Shown here one piece after another: positions 1-64,000 of a stretch of 64,000 bases of DNA. A program made the position numbers and the translations under genes. Position 1 is the stretch's first letter. Each line of letters begins with the position of its first letter. This stretch comes from Mobula birostris (Eukaryota): positions 17,892,072-17,956,071 of the forward strand of contig NC_092390.1 of assembly GCF_030028105.1 (NCBI RefSeq), in the 5' to 3' direction. The notes under the pieces were generated by a model that was given only the letters and a program-made list of their open reading frames with translations, was not told the origin of the DNA and made no database searches.

Positions 1-3000
1 CACTATGTGTGTGTGGGGGGGTAGAATGGTGTCTGTATAAATCACTGTGTGTGGGGGGTGGAATGGTGTCTGTATATAACTCACTGTGTTTGTGGGGGTG
101 GGTGGTTTGGTATCTGTATAACTCTGTGGGGTGGAATGGTGTCTGTATAACTCACTGTGTGTGGGGGGGGTGGAATGGTGTCTGTATAACTCACTGTGTG
201 TGAGGGGGTTGGTTGAATGGTGTCTATATAACTCACTGTGAGTGGTGGATGGAATTGTGTCTATGAATCACTGTGTCTGGGGGGGGTGGAATAGAGTCTG
301 TACAACTCAGTGTGTGGGGGGGTGGAATGGTGTCTGTATAAATCGTAGTGTTTGGGGTGTGGAATGCTGTCAGTATAATATACTGCATGTGTGGGGGGGT
401 GTTGAATGGTGTCTGTATAATTAACTGTGTGTGGGGGGTGGAATGGTGACTATAACTCACTGTGTAGTGGGGGTGGAATGGTGTCTGTATAACTCACTGT
501 GTAGTGGGGGCGGAATGGTGTCTGTATAACTCACTGTGTGTGAGGGGGTTGGTTGAATGGTGTCTATATAACTCACTGTGAGTGGTGGATGGAATTGTGT
601 CTATGAATCACTGTGTCTGGGGGGGTGGAATAGAGTCTGTACAACTCAGTGTGTGGGGGGGTGGAATGGTGTCTGTATAAATCGTAGAGTTTGGGGTGTG
701 GAATGCTGTCAGTATAATATACTGCATGTGTGGGGGGGTGTTGAATGGTGTCTGTATAATTAACTGTGTGGGGGGTGGAATGGTGACTATAACTCACTGT
801 GTAGTGGGGGTGGAATGGTGTCTGTATAACTCACTGTGTAGTGGGGGCGGAATGGTGTCTGTATAACTCACTGTGTGTGGGGGGTGGAATGGTGTCTGTA
901 TAACTCAGTGTGTGGGGGGGGTGGAATATTGTCTGTATAACTCACTGTGTTGGGGGGGGATGAATGGTGTCTGTATAACTCAGTGTGTGTGGGGGGGGGG
1001 TTGAATACTACCTGTAAAACTCACTGTCTTTCTGTGGGGGGGTGGAATGGTGTCTGTATAAATCACTGTGTGTGGGGGGGTGGAATGGAGTCTGTATAAC
1101 TCACTGTGTGTGGGGGGAGGAATAGTGTCTGTCTTAACACTGTGTGTGGGGGGGTGGAATGGTGTCTGTATAACTCACTGTGTGTGTGTGGGGGGGGGTG
1201 GATTGGTGTCTGTATAAATCACTATGTGTGTATGTGGGGGGGGTGGAATGGTGTCTGTATAAATCGTGGTGTTTTGGGTGTGGAATGCTGTCAGTATAAT
1301 ACACTGTACATGGGGAGGGGGTGGAATGGTGTCTGTATAACTCACTGTGTGGGGGGGGATTTGGAATGGTGTCTGTATAAGTCACTGTGTGGGGGGGAGT
1401 GAAATGGTGTCTGTATAACTCAAAGTGTGTGGGGGGGTGGAATGGTGTCTCTAAATCACTGTGTATCGGAGTGGAATGGTGTCTGTATACCTCACTGTGT
1501 GTGCGTCGGGGGGTGGAATGTTGTCTGTATAACTCACTGTGTGTGGGGGGTAGAATGGTGTCTGTATAACTCACTGTGAGTGGTGGATGGAATTGTGTCT
1601 GTAGGAATCACTGTGTCTGGGGAGGTGGAATAGAGTCTGTATACTCAGTGTGTGTGTGGGGGGGTGGAATGGTGTCTGTATAAATCACTATGTGTGTGTG
1701 GGAGGGGTGGAATGGTGTCTGTATAAATGGTGGTGTTTTGGGGGTGGAATGCTGTCAGTATAATACACTACATGTGGGGGGGGTTGAACAGTGCCTGTAT
1801 AACTCACTGTGTGGGGGGGGGGGTTGAACGGTGTCTGTATAACTCACTGTGTGAGGGGGGGGGTTGAACGGTGTCTGTATAACTCACTGTATGTGGGGGG
1901 GGGTTGAATGCTGTCTGTATAACTCACTGTGTGTGTGTGGGAGGGGTGGAATGGTGTCTGTATAACTCACTGTGTGTGGGGGTGTGGAATGGTGTCTGTA
2001 TACCTCACTGTGTGTGGGGGGGGTGGAATGGTGTCTGTATAAATCAATGTATGTGTGGGAAGGGGTGGAATGGTGTCTGTATAACTCACTGTGTGTGGGG
2101 GTGTGGAATGGTGTCTGTATACCTCACTGTGTGTGGGGGGGGGGTGGAATGGTGTCTGTATAAATCAATGTGTGTGTGGGGAGGGGTGGAATGGTGTCTG
2201 TATAACTCACAGTGTGTGGGGGGTGGAATGGTGTCTCTCTAAATCACTGTCGGGGTTGGTGTGGACTGGTGTCTGTATACCTCACTGTGTGTGTGGGAGG
2301 GGGTGGAATGGTGTCTGTATAACTCACTGTGTTTGTGGGGGGTGTAATGGTGTCTGTATAACTCACTGTGTGGGGGGTGGAATGGTGTGTCTCTAACTCA
2401 CTGTGTGTGGGGGGGTTGAACAGTGTCTGTAAAACTCACTGTGTGTGGGCGGGTGGAAGGGTGTATGTAAAATTCACTGTGTGTGGGGGGTAGAATGGTG
2501 TGTCTCTAACTCACTGTGTGTGGGGGGGTGGAATGGTGTCTGTAAAACTCACTGGGTGTGGGGGGGGTTGAACAGTGTCTGTATAACACAGGGTGTGGGG
2601 AGGGTGGAATGGTGTCTGTATAAATCGTGGTGTTTGGGGTGCAGTATGGTATCTGTAAAACGTACTGTATGTGGGGGGGGTTGTTGAATGGTGTCTGTAT
2701 AAATAACTGTGTGGGGGAGGGTGGAATGGTGTTTGTATAACTCACTGTGTGTGTCGGGGGGTGGAATGGTGTCTCTCTAACTCACTGTGTCGGGGTTGCT
2801 GTGGACTGGTGTCTGTATGCCTCACTATGTGTGTGTGGGAGGGGTGGAATGGTGTCTGTATACCTCACTATGTGTGTGTGGAGGGGTGGAATGGTGTCTA
2901 TAAATCACGGTGTTTGTTGGGGTGGAATTGTGTCTGCATAACTTACTGTGTGTGGGGGGGAATAGTGTCTGTATAACTCACTGTGTGTGGAGGGTGTAAT

Positions 3001-5148
3001 GGTGTCTGTATAACACACTGTGTGTGGGGGTGTGGAATGGTGTCTGTATAACTCACTGTGTGTGGGGTGGAATGGTGTCTGTATAAATCACGGTGTTTGT
3101 TGGGGTGGAATTGTGTCTGCATAACTTACTGTGTGTGGGGGGGGGTTGAACAGTGTCTGTATAACTCACTGTGTGTGGGGGTGTGGAATGGTGTCTGTAT
3201 AACTCAGTGTGTGTGTGGGGGGGGGGGTTGAATAGTACCTGTAAAACTCACTGTCTTTCTGTGGGGGGTGGAATGGTGTCTGTATAAATCACTGTGTGAG
3301 GGGGTGGAATGGTGTCTGTATAAATCACTGTGTGGGGGGGTGGAATGGTGTCTGTATAAATCACGGTGTTTGTTGGGGTGGAATTGTGTCTGCATAACTC
3401 ACTGTGTGTAGGGGGGTTGAATAGTGTCTGTATAACTCACTGTGTGGTGGGGTGGAATGCTGTCTCTCTAACTCACTGTGTGTGTGGGGGGGTGGAATAC
3501 TGTCTGTAAAACTCACTGTGTGTGGGGGTGTGGAATGGTGTCTGTATAACACAGGGTGTGGGGAGGGTTGAATGGTGTCTGTATAACTCACTATGTGTTT
3601 GTGGGTGGGGTGGAATGGTGTCTGTATAAATCGTGGTGTTTGGGGTGCAGTATGGTGTCTGTAAAACGCACTGTATGTGGGGGGGGGTTGTTGAATGCTG
3701 TCTGTATGAATAACTGTGTGTGGGGGGGCGTGGAATGGTGTTTGTATAACTCTGTGTGTGGGGGGGTGGAATGGTGTCTCTCTAACTCACTGTGTGTCGG
3801 GGTCAGTGTGGACTGGTGTCTGTATACCTCACTATGTGTGTGTGGGAGGGGTGGAATGGTGTCTGTATAACTCACTGTGTGTGGGGGTGGAATGGTGTCT
3901 GTATAACTCACTGTGTGTGGGGGGTGGAATGGTGTCTGTATAACTCACTGTGTGGGGGGTGGAATGGTGTGTCTCTAACTCACTGTGTGTGGGGGGGTTT
4001 GAATAGTGTCTGTAAAACTCACTGTGTGTGGGGGGGGGTTGAACAGTGTCTGTAAAACTCACTGTGTGTGGCGGGTGGAAGGGTGTGTCTCTAACTCACT
4101 GTGTGTGGGGGGGGTGGAATGGTGTGTGTCTAACTCACTGTGTGTGGGGGGGGTGGAATGGTGTGTCTCTAACTCACTGTGTGTGGGGGGGGTGGAATGA
4201 TGTGTCTCTAACTCACTGTGTGTGGGAGGTGGAATGGTGTGTCTCTAACTCACTGTGTGTGGGGGGGTGGAATGGTGTGTCTCTAACTCACTGTGTGTGG
4301 GGGGGTTGAACAGTGTCTGTAAAACTCACTGTGTGTGGGCGGGTGGAAGGGTGTATGTAAAATTCACTGTGTGGGGGGGGTGGAATGGTGTGTCTCTAAC
4401 TCACTGTGTGTGGGGGGGTGGAATGGTGTCTGTATAAATCGTGGTGTTTTGGGTGTGGAATGCTGTCAGTATAATACACTACATGTGGGGGGTTGAAAGG
4501 TGTCTGTATAACTCACTGTGTGTGTGGGGGTGGAATGGTGTCTGTATAACTCTGTGTGTGGGGGTGTAATGGTGTCTGTATAACTCACTGTGTGTGGGGG
4601 GTGTAATGGTGTCTGTATAACTCTGTGTGTGGGGGTGTAATGGTGTCTGTATAACTCACTGTGTGTGGGGGGTGTAATGGTGTCTGTATAACTCTGTGTG
4701 TGGGGGTGTAATGGTGTCTGTATAACTCACTGTGTGTGGGGGGTGTAATGGTGTCTGTATAACTCTGTGTGAGGGGGTGGAATGGTGTCTGTATAACTCA
4801 CTGTGTGTGGGGGTGTGGAATTGAGTCTGTATAAATGACTGTTTTTGGGGGGGAATGGTGTCTGTATAAATCACTGTGTTTGGGGGGGTGGAATGGTGTC
4901 TGTATAACTGTGTGTGGTGGGTGTAATGGGGTCTGTATAACCCACTGTGTGTGGGGGGTGGAATTGTGTCTGTATAAATCTCTGTGTGGGGGTGTGGAAT
5001 GGTGTCTGTATAACTCACTGTGTTTGTCAGGGGGTGGAATGGTGTCTGTATAACTCACTGTGTGTGTAGGGGCGGATTGGTATCTGTATAACTCACTGTG
5101 TGGGGGGGGGGGTGGAATGGTGTCTGTATAACTCACTGTGTGTGAGGG
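1..5148. repeat. G/T-rich tandem satellite, ~35-40 bp unit (GGTGGAATGGTGTCTGTATAACTCACTGTGTGTGGGGG), roughly 135-140 degenerate copies, truncated at the window edge; lies in lipase intron 8
   Basis: The unit recurs continuously with variable (GT)n and Gn tracts. A 340-bp higher-order block is visible (AGTGGTGGAT at 241 and 581). Confidence 0.97.
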
Positions 5149-5678
5149 AACGATGTCCTCTAGAACTTGCAGATTGTCACAGCCGGTACTGAATTATTGT
5201 GTCCATTATCCGTGAACACAACTGGGTGTGTTAGAGGAGAGAGAGTCCTTTGTGAACATCACAATGCGGCCGAGGTGTACCTGTGGAAATCACAGAGGTT
5301 GATGCCAAGTGCCAGGGTCCACAGGGGCAATATGGACTGTAAGGCAGGACCTGACATTCTGGAAGTGGTTTTTGTTGCACAGACAGTTCTCTGTCTTTGC
5401 GCGGGAATTTGATGGGCACTTGAGGGTGAATCATTTTCGTAGCATCTGGGGAATGGCTCTAGACTAGATGGGCTGACTGGCCTGAACAATTCTTGTGGAA
5501 GTGCGGCATGTTCTGGAAATGAAACTTGCACTGTTCCTGGTGCACTGGTCGTAAGACGTTAGTGGAGATCTCCTGTATTCACGTTCCTCCCCAACACAGC
5601 GGGAGGGTGCCCTTTTAAGGGGCAGCCTGTGGCCCCCACCACAGTATCTGAGTGACACCCACATGTCCTGTCGTGTAC

Positions 5679-5798
5679 CTTCCCAGATCCCGTCCACATC
5701 CAGGATTGTTGAAATGAGATTCTTTGAGCAGCCCGGCATGTTGTCGCCACCATTTGGGTAGAAGTCCACGTGACCACAAGGATAGATGATTCCAAACC
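5679..5798 (-). CDS. Lipase coding exon ([41 protein letters not shown]), includes start of the lid
   Basis: 120 bp; acceptor ctatcgcag, donor gtacac; phase 1-1. Confidence 0.93.
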
Positions 5799-6238
5799 CT
5801 GCGATAGAAGCAGCGAATCAGACAGGCCAACCCCCCTCCCACACTCCGCTAAATCCACCGCAGGGAGAGGCCAGTGCCCACTGGCCGCTCCGCTCCTCTT
5901 TGATATGGATCTCTCTTCTCTTACTACTCACCTCCCACTGATCCCTGTTACCAAATCTCCGCCTTTCTCATTCATTCACTGTTTCAATCACCTTTCTTCA
6001 TCTCTGACACCCTCGCACTCCGCCATGCTCTTTCTCTCCCACCCTCCATCACGCACCCTGTCTCTCCCTCCCTCTTGGCATCTTTCCCCTTTATCCCCTG
6101 GGTCCTACCCCCCCCCGGTACCAGTTTCACCACTCCTGACTCTGCCCCGTCTGTGTTCTAGATCCCCGCCCGAGCCTGTTGCCGACCCAGTGCCCTTGAG
6201 CCCCCGCGGTGTGAGGCTGTTTCGGCGAGGACATCCAC

Positions 6239-6358
6239 CTTTGCTGGGGTACTTCAAGGAACCATCGGTGTGAATCACATCAACGAACAGTGCATCAGTG
6301 GGATCCAACCTCACCTCGGGAGGGGTGTTCTGGAAGTACGGGGCAACGGGATCGAGGC
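6239..6358 (-). CDS. Lipase coding exon ([40 protein letters not shown]), contains the catalytic Asp
   Basis: 120 bp; acceptor actccgcag, donor gtggat. Confidence 0.95.
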
Positions 6359-6904
6359 CTGCGGAGTAATCATGAATCAGTGTGATGTCCTCAGCTTCCT
6401 GTTATGATCTAATCCTGGCTGTTACCCACAGCCATTACCATGAACCTCAAACTCCTAATCTATATCGAAGAGGGCTATTCAGCCCACTGATACTATGGCA
6501 AATCATTGAGCAAACCCATTCATTTCCCTATAACCTAGCCTGCCCACATTCCCATCAGTCCCTCCGACTCTCTGCACCCATACATCAGGAGCATTTTACA
6601 GCAGGTGATTAACTCCCTTACCCACATGGTACTTGGTATGTGGGTGGAAAGTGGGGCACTTCAGGAGAGCATGCAGACTCCACACAGATAGTACTGGAGG
6701 TCAGGATTGAATCCATATCACGGGAACTCTGTGTGTCTGCTCACTGTGCAGTCTTTCCCCATTAATATCAAACAAACCTGCAATCCTCTCTGTAAACAGT
6801 CTCAGTGAATTCCCCCCTCCCCCCATTTCACCATCAGCCCTTCCTCCCGGCCTCCCATCCCAATACCAACCATCCCGAATCCAGGCCTGAGGAGAGAACA
6901 TTAC

Positions 6905-7013
6905 CTGTAATCCGGGATATCCCCGGCTTCCTGCGTCCTGCCTCACCAGCGGCGTGGGCACCTAGTCCGTGCCCCACCAGGTATACATCTGGCAGGGTGT
7001 AATTGTAGTTGCT
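6905..7013 (-). CDS. Lipase coding exon ([36 protein letters not shown]), nucleophile elbow reads GHGLG
   Basis: 109 bp; acceptor gcaccccag, donor gtaatg. Confidence 0.95.
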
Positions 7014-7117
7014 CTGGGGTGCACAAAGACAAAGAGGATGGTGAGCAGACACACCTCTACTTCAGCACCCTAACTGGGAGCCCGAGCCCACCCCAATCTC
7101 TCTGTGAACTCCTTATG

Positions 7118-7895
7118 TGGCACGGTAGCGTAGTGGTTAACATAACCATTATGCCGTAATGCTTTCCAGTGGCTCAAGAGGAATCTACAGAGATCCTCTT
7201 GTTTGGGGTTCAAACCCCACCACTTTCTGTCAGGAGTTTGTACCTTCTCCCTGTGACCACATGGAGTTTTCTCTTGGAGCTTCAGTTTCCTCCCACCTTC
7301 CTAAAGTGTGCAAGTTAAAGTTAGTAAATTGTGGGCTTGCTATGTCAGTGCCGAAAGATTGGCTACTCTTGCGGGCTGCCCCCAGCACGTCCCTGGTCTG
7401 TGTTGGTCGTTGACACAAACGACACATTTCACTGTATGAATCAATATATATGTCATAGTCATAGTCATAGTCATACTTTATTGATCCCGGACGAAAATGG
7501 TTTTCATTACAATTGCACCATAAATAATAAATAGTAATAGAACCATAAATAGTTAAATAGTAAAATGTAAATTATGCTAGTAAATTATGAAATAAGTCCA
7601 GGGCCAGCCTATTGATTCAGGGTGTCTGACCCTCCAAGGGAGGAGTTGTAAAGTTTAATGGCCACAGGCAGGAATGACTTCCTATGACGCTCTGTGCTGC
7701 ATCTCAGTGGAATGAGTCTCTGGCTGAATGTACTCCTGTGCCCACCCAGTACATTATGTAGCGGATGGGAGACATTGACCAAGATGGCATGCAACTTAGA
7801 CAGCATCCTCTTTTCAGACACCACTGTGAGAGTGTCCAGTTCCGTCCCCACAACATCACTGGCCTTACGAATGAGTTTGTGATAAATAAAACAGA
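7118..7895 (+). mobile_element. tRNA-derived SINE interrupted by a minus-strand Rex/Babar-like LINE 3' fragment (7453-7880, (CATAGT)n tail)
   Basis: GGCACGGTAGCGTAGTGGTT head and GGGTTCAAACCC box. The inserted piece encodes HPLHNVL...TERHRKSFLPVAIKLYN (ORF 7609-7851). Confidence 0.7.
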
Positions 7896-8266
7896 TGTTT
7901 AACCTCTGTTCTTCCGGCCATCATGCTAAACAGCAAAGCCGTGCTCTGTGTGGAAATCCAACTTGCAGAAAATTGGGGTGGAGGAATAACGGGAAGCGAC
8001 CTGCCGAAGGCCTCAGTAGAATAACCGGGGGAGTGAAATGCAGATTATCAGTCTGATTACATTTCGACAGCGTGTCCTCATTTCCCTTGTTTGGTTAAGG
8101 AGGACTGGTCATTGACCTGCTGCTCCTCGGTTGTTACATCTAATGAGATAATTATCCAACGAACAATTAACAATGGTTTACGGCAGATTTTTCCTGTCCT
8201 ACCACAGTCCACACGTTGTTCTACAGAGAACTTAAAAAATAAAATCAACCCTTAAAGTAATCACAA

Positions 8267-11200
8267 AGAAGGCACACCAGCAGCTCTATTTTGTTAAGAG
8301 TCTTAGGAGATTTGGTATGTCACCAAATCCCTTGCAAATTTCTATCCATGTATTGTGGAGAGCATTTTGGTGCTACTTGGAGTGTGCATTTCCAGATAAA
8401 GTCCATGACAGCTGAGGCATGCTCATCGAGGTTAGCAAGTGGAACAGGTCAAAAGCTTTAAGTTCCTCGGGGTCAATATCACAAACGACCTGACTTGGCC
8501 CAACCAAGCAGAGTCCACTGCCAAGAAGGCCCACAAGCACCTTTACTTCCTGAGAAAGCTAAAGAAATTTGGCCTGTCCCCTAAAAACGTCACTAATTTT
8601 TATAGATGCACCGTAGAAAGCATTCTTCTAGGGTGCATCATAGCCTGGTATGGAAGTTGTCCTGTCCAAGACCGGAAGAAGCTTCAGAAGATCGTGAACG
8701 CAGCCCAGCACATCACACAGATTGTTATTAATGATTATGATATAGTTGGGATCACAGAGACATGGCTCCAGGGTGACCAAGGATGGGAGATCAACGTTCA
8801 GGGATATTCAATATTCAGGAGGGATAGACATGAAAGAAAAGGAGGTGGGGTGGCGTTGCTGGTTAAAGATGAGATTAACGCAATAGAAAGGAAGGACATA
8901 AGCCAGGAAGATGTGGAATCGATATGGGTAGAGCTGCATAACACTAAGGGGCAGAAAACGCTGGTGGGAGTTGTGTACAGGCCACCTAACAGTAGTAGTG
9001 AGGTCAGAGATGGTATTAAACAGGAAATTAGAAATGTGTGCAATAAAGGAACAGCAGTTATAATGGGTGACTTCAATCTACATGTAGATTGGGTGAACCA
9101 AATTGGTAAAGGTGCTGAGGAAGGGGATTTCTTGGAATGTATCTGGGATGGTTTTTGGAACCAACATGTCGAGGAACCAACTAGAGAGCAGGCTATTCTA
9201 GAGTGGGTTTTGAGCAATGAGGAAGGGTTAATTTGCAATCTTGTCGTGAGAGGCCCCTTGGGTAAGAGTGACCATAATATGGTGGAATTCTTCATTAAGA
9301 TGGAGAGTGACATAGTTAATTCAGAAACAAAGGTTCTGAACTTAAAGAGGGGTAACTTTGAAGGTATGAGACGTGAATTGGCTAAGATAGACTGGCAAAT
9401 GACACTTAAAGGATTGACGGTGGATATGCAATGGCAAGCATTTAAAGGTTGCATGGATGAACTACAACAATTGTTCATCCCAGTTTGGCAAAAGAATAAA
9501 TCAAGGAAGGTAGTGCACCCGTGGCTGACAAGAGAAATTAGGGATAGTATCAATTCCAAAGAAGAAGCATACAAATTAGCCAGAAAAAGTGGCTCACCTG
9601 AGGACTGGGAGAAATTCAGAGTTCAGCAGAGGAGGACAAAGGGCTTAATTAGAAAGGGGAAAAAAGATTATGAGAGAAAACTGGCAGGGAATATAAAAAC
9701 TGACTGTAAAAACTTTTATAGATATGTAAAAAGGAAAAGACTGGTAAAGACAAATGTAGGTCCCCTACAGACAGAAACAGGTGAATTGTTTATGGGGAGC
9801 AAGGACATGGCAGACCAATTGAATAATTATTTTGGTTCTGTCTTCACTAAGGAGGACATAAATAATCTTCCAGAAATAGTAGGGGACAGAGGGTCCAGTG
9901 AGATGGAGGAACTGAGCAAAATACATGTTAGTAGGGAAGTGGTGTTAGGTAAATTGAAGGGATTAAAGGCAGATAAATCCCCAGGGTCAGATGGTCTGCA
10001 TCCCAGAGTGCTTAAGGAAGTAGCCCAAGAAATAGTGGATGCATTAGTGATAATTTTTCAAAACTCGTTAGATTCTGGACTAGTTCCTGAGGATTGGACG
10101 GTGGCTAATGTAACCCCACTTTTTAAAAAAGGAGGGAGAGAGAAACCGGGGAATTATAGACCGGTTAGCCTAACATTGGTGGTGGGGAAACTGCTGGAGT
10201 CAGTTATCAAAGATGTGATAACAGCACATTTGGAAAGCAGTGAAATCATCGGACAAAGTCAGCATGGATTTGTGAAAGGAAAATCATGTCTGACGAATCT
10301 CATAGAATTTTTTGAGGATGTAACTAGTGGAGTGGATGGGGAGAACCAGTGGATGTGGTATATTTGGATTTTCAAAAGGCTTTTGACAAGGTCTCACACA
10401 GGAGATTAGTGTGCAAACTTAAAGCACACGGTATTGGGGGTAAGGTGTTGATGTGGATAGAGAATCGGTTAGCAGACAGGAAGCAAAGAGTGGGAATAAA
10501 CGGGACCTTTTCAGAATGGCAGGCAGTGACTAGTGAGGTACCGCAAGGCTCAGTGCTGGGACCCCAGTTGTTTACAATATATATTAATGACTTAGATGAG
10601 GGAATTAAATGCAGCATCTCCAAGTTTACGGATGACACGAAGCTGGGCGGCAGTGTTAGCTGTGAGGAGGATGCTAAGAGGATGCAAGGTGACTTGGATA
10701 GGTTGGGTAAGTGGGCAAATTCATGGCAGATGCAATTTAATGTGGATAAATGTGAAGTTATCCACTTTGGTGGCAAAAATAGGAAAACAGATTATTATCT
10801 GAATGGTGGCCAATTAGGAAAAGGGGAGGTGCAACAAGACCTGGTTGTCATTATACACCAGTCATTGAAAGTGGGCATGCAGGTACAGCAGGCGGTGAAA
10901 AAGGCAAATGGTATGCTGGCATTTATAGCGAGAGGATTCGAGTACAGGAGCAGGGAGGTACTACTGCAGTTGTACAAGGCCTTGGTGAGACCAGACCTGG
11001 AGTATTGTGTGCAGTTTTGGTCCCCTAATCTGAGGAAAGACATTCTTGCCATAGAGGGAGTATAAAGAAGGTTCACCAGATTGATTCCTGGGATGGCAGG
11101 ACTTTCATATGAAGAAAGACTGGATGAACTAGGCTTGTACTCGTTGGAATTTAGAAGATTGAAGGGGGATCTGATTGAAACGTATAAAATCCTAAAGGGA

Positions 11201-12350
11201 TTGGACAGGCTAGATGCAGGAAGATTGTTCCCGATGTTAGGGAAGTCCAGAACGAGGAGTCACAGTTTGAGGATAAGGGGGAAGCCTTTTAGAACTGAGA
11301 TTAGGAAAAACTTCTTCACACAGAGAGTGGTGAATCTGTGGAATTCTCTACCACAGGAAACAGCTGAGGCCAGTTCATTGGCTATATTTAAGAGGGAGTT
11401 AGATATGGCCCTTGTGGCTACGGGGATCAGGGGGTATGGAGGGAAGGCTGGTGCAGGGTTCTGAGTTGGATGATCAACCATGATCATAATAAATGGCGGT
11501 GCAGGCTCGAAGGGCCGAATGGCCTACTCCTGCACCTATTTTCTATGTTTCTAAACCAATCTTCCGTCCATGGACTCACTTTACACCGCATGCTGTCGGA
11601 GCAGTGCTGCCAGATAATCAAGGACACGACCCACCCAGCCAATACACTTTTCATCCCTCTTCCCTCCGGGAGAAGGTTCAGGAGCTTGAAGACTCGTACG
11701 GCCAGATTTGGGAACAGCTTCTTTCCAACTGTGATAAGACAGCTGAACGGATCCTGACCCGGATCTGGGCCGTACCCTTCAAATATCCGGACCTACCTCT
11801 CGGTTTTTTGCACTACCTTACTTCCTATTTTCTATTTTCTATTTATGATGTATAATTTAAATTTTTAATATTTACTATCGATTTGTACTCCAGGGAGCGC
11901 GAAGCGCAGAATCAAATGTCGCTGTGATGATTGTACGTTCTAGTATCAATTGTTTGGCGACAATAAAGTATAAAGTAAAGTACTTCACGGGCTGGAACGG
12001 AGACTCCAATGCACGGGGTTGCAAATACATCCAGCTCCATCATAGGTACACGTCCTTCTCACCACCGAGGGCATCTTCAAAAGGTGATGCCTCAATGAGG
12101 TGGCATCTATGACTGAGGACCCTCACCATTCAGGACATGTCCTCTTGTCATTACTACCATCGAGGAGCATCAATAGAGCAACCACATTCAATGTTTTAGG
12201 AATAGGCTTTGCCCACCGCCGTCAGATTTGTGAATTGTCCATGGACTACGTTATTTTTAGTGTTGTGAACCTTGTAGTAATTTTATGCCTTTGCACGGTA
12301 CTGCTGCCACAAAAAAAACAAATTCCACATCATCTTAGACCAGTAATCAT
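8267..12350 (+). mobile_element. Rex1/Babar-like LINE 3' fragments: an older copy split by a younger copy (~8400-8719 plus 11554-11981)
   Basis: FKFLGVNIT..KKAHKHLYFLRKLK..FYRCTVES..AWYG continues after the CR1 with IIKDTTHP..LPSGRRFRS..SFFP and an (AAAGT)n tail. Confidence 0.8.
8720..11553 (+). mobile_element. CR1-type LINE, 5'-truncated near-complete ORF2 (APE endonuclease + RT), one frameshift and one stop
   Basis: GITETWL, VYRPP, MGDFN, SDHN, NYRPVSL, QHGF, YLDFQKAFD, VPQGSVLGP, KFTDDTK. Frameshift near 10340, TAA at 11063, TTCTATGT 3' tail. Confidence 0.95.
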
Positions 12351-13263
12351 GAATCTGAGTATACTCGGCAAGTCGGACAGTGCCCGTGGAGAAAGAGAAA
12401 ATGGGTTAAGCTTACAGAGCAATCACATGACATGAGAAATGGGCATTGCTGATACAAGCTGGAGAGGCTGGTTATTTGAAGTTGTTGAAGGGCACAAGAC
12501 CTTGGTGAGACCTCACCGTGAGTTCTGTGTGAGGTTTCGTCTCCTTACCCGAGAAAGGACGTTCTCACTCTGGAGGGAGAATAGTGATAGTTCACCATCT
12601 AATTCCTGGGATGGCAGGAATAAGAGTGATTCCAGAATGGAGCAGGATTGGGTCAACTGGACAAGAGTTTAATAGATTAAATGGGCTAGAACCTGGAGCC
12701 ACTGGCTAGTTCACCGTCTGATTCCTGGGATGGCATAGCTGGCCCATGGAAGGAGATTGGGACAACTGTACAAGAGTAGTAGACTTACTGGACTAGAAAC
12801 AGGTGCCATAGCTCAGTTGGAACTGAGATAAGAGGACATTTCATCATCAGAGGGTGGGGAAGTAGTGAAAATCCCCACCAGATGAATCTATGGAGAACAG
12901 CTCAGTCTATTTTTTGAAGGGGGAGTCAGATAGTATTTTAAAGGCTAAAGAGACTATGGGATGTGCACAGACAGTCAGAAGCATATTGAATGATGGAGCA
13001 GGCTTCAACAGCTATCTCCTGCTCCTGGTTTATAAGTTCCTATAAGGTCTCGGGGACTGCACTGTGTCTGGTCAGAAGACGAGGAGCTGTTGCCAGAGGC
13101 AACATTGGGCTTCTTTCGAACAGTGTAGGACCCTGGAGACAGAGAGCTCAGACTGGGAGTGGATGGAGAACTAAAGTGAGTGGAGATTGGAAGACGTCCT
13201 TCGCTGATGATTGGAGGTGTTCTACAGGGCGGCTGTCAAGCCTGTGTTTGCTTTAGCAGCTTA

Positions 13264-14018
13264 AGACTGATTTATTCTTGTGCATCAAATGTATGCCATA
13301 GGTACGGCGTAGCCACGTACCCTACGCTGTACTCTACGCCCATCCCTACGCCGGAGACTAACGTGCACCTCTCCGAAAATGTAACTACGCGTCGCGGCGA
13401 CGCAGACCGCAACAACTGTGATTGGTCCGCTTGGTAGCATCGCATTTCCTCATACGCTGCAGTAGCTTCCCATTGGGTGACTGAAGGGCAGGGAAGGAAC
13501 TCTGGCTGCAATGCTTTCCATAAAGCTTTACAGACCTCCGAAATTATGGAGGACCCTGTGCTTGACGCCAGTTTGTAGCTGGCTGCTACAGTCTGTGGAC
13601 TTCCACCTGAAGCTAAAACTCGAATGGTGATTGCCAGTCTCTGAGTATACTGTGCGTACACTGATGCGAAATAAATGTTTGGAGATGATGAACCAAATGG
13701 TCAAATCTACCTGCCGACATCCGAAAATATTTGAAATGTATATCCTCGTCCATGTCTCTCAGTGGCTGGACAAGCACAGGAAATTCACCCTCCTTCAGTT
13801 TCAGTTGCCATTGTTTGAAGTTTGAGTTTCTTCGTGTTGAGTTTCAACATGAAGAAACTCAACACAGTGGCATAGAAACCCCACCGCCAACTAGCGTTTT
13901 GGCAGTGAACTGCAGAGCGACGCAGACACACCAACGCACAAGTATAAATGCTCACAACAGCGTAGCCCACTTGCGTAGGCTACGGCGTAAGCTAGTACAC
14001 ACAAGTATAAATCAGCCT
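13264..14018 (-). mobile_element. PIF/Harbinger-derived non-autonomous DNA transposon
   Basis: TIRs AG(A/G)CTGATTTAT(T/A)CTTGTG...CACAAGTATAAATCAGCCT; HARBI1-like transposase fragment [13 protein letters not shown]...[19 protein letters not shown]. Confidence 0.85.
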
Positions 14019-14506
14019 CTGGGGATGGAAGAATGGATGCTTTGGAATGCGCAGATTGGAAGTGTGTCCAGTGGTAACTCCAGAAATATGGAGCCTCAGT
14101 TGAACGGGGAAGCTGGGGAAATGGGAAACCCTGTGATAGTTCTGCGTGGAGGACGGGATGAGAGCAGAAGTGTGGGATATGAAGACGTGACTCTTGGTGG
14201 TGGGAGGGGAGATTATGGTTATGGAACCAGTGGAGTGGGTAATGCTACAATCAGAGGAGAGGGAACTGGAGGTAGTGTGAGAATGGCTGGTTATCTGAAG
14301 GTGTTGAATGGTACAGGACCTTGATAAGACCTGTAAGCCCGAGTTCAGTGAGGCTGGCTGGAGGAGGTGCAGTCACCAAGTCTGTGGTCTCGTGGTGGAA
14401 ACTGCTGGCCAGCCAAGTGACCAGAGACAGTGTCAGGGATGTGGAGGAAGGAAAGGTCAGAGATAGACAACAGGAAAGGGAGGGTGCAGAGATACTTGCA
14501 CCAATA

Positions 14507-15085
14507 TGTTACAGCCCAGCCCTGTTTAACAGGGAGATGGTTCCTGTTACAGCCCAGCCCTGCCTAACAGGGAGATGGTTCCTGTTACAGCCCAGCCCTG
14601 CGTAACAGGGAGATGGTTCCTGTTACAGCCCAGCCCTGCGTAACAGGGAGATGGTTCCTGTTACAGCCCAGCCCTGCGTAACAGGGAGATGGTTCCTGTT
14701 ACAGCCCAGCCCTGCCTAACAGGGAGATGGTTCCTGTTACAGCCCAGCCCTGCCTAACAGGGAGATGGTTCCTGTTACAGCCCAGCCCTGCCTAACAGGG
14801 AGATGGTTCCTGTTACAGCCCAGCCCTGCCTAACAGGGAGATGGTTCCTGTTACAGCCCAGCCCTGCCTAACAGGGAGATGGTTCCTGTTACAGCCCAGC
14901 CCTGCCTAACAGGGAGATGGTTCCTGTTACAGCCCAGTCCTGCGTAACAGGGAGATGGTTCCTGTTACAGCCCAGTCCTGCGTAACAGGGAGATGGTTCC
15001 TGTTACAGCCCAGTCCTGCGTAACAGGGAGATGGTTCCTGTTACAGCCCAGTCCTGCTTAACAGGGAGATGGTTCCTGTTACAGC
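14507..15085. repeat. 38-bp minisatellite, ~15 copies (CCTGTTACAGCCCAGCCCTGCGTAACAGGGAGATGGTT)
   Basis: Near-identical tandem units with an internal inverted repeat CCTGTTAC/GTAACAGG. Confidence 0.97.
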
Positions 15086-15169
15086 ACACTCCTGTTCTCA
15101 CTGTTAGTCTACACTCTGTCCCCTGAAGTATTTGTTGTACAAGGTGATAGGTCCCTCACTGACACTCAC

Positions 15170-15304
15170 CTCCAGTGCATCGAGGAAGAATGCAATTTCT
15201 GCTCCCACCACACGGACGTTCTGCGCAGCCTGGCTAAACACACATTGAGAGCCACCATTCCAGTCCACACTGATGCAGTTGACACCATCCACTTGTAGAA
15301 TAGT
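15170..15304 (-). CDS. Lipase coding exon (TILQVDGVNCISVDWNGGSQCVFSQAAQNVRVVGAEIAFFLDALE)
   Basis: 135 bp; acceptor ctctttcaag, donor gtgagt. Confidence 0.95.
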
Positions 15305-15649
15305 CTTGAAAGAGAGAGCAGAGACTGAGATCGGTCAGATCCCCACTGCACGGCAGCACCCACCACCGGAGGTCAGACGGCACGGAAATCAGCCACTCGG
15401 CCCATCCCTTGCATGCTATAATCCAGCCTCAAACCCTTTCCCTCCCATCCAGATTCCAACTTCCCCAAGAAGTGTCAGCTCTGGGTGGATAAATGCCCAA
15501 ATTTTTATCTGATGCCCGATCCCAGGAGTGATCGCTTTTCAGGTATTGTGAAAGTATTTAAAGTGAAAGTTTACACATTTTTAAAGTTCTCATACACTGA
15601 CGGTCGAAGAGATTAAGTCCAAATTTCTGTGAGTGTCGTGTAATTCAAT

Positions 15650-16170
15650 AGGACAGCAGGGGAACAGGCTCTTCGGCCTGTCAGTTGCAGACCGTCCATA
15701 TCCCCCATTCCCTGCCCCTTTACTTGTCTGTCTAAATGCTTCATTAATACTGCTGTCATATCTAGTTCTACCAACTCTCGGCCAAAGTTCCAGGCACCCA
15801 CCACTCTCTGTTTTTAAAAAAAACTTGCCTCACAAATCTTGTTTTGACTTCCCTCCTCTCACCACAAGCCTATGCATTCACGTATTTGACATTTCCGCTC
15901 TGGGACAAAGACTCTATCAACCCTTTCCATGCCTCTCATCGTTGTGTATAGTTTATTTAGGTCAGCCCTCAGCTTCTGAGACTCCAAACAAGTCATTCTA
16001 AATCTGTCCAAGCTGGTACTCACTAATCCAGGCAACACCATGGTGAACCTCTTCTGCACCCTCTCCAAAGTCTCCACGCCCTTCTGTAATGAGGTGACCG
16101 GAACTGAACGCACATACTCCAGGTGCAGTCTAACCCAAGTTTTATATAGATGCAACGTGGATTGCTATTC
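15650..16170 (-). mobile_element. CR1 LINE 3' fragment
   Basis: LYKTWVRLHLEY..LERVQKRFT (ORF 15859-16155). Confidence 0.8.
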
Positions 16171-16516
16171 TTTATATCAGTGCCCCAATGTATCCCCACT
16201 TCCAGGGCTCCACTCCGGACTTGCTTCCAGAGCCTTTGTCTTCACCTTGTTCACTGCCCTACTTGCATCACTTCAGTAAACTATAGACTCACTCCCAAAA
16301 TCCCTCTGCACATCAGCGTTCCTCAGGGCCCTGCCATTTACTTCCTTTTACATGTGACCTCACTTTGTTCAGATTCAACTCATCTTTCATTTCTCCACAC
16401 TCATTTCCAGCCGGTCTATATCACACTATGTCCTTTGACACATTTCTTCACCATCCATATTCTCTGCATACTTTCTAATCAGATCACTAGCATCTTTGTC
16501 GGTATAGATGTCTGGT

Positions 16517-16776
16517 GATGGTTGGTTGGCATCTCTGTCTGTTTCGAAGGACAATGGGTGATGATAATCATCACAAGCCTGGCCAGAGGGTATGGAGATC
16601 CTGAGATGCCCAGTTGTCGAGATCCCCCTCTTGGCCTCACCAGTGCAGTCCAAAGGAAACTTTATGAAGAAATACATTTGGCACCAGCTTGGCTGCAGGA
16701 GCTGCTGGAAGGATGTTCCTTGATGTTCAGCCGGACTTGCTGTCTGGGTTTACTCCCGTAGCCTTCATCTCTTCCA
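16517..16776 (-). mobile_element. Short RTE-derived retroposon with 11-bp target-site duplication
   Basis: AGATGTCTGGT at 16506-16516 and 16777-16787; shares CGGGAGTAAACC and GCTGGT.CCAAA with the element near 25740-26300. Confidence 0.6.
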
Positions 16777-16781
16777 AGATG

Positions 16782-17524
16782 TCTGGTAATTAGGACACAT
16801 TGGGGCCAGTGCATTTTGGCCCAATTAAGCACCTGCCCTAATTAGCCAAAGTTTCATGGAAATAGTTAAAAAAAAGACAAGCCACCATTAACTGAGTAAC
16901 AAATTATGTATTTAAATGAAAGGCAGAACAAATCAGTACACTATCAGTACTACTACAGTACTTTAATGGTTATCATCAGATGAATGAATCCTGTGTTCAC
17001 TGCCATCTTCTTCTGATTAACTGTAAATGAACAAAATCAGCGTAGACACCTGGTGCAGATCGTGGACTGTCTTCATATAATCCTTTCGAGGATTGCATTC
17101 TCCAAATCTTCATTTTCATTGTTACGTGTAAGAGGATTATTGATACCTTCAAGTTCTTCATCGTTCCTAACTTGTTGAAGTAGTGAAATCGTTTTATTTT
17201 CACTCCTAGGTGTATCTGGCATCTCCAAGCCCGAGTGTTTGAAACTTCAGTGAGCAAAGCAGTTCTGAATTGTCTTACTGCTTATTTCTCACCAACTATC
17301 ACTGCTTTTTGGACACAAACACACTCACCTGATGCTATTTAAAAACTGTTCACTGAGCACACAACTGACGCTAGTTAGAAACCATTTGCCAATAGGGTCC
17401 TGCCCCAATTAAGCGACATAGTGCCCCAGAGAAATAAATGAAACACTGGCTGTTTTCTAGATTATTTTTTGTTCTTTAAGAATTGGTCCAATTACCCAAT
17501 GTCCCAATTAGCTGGAATCCACAG
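16782..17524. mobile_element. Tigger/pogo-like MITE remnant
   Basis: Terminal inverted GGTAATTAGGACA...TGTCCCAATTAGCTGGAATCCAC followed by TA; several internal CCCAATTAAGC repeats. Confidence 0.55.
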
Positions 17525-18369
17525 TAATTTATATAAAATCACAAAGAACAGATATTCCAGCACTGATCCCTGCAGAACACATTGGTCACAGACCTCCAGC
17601 CATAAAAACACCCCTCTACCATTACCACCAGTTTTCCCTGGACAAGTTAATTCCAGATACAATTTACCAGATCCACACTTTACACTGTGGATTCTACGTG
17701 CCCTGATCATCTAGACCAGGCTACCATGAGGGAACATGTTGAACATTTCACTTAAGTGAACTGCTCCAGCCCGATCAGTCATCTTCATCATATCCTTAAA
17801 ATACTCAAACAAGTTTGTTAGATAGGCTGTCTGCCGTACAATGCCATGCTGACTATCACTAATAAACCAAGAAGTTTCCAAATGTGAATAAATCCTGTCC
17901 CTGGGAATCTTCAATAATTTCTCGATCATTGATATAATGCTGGGATGGAATAGGCGCCCTCCCTTGGTTCATCTAATCTGCCCATCATCCCTTCCCTCAC
18001 CCTCCAACCACAGTAGTGTAGCGGTTAGAGTGATACTGTTGCAGCTCGGGGCGTTGGAGTTGGGAGTTCATTCCTGGCGTCCTCCGTAAGGAATGTCGGT
18101 ACGTGCTCCCTGTGGGATGTGCGGGCTGCCCTAGCTTCCTCCCACACTCCAAGACCTTCCCGGCAGGTTAGCTGGACATTGTACATTGTCCTGTGATTAG
18201 GTTGGGGTTAAATCGGGGTTGTGAGAGGTTGCAGAAGGGCCTATTCTGCACAAAATCTCTAAATAAATAAATCCCTCCTGTAAGGTCACTGCTCCCCAAA
18301 CAGATTCACCAGTCCTAGAGGAAAGGCAATTTTCTTCACACCACATCACACACCGACCTGCTCCTCTCA

Positions 18370-18712
18370 CCTCACTCACACTGTCAGATCACACCTCACA
18401 CACAACTCACTCAGACTGTCAGATCACACCTCACACTGACGCAGATCACTCCTCACATACACAACTCACACTGATACACAGATCACAGCTCACACTGACA
18501 CAGATCACACCTCACACACACCTCACTCTGACTGTCAGATCACACCGACACAGATCGCACCTCACACTGACACACACACCTCACACTGATACAGCTCACA
18601 ACTCGCACTGACACACAGGTCACACCTCACGCCTCACACTGACACACACACACTTCACACTGATACAGCTCACACCTCACAGCGACACACGGCTCACAAC
18701 TCACACCGCACT
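18370..18712. repeat. Degenerate CA-rich tandem repeat (CACACCTCACACTGACACAGAT-like)
   Basis: Direct reading; abuts the donor side of the 126-bp lipase exon. Confidence 0.85.
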
Positions 18713-18729
18713 GTGCCCCCAACTCCCAC

Positions 18730-18855
18730 CTTGCACAGATCCACAACCCATTGGGAATCTCCATTTTTCAGATGTCCGTGGACGACCAGGACACTCTTCT
18801 GATTGGTGTCAAAGTTAGAGGCGGCAACCGTCTGCGGATCTGTCCCGCTGATTTC
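18730..18855 (-). CDS. Lipase coding exon (EISGTDPQTVAASNFDTNQKSVLVVHGHLKNGDSQWVVDLCK)
   Basis: 126 bp; acceptor tctctgcag, donor gtggga; not in the ORF track, read by hand. Confidence 0.92.
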
Positions 18856-20289
18856 CTGCAGAGACAACACGATTAAAACTCTTTAAGTGAGATCGCGTAT
18901 CCCTGGCCTGGTTGCAGAGTGGGTCATGGGCAGGAGCAGCCACAAACAGGGAGAGAGGATGGGGACCGAGGGGGGAAAGTGGGTGAAGGACAGCCCTTCT
19001 CCTGAACTCCTCGCTCTGGGAGAGAAACCTCTGGCTCTGGGTGAGAAAAGACGGAGCTCCACTCTCACCCTACAGTCGTGGTTTGACCACAGCTCAAGGC
19101 TCTACTAAGGGATCCGTAAAACCACACACCACAAAACATAGGAGCAGAATTAGACCATTCGTCCCATCGTGTCTGCTGCTCCGGTCCATCACGGCTGATT
19201 TATTATGATCCCTCTGAATCCTGCTATCTCCCCGTGTGCCTTTACCAATCAAGAACATATCAACCTCAATGTACCCAATGGTTTGGCTTCCACAGCCGTC
19301 TGGAATAATAAATTCCACCGATTCATTGCCCCCTGGCCAAAGAAATTCATCCTCTTCTCTGTTCTGAAGGGAGAACAGAGAAGAGGGGTCCTTCTATTCT
19401 GAGACAGCACACTCTGGTCCTAGACTCCTTCACTATTGGAGCCATCCTCGGCAAGATCACTCTATCTGGCCCTTTCAATGCTTTCCTAAATTCCAGCAAG
19501 TACAGACCTAGAGCCATTAAATGCCCCTCGTACGGCACTGCCTCACACCAGGGTCCCTGTAGTTACAGGAGCAACGCGGAAACGTAACTGCGCGCAACAA
19601 GATCCCACAAAGAACAACAACGCTTATTGCTGTGTACCTGTCCAAACATCCTTTAAGCATTGTAATTGTACCCTCCTCTGGCATCTTGCTCCATATACCC
19701 GCCACCCTGTGCTTCGCAAACTTACCCCTCAGATTCCCTTCTCACCTGAAACTATGCCTTCTTGCTTTAGACTCCCCCACTCAGGGAAAGACCACGATCG
19801 GCCGCGTCAGACGACATGGCAAACGACGAGCGAGAGAACGCCGGGAAAACGACCGTGACCATCCACCTTATCTACACAGTCGATGGTTTTATAAACTTCT
19901 GTCACCCTGCCCCACACCCCAGTGTGGCGGCCAGCGCAATGCTTTACGGTGCCAGCAATCGGCTTGTAATTCCCGCCGCCGTCTATAAGGAGTGTACGTT
20001 CTCTCTGTGACGGCGTGCGTTTCCGCTGGTTTCATCCCACGTTCCAAAAACGTATGGTTAGGGTTCGTGTGTTGGAGGCAGGCACTACAATTTACTGTAT
20101 GTCTCAATATATGTGATAAATAAACTCTGTAAACTTTATCTTTATCTCCTCCTCTCCAGGGAAAACAGTCCCAGCCTGTCCTGTGTCCCACTGTAACTCG
20201 AGCTTTCCAGACCGGGCAACGATCTTTTCTGAACCGTCCCTAGATTAAAAGCACCTTCGGCTGTTTGGCCTGGGTGAAGGTGGTGTTAC

Positions 20290-20450
20290 CTGGAAGTTGT
20301 CGGGGTTCTGCCTGGTGTAGAGCAGGAAACGGGTGCCGATTTTCTCAGGGCTCCAGGGGACCCTGGCAACGGGTCTTTCCTTGGTCCCTGTCCATGGGTA
20401 TCCACGGGCGAAACAGCCCAGCCTATCGTAGCATATTTCATCCGGTCCAC
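20290..20450 (-). CDS. Lipase coding exon ([54 protein letters not shown])
   Basis: 161 bp; acceptor gtgttggcag, donor gtaaca; typical mature N-terminus of pancreatic lipases. Confidence 0.94.
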
Positions 20451-21812
20451 CTGCCAACACTGAGACACAATGAGGTACCAATGAAGTGCAGTCACTGGGT
20501 GACGAACAAGCTCTCCTGTACGCCTGTCACACCGCAACCGTACCTAGCTGATTACATCTTGATGCCCAGGCTCCCAAATCAACACCCTCACCATCACTCT
20601 GCCTTCCCAGATGCTGCCTGACTCGCTGAGTTCATCCAGCAGTTTGCTTTTCACTTCAAATTCCCGCGTCTGCAGTGCCCCGTGTCTCCGAACTTGCAGA
20701 GCTGTGGTTCCCTTTGTTACCCCCACTCTGTAGCGGTCACTACTCTCCCGCCCCCCGCCGTTCTACCCTCCAGATCCAAAACTTTGCTCCCTAACGTATC
20801 CGATCTGGTCCCAAGTTCGCCATTCGCATTTCTGACTCTGACCGTCATCAGCTTCTGAATTCAGTTCACATTTTAAAACGGTATCATGAAAAACTCTGCT
20901 GGAATATTGAGTTCAGTCTGGTCACCTCATTATAGGAAGAATGTGAATGCTTTAGAGAGGGCGGAGAGGAGATTTATGAGGATGCTGCCTGGATTAGGGA
21001 GCATGTTTTATGAGGAGTGGTTGAACATGCTAGGGATTTTTGCTTTGGGGTGAAGGAGGATGAGAGACGACTTGGTAGAGGTGTACGGGATGTTAGGAGA
21101 CACAGAGCGGTCAGTAACCATCTTTTTCCCTAGAGTGGAAATGGCTAATATGAGAGAGCATAATTTTAAGGTGACTGGAGGAAAGTATTGGGGGGGGGGG
21201 GGTTAATAGGTGCTTTTTTTAATATAGAGAATATCGTTTTTTATAGAGTGGGAATGGAAAGAGCGTGGAACACACTGCCAGGGGCATAGCCGTGCAGGCA
21301 GACACATTAGGGACATCATTAAGAGACTCTGAGATAAGCACATGGATGAAAGAACAATGCAGATCTATGTGGGAGGGAAGTGTTAGATTGATCATGTAGG
21401 TCAGCACAACATTGCGGGCCGAAGGGTCTGTACTGTGCTGTAAGTTCTATGTTCCATAAAACTCTCATTCCTGTTTCCTATCCCCCATGCCTGCCCACTT
21501 CCCTGCCATTGTCCCCTCCAGCAACTTTACAACAAATCTCTGTCTGACTCTAATTCTCGCCTCCTGGCCTCAAATTTATCTCCCCTGGGCTAAGTCCCGA
21601 GATCTGGAACTCTCCACCTAATCCTGCTCCGCTTCTCTCTACTCCGTGAAGGCGTTCCTTAAAGCCAATTTCTGCCTTTATTTCACTGCCTGATTCAATT
21701 AAATTTTATCTATGACTGCAAGCCCACCCATAATGCAGGGGGGGAACACCGTATCTCTCAGTTTAAACACCGAAGGAACCAAGCCATTAACAAATGCTTT
21801 CTGGTCAGTTAC

Positions 21813-21861
21813 CGTTGGCTCTGGTGAGAAGGAAAGTGATGGGGATCCACAGACTCAGCAT
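21813..21861 (-). CDS. Lipase signal-peptide exon (MLSLWIPITFLLTRANG)
   Basis: 49 bp; ATG directly after acceptor tttctctttcag, donor gtaact; phase 1 fits the next exon; same layout as PNLIP-family exon 2. Confidence 0.88.
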
Positions 21862-22619
21862 CTGAAAGAGAAACGGAGCTGCTTCAAACACTCCTGTGGA
21901 GTGACGGATTCTTAAAATGCTCACACTGACAATAACTTAAACCACGGGATTGTGTTCTCCAGAGAAATAACAGGAAACTCTGCAAAAACAAGCTCTTCCA
22001 AAGGCTCGATGAGCTGAATATGAGGGATTTCCTGTGCGACAAGTCTAGGACATGGGGAACATAGTCTGAGAACAGGTCACCTGCTTAGCACAGAGATAAG
22101 AAAGTTCTTCATTCAGAGCCAGTGAAACTTTGGATTTGTCTTCCTGGAGGAAGGTCATGGAGGCTGAACTTACTCCACTTACAGATCAATAGATCTCTGG
22201 ATATTGAGGGAATCAAGTAATATTGCAGGGAGATGGTGCCATGGTAGACCAGCCAAGTTATGATGTCTGGTGGGACAGGTTTATGGGCCAGGCAGGTCAC
22301 CTTGTTCTGCTGTTCTTTCTGCTCCAGTACTGGATAGGTGGTGTCAACTGTGAACCAGATGTTGAATCTGATCCCACCTATCTCTCAGGGAGAAGATCCC
22401 AGATCACATCCCACTGCATTAAACCTATCTCCACATGAGTGCTTATCCCCTGAAATCCACTCCACGAGGGGGACCTGCTACCTGTGGGGAGGGGATGCTG
22501 GGTTGCAGGAGGAGTCCATGTGACAGGGCAAGCTGGGGAGGCTTCACCCAAAAGCTTTGATGGGGGCACATTAGATTATTTTCCTTTGGAACGCAGGAAG
22601 ATGAGAGGACAGTTAATCA

Positions 22620-24250
22620 AGCTAATTGGCAGGAGGTAAAGAGTGGGAATAAGTGGAACCTTTTCTGATTGGCCGCCGGTGACTCGTGTTGTTCCACAGC
22701 GGTCAGTGTTAGGACCCCAGTTTTTACATTGTATGTCAGTGACGGAATTGATCACTCTGTGGCCAGGTTTGCAGATGATACGAAGATAGGTGGAGGGGCA
22801 GATAATGTTGAGAAAGCAGGGAGGTTGCAGAAGGACTTGGACAGATTAGGGGAATGACAAAGAAGTGGCAGATGGATTACAGTGCTGGGAAATGTATGGT
22901 CATGCACTTGGTAGGAGGAATAAAAACGTAGACTGTTTTCTAATTGGGGAGAAAATTCAAAAGTCAGAGGTGCAAAGGGGCTTGGGAGTCCTCACAAAAG
23001 ATTCCCTAAAGGTTGATTTGCAGGTTGGGTCAATGGTGAGAAAGTTAAATATAATGTTAGCGTTCATTTCAAGAGTTAATAGATGTTGTTTGCTTGGATT
23101 TTCAGAAGGCCTTTGACAAGGTGCCACAGATGAGGCTGCTTAACAAGTTAAGAGCCAATAGTATGGCAGGACAGATGCTAGCATGGATAGCTGATTGGCT
23201 GATCGGGGGAGGCAAAGAGGGAATAAAGGAGCCTTTTCTGTTTGGCTACGGTTGACTAGTGGTGTTTGCAGGGGTCGGTGTTGTGACCACTTCTTTTCAC
23301 GTTACGTGTCAGTGACTTGGATAACAGAATTGATGGCTTTGTGGCCAAGTCTGCGGGTGATACGAAAATAGATGGAGGGACAGGTAGTGTTGAGGAAGCA
23401 GGGAGTCTGTAAAAGGACTCAGGCAGATTGGGAGAATGGGAAAAGAAGTGGCAGATGGAATATAATGTAGGGAAGTGTATAGTCAGGTAGTTTGGTGGAA
23501 GGAATATAGACATAGACTATTTTCTAAAGAATCATGGGGTGCAAAGGGACTTCGGAGTCCTTGGGCGGGATTCCCTAAACTTGCAGGTTGAATCAGCGGT
23601 AAGGAAGGCAAGTACAATGTTCGCAATAATTTCAAGAGGTCTAGCATATAAAAGCAAGAATGTAATGCAAACACGATGGAATCTGCAGATGCTGGAATTT
23701 CAAGCAACACACGTCAAATTTGCTGGTGAACGCAGCAGGCCAGGCAGCATCTCTAGGAAGAGGTACAGTCGACGTTTCGGGCCGAGACCCTTCGTCAGCA
23801 CTAACTGAAAGAAGAGCTAGTAAGAGATTTGAAAGTGGAAGGGGGAGGGGGAGATCCGAAATGATAGGAGAAGACAGGAGGGAGAGGGATGGAGCCAATG
23901 TAATGCGGAGGTTTTATAAGACATTGGCCAGTCTGCACGGAGTATTGTGAGCAGTTTTCAGCCCCATATTTAAGAAAGGACGTATTGACATCGGAGAGGG
24001 ATCAGAGGAGGTTCACTAGAATGATTCTGTGAACGAAAGATTTATCATATGAGGAGCGTTTGATGGTTCTGCGCGTTTACTCATTGGAATTTAGAAGAAT
24101 GTGGAGAGGGGGTATCTCATTGAAACCTTTTGAATGTTGAAACGCTTAGAAAGAGTGGATGTGGAGAGGTGGGGGAATCTGGAACCAGAGGACACAATCC
24201 CAGAATAGAAGGACGCTCATTTAGAACGGAAATGAGGAGGAATTTCTTTG
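22620..24250 (+). mobile_element. Degenerate CR1 RT fragments (two overlapping copies) interrupted by a Penelope terminal-repeat fragment at 23669-23896
   Basis: RFADDTKIGG..LQKDLDRLGE. The insert is flanked by a 10-bp duplication AATGTAATGC (23659 and 23897). Confidence 0.8.
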
Positions 24251-25485
24251 ATATACTTGTGACAAATAAAGCTAATGTTTATCTTTATACTTCCCTCCAG
24301 TCCTTCCGGAGTTAACCGGCCCTCCGCTGGGGAAGTATGTCTTCCTTCTTCATGCTGCCAGGGATCCTCATTACCTCGTAATCTTCGATAAATTCTTCCC
24401 TCAGAATGTTGGCTTCAAAGATCTCTCTCACTAAGTGCAACCCTCCGGAAGCAGCCACGTCCAGTGAGATCCCCCAGCACTCTCTTCAGAGTGTCCCTTC
24501 CTTCCCGTAATGTGGTGATCGGAGTCACAGATCACTACATCACAAAAACAGGCCCTTCCAGCCCATCTGGTCAGAGCCAACCTGTTACTCTGCTAAATCC
24601 CATCGACCCGTAACCAGACCATAGCCCTCCATACCCCTCCTACCCTTGTAGATATCCAAAATTCTCCTAAACGTTGAAACCAACCCTACATCTATCGCTT
24701 GTGGAAGTATGGAGTGCTGGCATCTCGCTCCACGCTCTCAGCACTCCTTGAGTGAAGAAGTCCCCCCTCAAGTTCTCCTTAAACATTTTGCCTTTCACCC
24801 TTAAATCATGGTCGGTCGATCTAGTCTTACCCAACCTCGATGGAAAAAAGCCTGCTTGTATTTACCCTGTTTATACCCCCTCATAAATTTATCGACCTCT
24901 TTCACGTCTCCCCTCATTCTCCCACGCTCCAGGGAATGACGTCATAACCTGTTCAGCCTTTCCTCATAACTCAGATCCTCAAGTCCCGGCAACATCCATG
25001 GAAATTTTCTCTGTACACTTTCGATATTATTGGTATCTTTCCTGTAGGCAGGTGTTCAGAGGGGCACAAAATACTCTCAACCAGTTCTCACCAGTGTCTG
25101 ATGCAACTGCAGTATAACATTCCAACTCCTGTACTCAGTACTTTGATTTATGAAGCCAACAGCTCTCTTTACAACCACATCCAACTGTGATACCACTTCC
25201 ATTGAAATTTTGAACTGTTTATACAATTGTAGCATGACCGTCCCCTGCCTCTTGTATTTTGTACCTGCCGCTGTTCCCTGCCCACTTTCTCAACCACCTC
25301 ATGCCCTTCAGAGAGCATGGGCGTGCCCCCCGAGATACCTCATCTCCACCACGTTTCCTCCCGTCCGCTTGCCACTGCTGTGACCAGACGGGCTGCTGCG
25401 TCGGTGAGGCAAACCCTGTCCGCCAGTGGCGGCTGCCGACGCTCACGGGGAGGGGGGGTACGAAACAGTACAGACAGAGACTCAC

Positions 25486-25650
25486 CTCTCACGGCTTTCA
25501 GCCCTGAGCGAGGCGCGGCTGCTCTTATACGGTCACCTGTGGCCCGCGGCGTGCGAAGGGCGCAGCTGGTCGCTGAGAACGCCGAGCGTGAAATCCAGAT
25601 GCTCGGCTCGGTCTTTCCAACAAGGTCAGCTGATAATGGGGAGAAAAACA
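25486..25650 (-). promoter_or_regulatory. Putative lipase promoter plus short non-coding exon 1
   Basis: Minus-strand TATAAGA at 25529-25523; donor GAG|gtgagt at 25486/25485. E-boxes at 25534, 25563, 25596 and 25627; CAAGGTCA at 25621; TGATAA at 25631. Confidence 0.6.
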
Positions 25651-25739
25651 AGCCTGGACCTTGGACTATAAACCAAGCTTTGACTCTTTGTAACCAGCTT
25701 GGGTTTCATCTCCTACAAATCTCCGTGACACCTGAGTAA

Positions 25740-26915
25740 ATCTGTGGAGTGGTGATCTCTCCTTCCATGTCGGGGTTGATGGACGGGTCTGAGGCCTCCG
25801 TCGGTCAAAGTTGACCGTAGATATTGCGACCTAGCTGTCTAGATACACAAGTGTGGGCAGCACTATACGGAGAGCAAGGCCACCCCCAGCCCCTCCCCAT
25901 GCACCTGATGAACCCAAGTGAACGGCAGAGACTGATACAGTTTGGTACCAGCAGCGTCACAGGAGTTGCCAGTCAGCACTGAACTCAAGGTAGGACTTCT
26001 TTAGGGACTCCAGCTCCGGGTTTACTCCCGAAGCCTTCCCCATGAGTGGGTATAGCCGTAAAGCGGCGGAGGTTTGAGATCAGAGTTTTCCTTCTCCTAG
26101 ATGAACTGCCGACCACGGCTGATGAGCCCCATCTGTCCGAAGCGACTGGTTTTAAGGCTCCAGCAACCCGCCTTTGCCCCTTTTCCTGTCAGTAGAAGTA
26201 GTTCAGACAGGCTGAGTAGCTAAGCCCCACGTGAAGGCCAGGAGCTGGTTGTCAGAGGCTACTTCAGGTGTACATCACTGGGAGCATTTAATAGGTAGTG
26301 GTGTCGTAGTGGATCGACCCGATGCAAAGAAAACAGTACCACAAGTACACTAACACACGCAACTCTTTTTCAAACTTTTACTCTTTATTTACAACATGCT
26401 GTGGGGGAAGTTACAGCCTGATCTCAAAGAGCCAGTCCAGACATTGCCCCCGAATTACACAATTGGCCACAATTTATAACATTGATCAGGTAGCAGGAAA
26501 TCTTACAAGTTTAGACAATATTAGAATCATTTCAATCACATGGCAAGATAAAATTAGATGTAAAATGATCATTGGTCAGTTAGTTATAATTATTTTAAGC
26601 CAAAGCTAGCCCATCAGTTCCTCATTCAGACACCTTCCCCTTTTCTCTGGAACATTCTAACCCCTACACGATTCTTCACATATTTAGCTATACCTTGAGC
26701 TGCTTCTGCAAGATCAAATAATTCCTCATTTGAACCCTTGCCTATCTTTAGAGAACAATGGCTAGTACGTCATCTGTTGCTGGGTAAAGTTTCTTTCTGA
26801 CTTGTCCCAGCGACAGTATTGATCGCTAGCCAATCATTGTTCTTAGTCTATACCCCTATTTACCTATCCCCCTACTCCACCAGTGGGAGCTTGTTCCCAT
26901 TACTATCCCGCTCCC
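25740..26915 (-). mobile_element. RTE-related non-autonomous element, split by a solo LTR
   Basis: Minus strand contains GGGGCTCATCAGCC...CTAGGAGAAGGAAAACTCTGATCTCAAACC, resembling RTE 5' UTRs; the sequence resumes after 26886. Confidence 0.5.
26302..26882 (-). mobile_element. Solo LTR (581 bp, TG...CA, 4-bp TSD GTGG)
   Basis: GTGG|TGTCG...CACCA|GTGG; minus-strand TATAAA at 26478-26473 and AATAAA at 26389-26384. Confidence 0.7.
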
Positions 26916-28849
26916 CCAGCTTTAACAACTTCAAGGATGGAGGAGTGCTGTTAGTAATATCACCGCGACATGAGGTATAACTCTGAGCTATGGAAGTTTC
27001 CTGCCCCGTGTGATATAGCGGGGTTCCCTGTCCCTGTAGAATATACTGGTGCACCCTGTCCCTGTCAGACGCACGTGGTTACTCTATCCATGCGATTCAC
27101 TGTAGTCTCCTTGTGCAATGTACAGGGGTTGCACATCCCCTTTGTGATACATTGCTCCACCTTATTCCTGTATTGTTAAATTAAATTCAAAGATTCCAAG
27201 AGTCAAAGCACATTAATCATCAAAGAACATATAAATTATACATCCTTGAAATTTGTCTGCTTACACAGAGCAAGAAACCCGAAAAGAACCCATTTGAAAA
27301 ACAAAGAAAGACCAATCCCCAATATGCAGAGAAAGAGAAAAAAAAAAGCACATCATGCAGACGTTAGAAGCGAGCAACAGCATTCCAAACAAAATGGAAT
27401 TCTTAGATCCGAATCCCTGGAGCAGCCTAGAGTCGGCACAAAGCCTCAGTATTCAGTTCGGCGTTCTATTGGGGCAAATCACTGCAAAGTTCGCAGACAC
27501 GAAGCACGGCAGCCGGCGGCCCCAGTGTCGCGGAGAGAGGAGTGAAAATTGGTTCATTATTGTTATATGCAGTGAGGTGAAGTGAAAAAACTTGGTTTTG
27601 CTTTCGTTACATCAGTACAGTACATTGACGCAGTACGAGAGGAAACAATAACAGAATGCAGAATAAAGTATTACAGTGACAGGGAAAAAAGCAGCGTGGG
27701 CGGACAATAAGGTGCAGGGCACAACGAGGTACTTCTGGCAGCTTGGTGCTACTGCAGTTGGTGGTGATGTCTCATATTTCAGGAACCCAAGTTTGATGCC
27801 AATCCCAGGTCCAAACAGTACCTCAGTGGCAGAGCTGGGGGAAGATGATGACACATCACAGCGGCAGTGAAGGTGGAGACTCCATTAAGGGAATAAACCC
27901 TTAGCGGAACATGATCCTCGGCTCGGGTGATCTCACTGCTGCTACTCAGGTGCTGTCCATGTGGAGTTTGCCTGCTCTGATGGTGACGTCGCGGAATCTA
28001 CCTATGCTCTGGATTTCTCCAACATCTCAACAATGTACTTTATTTAAAGGGTTGTGCACTTTACCACAGAGTGGGTTATAGTGGCAAGAAGAAATGTTTA
28101 ATATAAGTATAGCGACAGTAAATGTAATAGTACAAATTATATTCAGTTTTATTGTCAAATTGAAAGTCAAGTTTATTGCCATATACACAAGCCCATACGT
28201 GCAAAGATGCAACAGAAAGGTTATTTGCACCAGCATCACAGGTACGCACGTCATATAAACTGCATTCACAAGAAAATATGAATGTAACATAAATTATATA
28301 CAATATTTACACAATTAGAATGAGTTCCTTCAGCACTTGGAGTTGCTTTATAAAAAAGCCTATTTTAGTGCAAAGTGATGAAAGTGGTCACACGGTTCCT
28401 AAATGAACCGAATAGTTGAAGAGAAGTATTTTTCTTTGAACTTGGTGGACTTAAGACTTCGCTACCTCGCGCAGAATGCTAGCTTCGAGAATAAGGCATG
28501 GCCGAAATGGTGGGGACTTTTGATGATATTTGTTGCCGAGGCTTCTAACAACTTGCAACTGAGATGCGCAACACAGTTGAGATACTTTAGCCTATCTGCT
28601 CAAAATCCCCAACACAATTTGATATTCTAGGATTCTCATCACTCTGAGATACACTGAATCAGAATCAGATTTATTATTATTGACATGCCATGAAATCTGT
28701 TTTTTTAAACAATGATTTGGTTGGGGCATGACACTATTCGTATATTATTGGTGAACTTTTCCTGACCTTGTCCATGACGAAGTTCTGACATGGGGGCCTG
28801 TCCCTTTAATTGATCTTCAAACTGTAAAGGAAATTTGTATCGCCTTAAC

Positions 28850-28960
28850 TGTCGTAAAGAGTAGCTGGGAACTCTACCAGCACTACCGTAAAGTGAGAGC
28901 CACCTCTATAAGTGCGGTCGGGTGTCGTAAAAAGCGGCAGAGAGTGAAAATGGCGGCGGT
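28850..28960 (+). promoter_or_regulatory. TAF5 proximal promoter / CpG island edge with YY1/TISU-like AAAATGGCGGC over the start codon
   Basis: AAAATGGCGGC at 28947-28957; three (GT)CGTAAA motifs at 28851, 28886 and 28924; CpG-rich to ~29550. Confidence 0.65.
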
Positions 28961-29542
28961 GCCGGAACCGCCGAGTGACGGGCCGAGCCCGAGTCCCGCT
29001 GTCTCCGCGGCGCCCACCTCTACCCCGACTCCCACCCCGGCCCCCGCCGTCGCCGCTGCTTCTCCGGCGCCCTCGCCGTCGCCCAGCCCGTCGCCAACGC
29101 TGGCGGTGAAGACGGAGACGGCAGAGAGCCCGGGGGAGGGAGGCAGGCCGGCGGCGGGTCCCGGCCCCGAGCTCAGCGAGCGCCAGACCTTGCTCGCCGT
29201 GCTCCAGTTCCTGAAGAAGAACCGTTTCCGCGAGGCCGAGGAGACGCTGCGGCGGGAGGCCAGCGTGCAGGAGGCGTTGGACGATGCGATGAGGACGGCC
29301 GGTCCCCGCGGCCCCGATTCAGTGCACCAGCCCGACGTCAGTTCGGTGCTGTCGGCCTACAGCAACCAGGGAGACCCCAGCCTCTACGAGGAGTACTACA
29401 GCGGCCTGAAGGCCTTCATCGAGGCGGCGCTGGACGCGCTGAAAGCCGAACTGGCCAGCCTGCTGTACCCGGTGTTCGTGCATCTGTACCTGGAGCTGGT
29501 CTACAACGAGCACGAACGTGAGGCCCGGCACTTCTTCCAGAG
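28950..29542 (+). CDS. TAF5: TAF5 exon 1 (P/A/S-rich tail, LisH, start of NTD2)
   Basis: RQTLLAVLQFLKK..LRREA; QPDVSSVLSAY..LYPVFVHLYLELVYN; donor AG|gtcagc. Confidence 0.95.
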
Positions 29543-32500
29543 GTCAGCATAGCGTCAATGTGTTACAAACCCCTTGCTCGGAGCCCAAGCACGTCTGACA
29601 CTTGTCTCACAGGACAACAATGGTGTGTGAAACACTGTCAGCGTGTAAACCCATTCCTGGGGCCCAAACAAGTCTTGACACTTCAATAGCTCAGCTCCCG
29701 TACACAGTCTCACGGTGCGGTGTGTGGAACACCGTGTTGGTGTTTCAACTCCTTACCGAGCATGAGTGGCAGCTCAGCAACACAACGTCACGGGTCAATG
29801 ATAGTGCACAAAACAGTTTTCTGGAGGAACTCATCGGGTCTAGCAGCATCTGTGAGAGGAAAGCAATTGTTCATAGTTCAGGCTGAAACCCTGCACTAGG
29901 ACAGACAGGGTCCTAATGTAAGGCTTCAACCCAAAACAATCTGATATAGTGCGTGGCACAGTGTGATGGGTAAATAGCATAGTGTTAATGTATAGACCCT
30001 TGTGGCTGAAGCAGAAAGAGGAGGCATAACATTTGTTCCACATTGAGAGTTAATGTAGTCTGGTATCTGTGTTGCATGTCTGTTTCTGTGTGGGGGTACA
30101 GAGGCAACTGGGAGTAGTTTCCAGTCTAGAACCCCTCCTGTTACTGGATCAGCCCTTGCTCCGTGAACACACACAGTGCTGGAGAAACTCAGGCCAGGCA
30201 ACGTCTATAGGGGGGAATAAACAGTTGACGTTTCGGGCTGAGACCCTTCAACGGGACTGGTAAAGAAGGGGGGAGGATGCCAGAATGAGAAAGTTGAGGG
30301 AGGGGAAGGATTACAATCTGGCAGGTGATAGATGAATCATAGACACAAAAGATTGTGCAGATGCTGGAAATGCAGAGCAACATACACTCACAAAACGCTG
30401 GAGGGACTCGGCAGGTCACATAACATCTATGGAAATGACGTTTGAGGCCAAGACCCTTCATCAGGACTCTTGATGCTGCCTGACCTGCTGAGTTCATCCA
30501 GCATTTTGTATGTGTTACTAAGGTGGTGGGGAAAGGCAGGTAGGTGAGGGACGGGGAGATGAAGTGAGAAGCTGGGAGATGATAGGTGGAAATTATATCT
30601 GGTAGCTAATTTTAAAGATTTCCCCGTGCTTTTGCACTCCACAGTATGAAATTCCAGAAGTGGAATATCAGGGCCCCCGTGGACAATGTCATCTGTCGCA
30701 GTCCTCAATACCACTCAGTTATTGGTCAGCGTCTGTTATGTAAGCATATGCAAAATAGAGATGGTTCCATTTCTAAATGGGTAATCTGATATAATGGGAG
30801 CAAGTGAGGCGGTTTCAGTTACATCTCATTTAGGAAACTTTTGGGAAGGACAATGGTTTTAAAGGAATCTATATGAAGATGTGTCACTCATGGGCTACCA
30901 CCAAATTGCCCCAGTTCCTATCCCTTTCTTTGTTAATTGATTCTGTTACACTGCAGCACTTAATGAGCCGTGATTTCACGCAGTGCGCAACCCGGCAAGG
31001 TTACGTTTCCTACAGGAGAATGCCTATTCCACCCCATTCTCGATTTTTCGAGACAGTTTTGGGCAGGGTGAAGATGCGTCTCTACCAAAGGAGGTGTAAG
31101 GCGCTCCTTCCCTCTGCTAGCCTGCGGGTCAACTTTGGGAAAGGTGTAGCCCCTGCTTAAACCCCCCCCAACTGATCAGGGTCACTGGGCAGACAGTCTC
31201 TGAAGAGTATTGATTATGACTGGAGTCACCCATCTTCTAAAGGCACTGCCTAGAAGAAGGCAATGGCGAACCATTTCTGTAGAAAAATTTGCTGAGAACA
31301 ATCATGGTTGTGGAGACCATGATCTCCCACGTCATGATGATGAATATTGAGAGGGGGGCCTGGCAGAGAAGCGTGTTCTTAAGTGAACCTGTTGGCTATT
31401 TTAGTAAGATTGGGCATGCTTATCAAATAGGGTTAGATTAGTGTATACCCACTGGAGTTTGGAACAATGAGCAATGATGGGACACAATATTGCCTTCTTT
31501 TGCACAATGGTTGTTGTCACTACTTATATATGTATCTTTATAAATGCAACATGGAATGGGCCCTTCCTACCCAGCGAACTATGCCGCCCAGCGACCTGCA
31601 TGTTTAACCCTAGCCTAATCCCAGGACAGTTTATAATAACCAGTTAACCTACCAGCCGGTACGTCTTTGGTGTGTGGGAGGAATCTGGAGCACTCGGGTG
31701 AAATCCCTTGAATCACAGGGAAAATGTACAAATTTCTTACAGACAGCGTCGGAATTGAAATCAGAACTCCAATGCCCCGAGCTGTAATAGCGTCATGCTA
31801 CTGTGGCGCCTCGTGTATAGTTTTTCATAAATTTTGTTGTATTTCTTTATTTTCCTTAAATATCTTGGAAATGAGTCTGTAGGTTGTGGAATCAGTTCAG
31901 AGTTGTGGTGAGTGAAGTTGTCCCTGCCGGTTCAGGAGCCTGATGTTTGTAGTTTAATAATTGTTCCTGACGCTGGTGGTCAGAAGAGAGCATGGCCTGG
32001 ATGATGGGGCTGTTGATTGCTGCTTTCTTGCTTAGTGCTCCTTGTAAATGCACTATTAACCTGTGACATGGTTTATTGCAGGTACCATGGAGATCAGGAA
32101 GGTTACTACCAGGATGACCTGCGAGTGCTGGCTGGGCTATCCAAGAAAGAACACATGCAGGGTAACGAGACGGTCCTAGACTTTCGCACCAGCAAGTTTG
32201 TGCTGCGTATCTCGCGCGACTCCTACCAGTGCCTGAAACGCCATCTGCAGGAGAGGCATAACAACCAGATCTGGAACATCGTGCAGGAGCACCTGTTCAT
32301 CGACGTCTTTGACGGCATGCCCAGGAGCAAGCAGCAGATTGAGTTAACGTCTGGAGGAATGGCAGGCGAGGCCAAGAGGGAGGCCAATAAAACCAAGGTG
32401 GGCACTTAGTCGTCTTCATTCTTCGTGGGATCAGTAGGGAGTTCCGGACCTGAGTTCCCATTCTCTGGAGGGTCAGTGGTGAATTCTAGGCCCGTTCCCT

Positions 32501-35500
32501 TGAGGGTGCGTAGGAGGTTTGATTAGTAAGTTTGTGGATGTTACATGTTAGCGCTATTGTGGATTGCAAGGAACATGGTCTACTGATACAGCAGGATATA
32601 GATCAGATGGAAAGTGGGTCAGAGCGCCAGCAGATTGAATTTATTCCCAACAAGTGTACTTTGGGAAGTCAGATGGGATAGGATGTATACAGTAAATGAT
32701 TGAGCATTAAAGTGTTGAATAGTGGGAGCTTGGGGTTCAAATCCTAATTCTCTTGAAAGTGGCATCATAAGCAGATAGATAGGGTGCTAAAGAAGGCATA
32801 TGTCATACTTGCATTCGTAGGCTGGGGCACAGAATGTCAAAGATGGGAAGTTGTACTGCAACATGTAAAACACTAGAGTATTGTTGTCGTTCTGGTCACC
32901 GTGCTGTAGCTAGGATCTTGTTGTATTGGAGAGAGTGCAGAGGCGTTTCACCAGGATGTTGCCTGGATTGGAGCACTCCAGTTACTGGAAGGGGTTTGAT
33001 AGGTTGGGATTATTTTCCCTGGAGCAAAGGAGGCTGATGGGCAACCAGACCTTTATACTGTTCTAAAAGATTATAGAACAGTACAGTACGGCCCATGATG
33101 TCGTACCAGCCTTTTAACCAACTCTAGGATCAATCTAACCCTTTCTTCCCATGTAGCCCTCCATTTTTCTATCGTCCATGTGCCTATCTTATTGTAGGAT
33201 AGATCCTCTCAAAAACAGAGAGAGTCAAAAGCAAGAGGATCCAAGGTTAGAGATTTAAAGGATACATTTTTTTAGTGTGACTGATAATTGGAACGTGCTG
33301 TCAGGGGAGGTGGAATCTGATACAATTGCTCAGTTTAAGAGGTTTTTAAGCAGGCAAGGCGGAGAAGTAAATGGGGCTACTGCAGGCAAATGGGATTATT
33401 ATAGATGGCTGAATAGGTTGGCATGGACGTGATGGGGCCTGTTTCAGTGCTGTACTACTCTGACATCGGATCCTAGTAGCCATTCTTTACAAGATTGGTG
33501 GGGCTTTGGTTTCCATCTAGGGGAATGGCAACTAACTGAAGCGGGGGGAAGGGAGCATGTAGGGGTTTCTCTGGATTTTGCTACTCTTGTGTGTTTTTCC
33601 AGTGTTCTGTGTTTTCATTTGCCATTGTTGTGTTACTAACCTTGAGCACCCAGAGTGAGGAGCTACAGTCCTAGTACTGTGCATCCGGTGGGGAACAGGA
33701 GGCTGCACCAAGATAACTTGCTAAAATCTTGACAGGTGTTCTTCGGGCTGTTGAAGGAGCCTGAGATTGAGCTGCCTCTCGATGACGAAGATGAGGAAGG
33801 AGAAAATGAAGAGGGGAAACCGAAGAAGAAGAAGCCAAAAAAGGACAGTCTGGGGGCAAAGAGCAAGAAGCAGGACCCCAATGCCCCTCCACAGAACAGG
33901 TCTGACAATTCACCCCTCAGTTGCAGCTGATCGGGCAGTTATGGTCCTGTCAGGATGATGTTTCGCTCTAACAGATGAGCCACTCTCCTCGGTCTATCGG
34001 AATTTGTCCTTACTCTTAATAATTTCTCCTTTGGCTCCTCCCACTTCCTCCAAACTAAAGGTGTAGCTATGGGCACCTGTATGGGTCCCAGCTATGCCTA
34101 CCTTTTTGTTGGTTTTGTGGAACAATCCATGTTTCAAGCCTATACTGGTATCTGTTCCCCACTTTTCCTTCGCTACATTGACAACTGCATTGGTGCTGCT
34201 TCCTGCACGCATGCTAAGCTCATTGACTTCCTTAACTTTGCCTCCAACTTTCACTCTGCCCTCAAGTTTACCTGGTCCATTTCCGACACCTCTCTCCCCT
34301 TTCTTGATCTTTCTGTTTCTGTCTCTATCTCTGGAGACAGCTTATCTACTGATGTCTACTACAAGCCTACAGACTCTCACAGCTACCTGGACTATTCCTC
34401 TTCCCACCCTGTCTCTTGCAAAAATGCCATCCCCTTCTCGTAATTCCTCCATCTCCGCCGCATCTTCTCTCAGGATGAGGCTTTTCATTCCAGGACGAAG
34501 GAAATATCCTTTTTTAAAGAAAGGGGCTTCCCTTCCTCCACCATCAACTCTGCTCTCAAACGCATCTCTCCCATTTCACGCACATCTGCTCTCACTCCAT
34601 CTTCCCACCACCCCACTAGGAATAGGGTTCCCCTGGTCCTCACCTACCACCCCACCAGCCTCCGGGTCCAACATATAATTCTCCATAACTTCCGCCACCT
34701 CCAACGGGATCCCACCACTAAGCATATCTTTCCCTCCCCCCCTCTCTCTGCATTCCGCAGGGATCGCTCCCTATGCAACTTCCTTGTCCATTCGTCCCCC
34801 CCCATCCCTTCCCACCGATCTCCCTCCCGGCACTTATCCTTGTAAGAGGAACAAGTGCTACACATGCCCTTATACTTCCTCCCTCACCACCATTCAGGGC
34901 CCCAGACAGTCCTTCCAGGTGAGGTCACACTTCACCTGTGAGTCGGCTGGGGTGATATACTGCGTCCAGTGCTCCCAATGCGGCCTTCTATATATTGGCA
35001 AGACCCGATGCAGGCTGGGAGACCGCTTCGCTGAACACCTACGCTCTGTCCGCCAGAGAAAGCAGAATCTCCCCGTGGCCACACATTTTAGTTCCATGTT
35101 CCATGTCCCATTCCCATTCTGATATGTCTATCCACAGCCTCCTCTACTGTAAAGATGAAGCCACACTCAGGTTGGAGGAACAACACCTTATATTCCGTCT
35201 GGGTAGCCTCCAACCTGATGGCATGACATTGACTTCTCTAACTTCCGTTAATGCCCCACCTCCCCTACGTGCCCCACCTGTTATTTATTTATTTATTTAT
35301 TCATTCATTCATTCATTCATTCATTCTTTCCCCCCTTTTTTTCCTCTTTTTTTCCTCCCTCTGTCCCTCACATTATAACTCCTTGCCCATCCTCTGGGTT
35401 TCCCCCCACCTTTCTTTCTCCCTAGGCCTCCCGCCCCATGATCCTCTCCCTTCTCCAGCCTGGTATCCCTTTTGCCAATCAGCTTTCCAGCTCTTAGCTC

Positions 35501-36373
35501 CATCCCTCCCCCTCCTGTCTTCTCCTATCACTTCGGATCTCCCCCTCCCACTTTCAAATCTCTTACTATCTCTTCTTTCAGTTAGTCCTGACGAAGGGTC
35601 TTGGCCCGAAACATCGACTGTACCTCTTCCTATAGATGCTGCCTGGCCTGTTGCGTTCACCAGCATTTTTTGTGTGTGTGGCTTGAAATTCTAGCATCTG
35701 CAGATTTCCTCGAGATGAGCCTTTTACTCATTCAGTGCCATTTAAAAACAATCCTAAAGAGAGGGTGTTTTCAAATGACAGTGTTGTTAATTAGGACAGG
35801 AGATTTTTCATTCCTGAGACACTGTTGCTATTAAAATTCCCCCTACACTATTTCATCACTCACTCCAGGTTAGGTTATTGGTTTATTGTTGTCATTTATA
35901 CTGAAGTACAGGGCAAAATTTAGTTTTGCTTGCCATACCGAAAACTTCACATCAGTTCACCAAGGTAGGGGGAGATGAGAGGTACATTCTACGCTAACCC
36001 ATCAAACACTCCTGCATTGGGTACACTTCTGATTAATAAATGTTGAGTCTGCCAATGTTACATTGTGTCCAAAGCTAGTCAACTGGCACCTGTTCTGTGC
36101 ACAATCAGCAGATGAGAAGCAGTTTTATAAAATGATCCAAATTAAAATGTGCGAGTTTCAGAATGATGAGACCTGGTCTTTAACCTAAAGTGTCATTCGT
36201 GACATTGTGGCTAGTGCACTTGACTGAGATCACTGTGATCAGCTACTTTCACCCCTGTAACATGTCCCATCCACGCTCTACCCTAGCTCATCTGCAGAAG
36301 CCTTGGTGCATGGCTCTGTTACATCCAGAGTTAATGACCCCAGCACTCTCCTGTCCAGCCTACTTTGTTACAC

Positions 36374-36411
<38 letters not shown>

Positions 36412-39400
36412 TTCTGGAGGAACTCAGCAAGACAGACAGGATTTACGGAGGGGAATAAACCATCAATGTTTCAGGTTGAGACCCTTCATGACCCGGCCCG
36501 ACTTGTCAACTGTTTATTCCCCTCAATAAATGCTGCCTGGCATGCTGAGTTCCTCCAGAATTTTGTGTGTGTTCCTCAAGATTTAAAGCATCTGAAGAAT
36601 TCCTTGTGTTTGTGCTTTGTTCTGCTCCTGGTAAACTTGGGCCATTCATAACCTCTGCAGTCCATGTCTGAACACACCAGGTCTTCGTCACCTAAACCCC
36701 TATGTTCATTGACACCATTATACAAACCCACTGAATCCCACAGGTACCTAACTGCATCCTCTCACCCAGCTTTCTGTAAGGATATCAGTCCTTTTCCAAA
36801 CTCCTTTCCTTCTGTTACATTTGTTGTGGCTTCCACTCTACTGCCTCAGACATGTTCTCTGTCCTGAATCATGACTTCCCCTCTACTGTACTGAATGGAT
36901 CTCAACTGTATTTCTTCTGCTTTCTGCGCGCGTGCTCTTACCCCCTCTACCCGGGACAAAACAAACGGGTCCTCCTTGCTTCAGCTTCTGTGCCAACAGC
37001 CTTCACGTTCAACACATCTTTCACAATTTCTACCGTTTCCAACTTGATCCCATTTTCACTCACATCTTCCCCTCACTTCTTTCTGCATTTTCCAGGTTTT
37101 GATCACTTCATCATTCTCTCTTCCATTCCCCATCAATTTCCTGTCTCAAGGCATCCTCCCATGCAACCTGAAGAGATGCAAAATCAGTTTATACCCCTTC
37201 CTACCATCCAGGGGTCGGAATACTCCAGCTGAAGCAGTGAATCATGTGCACTTTCAGTCTACTGCACTGCATTTGGTGTTCATAATGTGGACTTCTCTAC
37301 ACTGGAGAAACCACACAGATCGGGTGATCGATCACTCTGGGAGCAAGTACACTCAATTCAGAGTGGTGATCCTAAGCTTCCTGTAGCACACTACTTTAAC
37401 TATCAGTCCCATTCCCATTCCCACCTCCACCTGTCTTTCTACAGCCTCCTCCGCAGCTACAGTGACGCTTAATTTGTAAACTAGAACAACATTTTATCTT
37501 TCCTCACACTTTGCAACCTTCTGGAATGAACATTGAATTTTACAGCTTCGGCTCACATCAGTTCTCATTGCCTTACTTACGCTCCTTTTCCTTGTTTCTT
37601 TAAATAAGGCATAGGAGCAGAGCTGGACCACTTAGCCCATTGAGTCTCCTCCGCCATTCCATCATAGTTGATTTATTATCCCTCTCAGCTCTATTCTCCT
37701 GCCTTCTCCCTGTAAATATACCCAATAACTTGGCTTACACAGCCACATGTTGCAAAGAATTCCACAGATTCGCCACCCTCTAGCTAAAGAAATTTTTCCT
37801 CATTTCTATTCTAAATGGATGTCCCTCAATTCTGAGGCTGTGCCCTGTGGTCTTAGACTCCCCAACTATAGAGAACATCCACTCCATCCAGACCTTTCAA
37901 TATTCGATAGGTTTCAATGATGATTTCTTCTAAAACTCCAGCAGCCCAGAGCTATCAAATGCCTCTCATATGTTAATGCCTTCATTCCTGGGATCATTCT
38001 CATGAGCCTCCTCTGGACTCTCTTTAATGGCAGCACATCCATTCTTAGATGAGAGGCCCACAGCTGCTCACAATGCTCCAAGCGTGGTCTGACCGATGTC
38101 TTATAAAGCCTGTGCAGTACATCCTTGCTTTTGTCTCCTAGTCCTCTTGAAATGAACGTTAATATTGCATTTGCCTTCCTTAGCACCGACTCAACCTGCA
38201 AGTTAATTTTTAGTGAATCATGCACAAGGTCCATCTGATATTTTAATTTTTCCCATATTTACAATATAGTCCACACCTTTATTCCTTCTGTCAACATGCA
38301 CAACCAGGCACTTCCCTACGTTATCTTGCATTTGCCCAGTCTGCCGAAGTCCTTCTGCAGACACCCTTCTTCCTCAGCACTGCCCGCCCTTCCACCTATC
38401 TTTGTATCGTCCGCAAACTTCATCACAAAGTCATTAATTCCTTCATTCAAATCATTGACATATAACGTGAAAAGAAGCGGTCCCAACACTGACTCCTGCA
38501 GCACACCTCTAGCCACTGGCAGCCAACCAGAAATAGCCTGCTTTATTCCCATTCTTTGCCTCCTGCCAGTCAGACAATATTCTGTTGATTCTAGTACCTT
38601 TCCTGGGCTCTGATTTTGTTATGCAGCCTCATGAGCAACATCTTGTCGAGGCATTCTGAAAATCCTAATAAACAACATCCGCTGACTGACTCCTTTATCT
38701 ACCCTTCCTGTTATTTTCTCAAAGAATTCCAACAGAATTGTCAGGCAAGATATCCCCTTAAGGAAGCCATGCTGACTTTGCCTATATTACCATGTGCCTC
38801 CAAGTACCCTGAAATTTCATCCTTAGTAAGAGACTCCAACATCTGAAGTCAGGCTAACTGACCTATAATTTCCTTTATTCTCCCTCTCTCCCTTCTTAAA
38901 GAGTGGTGTGACATTTGCAATTTTCCAATCCTCAGGAACCATTCCAGGTTCTAGTGATTCTTGAAAGATCATTACTACTGCTTCCACAAACTCTTCAGCT
39001 ACATCTTTCAGAACCTTGAAGTGTAGACCATCTGGCTAAGTGATTTATGTACCTTCAGACCTTTCATCTCACTTCTGCCCCCTGACAGTCTCACATTTCT
39101 GGCATTCTGCTAATATCTTGTCCCTCCCCCATTTCTTTGTCCCTCATTACTACCTCCAGTGTAATTTTCCAGTGGTCTGGTATCCACTCTTGTTTCTCTT
39201 TTACACCTTGTGTAGTTGAAAAAAATCTAAGGTATCCTCTTTTATGTTATTGGCTAGCTTGCCTTCATATTTAACCTTTTTTTCTTTTTATGGCTTTTTA
39301 CTTGCCTTCTGTTGGTTTTTAAAAGCTTCCTAATCCTCTAACTTTTCACTTTTTTTCTACATTATGTGTCCTCTCTTTTGCTTTTAAGCTGTCTTTGACT

Positions 39401-42400
39401 TCAATTGTCAGCTATGGTTGCCTCATCCTCCCCTTAGAGTGCATCTTCAGCTTTGGGATATATCTTTCCTGTGCCTTCTAAATTTCCCCCCCAGAAGCAC
39501 CAGCCATTGCTGTTCTGCCGTCATCTCTTCTATTGTCCCCTTCCAATCAACTTTGGTGAGCTCCTCTCTCATGCCTCTGTAATTCCTTTTACTCCGCTGT
39601 AATACTGATATGTCTAATTTTAGCTTCTCCTTCTCAAATCGCAGAGTGAATTCTATCATATATATTATGATCACTGCAGCTTAAGTCTTCCTTTAAGCTT
39701 CCTAATCAAATCTGGGTGATTATATAACACCCAGTTGAGAACTGCCATTTCCCTAATGGGCTCAACGACAAGCTACTCTTTTAAAAAAAACCCATCTCAT
39801 CGGCATTCTACAAATTCCCTCTTGGGATCCAGCTCCAAATCAGATTTTCCCAAACTGTCTGCATATTGAAATCCTCCATGATTATCGCAACATTGCCCTT
39901 TTGACAAGTCTTTTCTGTCTCCTGTTAAAGTTGAAGCCCACATCCTGGTTACTGTTCAGAGGCCTGTGTATAACTCCCATCAGGGACTTTTTATCTTTAC
40001 ATCTTAACTGTACCAACAAGGATTCTACATTGTCTGATCCTATGTCACCTTTTTCTAAGGATTTAATTTCATTTATTTTTTACCAGTAGAGCCGCCTTCT
40101 GCCTACCTGCCTGTCCCATAGCATCATACCTGCCAATCTCTGACTGTGCTGCAAGATCTTATTCCATATACTGCATGTATTCAAATCAGTCCTGTATTCA
40201 TTACCCTTTTTGATTTTGGCCTCTGTCATGTCAGGATGGAGATATGTTTCTACCCAAGTGGGTGTAAGATGCTCCTTACTAGCCTGCAGGTCACCTTTGG
40301 GCAAGATGTAGAATCTGTTTAGTCACCACACCCCAATCAGGGTCACATGAAGCTGTGTGAGCAGGTGTTGGGTGATCATATGAGCAATTGGTGTGTATTT
40401 CAAGTCCTGGTTATGCAACCACTGATGCCAGACTTTCGCTCATCTTGTAAAGACATGGCCCAGAAGAAGGCAGTGACAGACCACTTTTATAGAAAAATTT
40501 ACCAAGAACAATCATGCTTATGAAAAACCATGATCATCCACATCATCTGACATAGCACAGAGCAAATGAACCTGTTACACTTTAATTCATCCCACTGACT
40601 GCCTGCAATTTTCCCAACTGTCCTTCTGTTTTCCTCACTACACACCAGAAACCTTTAACCCAGCCCCCTGTACCAGTTCTTCAGTCACCCATTAATTTGC
40701 CAAATCATCCAATTCTTACCTTCACTGGCATGTGGCACAGGCAGCAATCCAAATATTACTACTCTAGAGGTGTTGCCTTCAGCTTCCTGCCTAACTCCCT
40801 ATGTTCTCTCTTCAGAACCTTCTCCCTTTTTCCTATGTCCTCTTTAAACTTTGCACTATGTCACAAACAAGTGACCTCTTGTGCTGATTGCCACCTGCCC
40901 ACTTCCATGCTCATGTTCCTTATCTCCGGATCTGTCTTAATCTAGCCCTAGATAGGGTATTTTGCCCTACACTCACTCTTCCCTCATTCCCTGGAAGGGT
41001 CTGTGACTCAAAACACTAACTGGTTCTCTTTTCACAGTTGCAGTCTGACTGGCTGAGTTCTTCTAGCATTTCAGTTTTTGTACCATTGGAATGGGTCTGA
41101 TTAGTACTTTTTTTCCTCCAAAGTCTCTTCACGTTCTTCTTTTCTATCTGTAAACTCCCTCAGCCTGCAACTCTATTTTTATTGCATCTCACTTAGTCAT
41201 TCAGAATTTAATTGCTCCACTAATAGCAGCTGTGACTTTGGGTGTCTGGGCCTTAAGCTCTGAAATTCTTTCGTTCAATTTTAAGGTGCTTATTAAAACT
41301 CATCATGGTGGACAAGCTTTGTGCTATTTTCCTAATGTCCCTTTTGGTCATTTTTTTGTGCTGAGACGTTTCTGTGAAATGGCTTTGGAAGCATTTGTCC
41401 TTATACAAATGTTTCACAAATAGAAGTTGTTATTACTGTCGCTATGTTCATCCCAAAGCAATATTAGATTGTGAGGACACTCAGTCCTCGTTTATTGTCA
41501 TTTAGCAATGCATTAAAAAATGATACAATGTTCCTCCAGTATGATATCACAGAAACACAAGACAGACCAAGACTAAAACTGACAAAAACCACATAATTAT
41601 CACATATAGTTACAACAGTGCAAAGCAATACCATAATTTGATTTTTTAAAATACTTATTTTAAGATAGATTTATTAAAACTTTTTATATGAGCTTGTTGC
41701 AAACGTGGCAGTTGTGTTTCCTCCTTTACAATGTTGATCCCTTTCAAACCTTCCTCAATAGCTGTTAAACATCTCAGGAAGTCCCAAGGTGCGTAAATCT
41801 TAAGTCCTGCTTTCTTTCCCACCCAAGAATTCCGCTTCCTGAGCTAAAAGATTCTGACAAGCTGGACAAGATAATGGTAATGAAGGAAGCTGCAAAGAGG
41901 GTGAAGCTTGGTCCAGACTGTCTACCTTCCATCTGCTTTTACACCTTCCTAAACGCCTATCAGGTTAGTGACCTACTCCGTGACAGTCTTGGCCCAGGAG
42001 GAATTACACAACCTCTATATTTCCTAGAAAAGGAAGCTTGCAAGTCTATTGCAATGTGTTTTATAATCCTCTTCGTTAGGGACGCAGGGGTCCACTGATT
42101 TTTAAAAAAATATTTAGAGACACTCCAGCGACAGGCCCTTTCAGCCCAATGTGCTCATACGATCCAGTCGAATGTGTGGCCAAGTAATGGGTGCAGGGGA
42201 AAGGTTCCAGATTTCTGGACAATTGGGATCTCTTCTGGGGAAGATATGACATGTATATATTTGTTTTAAAAAGGGATCGGTTACCCTGCACCTGAACGGG
42301 ACCAATATCCTTGTGGGCAGGTTTGCTAGAGCAGTTGGGGAGGGTTGAAACTAATTGGGCAGGGGAATGGGAACCATTATGATAGGGCTGAGGATGGGGC

Positions 42401-45400
42401 AGTTGGTATACAAGTAAGATGCAGTGTGTAGTGAGACTGAGGAAAGTCAGGCAGATGATAGGGCAAAATTGCAGTCAGTGAGATGAATTGGAATGTAACA
42501 TAGAGGCAATATTGGAAAGGGTGAGGAGTACAGGACCGAAGGAGTTATATTTGAATACATGCAGTATATAAGGAATATGATCCTGCAGCACATTTAGAGA
42601 TTGCCAGGTACAACGTGGGCATCACTGAGTAGTGGCTGAAAGATCACTGTTGGGAGCTTAACATCTAAGGATACACCTTGTATCAAAAGCTAGATGGAGG
42701 GGATGGGATGGCTCTACTGGTCAAAAATAAAATCAACTCTTAGAAAGAAGTGACATATGATCAGACGATGCGAAATCCTTCCAGACAGAGTTAAGAAACT
42801 ACAAGGTAAAAAGACCCTGATGGCACCCTTGCAACCTAACACCATCTTCGCAGATTTGATTTGATACAAACAAGGCATTGCCTTGCTTTGATGCATATAT
42901 GACTAATAATTCTAATCTAGTCTAATAACTGCAGATCGGCTCATGGTGCTTAAATTGGGGCAGCAGAGAGCCACAGTGAGCAGAGCTGCTGTTTCACTGG
43001 CTCGGATCCTGAATCAGGTGCTCTCTGTGTGGCTTTCCCTCCAACATCCCAAAAGTGTGAGGGTCAGTGGGGTTAACTGGCCACTTTAAATTGCCCCTAG
43101 TGTGTGGGTGAGAAGTAGAATTTGGAGGGTATTTCATAGGGCTGTGGGGAGAATAAAATGGATTTAATGTAGGATATGTAAATGGTTGTTTGATTGTATG
43201 GACTTAGTGGGCTGAAAGGCCTGTTTCCACGTAGTTTGACTGAGCATTGAATGTAAAATCATTGCTGCTGAATTTATACAAGACCCTGGTTGCAGTTGTG
43301 ATTTTGTGCGCAGAATGTTTTGGTTATGCACGCTTCCAAAGTGACCTGTCATCCCCCGTTCTGCCCTGCTCCAGGGTCTCACTGCAGTTGATTTCACGGA
43401 TGATTCCAGTCTGATAGCGGGTGGATTTGCTGATTCCACCGTCAGAGTGTGGAGCATTACGCCGAAGAAGCTGCGGAGCGTCAAAGGGGCCACAGGTAAA
43501 TGCACAGAACCGGAGATCTTGGACGGGAAAAGGTAATGGTTCTGCTGGAAGCTGCAAGAGTGGTGATTTGACACAGGGTTATGTTAGTTTTCCCCTCACT
43601 AATTGTTTATCACTTGCCCACCAAAATCAGTGAGCTTTGTTCTCACAGACGTGTCATGAGATTTATTGTTGTGCTGGATAAAAAATATACCATGAATTAC
43701 AATTAAATAGTTGCATTTATATTTATCTATATGTATCAGTGCAAAAAGAGAGAAAAAATAGTGCAGTAGTGTTCACGGTTTCATTGTCCATTCACAAATC
43801 TGATGGCGGAAGGCAAGAAGCTCTTTCTGAATTGGTGAGTGTGTATCTTCGGGCTCCTGTACTTCCTCCCTGATGGTAGAAATAAGAAGAGGGCATGCCC
43901 TGAGTGCTCGGGGTCCATGAGACATCGCCTTTTGAAGATGGCCTTGCTGGGGTTGGGGGAGGCTAGTGCCCATGATGGCTCAGTAGGCTTGTTCATTCTG
44001 CCTCAGCCTCTACAATTGAATCTAGAGGAGTCCATTTGGCCCTTTATGTTTAGGTGCCGTCCTTTGTTCATGAAGAATCTCTTCATGAGCGAATTCATGG
44101 TTCCTCAGAAGCCTCCCTCGGCCACTCTGTCAGGACCTACTATGAAATATGTTGTGCATACTGAGCCATAACTCAGATCTGGTTCTTGAGCCACAAGCAG
44201 CTCCCTCGGGGTGACTGAAAGAATTTTGTCACCACCTACAGTAGGAGTTCTGTTTCCCAATTCCTTCCTCCTCCACACTCTACTCTGCCATTCCCAGGTG
44301 GAGTGCTGAATGCGTGATTGTCAGTGGAGAACAGTAATTTGCTATTACACAAATACCACCTCTTCCCTTGGGCTTCACCACGATGTACAATTTCAAGTGA
44401 GATTCTGTATGTAGATTGTCAAGTGTTTACAAACCTCTGAGCAACAGCATGGAGCTCTGCATTTCTGTGGCACACAGTTTGAAGTTGTGGGTTCATGTAG
44501 CAGCAACGGACATTCCCCTTACTCAGGATGGTTTTTATATAACATGAGGTGTCCAGACCCAATCTGTTGGGGGAGGGGGAAGAGGACGTGGTGACTCCTG
44601 GTCTCAATGCAAGTGCAGGCTGACTGAATGTTTTGTCTTTCTCCTGCAGATCTCAGTTTAATCGACAAGGAGTCAGAAGATGTGCTGGAGAGGATAATGG
44701 ACGAGAAGTCTGCCTGCGAGTTTAAAATGTTGCTAGGACATGGTGGCCCTGTGTATGGGACCAGCTTCAGCCCCGACAGGTAGCGAGCTCCCCATAAACT
44801 CTTACAAAAGATGTTGTGCTCCTGTTCATCTAATGCCCGTGTTGATGTTGGTGGTGCATAAATGCAGTCCAGATTAATTGATATATTGCTAGAACATTGT
44901 TGTTGTTCCTTTCTGTGTCTTGTGGTGCGTCGGGCGGCAACCTTGCCCTTTAGCATTTTTTGGTCTGTTTTTTTTTACGAAGCCGAGTTGCTTGCTCGAC
45001 GCTCAACCCAGCACCGATGGAAAATATGCAAAGAGCCAGATTCAAACCCAGTACCACTTGCCTCAAAGTCCAGTGCAGATGCCACATCATCACCGGTCAG
45101 CTAAAATTCCTACAACACAGGAGATCATTCGACCCTTTCAATCTTTGCCCTGTCAGTCTTTCAGCCCACAGAATTTCTGTGCCTTTGTTCCAAAGCCCTA
45201 CAAATTACTCTCCCTCAAGTACCTCTCCAAATCCCTCTGAAAGCACTGCTTCAGTTTCTATCTCCCTGTAGGGACTGGGTTCCTGATCATCGCCTCCAAT
45301 GTCCTATAATCTGTTGGGCAAACTGTTCCATCTGTGCCTCTCGTACTGGGACATACGCTGATGCGAGAGGTTTCCCTCAGTACAATGCGCATCCTTCCAA

Positions 45401-47402
45401 TTTCCTTTCGTCTTACTTTCTCCAAAGAGAATAATTATCTCTTGTATCTCATGAACGTGATAGATAGGGGAAAGGAGGTAGAGAATAAAAACAGCAGTTT
45501 GTTTTAACTTTAATTCACGGACAAGTTAACGTGTTGCCAGCAGCAGACAGTGACAGAACAGATGGTATGACAGAATGCAGAATTGTTCTTCCTCTCTCTT
45601 CAGGAATTACCTTTTGTCCAGCTCAGAGGATGGGACGGTGAGGCTATGGAGTCTGCAAACCTTCACCTGCCTTGTGGGTTACAAGGGACACAACTATCCA
45701 GTGTGGGACACACAGTTCTCTCCCTATGGCTACTACTTCATTTCAGGAGGTCATGATCGTGTGGCACGGTGAGTGAGAGTCGGAATTAGTGCGTCTTAAG
45801 AGTCACGGTCATCAACATGGAAACAGGCTATTCAACCCATCATTTCCATTCTGGCCTGTGGCACCCACCTGCATTAATCAACACTATTTGGCTCATAGTT
45901 TCTATACCCAGACCCCTCATTATTTTCCAAAGGGCTCAACGTTATTTCAAATTGCTGCCAATTGTTGCTTGAGTTGACAATTCTTGTGTATCAATGTACT
46001 GTAAACTTGAATAACACATGGGACATTCAATCCCTCAGGCTCTGGGTGACAGATCACTATCAACCTCTGCGGATATTCTCCGGTCATCTCTCGGATGTCA
46101 CCTGCACGAGATTTCATCCCAACTCCAATTATGTAGTCACTGGGTCTGCAGACCGGACCATCCGGCTGTGGGATGTTCTAAATGGCAACTGTGTCCGAAT
46201 CCTCACTGGACACAAGGTAGGCAGCTCCTTGCTAGTGATTGTTGGGAAGCTTAGTTGAGACCGGCCTCATTAACATCCTCTCCTTTCTTTTAGGGGCCGA
46301 TCCACTCGCTGGTGTTTTCTCCAAACGGCAGGTACCTGGCCTCAGGTGCCACAGATGGGCGTGTGCTGCTGTGGGATATCGGGCACGGGCTTCTTGTGGG
46401 AGAGCTGAAGGGTCACACTGACACTGTCTATGCCCTGAAGTTTAGCCGTGACGGGGAAATTTTAGCATCAGGTGAGATGGTTCATTTTGCAGCAGGGTAA
46501 GACTTTAAGCTCCTTGCCAGCATTTTCTGTTCCAAGGAGCTGGTGGTTCTGAAACCCACATTCAACCACATGTCTGGAGTCACATTAGCTCTTGAGTAAT
46601 AAGGCAGCTTCACTGCTATTTCCACTGTGGCGAGCTGTTTATTTTCACGTTGTTTAAATTCAAATTCTCAAGCTGTTGTGTGAGATTCACACTACCTTTC
46701 AGGCCATTATTTCCTTGGTCATTAGCCCAGGCAGCAAATGACTGGAATGTAAACTGCAGGAAAGCACAACAGGTAGTACAGCCTCTGTGGGAGACAAAGA
46801 GCTGACACACCAATTCTGATCCAAGGTCATTGATTCTCTCCTAACAGATGTTGCCTGACTAGCTGAATGTTCTTCCAATCAGTAGTTCAGCACTGTTTAT
46901 ATTCTTGTTTAATAGATATTAATTAACAGTATAATAAATGTGATGTTTTATAAAAGGAGTGTTGAACAGGGGTTCTGGTGTGTTATAAAGGGATTGTGAG
47001 ACCCAGGGCTGCAATGTGTTAAAGGGAGTGCGTGGGAACTGGGGCTCCGGTTGTCATTGGCTGCTGTGCCTTTGACATTCCAGTTCTGAAGCATGGCAGG
47101 GGCAATGGAGAAGTGTGTCTGCTGATGAAATTGGGGCTTTGCTGCTGGCAAAGGAATCTTCTGACCTATTCCTTGTTGTTTCAGGGTCCATGGATCATAC
47201 TGTGAAAATGTGGGATACGGTGAAAGCCTTCGAGGACCTCGAGACAGATGATTTCAGCACTGCTACTGGGCACATTAACTTGACTGACAACTCACAGGAG
47301 TTGCTGCTGGGCTCCTACATGACCAAATCAACGCCCGTTATCGGCCTGCACTTCACCCGCCGTAATCTGCTGTTGGCCGCAGGGGCGTACAATCCACAGT
47401 GA
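28950..47402 (+). CDS. TAF5: Transcription initiation factor TFIID subunit 5; 10 coding exons, 2199 nt, 732 aa
   Basis: join(28950-29542,32082-32397,33736-33899,41828-41963,43375-43495,44650-44779,45604-45768,46039-46216,46294-46471,47185-47402); all GT-AG and in frame; LisH, NTD2 and WD40 repeats; ends FTRRNLLLAAGAYNPQ. Confidence 0.97.
31060..31340 (+). mobile_element. SINE with BovB/Bov-A-like 3' end (other copies ~40230-40570, and 51247-53190 split by the Tc1)
   Basis: Three copies share CTACCAAAG..GTGTAAGGC.CTCCTT and AGAAGGCAATGGCAAACCACTTCTGTAGAAAAATTTGCC. Confidence 0.65.
32082..32397 (+). CDS. TAF5: TAF5 exon 2
   Basis: YHGDQEGYYQDDLR..FRTSKFVLRISRDSY..EAKREANKTK; 316 bp. Confidence 0.96.
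32520..33460 (+). mobile_element. Old CR1 fragments in TAF5 intron 2
   Basis: Degenerate CR1 3' ORF2 and tail motifs. Confidence 0.6.
33736..33899 (+). CDS. TAF5: TAF5 exon 3
   Basis: VFFGLLKEPEIE..KPKKKKPKKD..DPNAPPQNR; 164 bp. Confidence 0.96.
33978..35712 (+). mobile_element. Penelope-like retroelement (RT + GIY-YIG endonuclease, disrupted) with 3' pseudo-LTR
   Basis: GVAMGTCMGPSYA, FLRYIDN, LPFLD, YYKPTDSHSYLDY; FTCESAGVIYCVQCSQCGLLYIGKT..RFAEH. Confidence 0.92.
35584..35619 (+). ncRNA. Minimal type I hammerhead ribozyme motif in a Penelope pLTR (another good copy at 23767-23802, minus strand)
   Basis: AGTC-CTGACGA-A-GGGTCTTGGCCC-GAAA-CA-TC-GACT: catalytic core with stems I and II. Confidence 0.65.
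36640..37560 (+). mobile_element. Older degenerate Penelope-like fragment
   Basis: YKPTESHRYL..SHP and LPVAHYFN motifs, paralleling the 34-35 kb copy. Confidence 0.7.
37610..40090 (-). mobile_element. Degenerate CR1 LINE (EN + RT remnants) in TAF5 intron 3
   Basis: GVLQESVLGPLLF..KFADDTKIGG; LYKTSVRPRLEHC; NYRGMREELTKVDW. Confidence 0.88.
41828..41963 (+). CDS. TAF5: TAF5 exon 4
   Basis: IPLPELKDSDKLDKIM..LPSICFYTFLNAYQ; 136 bp. Confidence 0.96.
42195..42830 (+). mobile_element. CR1 ORF1-end / ORF2-start remnant
   Basis: GGTTCCAGATTTCTGGACAATTGGGATCTCTTCTGGGG and GGGCATCACTGAGTAGTGGCTG (GITE-WL-like). Confidence 0.6.
43375..43495 (+). CDS. TAF5: TAF5 exon 5
   Basis: GLTAVDFTDDSSLIAGGFADSTVRVWSITPKKLRSVK; 121 bp. 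Confidence 0.96.
44650..44779 (+). CDS. TAF5: TAF5 exon 6
   Basis: DLSLIDKESEDVLERIMDEK..GHGGPVYGTSFSPDR; 130 bp. Confidence 0.96.
45604..45768 (+). CDS. TAF5: TAF5 exon 7
   Basis: NYLLSSSEDGTVRLWSLQ..GHNYPVWD..SGGHDRVAR; 165 bp. Confidence 0.96.
46039..46216 (+). CDS. TAF5: TAF5 exon 8
   Basis: LWVTDHYQPLRIFSGH..FHPNSNY..RILTGHK; 178 bp. Confidence 0.96.
46294..46471 (+). CDS. TAF5: TAF5 exon 9
   Basis: GPIHSLVFSPNGRYLASG..FSRDGEILAS; 178 bp, after a 77-bp intron. Confidence 0.96.
47185..47402 (+). CDS. TAF5: TAF5 exon 10 (last coding)
   Basis: GSMDHTVKMWD..AAGAYNPQ then TGA. Confidence 0.96.
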
Positions 47403-47674
47403 CAGGTCCTCCCCACTGCTGGCTCAGCCCACCCCATCAGGAATGGAAGCTATTCCAATTCTTGTTCCCTAGTCCCCACGTCGTTCTCAGAATGAACAAA
47501 GGGTGCAGATATTTTCACGGTATCCGTGGCATTCTCATATTTAGCCCCATCCTCCCCATCAGTTTATGCCAAGGTGGTACATTTGCGACATATTGCCGCA
47601 CTGAGACGTTTTGCAGTAATGTGAATGAACAGGGATGTTCCTTTGTTTTTTTTTAAAGTTTTGATGAAATTTAC

Positions 47675-47680
47675 AATAAA
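47675..47680 (+). terminator. Probable TAF5 polyadenylation signal (alternative at 48149-48154)
   Basis: AATAAA ~270 nt after the stop codon. Confidence 0.55.
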
Positions 47681-49751
47681 ACACTGAAATCAGATGTTTT
47701 ATGAAGTTTGTATGGCACCCCGAGAAACTTTCTGCAAAGATGCACATTTTCCCTTTGCAAAGAAAGATCTGTCAGTGTTTTACAGAGACTTCTCTTCCTG
47801 TGTATATCCCTCCGTTGGGTCACTCCAAAAAAGCACAGCCACCAAGACAGTATGGATTAGACCTGGTTGCAGTCTCGTGCATATGATGCAAGAGAGCCCC
47901 ACACTCAGAGCTAGGGCAATGTGATGGTTCTGAACTGGAACCCCCAAAGTCAAAGAAGCAGGCCCTTCAGCCCAAATGGTGCAGTTCCAATCAAGACACC
48001 CATCTAAGAGTTCCATTTGCCCACGTTTGGCCTATTAACAGTAACTCCTAAACTTTCCCTAACCATTAGTTAATGTGAAACTACTTTGGACATCTTACTG
48101 AAGTATCAACACCAAAGGATCAGTAGAACATCTTTATAGCTGTCTTAGAATAAACCAAGCTTGTGTTTTTTTTTCAAACCTGCTTTGTACAGATGAAGAT
48201 ACTAACTGGAGTTCTGGATTTCCCAGTGACTTGTTCTTCCACTGCTTTGGGTGGAAAGACTTATGGAAGTAAGGCTTATTAACCATTACCAACCTATTCA
48301 ATGCTGGTAATCAGTGCTCTGAAGCAACAGTCAGTACTGGAACATTGCAGTAACATGGCAGTTAAAACAATGCTTTACAGTAGTAGCTGCAAGATTCCTG
48401 CTGTTGTCTGCAAGGAGTGTGTTCTCGCTGACCACATGGGTTTCCTCCTACGTTCCAAAAACACATGGGTTAAGATTACTAAGTTGTGGGCATGGTACCT
48501 TGGTACCAGAAGCATGGTGACTTGAGCTGCCCCCAGTGGATTTGATGCAAAGCAATGCATTTCATTGTATATGTAACAGAGCAAATCTTTACTGTTGAAA
48601 ATGGAGTCAAGATTATATAGATGCTGGAAATCTAGAGTAAAACGTAAAATGCTGGAGGAACTTGGCAGATCAGAGAGAAATTATATATATTTCATTTCCC
48701 TCCATAGACGCTGCTTAGTTCCTCCAGCATTTTATGAATGTTGCACTGTCCAAAAAAAGCCTCTAATTAAAGCTGCAGGGTTGGTGTTTAGTTACTCCGT
48801 GCAACTTTCACATTAAACGTAAATTTATAGGGATTTGAATAGGTGCAGGTTTTATTAGAATAGTTGTGTAGTAAGACACGTGGGTGAACAGTCTGATGGA
48901 AACAGAACTAGGCAAGGCATTGGTTCCCACAAAGCAGAGCCAGACTGCCAGTGTAATAATCAATGTACAGGGTCTGGCTAGACAAAGTGTTGTTAGTTTT
49001 TTGCCATTTTTCCAGTCCATTCATAAATCTCCCAATGAACAAGGAACTTCTGCAAAAGACCTTTGTCCTGTAGTTGTACGGGACCAGAGCTTGTGACATG
49101 CAGAGGGGGAAGAGAGGTTGTGCGCGTGGACGCGCACGCATTCAAGCAAAACAGACAGTTGGAAAGGAAGAGACTCCTGGGCTGTTCACACTGCCAGAAA
49201 ATTTTCCAGTTGAAATAAACACGACTGAAACAGATTCCCAGGAGTTTTACTTGTGAAAGCAGATAACTTATTTTACAGCACAATAGTAATGATTGTAGAG
49301 GTTTAAATTATTTCCACAAGTCCAACAGAAACATATGCTGGTCCTTAATTTCATACTTGCACCCTCACCGAGGAGAACCTAAAAAAAGAATCATAAACAG
49401 GTAAATAAGACCTCAGAAACACAAGGCCAGCTTTCAGGGTCAATGCCAAGACATTCCTCAAATAAACAGCAACTGCCCACAGCCAAAAGAATTGTGCACA
49501 CATTTTCTAGTACCACAGGCTACAACCAACAGATTAGCTGTACTGACCCATTAAATATTCCCAGAACAGGGCCGACACACTGGATGCAAGACTCCCTCTA
49601 CACTGTCCTGTCACATATTTGGGCAGGGTATGGCTCTTGGGGCTGAGACAGCATGAAAATATTGGCTAGTGGAGCAAAATCAGATAAAGATGAACTTTAT
49701 CACATGTACATCAAAACACACAGTGAAAAGGACCTAGTGCTTTCCTTATGA

Positions 49752-50356
49752 TGAATAAACTCTTCTCGGGCTTCCAGCCAAGTACAAGTATCGATTTTAA
49801 CCCTATGTTTCAATGACAAACTGCCATCTTCATCAGGGATGACGCCTGGGCTCATCGAGTCTGGTGGTATTTATACCCCCATCTGATTGGATGAGGACTA
49901 ACATCAGGTTTCTGCAGTCCCACTTTGTTTACAATCAAATTCCAGTTCTTAATTGGAACAAGACTTTCATCTTTGTTAAAATTTTTTCCTTTATTTCAAT
50001 GGCTTCCTTCACCAGACGGTCCCAAAACCCAATGTCACAGCACAGTAGTTTTGTGCAATCAAAGCCAAGCCTATGGCCACTGCGAATGCAATATTCTGCT
50101 ACCACTGATTTCTCTGGGCAACCCAACTCTTGTGCTCCTTAATGTGCGTTTCAACTGTACGCCCCATCTGGCAGATACATACTGGTCCGCATTCACAATC
50201 CAAAGAAGCTCAAATCGCAACTTATGCGGGTCAAAGATGACCTGGGACTCAAGACAGCTGGCGTTTACAGGATTCCCTGTGAATGGCAGAGTTTGCCATC
50301 GAAATGTCAGTTAAAACTGATACCTGTACCTGGATGGAAGCCCAAGAAGAGTTTAG
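49752..50356. mobile_element. Penelope/Poseidon-like fragment with inverted pseudo-LTRs
   Basis: Inverted ends AAACTCTTCTCGGGCTTCCAGCC / GGATGGAAGCCCAAGAAGAGTTT. GIY-YIG pieces on both strands: KSVVAEY..RLVKEAIEI (minus) and AGVYRIPCE (plus). Confidence 0.75.
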
Positions 50357-50369
50357 TTGAGACAGTGAA

Positions 50370-50640
50370 AAGCATCTTTTTGTGTCAATAACTAACACTT
50401 TCCAAGTATGTGCTGGGGGCAGCCTGCAATGTCGTCACACTTCTGGTGCCAACACAGCATGCCCAGAACTTAGTAACCCCAAACTGTGTATCTTTGGGAT
50501 TTTGAAAGAATCCTGAGCACCCGGAGGAAACCCACACAGTGACAGGGAGAACGTACGAACTCAGACAGCAGCGAGAATTGAATCCCAATCAGTGATTGCT
50601 GCCGCTGTATAGTGCTGTACTAACCACAATGCTACTGTTC
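50370..50640 (-). mobile_element. tRNA-derived SINE (further copies ~6530-6750, 18010-18270, 19920-20125, 31560-31810, 42960-43230, 48350-48590, 60940-61230)
   Basis: Shared CACCCGGAGGAAACCCAC / GGGTTTCCTCC core and GGGAATTGAACCC-like B-box. Confidence 0.7.
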
Positions 50641-50707
50641 CACCCACAAAACTCCCTTTACTTTGACCTGTAAGTTAGAAACAGTTGAAGGTAAAATTTC
50701 TCACCTA

Positions 50708-50806
50708 TCATTTCTGATCTGTGATTGCTGCTGGTGCCTTCTTCTTCGATCTCAGTTTGAAGTACAATACAAGTGATGCGATCCCTGCATATGTAGCCAG
50801 TACGTA
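50708..50806 (-). CDS. ATP5MK: ATP5MK coding exon 2: YVLATYAGIASLVLYFKLRSKKKAPAAITDQK*
   Basis: Acceptor ctgcacag; TM helix plus basic tail; total 61 aa; synteny TAF5-ATP5MK-PDCD11 as in human. Confidence 0.95.
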   Translation of the reverse strand, partial: YVLATYAGIASLVLYFKLRSKKKAPAAITDQK

Positions 50807-51269
50807 CTGTGCAGATGAAACAGAGAGGGAGGGGTGAGAGAATGTGCATGTTAATGAAGTGGAACAAAACTCAGTTCCTAAAAAGACACATCTCATGTCT
50901 CAGATGAAGTTTGGTGGACTCTGGGACCTCTTGCATTTCAGAGCCACATCAATGCACGTTCACTGTGGTAACTGAAGCTGGAAAGGGCATCTGTCCAGCC
51001 ATGTCCACCATTCAACAGCATGGCCGTTTCCAAGGCTTACCTACTTTTCTGCTCAGTCCTCTTATTCAGATTCCCCAGCAGGACAGAAGTGTACCAATCT
51101 GCCTCAAATATACTCAACATCTATTCTGTACAGCCCCAGGGCAAGGAAGAGAAAAGCACAAACTTACTGACTCAAGTGAAGAACTTACTACTGATCTCAG
51201 ATCTCAATAGTTCCCCTTATTCAGGATGTATGCCTGATAACTGTTGTGCTGGGTGGCAGGTTGGAGATA

Positions 51270-52887
51270 CAGTGGTATGCAAAAGTTTGGGCACCTCGGT
51301 CAAAATTTCTGTTACTGTGAATAGCTAAGCAAGTAAAAGATGACCTGATTTCCAAAAGGCATGAAGTTAAAGATGACACATTTCTTTAATATTTTAAGCA
51401 GGATTACCTTTTTATTTCCATCTTTTACAGTTTTCAAAATAACAAAAAAGGAAAAGGGCCCAAAGCAAAAGTTTGGGCACCCTGCATGGTCAATATTTAG
51501 TAACACCCCCTTTGGCAGGTATCACAGCTTGTAAACGCTTTCTGTAGCCAGCTAAGAGTCTTTCAATCCTTGACTCTTAGGGATTTTCGCCCATTCTTCC
51601 TTACAAAAGCCTTCCAGTTCTGTGAGATTCTTGGGCTGTCTTGCATGCACTGCTCTTTTGAGGTCCATGTACAGATTTTCAATGATGTTTAGGTCGGGGG
51701 ACTGTGAGGGTCATGGCAAAACCTTCAGCTTGCACCTCCTGAGGTAGTCCATTGTGGATTTTGAGGTGTGTTTAGGATCGTTATCCTGTTGTAGAAGCCA
51801 TCCTCTTTTCATCTTCAGCTTTTTTACAGACGGTGTGATGTTTGCTTCCAGAATTTGCTGGTATTTCATTGAATTCATTTTCCCCTCTACCAGTGAAATG
51901 TTCCCCGTGCCACTGGCTACAACACAAGCCCAAAGCATGATCGATCCACCCCCGTGCTTAACAGTTGGAGAGGTGTTCTTTTCATGAAATTCTGCACCCT
52001 TTTTTCTCCAAGCATACCTTTGCTCATTGCGGCCAAAAAGTTCTACTTTAACTTCATCAGTCCACAGGACTTGTTTCCAAAATGCATCAGGCTTGTTTAG
52101 ATGTTCCTTTGCAAACTTCAGATGCAGGAGTTTGTGGTGAGGATGCAGTGAAGGTTTTCTTCTGATGACTCTTCCATGAAGGTCATATTTGTGCAGGTGT
52201 CGCTGCACAGTAGAACAGTGCACCACCACTCCAGAGTCTGGTAAGTCTTCCTAAAGGTCTTTTGCAGTCATACGAGGGTTTTGATTTGCCTTTCTAGCAA
52301 TCCTACGAGCAGTTCTCTCAGAAAGTTTTCTTGGTCTTCCAGACCTCAACTTGACCCCCACCGTTCCTGTTAATTGCCATTTCTTAATTACATTACAAAC
52401 TGTGGAAATGGCTACCTGAAAACACTTTGCTATCTTCTTATAGCCTTCTCCTGCTTTGTGGGCATCATTTATTTTAGAGTGCTAGGCAGCTGCTTTGAGG
52501 AGCCCATGGCTGCTGATTGTTGGGACAAGGTTTGAGGAGTCAGGGTATTTATAAAGCTTTGAAATTTGCATCAACTGGCCTTTCCTAACGATGACTGTGA
52601 ACAAGCCATAGCCCTAACAAGCTAATTAAGGCCTGAGACCTTGGTAAAAGTTATCTGAGAGCTCAAATCCCTTGGTGTGCCCAAACTTTTGCATGGTGCT
52701 CCTTTCCTTTCTCCCCAACTAAAATTGTACAAAACAAAAATAATACACTAATCTTGCTTAAAATGTTGAAAAGAGTGTTTCATCTTTAACTTTATGACTT
52801 TTGGAGATCAGTTCATCTTCTACTCACTTAACCATTCACAGTAACAGAAATTTTGACCAGGGGTGCCCAAACTTTTGGATGCCACTA
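51270..52887 (-). mobile_element. Full-length Tc1-family (DD34E) transposon, IR/DR type, inactivated
   Basis: TA|CAGTGGTATGCAAAAGTTTGGGCAC...GTGCCCAAACTTTTGGATGCCACTA|TA; ~210-bp IRs with internal DR; [32 protein letters not shown]; stop at 51711. Confidence 0.95.
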
Positions 52888-54767
52888 TATGCCTCTACCA
52901 AAGACGGTGTAAGGCACTCCTTCCCTCCGCTACCCCAATCAGGGTCCCGTAAAGCCATGGGAGCAGGCAGTGCATAGTCGTATGAGCAGCTGGTGCATAT
53001 CATAAGTCCTGATTATGATGCCAGGCAGACAATCTCTGAAGGGTATTGATAATGACTGGGGCCACCTGTCCTATTAAGACATTGTCCAAAAGAAGGCAAT
53101 GGCAAACCACTTCTGTAGAAAAATTTGCCAAGAACAATCATGGTCATAATCACCTACATCATACAACACGGCACATAATAATAATGATGAACTGTAGTAA
53201 CCCTAGCCAAGGGAATGGCTTACCAATATTGGCCCTGCTGTGTTCTAATGAATGAACTCTTCAAAATGCCAAAGGACATTGCTTAATTTATCTGACAGGA
53301 CAGCCCTCTCAACAAACCTCTGCTGCACTCTGGGTTGCATTACATTAGGCTTGGAGACCAAACATTCATCTGTTACTGTAGGTGCATCTTTTATTCCCTG
53401 TTATGAAAGTCAACCAGCTGCTTGTTTTATTAATCATTTGTTTCTGCTTCAATTCCAGTAATTTATACCATACACAATGATTACTGAAAACCATATTTAT
53501 CTTAAGATTTACTCACCTATGAAATGCTCTATGTTCTACTTACTAAATAAATTTGCTTTACTATTTCCACTTTGCCCATGCCATACTCTGCCATTTTTAA
53601 ACTTGTGGATTTCACCACTGCGCTTTCTTCAGCAGCCACTCTGTGCACTTGGTCAGTGGCAGTCTTGCCAATTAACTAGATTTCAAAGGACACCATTGTG
53701 AAAAAAAACCCAGCAACAACATTTCGGTACATTCTGAAGCCATAAGAGGATGGCAGAAGTGTAACTTCTTCCTACTTTCTCCAAGGGAGACTCAGCTCAA
53801 AACAGTTACAGAGACAAAGACAATTTAGGTGGGTTCTATGACAAAAGAATTTTGTACAATGGTTGCTTGTCGGTCTTTTTCTGTCAAGACCATAAGAAAC
53901 AGAAGCAGAATTAGGTAATTCAACCCATCGATTCTTCTCTGCCATTCTCTTTCCTTCTCCCCATAACCTTTGGGACCCTTACTAATAAAGTACCTATCAA
54001 CCTCCACAACAACTTGGCTTTCTCAGCTGTCTGTGGCAACATATTCCAGATTCACTACCCTCTGGCTAAAGAGATCCCTCATCTCTGTTCTAAAGGAATG
54101 TCCTTTTATATTCTAAGGCTGTGACCTCTAGTCCTAGACTCCTCACTATAGGAAACATTGTTTTCACGTCCAATCTATCCAGGCTGGAATGTAGGCTCTG
54201 ATCTCAGTGTTGTAATAGTTTAGTGATTCTCAGCAAGAGACTAAGTTTGAATCTGGGTGGGGGCACTTTAAATTAGGGAGCAACTTCAAGATTATCGTCA
54301 GTCAGCATAAAGCATGTGCCTTGTATCTTCCGTCCAGACTTTATCTGTGTCTGCAGGTCTCTGAATAGGCAGGCTCGCTCCACCTTTCCTGATGAGTCCA
54401 ATGTGATCTGGTACACCTCCACCACACTTACTCACAGACTCACATCTCTAGTGACAGCAGGTGACCACACAGTATGTCAAGGCCAATCCACACTCTCCCC
54501 CCCTCAACCACTAACCACCAGCATCTCAAAATGCTGGGGGAACTCAGTAAGTCAGGCAGCACCTACGGAGGGGGAATAGACAATCAATATTTTGGGCTGA
54601 GGTTCTTCATCAAAACATTGCCGAGTTCTCCAGCATTTTGCATTTGTTGTTCAAGATTTCCACATCTGCAGAATCTCCTGTATTTATGATTAGCTACCAA
54701 CATCCATCAATCTCCACAACCAACTCAGCATCTCTTGCTTCCTCCAGATCACTCTCGCGGTACTTAC

Positions 54768-54854
54768 GTTCCTCCTGCCTGTCATGGTGTAGGCATTGAA
54801 ATATTTCTGGAATCCAGTGAACTGGTGCTGGCCAGAAGCGTCGTGACCTGCCAT
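54768..54854 (-). CDS. ATP5MK: ATP synthase membrane subunit k (USMG5/DAPIT), coding exon 1: MAGHDASGQHQFTGFQKYFNAYTMTGRRN
   Basis: 87 bp; QFTG..YFN.YT.TGR.N signature; donor gtaagt. Confidence 0.95.
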
Positions 54855-57049
54855 TCTCCTTACACTGGCTGCAGAGAGAGAAAATGACACGTTTCAACAA
54901 GCGTCACAACAAATATCTTGGCATCCCAGTCCAAGTGTGCAACTGACGTGTGTTGAAGCTGAACACAATGAAACGGAGCTTCAAAACCCGCAAACATCTC
55001 AACATCAACACGATCTATTTCTATAGTAACTGAGTGTAAAGAAAAAGCACAAGTACACAAAGAACAGAGCACAGTGCAGGCCCTTTGGCCCGCAATGTTG
55101 TACCAACCCTTCAACCTACCCAAAGATCAATCTAACCCTTCACTGCCGCATAGCCCACCATTTTACAGTCATCCACATGCGTATCTAAGCGTTTCTTAAG
55201 TGCCCCCGACATATTTTTCAAATCTATAATTTATTGTACAGGAGATCTATTCAATAGCCCAGACAGAATATGATTTCAGCAAGTACAGATGGAAAACAAT
55301 TCAAATACTAAAAGCAGGAGATGTCAGCCACTCTGCTTATAACACTTCAGTCCTCTCTGTTTGCAGGAAAGGTGCCAGATGTTCAGAACTACCAACATTA
55401 ATCAGCAGCTTAAAAAGAGAGACAGGGGAGAAAACACACACACACACACACACATTCTCTCTCTTGCGGGCTGCCCTCAGCACATCCTCGAGCTGTCTTA
55501 GCCATTGATGCAAACGACAAATTTCACTGTCTGTTTTAATGCACGTGATAAATAAAGCTAATCTACAGAAATAGAACAGTGTAGCAACGGACAGGCCAAT
55601 TGTCCACCAATGTTGTGCCAACCTTGATGACAATTTATACCATGACCTCCTGTGCATCATCCACACCCCTCCACTCTGTTCATTTCAATGCCCGTGTAAA
55701 CTCTACCTAAATTATGTCAATAAAGGTAACATGATAAAGTTTACAGTTGATAAAAATGTGTGATTGGCAGTAAAAAAGGGAAGATTTAGATTGCAGAAAG
55801 TTATCAATAAACAAGAAATTCTGCAGAGCGATGGCAACACAGCGCTGGAGGAATTCAGCAGGTCAGGCAGCATTTGTGGAAAAGTATAAACAAACACGAT
55901 AAAGGAAATAAATAGCTGACTTTTATTTGTTTTTCCTCTCATTGAGCGTTGGTCTTTTTAAAAAATTGCTTCGTTCCTGTTTCTTGTTTTGTGGCTGTCT
56001 GCAAGCAGACCAATCTCAGGGTTGCATAATTTATACCTACTTTGAAAATAAGCTTTCCTTTGATCTTGAACATTTCAGGACATGACCCAAATACTGATGG
56101 CCTGGTCAGTTGGGCAGCAAGTGGGAAATGAAATTTAATCCAGAGAAGAGCAAAGTAAAATATTAGTGAGGTGGATCAGGCAAAAAATATGAAAACATAG
56201 GCTACAGAACGATGTAAAGGAACAGAGAGAATGCATACCCAGAGATCCTCAGGTCTGATCAATAAGGCAGTTAAAGGAGCATACAGGATTCTTTCATTTC
56301 TTCTTCAAGCACGAATACGAACAGAAAGGTAGTGTGAAACGGAGACAGCTTGAGCACTCGTGCATTCCCGGTCTCCAGGTCACAGCAGAGAAGGGATTGC
56401 ACTGGGGTGTAGGGGGATTTGTGAGGATGTTACCGGGATGGAACACTGTCGTCCTTAGGGAACGATTCGGGATGAAGGGAGAGCTGATGGAGACATCCAG
56501 AGGGATTAAATCGACTTCACGAACTACTCTGCCCTATCATCAAGAATTGGTAAACTCCGTCCCTCAGGCCAGTCCAATCCAAAGACTGGAGGGCTGGGGA
56601 TCTGCCGACGGGGGCGGAAACCCTGCGAGGGTGTGAGTAGCCAGCGCTCCTCCAGACCCAGCGGGCAGCCGCGGTGTCTGTTTCCCGGTGATAGAAGGGC
56701 CTCTCCGAGCCGGAAGGGGGACAATCGGCTCAACGACCTCTTACGGTCCAGCGAAGTCTGACTGAAGGATGCGGAGCCCGGGCTTCCCCGACCCCCGCCC
56801 TCTGGGTACAGGGCCTCACCGACCCTCCTTCCGCCATTCCCGGCCGCCTGAAACGGGGCCCGTCCCGTGTACGAGAAGCTCAGGTTAGGGAGTCGTGGCC
56901 ACACTAGGCCCCGGTTTTCTCACCGAGCTCCCGCTGAGGCCTGTCCAACTGTCTCACTATCCCCAGGCATTCCCGCCCCCGGCCCCCTCATTCTCACCTT
57001 CACTCCGCCGATCCCAATGTCCTTCACAGGCCCAGGCGCCACAGAGCGG

Positions 57050-57430
57050 CGCCGGAAATACCGCCCACCAGCAGCGCCTATTGGAAGAGATTCCCGTCAC
57101 TCGACCTGTTCCTGACACGGCCGAGTGCTTTACTTATCTATTGACCGAATGTAGTGTCAATCACATTAACCCCACCAACGTAAAACGCCTATTGGACCGG
57201 TTGAACCTCAACTGCACTTATTCTGTCTCCTCAGCAACCATTGATTGGCAAATGTATGACCCGCCCACCACGGGACAGGCCTACAATGATTGGACTACAG
57301 ACAAAGCTCCCTACTTGCATTGGACAATGTTGACGTCACTCATCATATGTCTGCTGTTGATTGGGCAAGATTGTGGGAGCCTCTCAAGGCGGGCTAAGTG
57401 CCACATACAGTCCACTCTCCGGAAGTATTT
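57050..57430. promoter_or_regulatory. Bidirectional CpG-island promoter of ATP5MK and PDCD11
   Basis: Six ATTGG (CCAAT) boxes at 57080, 57191, 57244, 57289, 57319 and 57360; ETS CCGGAA at 57052 and 57419. Confidence 0.8.
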
Positions 57431-57488
57431 GCTGGGCGTCGCGAAGTATTTCCGGAGGTTGGAGTCATGGCGATGCCCATGTGAGCGG
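57430..57488 (+). other. PDCD11: Probable PDCD11 non-coding exon 1 with a uORF
   Basis: Lies downstream of the ETS site; candidate donors gtgagc (57481) and gtgagg (57489). Confidence 0.55.
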
Positions 57489-58592
57489 GTGAGGAAGCAG
57501 CGGGTGTTGTACGGTAGATGTGGTCGGGTTGTCCGTCGGCAGGGGTTGGGGGGGTCGCGTGTCCGGGTCCTGATGGGGGAGCGTGGGTGGGGTGGAATAG
57601 GATGGTGGAGGAGGTAACGGGTTGGGTCGGTGGGGAGGGGAGATCCTTGCGTCCGGGGGCCCTCGGGCAGAGCGAACCCGTGGGTCCAGGGTTCGGCTGG
57701 GTGTTGTGGAATAGGATGGTGTGGGGTGGGGGTGTAGCGAGTTGGACCGGTGGGGAGAGGAGGCCCCTGGTTCCGAGACCCCTCTGGGACGTATCATGTC
57801 CGTGTGTCCAGATTTCTGGTGAGAGAGTGATGGACAAAGTGGAGTAGAATAGAGTTGTGAGGGGATGTAACGGGTTGGGCCGGTGCTGATGGGATGCAGG
57901 GTCTTCGGGGATGGCAGGTTGCTTGAGGGTCCAGGGCGAGGTGGGGACGGGGAGGATTATCACCGTTCGGTGCCGGAACGGAGATACAGGAGGGGCCCTC
58001 GACCCTTTTCTAACTTACAGCGGCATGGTATCAGGTCATTTGGCACAGCAGTCGGCGCCCATCCTTAAAAAGTCGCAGAGTTCGTTTAATTATCACTCAT
58101 CTATACACGAGAATACAACCAAAGGAAACAGCATTCCACCGGGACCAATGTGTAAAAATACGGTACCAATGTCACGCATATTTCAATATGCAGAAAACAG
58201 ATAGCAGTACTAGCCGCAGAAAAGACTGGCTAGTGACATTACAGAAGTGTATGAGGGCGTAGGTAGCATCTATTTATCTTCCCCAGGCAAGGGAATCAAG
58301 AAATAGAGTGCACGGATGAGAGGAGAGTTGACCAGAGAGGCTGTACGGAGAGGTTTCCACACAGAGGGTGGTCTGTATATGGTATGAGCTGCCAGAGGTA
58401 GTGGTTGCCCAGGTACATTAAAGATATTTAAAACTTACTTGGATAGATGTGTGGTTAAGAAAGGTTTGGAAGAATATGTGGCAACTGGGAGCCAGCTTAG
58501 ATGAGCATCTTGGTCATAATAGAGCAGTTGGGCCAAAGGGGCCTGTTTTTGTGTTGTATGACTGTGACATCTCCTGGTACCTAGCCCACTCA

Positions 58593-59390
58593 AAGGTTCA
58601 AAGGTCAAATTTAATGTCAGAGGCATGTATACAATATTCATCCTGAAATGCTTTTTCTTCGCAAGCATCCACAAAAACAGAGTAGTGCCCCAAAGAATGA
58701 ACGACAGTTAAACGTGAGAACCCCAAAGTCCCCCCCAGCTCCCCCCTCCTGCACGTAAGCGGCAGCGAGCAACAATCCCCCCTCCCCCACCAACAAAAAA
58801 AAAAGGCATCGGTACCATCACCGAGCCCAATTGTGTGCTAAGCAATAGCAAAGACAGACCAAAGTTGCACCAAAAGCTTCGCATTTTATCCAAAATTTAA
58901 ACCACAGGTTCTCTCCTTCCCTGGCCAGGGAGAGGGCAGTGTCCCCATTTTCACAGCGAGTGGGAGACATAACACCAACCCGCTGGTTTACAATCTTAAA
59001 AGTCCGTTTCGTCACTTTTTCCGAGCTCTGTGTCCGAAGATCGCAAAGACCTCGGGTCTTTGGGCCCACAGCGGAAGCTTTTCCGGCCTCCCTGATGACA
59101 CACGAGTCTCCTGCCCTGACACCGACCCTTGATCTGCCCATCTCCAGAGACCCAAGATGTTAGGCTTCCAAACACGATCAAGATTCTTAGGCCAAACCCT
59201 TGACATGTCGAATAGCAACCAGTCGTGAACCCTGAGAACGGGTCCCATCCCTGCAAAGAACCGAAGCCTGTGTGTAACTCCAGGTCAGGGTCTTCAAAAG
59301 AGCCCTGAAAGGGAAAAATAGAGATATTAAAGGTGGAAGTAGAGCTGTTTCTGAAGATGCAAGCAAAGGAGTTGTTGTTAGGTGCCATTC
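58593..59390 (-). mobile_element. Unclassified interspersed repeat with a short tandem tail (related copy ~27180-27545)
   Basis: AAGGTTCAAAGGTCAAATTTAAT start and similarity between the two copies (CATCCTGAAA / CATCCTTGAAA). Confidence 0.45.
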
Positions 59391-59762
59391 ACTCTCCTAA
59401 ACTCTATCTCCAGTGTTGCCCGTACACCCCTGATTCTCTTCTGTCAGCCTGTCTTGAACTGGGGTTCCCAACCCAGGCCAGACTCCATGCATTCCTCGGT
59501 TAATGGTCAGGCTCAATGGCATGAAAAGGGTTTGGAACCCCCTAGTCTGGAATCAACTCAGAGTTGCAAACATTCACCACCCCATTTCTGTACTGAACAT
59601 CTGACGCTTCGAAACCTGAACACTCATTCTATTTCTAGAAGTCCCAGGCAGACAAAACAGCTCCACAATCACCCTGTCAAGCCCATAAGGCTTCAGTTGC
59701 TCAGTCCTTGAGAACTTCTAATCAGATACTGCGGGGCTTTATGGGGGTGGGGTGGTGTGTAA

Positions 59763-60267
59763 AGGCTGATTTATACTTCTGCGTCAAATGGGTGCCATAA
59801 CCTACGCAAGTGGCCGACGTGCGTGGTGAGCATCTATACTTGTGCATTGGTGTGTCTGCGTCGCTCTACAATTCGCGCACATCGCGCATGCGCACACACC
59901 TGCCCGCGCAAGGCTTCATGGTCATGGTAGCCTTTCTCGGGATAAACAAGTATAAAGGGAGCGTCTTTTTTCGTAAAAGCGAAATGTGTCCTCCATAATT
60001 TCAGAGGTCTGTGGAAAGCATTGCAGCCAGAGTTCCTTCCCTGCCCTTCGGTCGGCCAGTGGGAAGCTATTGCAGCGTATGAGGAAATGCGATGCTACCA
60101 AGCGGACCAATCACAGTTGTTGCAGTCTGCGTTGCCGTGACGCGCAGTTACATTTTGGGAGAGATGTGCATCAGGCTACGGCGTAGGGATCCGCGTAGCT
60201 TCTGCATATGGTTCGCGGCGATGCCGTACCTACGGTGTCGAGTTGACACACAAGTATAAATCAGCCT
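59763..60267 (+). mobile_element. PIF/Harbinger MITE, same family as 13264-14018, with TAA TSD
   Basis: TAA|AGGCTGATTTATACTT...AAGTATAAATCAGCCT|TAA; SIISEVCGK transposase remnant. Confidence 0.9.
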
Positions 60268-61453
60268 TAAGCATATCAGCAAGGGATTTGTTAGATAAGA
60301 GATGATCAACCATAATGAATGCAGCCAAATGAAACGGCTTTCCTCCGGTGCCAAGGTGTACACCGTATTACCAACAGCACACATGGTTACGATTGCAGAA
60401 AAACATAGTCATACAAAAATATCACCCGAGTCCCCGAGTGGCCTGTGGAATTATGGTGTATGGGATGTCCTGGTCCAATGTGTTTTTCCACCAAGCCCAC
60501 ACCAGAGGGCAGCACCAGCAGAGGGGACCAGCCCCCAATCCATTGTGCCCGCAGAGGCCTCCGCTCCCTCCCACACCACCCTGATGTCTCCTCTCCTGAG
60601 CAGACCCTGCAGGTTGAGGGGCTAGTCCGTGGTGCAGCCGAGGCAGCACAGCTCTCCCACTGTCAGTCTCACCAATAAACTAGTGAGCCAGACTGCATTA
60701 TCACTGCCCAATGGGGTCCTGCGGTCACAAGAAACACATCCAAAACAATCACTCTCACCATCTGTTGGATTGTGCACCATCTTGGCACAACAACAGGACG
60801 CAGTAAGTCCAGCTCCATCGCTATCGAGCAACTCACTGTCACTACAGCAGCAAAGCACTTGCAACCTATACCTGTTGTCTTCACTCTCTTTCCCAGCGAT
60901 GTCAAGCTTTGAAAATTCAGTCCAAGAAAGAAAACAGGATTAGCTTTGTTTGTCACATGTACGTCGACTATTAAAACATACAGCGAAATGCATGATTTGT
61001 GTTGATGACCAACACTGTCCAAAGATGTGCTGGGGGCAGCCCACGAGTGTCACCATGCTTTCAGCGCCAACAGTGCAAATTACCCGTCTTTGGGATGTGG
61101 GAGGAAACCAGAGCACCCGGAGGAAACCTGCACGTTCATGGGGACAACATGCAAAGTCCTTAAAGACAGCGGCAGAAATTAAACTTGCACCACTGGCACT
61201 GTAGCGTGCTGAGCTAACTACTATGCTACTCTGCCTCCTCCGTTTCACTGAATTCTTAAAAACTAAGATAGTGGTGTGCACCTAGTAGCCGCAGAGTGAA
61301 GTTTTCAGCCACCCGGTTCCAATCCCAAACCTGGGTCCTGTTCTTGTGGAGTTTGCTTTCTCTACTGGTGACTGCATTAGTTTCCTCTGAGTGCTCCACT
61401 TCCATCCCATACCTCACATGGCAGCTTATTTGGCCGTTGACAGTTGTGTAGTG

Positions 61454-62772
61454 AGTGGTTTGAGAGTCTGGTTCTATCACATCTGAAATCCTATCTGCCC
61501 ACTTCCCTGGACCCCCATCAATTTGCCTATTGCACCAACAGGTCAACAGAGGATGCCATCTCCACGGCACTTCACTCTGCCCTGACCCACCTGGACAGCC
61601 CCAACTCTTACGTCAGAATGCTGTTCATTGACTTTAGTTCGGCATTCAATACTGTGATCTCCTCCAAGCCGATTGCCAAACTTCACCAGCTTGGTATCAG
61701 CTCATCCCTCTGCAATTGGACCTTGGACTTTCTGACTAACAGACCCCAATCAGTTAAGTTAGACAACCTCTCCTCCTCCACTCTCACCCTGAACACCGGT
61801 GTGCCTCAAGGCTGTGTGCTGAGCCCTCTTCTGTACTCCCTTTTCACCTGTGACTGTGTTCCTGTACACGGTTCTAACTCCATAATCAAGTTCGCAGAGG
61901 CCACCATGGTGGTTGGCCTAATCAGAGGGGATGACTAGACAGCCTTCAGGGACAAGGTCCAGCACCAGACCGCGTGGTGTGCCGACAACAACCTGGCCCT
62001 TAACACCCAGAAGACCAAGGAGATCACTGTGGACTTCAGGCATGACAGGAGTCACACTCACGTCCCCATCTACATCAACGGAGCTGTAGTGGAGTGTGTA
62101 TCAAGCTTCAAATTCCTTGCTGTCCACATTTCCGAGGATCTCACCTGATCCCTGAACTCCTCCATCCTGATCAAAAAGGCGCAACAGCGCCTTTATTTCC
62201 TGCGGAGCATGAAGAAAGCTCACCTCTGTCCCAGGGTACTGACAGACTTTTACCGCTGTACCATTGAGAGCATACAAACCAACTGCATCTCAGTGTGGTA
62301 TGGCAATTGTCCCGTATCGGATCGCAAAGCACTCCAGCGTGTGGTGAAAACTGCCCAGTGGATTATTGGCATCCAATTACCCACCATTGAGAACATCTAC
62401 CATAAACGCTGCCTGGGCAGGGCGAAAAACATTATCAAGGATGCATCTCACCCTAACCATGGACTCTTTACTCTCCTCCCATCCCATAGGCGCTACAGAA
62501 GCCTCCGCTCCCACACCAGCAGGCACAAGAAGAGCTTCTTCCCTGAGGCTGTAACCCTGCCGAACCTCACTTCACAGCACTAAGCAGTATTGCATCCGTA
62601 TTGTACTGGCTCAGTACTTTTATATTTATGTGCTGTAGCACTTACTTTTCATTCGCAGCTATTTTGTAAATAACATTCTTTGTATTTCTGGTCAGATGCT
62701 AACTGCATTTCTTTGGCTTTGTATCTGTACTGGGCACAATGACAATAAAGTTAAATTGAATCTAATCTAATA
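61454..62772 (+). mobile_element. Rex1/Babar-type LINE RT fragment, pseudogenised
   Basis: [41 protein letters not shown], in-frame stops, (AATCT)n tail. Confidence 0.92.
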
Positions 62773-63061
62773 TGAGGAGAAGGTGAGGGGTAGGGAGAAT
62801 AACATTGGACTAGTTTAAATGGGTTCTTGGTGATCACCACAGGTCCAATAGGCTGAAGGGTTTGTTCAATGCTGAATGTTCAAAGTCTCAATATTAGACA
62901 TAAATTTCAACTCATTTCATTCTGCTCTGCTGCCTGACTGCAGCATGGCCCCTGTTCTTCAGCCAGATGTCTCAGGAACTGGTGTAGCCAGTGGGCAGTT
63001 AATCATGCAGAACAAACACCTCAATGTAGTTTAATCTGTCCAGGTGCTGACAATTGTTGCA

Positions 63062-63151
63062 ATGGAGGAGGACTTCCCCCGCGGGGGGATACAGAGGAAG
63101 CCCACCACAGGAGCCAGCAAGAGCAATGAGGGAGAGGACAACTTGTTTCAG
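63062..63151 (+). CDS. PDCD11: Protein RRP5 homolog, first coding exon (MEEDFPRGGIQRKPTTGASKSNEGEDNLFQ); exon begins at 63044
   Basis: EExFPRGG and DNLF signatures of the RRP5 N-terminus; donor gtaagt; synteny. Confidence 0.9.
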
Positions 63152-63477
63152 GTAAGTTTTGGAGATGATGCTGCTGGAATTCAGCACAAAAACAGACAGC
63201 AAGATGTGTTCCAACGTTGTGTAGGGATTGTAAGTGGATGTGGACTCTGCTATCATAGGGATTATTGGCATGTTTACTTGTTAATCTTTGCTCCGTGGTT
63301 AGATATTTCCTAATATTGGTCAATTCCCCACTGAAATAATCAACAAATAATGTTTGAAATTCCTTTGCAAATGTACTCAAAATATCAGCACTTAAGGCAT
63401 TGCTCTTCCTCCAGTGGTCAAGGAATTAACATCACAAAGGGGGCTTCTGTGTCGAACTCCAAGGGTTATATGATAAG

Positions 63478-63745
63478 ACGGTGAGGAAGGAGCTTCACTC
63501 TGTGTCTAACCCTGGATCTGTGTGATGGGACAGGGTTGAAGAAGCTTCACGCTGTGTCTCATGCTGGGAGTGTCGTGTGATGGGACAGTGTGGAGGGAGC
63601 TTCAGTCTGTGATGTTGGGAGTGTGCGATGAGGTGGTGTGGAGGAAGCTTCACTCTATGTCTGTCCTTTGGTTTGTGTGATGGGAAGTTTCCCTCTGTGT
63701 CTGACCCGGGAGTGCGTGATGGGATGGTCTGGAGGGAGTTTTGCT
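63478..63745. repeat. Degenerate ~50-bp tandem repeat (GGAGGGAGCTTCACTCTGTGTCT...GTGATGGGACAG)
   Basis: About 5-6 diverged copies in the PDCD11 intron. Confidence 0.75.
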
Positions 63746-63818
63746 CGCTGACCAATGCTGGCAGTTAGCTGTGCTGTGATTTTTAAGACTGTTTTATAAA
63801 TATGCTGTTTCCCTCCAG

Positions 63819-63965
63819 CTGTCAGCTTCTGAACACCGACCGAAGCGTCCTAAGGTAGAAAAACAGAAGAACGAGGTAGGTGTTGAAAAAAAGAAGTTGA
63901 AGGAAGTACAAGGCCTGGTACCTCGCAAGAAACAGACAGAGGAGGCAGGAATCCTCACGTTTAAG
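63819..63965 (+). CDS. PDCD11: PDCD11 next coding exon (LSASEHRPKRPKVEK..GILTFK)
   Basis: 147 bp open, phase 0-0; acceptor tttccctccag, donor gtatgt; lysine-rich. Confidence 0.8.
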
Positions 63966-64000
63966 GTATGTGATGGAGCCATCAGTCCACAGTCAGCCTT

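Follow-up and report, generated by a model that had tools for sequence, protein, structure and literature searches.

Is the glycine that stands in place of the catalytic serine in a pancreatic lipase gene of the ray Mobula birostris an error, a sign of decay, or the mark of a lipase kept for something other than hydrolysis? The gene, called paralogue A here, lies partly within a 64-kb stretch of DNA on contig C25 of the M. birostris genome (the window), for which an initial annotation had proposed a secreted pseudo-enzyme that may bind lipid or colipase, with a role in digestion control or lipid provisioning. From the letters of the window it could not be seen that the glycine is a clade-wide trait, that most sharks keep the serine, that an active-type paralogue exists and that the protein shares Val178 with the inactive pancreatic lipase PLRP1. 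Paralogue A is real, conserved and apparently undescribed; inactive pancreatic lipases themselves are already known (PLRP1). In the openly accessible literature, a scope that excludes subscription journals (and with them the report of the cloning of a stingray lipase) as well as supplements to preprints, nothing was found that describes this paralogue or any Ser-less lipase of rays. The available part of a survey of fish lipases finds the triads conserved and makes no mention of sharks (PMC9386070).

A glycine codon in an intact gene

The nucleophile elbow G-H-G-L-G is encoded by coding exon 5 (6905..7013, on the minus strand like all exons of the gene) and aligns with the G-H-S-L-G of solved pancreatic lipases. 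Translation and alignment thus bear out the glycine first read from the sequence: the codon GGA at 6968-6966 (-) is Gly176 of the precursor, at the position of the catalytic Ser152. Two or three substitutions separate it from each of the six Ser codons, and the check in reads that had been suggested gave GGA both times: a run X1 contig, which may come from the source DNA, spans 6684-7100 with 0 differences, and so does one of run X5, from a different sample and study, over 6793-7087. A base-call error, already judged improbable in the initial annotation, does not account for the codon, since the contig from the second sample has identical letters and GHGLG is also found in the orthologues of seven further batoid species and of the sevengill shark Heptranchias. 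Because the catalytic Ser codon is AGC in the second M. birostris paralogue (paralogue B) and AGT in the smooth-hound enzyme, we infer that the serine probably became glycine by a single transition (AGY to GGY), with a silent change coming later.

Paralogue A has 12 coding exons, separated exclusively by GT-AG introns, and encodes 475 aa with no stops; 7 coding exons are inside the window, open and with canonical splice sites as originally described, and 5 lie just beyond it. Coding exon 1 (21813..21861) opens with the ATG and a hydrophobic, signal-peptide-like sequence, MLSLWIPITFLLTRAN, which matches the N-terminus of orthologue P0170 from Hemitrygon; since this ATG follows a splice acceptor, there is probably a non-coding exon upstream. 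Coding exon 2 (20290..20459) contains the mature N-terminus and the first disulfide pair, exon 3 (18730..18855) the beta5 loop VHGHLKNG, with His at the position of Phe77 and Lys at that of Asp79, and exon 4 (15170..15304) the motif NCISVDW with an extra Cys136. Beyond the elbow, exon 6 (6239..6358) retains the catalytic Asp176 and carries Val178 (LDPVAP) and the beta9 loop, and exon 7 (5679..5798) holds Cys244, which is specific to the clade, and the greater part of the lid. Coding exons 8-12, located 5.7-17.4 kb beyond the first base of the window (adjacent stretches L013 and L014), encode His263, the PLAT domain and the stop; the adjacent sequence, to which the initial annotation had pointed for His263 and the C-terminal domain, therefore holds both, with a complete PLAT domain and intact exons.

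The protein begins with a hydrophobic N-terminus and has the lipase domain and, complete, the C-terminal PLAT domain of the PNLIP-type family, with all exons located in the genome (Pfam PF00151 and PF01477 on orthologue P0170). Its lid aligns without gaps to that of human PL, at full length between the two cysteines. Twelve cysteines are present in all nine proteins with Gly, and the last two in 8 of the 9, the ninth model being without that exon. The AlphaFold model of P0170 (419/475 residues, or 88%, identical) is confident except for the lid (pLDDT 87.8) and represents a complete two-domain lipase, with TM scores of 0.86-0.89 to PL, PLRP1 and PLRP2 alike; since the three match about equally, it confirms the fold and not the function. 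The model of P0003 (27 sequences, pLDDT 57) was set aside as poor.

P0003, the closest public protein model (source name Mobula birostris), matches in its core, has a different first exon and is without the last one. In P0003 and P0171 an exon at 25487-25630 (-) replaces the signal-peptide exon at 21861-21813, and is probably a mis-prediction or a non-coding exon. Public models label the ray gene 'triacylglycerol lipase-like' or 'PLRP2-like'; the 12-exon model corrects both the annotation of the ray gene and that of the locus model P0003.

The evolutionary rate of the gene bears on whether it is decaying. On a fixed species tree, with the 10 species that have both genes and 464 gap-free columns, the protein rate of A divided by that of B comes to 1.30 for the three tip branches with Gly and 1.31 for the 13 branches with Ser. 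Loss of the serine therefore did not relax the protein, the ratio being the same with Gly and with Ser. Between M. birostris and sawfish, protein identity is 81% for A and 87% for B. In exon 7, run X10 differs by 5 synonymous and 3 non-synonymous changes, giving a pN/pS of 0.18 (P 0.018) in one exon and one comparison, counted among 40 of 112 difference rows. In favour of a codon error or a decaying pseudogene are the faster evolution of A (about 1.3 times the rate of B) and the fact that spliced transcripts were not seen; this explanation is hardly credible given the identical letters in a second sample, the 12 intact exons, the open full-length models in 8/8 batoid species, the identity with sawfish and a rate unaffected by loss of the serine; on these sequence comparisons, a decaying pseudogene is very unlikely. 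Of the signs of a recent pseudogene anticipated earlier, downstream stops are absent altogether, and near-neutral evolution is countered by pN/pS for exon 7 alone.

Distribution of glycine and serine among orthologues

Orthologues were compared in a homologue set of one full-length protein per species, from which isoforms and partial models (P0009, P0175, P0177, P0179-P0183) were excluded. Glycine occupies position 152 in 8/8 batoids (Mobula birostris, Mobula hypostoma, Hemitrygon, Hypanus, Pristis, Narcine, Amblyraja and Leucoraja), which we take to cover all four batoid orders, and also in Heptranchias, that is, in 9/9 batoid and Heptranchias proteins. Serine is found in 11/11 other shark A orthologues, including that of the squalomorph Pristiophorus, as well as in 3/3 sturgeon-family A proteins, 12/12 B proteins and 85/86 other full-length lipases (one gap). 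The comparison across chondrichthyans called for by the initial annotation thus gives a glycine that is clade-wide in batoids and a serine in most sharks. Among the Ser-bearing shark orthologues, that of Cetorhinus (P0184) has further active-site changes, with an elbow reading G-Y-S-L-G and a beta5 loop reading I-Q-G-Y.

The elasmobranch A orthologues form a fully supported clade, sister to a gene of sturgeons and paddlefish, with which they group at 100/100. Because this sister gene has been kept in sturgeons and paddlefish, the origin of paralogue A is probably older than the separation of cartilaginous from bony fish. No A-type gene of Callorhinchus was found among the 120 best matches listed, which is weak evidence. 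Searches of the M. birostris genome returned at least one A locus and at least one B locus, and family and protein searches found no Ser-bearing second copy of A.

On a tree from which columns 152 and 178 were left out, residue 152 changes state twice, and a topology forced to contain a single Gly clade was rejected (p-AU 0.026, both columns omitted), so that a single origin of the glycine is disfavoured. Two independent losses of the serine, one on the batoid stem and one in the Heptranchias lineage, would be the simplest history on this tree; one loss followed by two reversals requires only one more step.

Active site and likeness to PLRP1

Compared with an active lipase (EC 3.1.1.3), paralogue A is without the Ser nucleophile and has Asp176 and His263. 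These two residues, along with His151 and Trp252, are retained in 9/9 Gly proteins. Residue 178 is Val or Ile in 20/20 elasmobranch A and 7/7 mammalian PLRP1 proteins (Val in M. birostris) and in 0/12 B, 0/3 sturgeon A and 0/86 other proteins. Residue 180 is Pro in 19/20 elasmobranch A proteins, with Ala in Heterodontus only. Other changes are clade-wide in elasmobranch A (Phe77 to Tyr/His, Asp79 to Glu/Lys, Arg256 to Lys/Met and Tyr267 to Val/Ile), and the lid residue Asp257 is Asn in the Gly proteins. Cys244 is present in 20/20 elasmobranch A proteins and 0/108 others; Cys136 (exon 4) is fixed together with it in all 20, and the two could possibly form an extra disulfide.

Val178 together with Ala180 reportedly causes the inactivity of PLRP1 (Roussel et al. 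1998), and paralogue A carries half of this signature, Val178 being present and Ala180 absent. It resembles PLRP1 in combining the pancreatic lipase fold with a PLAT domain, in having Val178 and in coexisting with an active paralogue and colipase, and differs in that PLRP1 keeps Ser152 (7/7) and Ala180, where the ray protein has Gly and Pro180. Orthology to PLRP1 was rejected, as a tree uniting elasmobranch A with PLRP1 has a p-AU of 5e-6, and the likeness is consequently convergent.

The ray substitution has a counterpart in the laboratory. S152G serves in PMC12208342 as the inactive mutant of human PNLIP, identical in substitution and fold to the ray protein, the one being a laboratory inactive control and the other a natural conserved gene; on the strength of this mutant, ray A is predicted to be unable to hydrolyse esters. 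The same result argues against paralogue A having kept a slow or different catalysis, in which His263 and Asp176 would activate a water molecule at the site of the Ser hydroxyl. The invariance of His263 and Asp176 (9/9) would suit such a mechanism, all the more as the unrelated GHGLG lipase P0239 lost both, but no alternative nucleophile is present near the elbow in the alignment, and we regard residual catalysis as improbable. Paralogue A is very probably non-hydrolytic yet functional, whichever partner it may have.

Which partner this might be is addressed in part by the pattern of conservation. Among batoids, 13/16 columns of the elbow, 33/36 of the Asp176 region and 217/337 of the catalytic domain are invariant; the lowest proportion, 48/102, is that of the C-terminal domain, which binds colipase. 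With the C-terminal domain variable, this pattern favours the old pocket over colipase, though paralogue B shows the same N-over-C trend. Paralogue A could accordingly be read as a non-catalytic binder of lipid or bile salt, the old pocket serving as carrier or sensor and loss of the serine sparing the ligand from cleavage. Retention of the four active-site residues in all nine proteins and the high invariance of the elbow and the Asp176 region are compatible with this, as are the changes at Phe77, Tyr267, Val178 and Cys244, which look like retuning rather than decay, and the loss of Tyr404. Any such ligand is putative, however, most colipase contacts are kept, and conservation of these regions extends to the A and B proteins that have the serine, so that fold constraints may explain the pattern; we consider a carrier or sensor rather unlikely, though the leading alternative to the explanation preferred below.

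Colipase, paralogue B and the role of the ray protein

Paralogue B lies 44.5 Mb from A on the same contig and resembles it in exon structure, intron phases and domain number (two). A and B are 51-54% identical in 10/10 species, and B, in contrast to A, keeps an intact Ser-Asp-His triad and Ala178. The smooth-hound lipase SmDL (KY548033), whose activity has been measured, is B-type according to the sequence in the supplement of PMC7094207, and that paper reports that this enzyme does not need colipase and predicts a second, colipase-dependent lipase. A Ser-bearing A could be this second smooth-hound lipase, in which case Val178 would not abolish activity.

Two colipase exons with open frames are present on contig C18 of the M. 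birostris genome. Gln369, which we take to be a contact of colipase, is kept in 9/9 Gly proteins. So are the contact residues Asn241, Ser244, Asp248 and Lys400, as given in PMC7094207; Tyr404, named there as a key contact, is Asp in 8/9 Gly proteins, and in the 12 B proteins the position is Asn (10) or Asp (2). Since a stingray lipase is inhibited by bile salts and rescued by its own colipase (PMC3098174), its dependence on colipase in bile salts means that rays have the system that a competitor needs. In PMC6386725, mammalian PLRP1 is described as inactive and as lowering lipase activity by competing for colipase.

These observations suggest a PLRP1-like damper, because inactivity is predicted, PLRP1 provides a precedent and the colipase contacts are mostly kept. 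Against it stand the Asp at the position of Tyr404, the replaced lid residues Arg256 and Asp257, the weakly conserved C-terminal domain, the colipase independence of the smooth-hound B enzyme and Pro180 where PLRP1 has Ala. Paralogue A would have arisen before sharks and bony fish split and been kept in sturgeons and paddlefish. In the ancestor of sharks and rays it may then have gained Val178 and a remodelled pocket, likely already cutting its activity on triglycerides, after which the catalytic serine would have become dispensable and been lost twice. Ray A, no longer hydrolytic, would bind colipase or the bile-coated surface of fat and so damp the active paralogue B. By analogy with PLRP1, competition for colipase is likely and control of digestion through colipase plausible; secretion by the pancreas is predicted from the family. 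The secreted, conserved pseudo-lipase of the initial annotation is upheld by the signal-peptide-like exon 1, Asp176 and His263, the complete PLAT domain and unrelaxed selection (secretion itself being predicted). As a whole, the reading of A as an intact secreted pseudo-lipase, likely PLRP1-like and damping B, is our best explanation, put forward with a little less than even confidence. More tentative still is the broader proposal of a convergent elasmobranch brake, independent of that of mammals, in which an ancient jawed-vertebrate paralogue would have become inactive by the Val178 route in the common ancestor of sharks and rays. Two later losses of the serine would then account for a naturally occurring S152G lipase conserved in all rays and skates.

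A role outside digestion, in yolk or uterine lipid supply or in mucosal defence, has its precedents elsewhere. Dipteran yolk proteins and neuroligins are Ser-less alpha/beta-hydrolase folds in which the nucleophile is lost and the fold kept for binding, and such lipase folds act as yolk proteins in flies, although these belong to other subfamilies and tissues than paralogue A. Skates lay eggs, and skates, the electric ray, sawfish, stingrays and the sevengill shark differ in reproductive mode. The Gly form spans all of these, and the literature search found no paper that links a gene of this kind to the uterus or yolk of rays, so that the lipid provisioning of embryos suggested at first is not upheld. 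Catshark pancreas expresses colipase and transcripts labelled Pnliprp1 and Pnliprp2 (PMC4362833), which also argues against a role outside digestion, with the reservation that they match the two paralogues by label only; two supplements of that paper hold no lipase entries. We regard such a role as doubtful, though marginally less so than residual catalysis. At the locus itself, contigs of run X5 (guessed to be RNA) contain the introns of A, have no splice joints and are uninformative on expression, and a simple pattern scan of the 6 kb upstream of the ATG found no PTF1-type pancreatic elements, which is likewise uninformative, the promoter being unplaced.

Nearly all that is known of what inactive pancreatic lipases do comes from mammalian PLRP1. 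Elasmobranch A offers a second, independent lineage with Val178, and in rays one without the nucleophile, so that nature has done the experiment. Setting shark A (Ser) directly beside ray A (Gly), sturgeon A (Ser, Ala178) and B makes it possible to ask whether competition for colipase is a recurrent control of fat digestion, and the same comparison addresses the order in which a lipase becomes a pseudo-enzyme.

Ser-to-Gly elbows are sporadic in the wider lipase family, clean G-x-G-x-G elbows occurring in 5/175 aligned among 150 lipase family representatives. One of these five, P0239 (384 aa), a vertebrate-like lipase with GHGLG and no PLAT domain in which the Asp and His of the triad are both replaced, may be a second, independent dead pancreatic lipase.

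Several other features accompany the gene in the window. A TAF5-type gene (Pfam TFIID_NTD2) has its first coding exon at 28950-29549 (+), head to head with the lipase gene and about 7 kb from the lipase ATG, and is a usable synteny marker for paralogue A. Lipase intron 4 contains a LINE-type element (8436-11062, +; antisense to the gene) with endonuclease and reverse-transcriptase frames, and intron 7 a strongly G-skewed tandem array of about 134 copies of a 37-bp unit (8-5148). Another array, of 15 near-identical 38-bp copies, is located at 14507-15085, and a remnant of a Tc1-type transposase at 51714-52250 (-).
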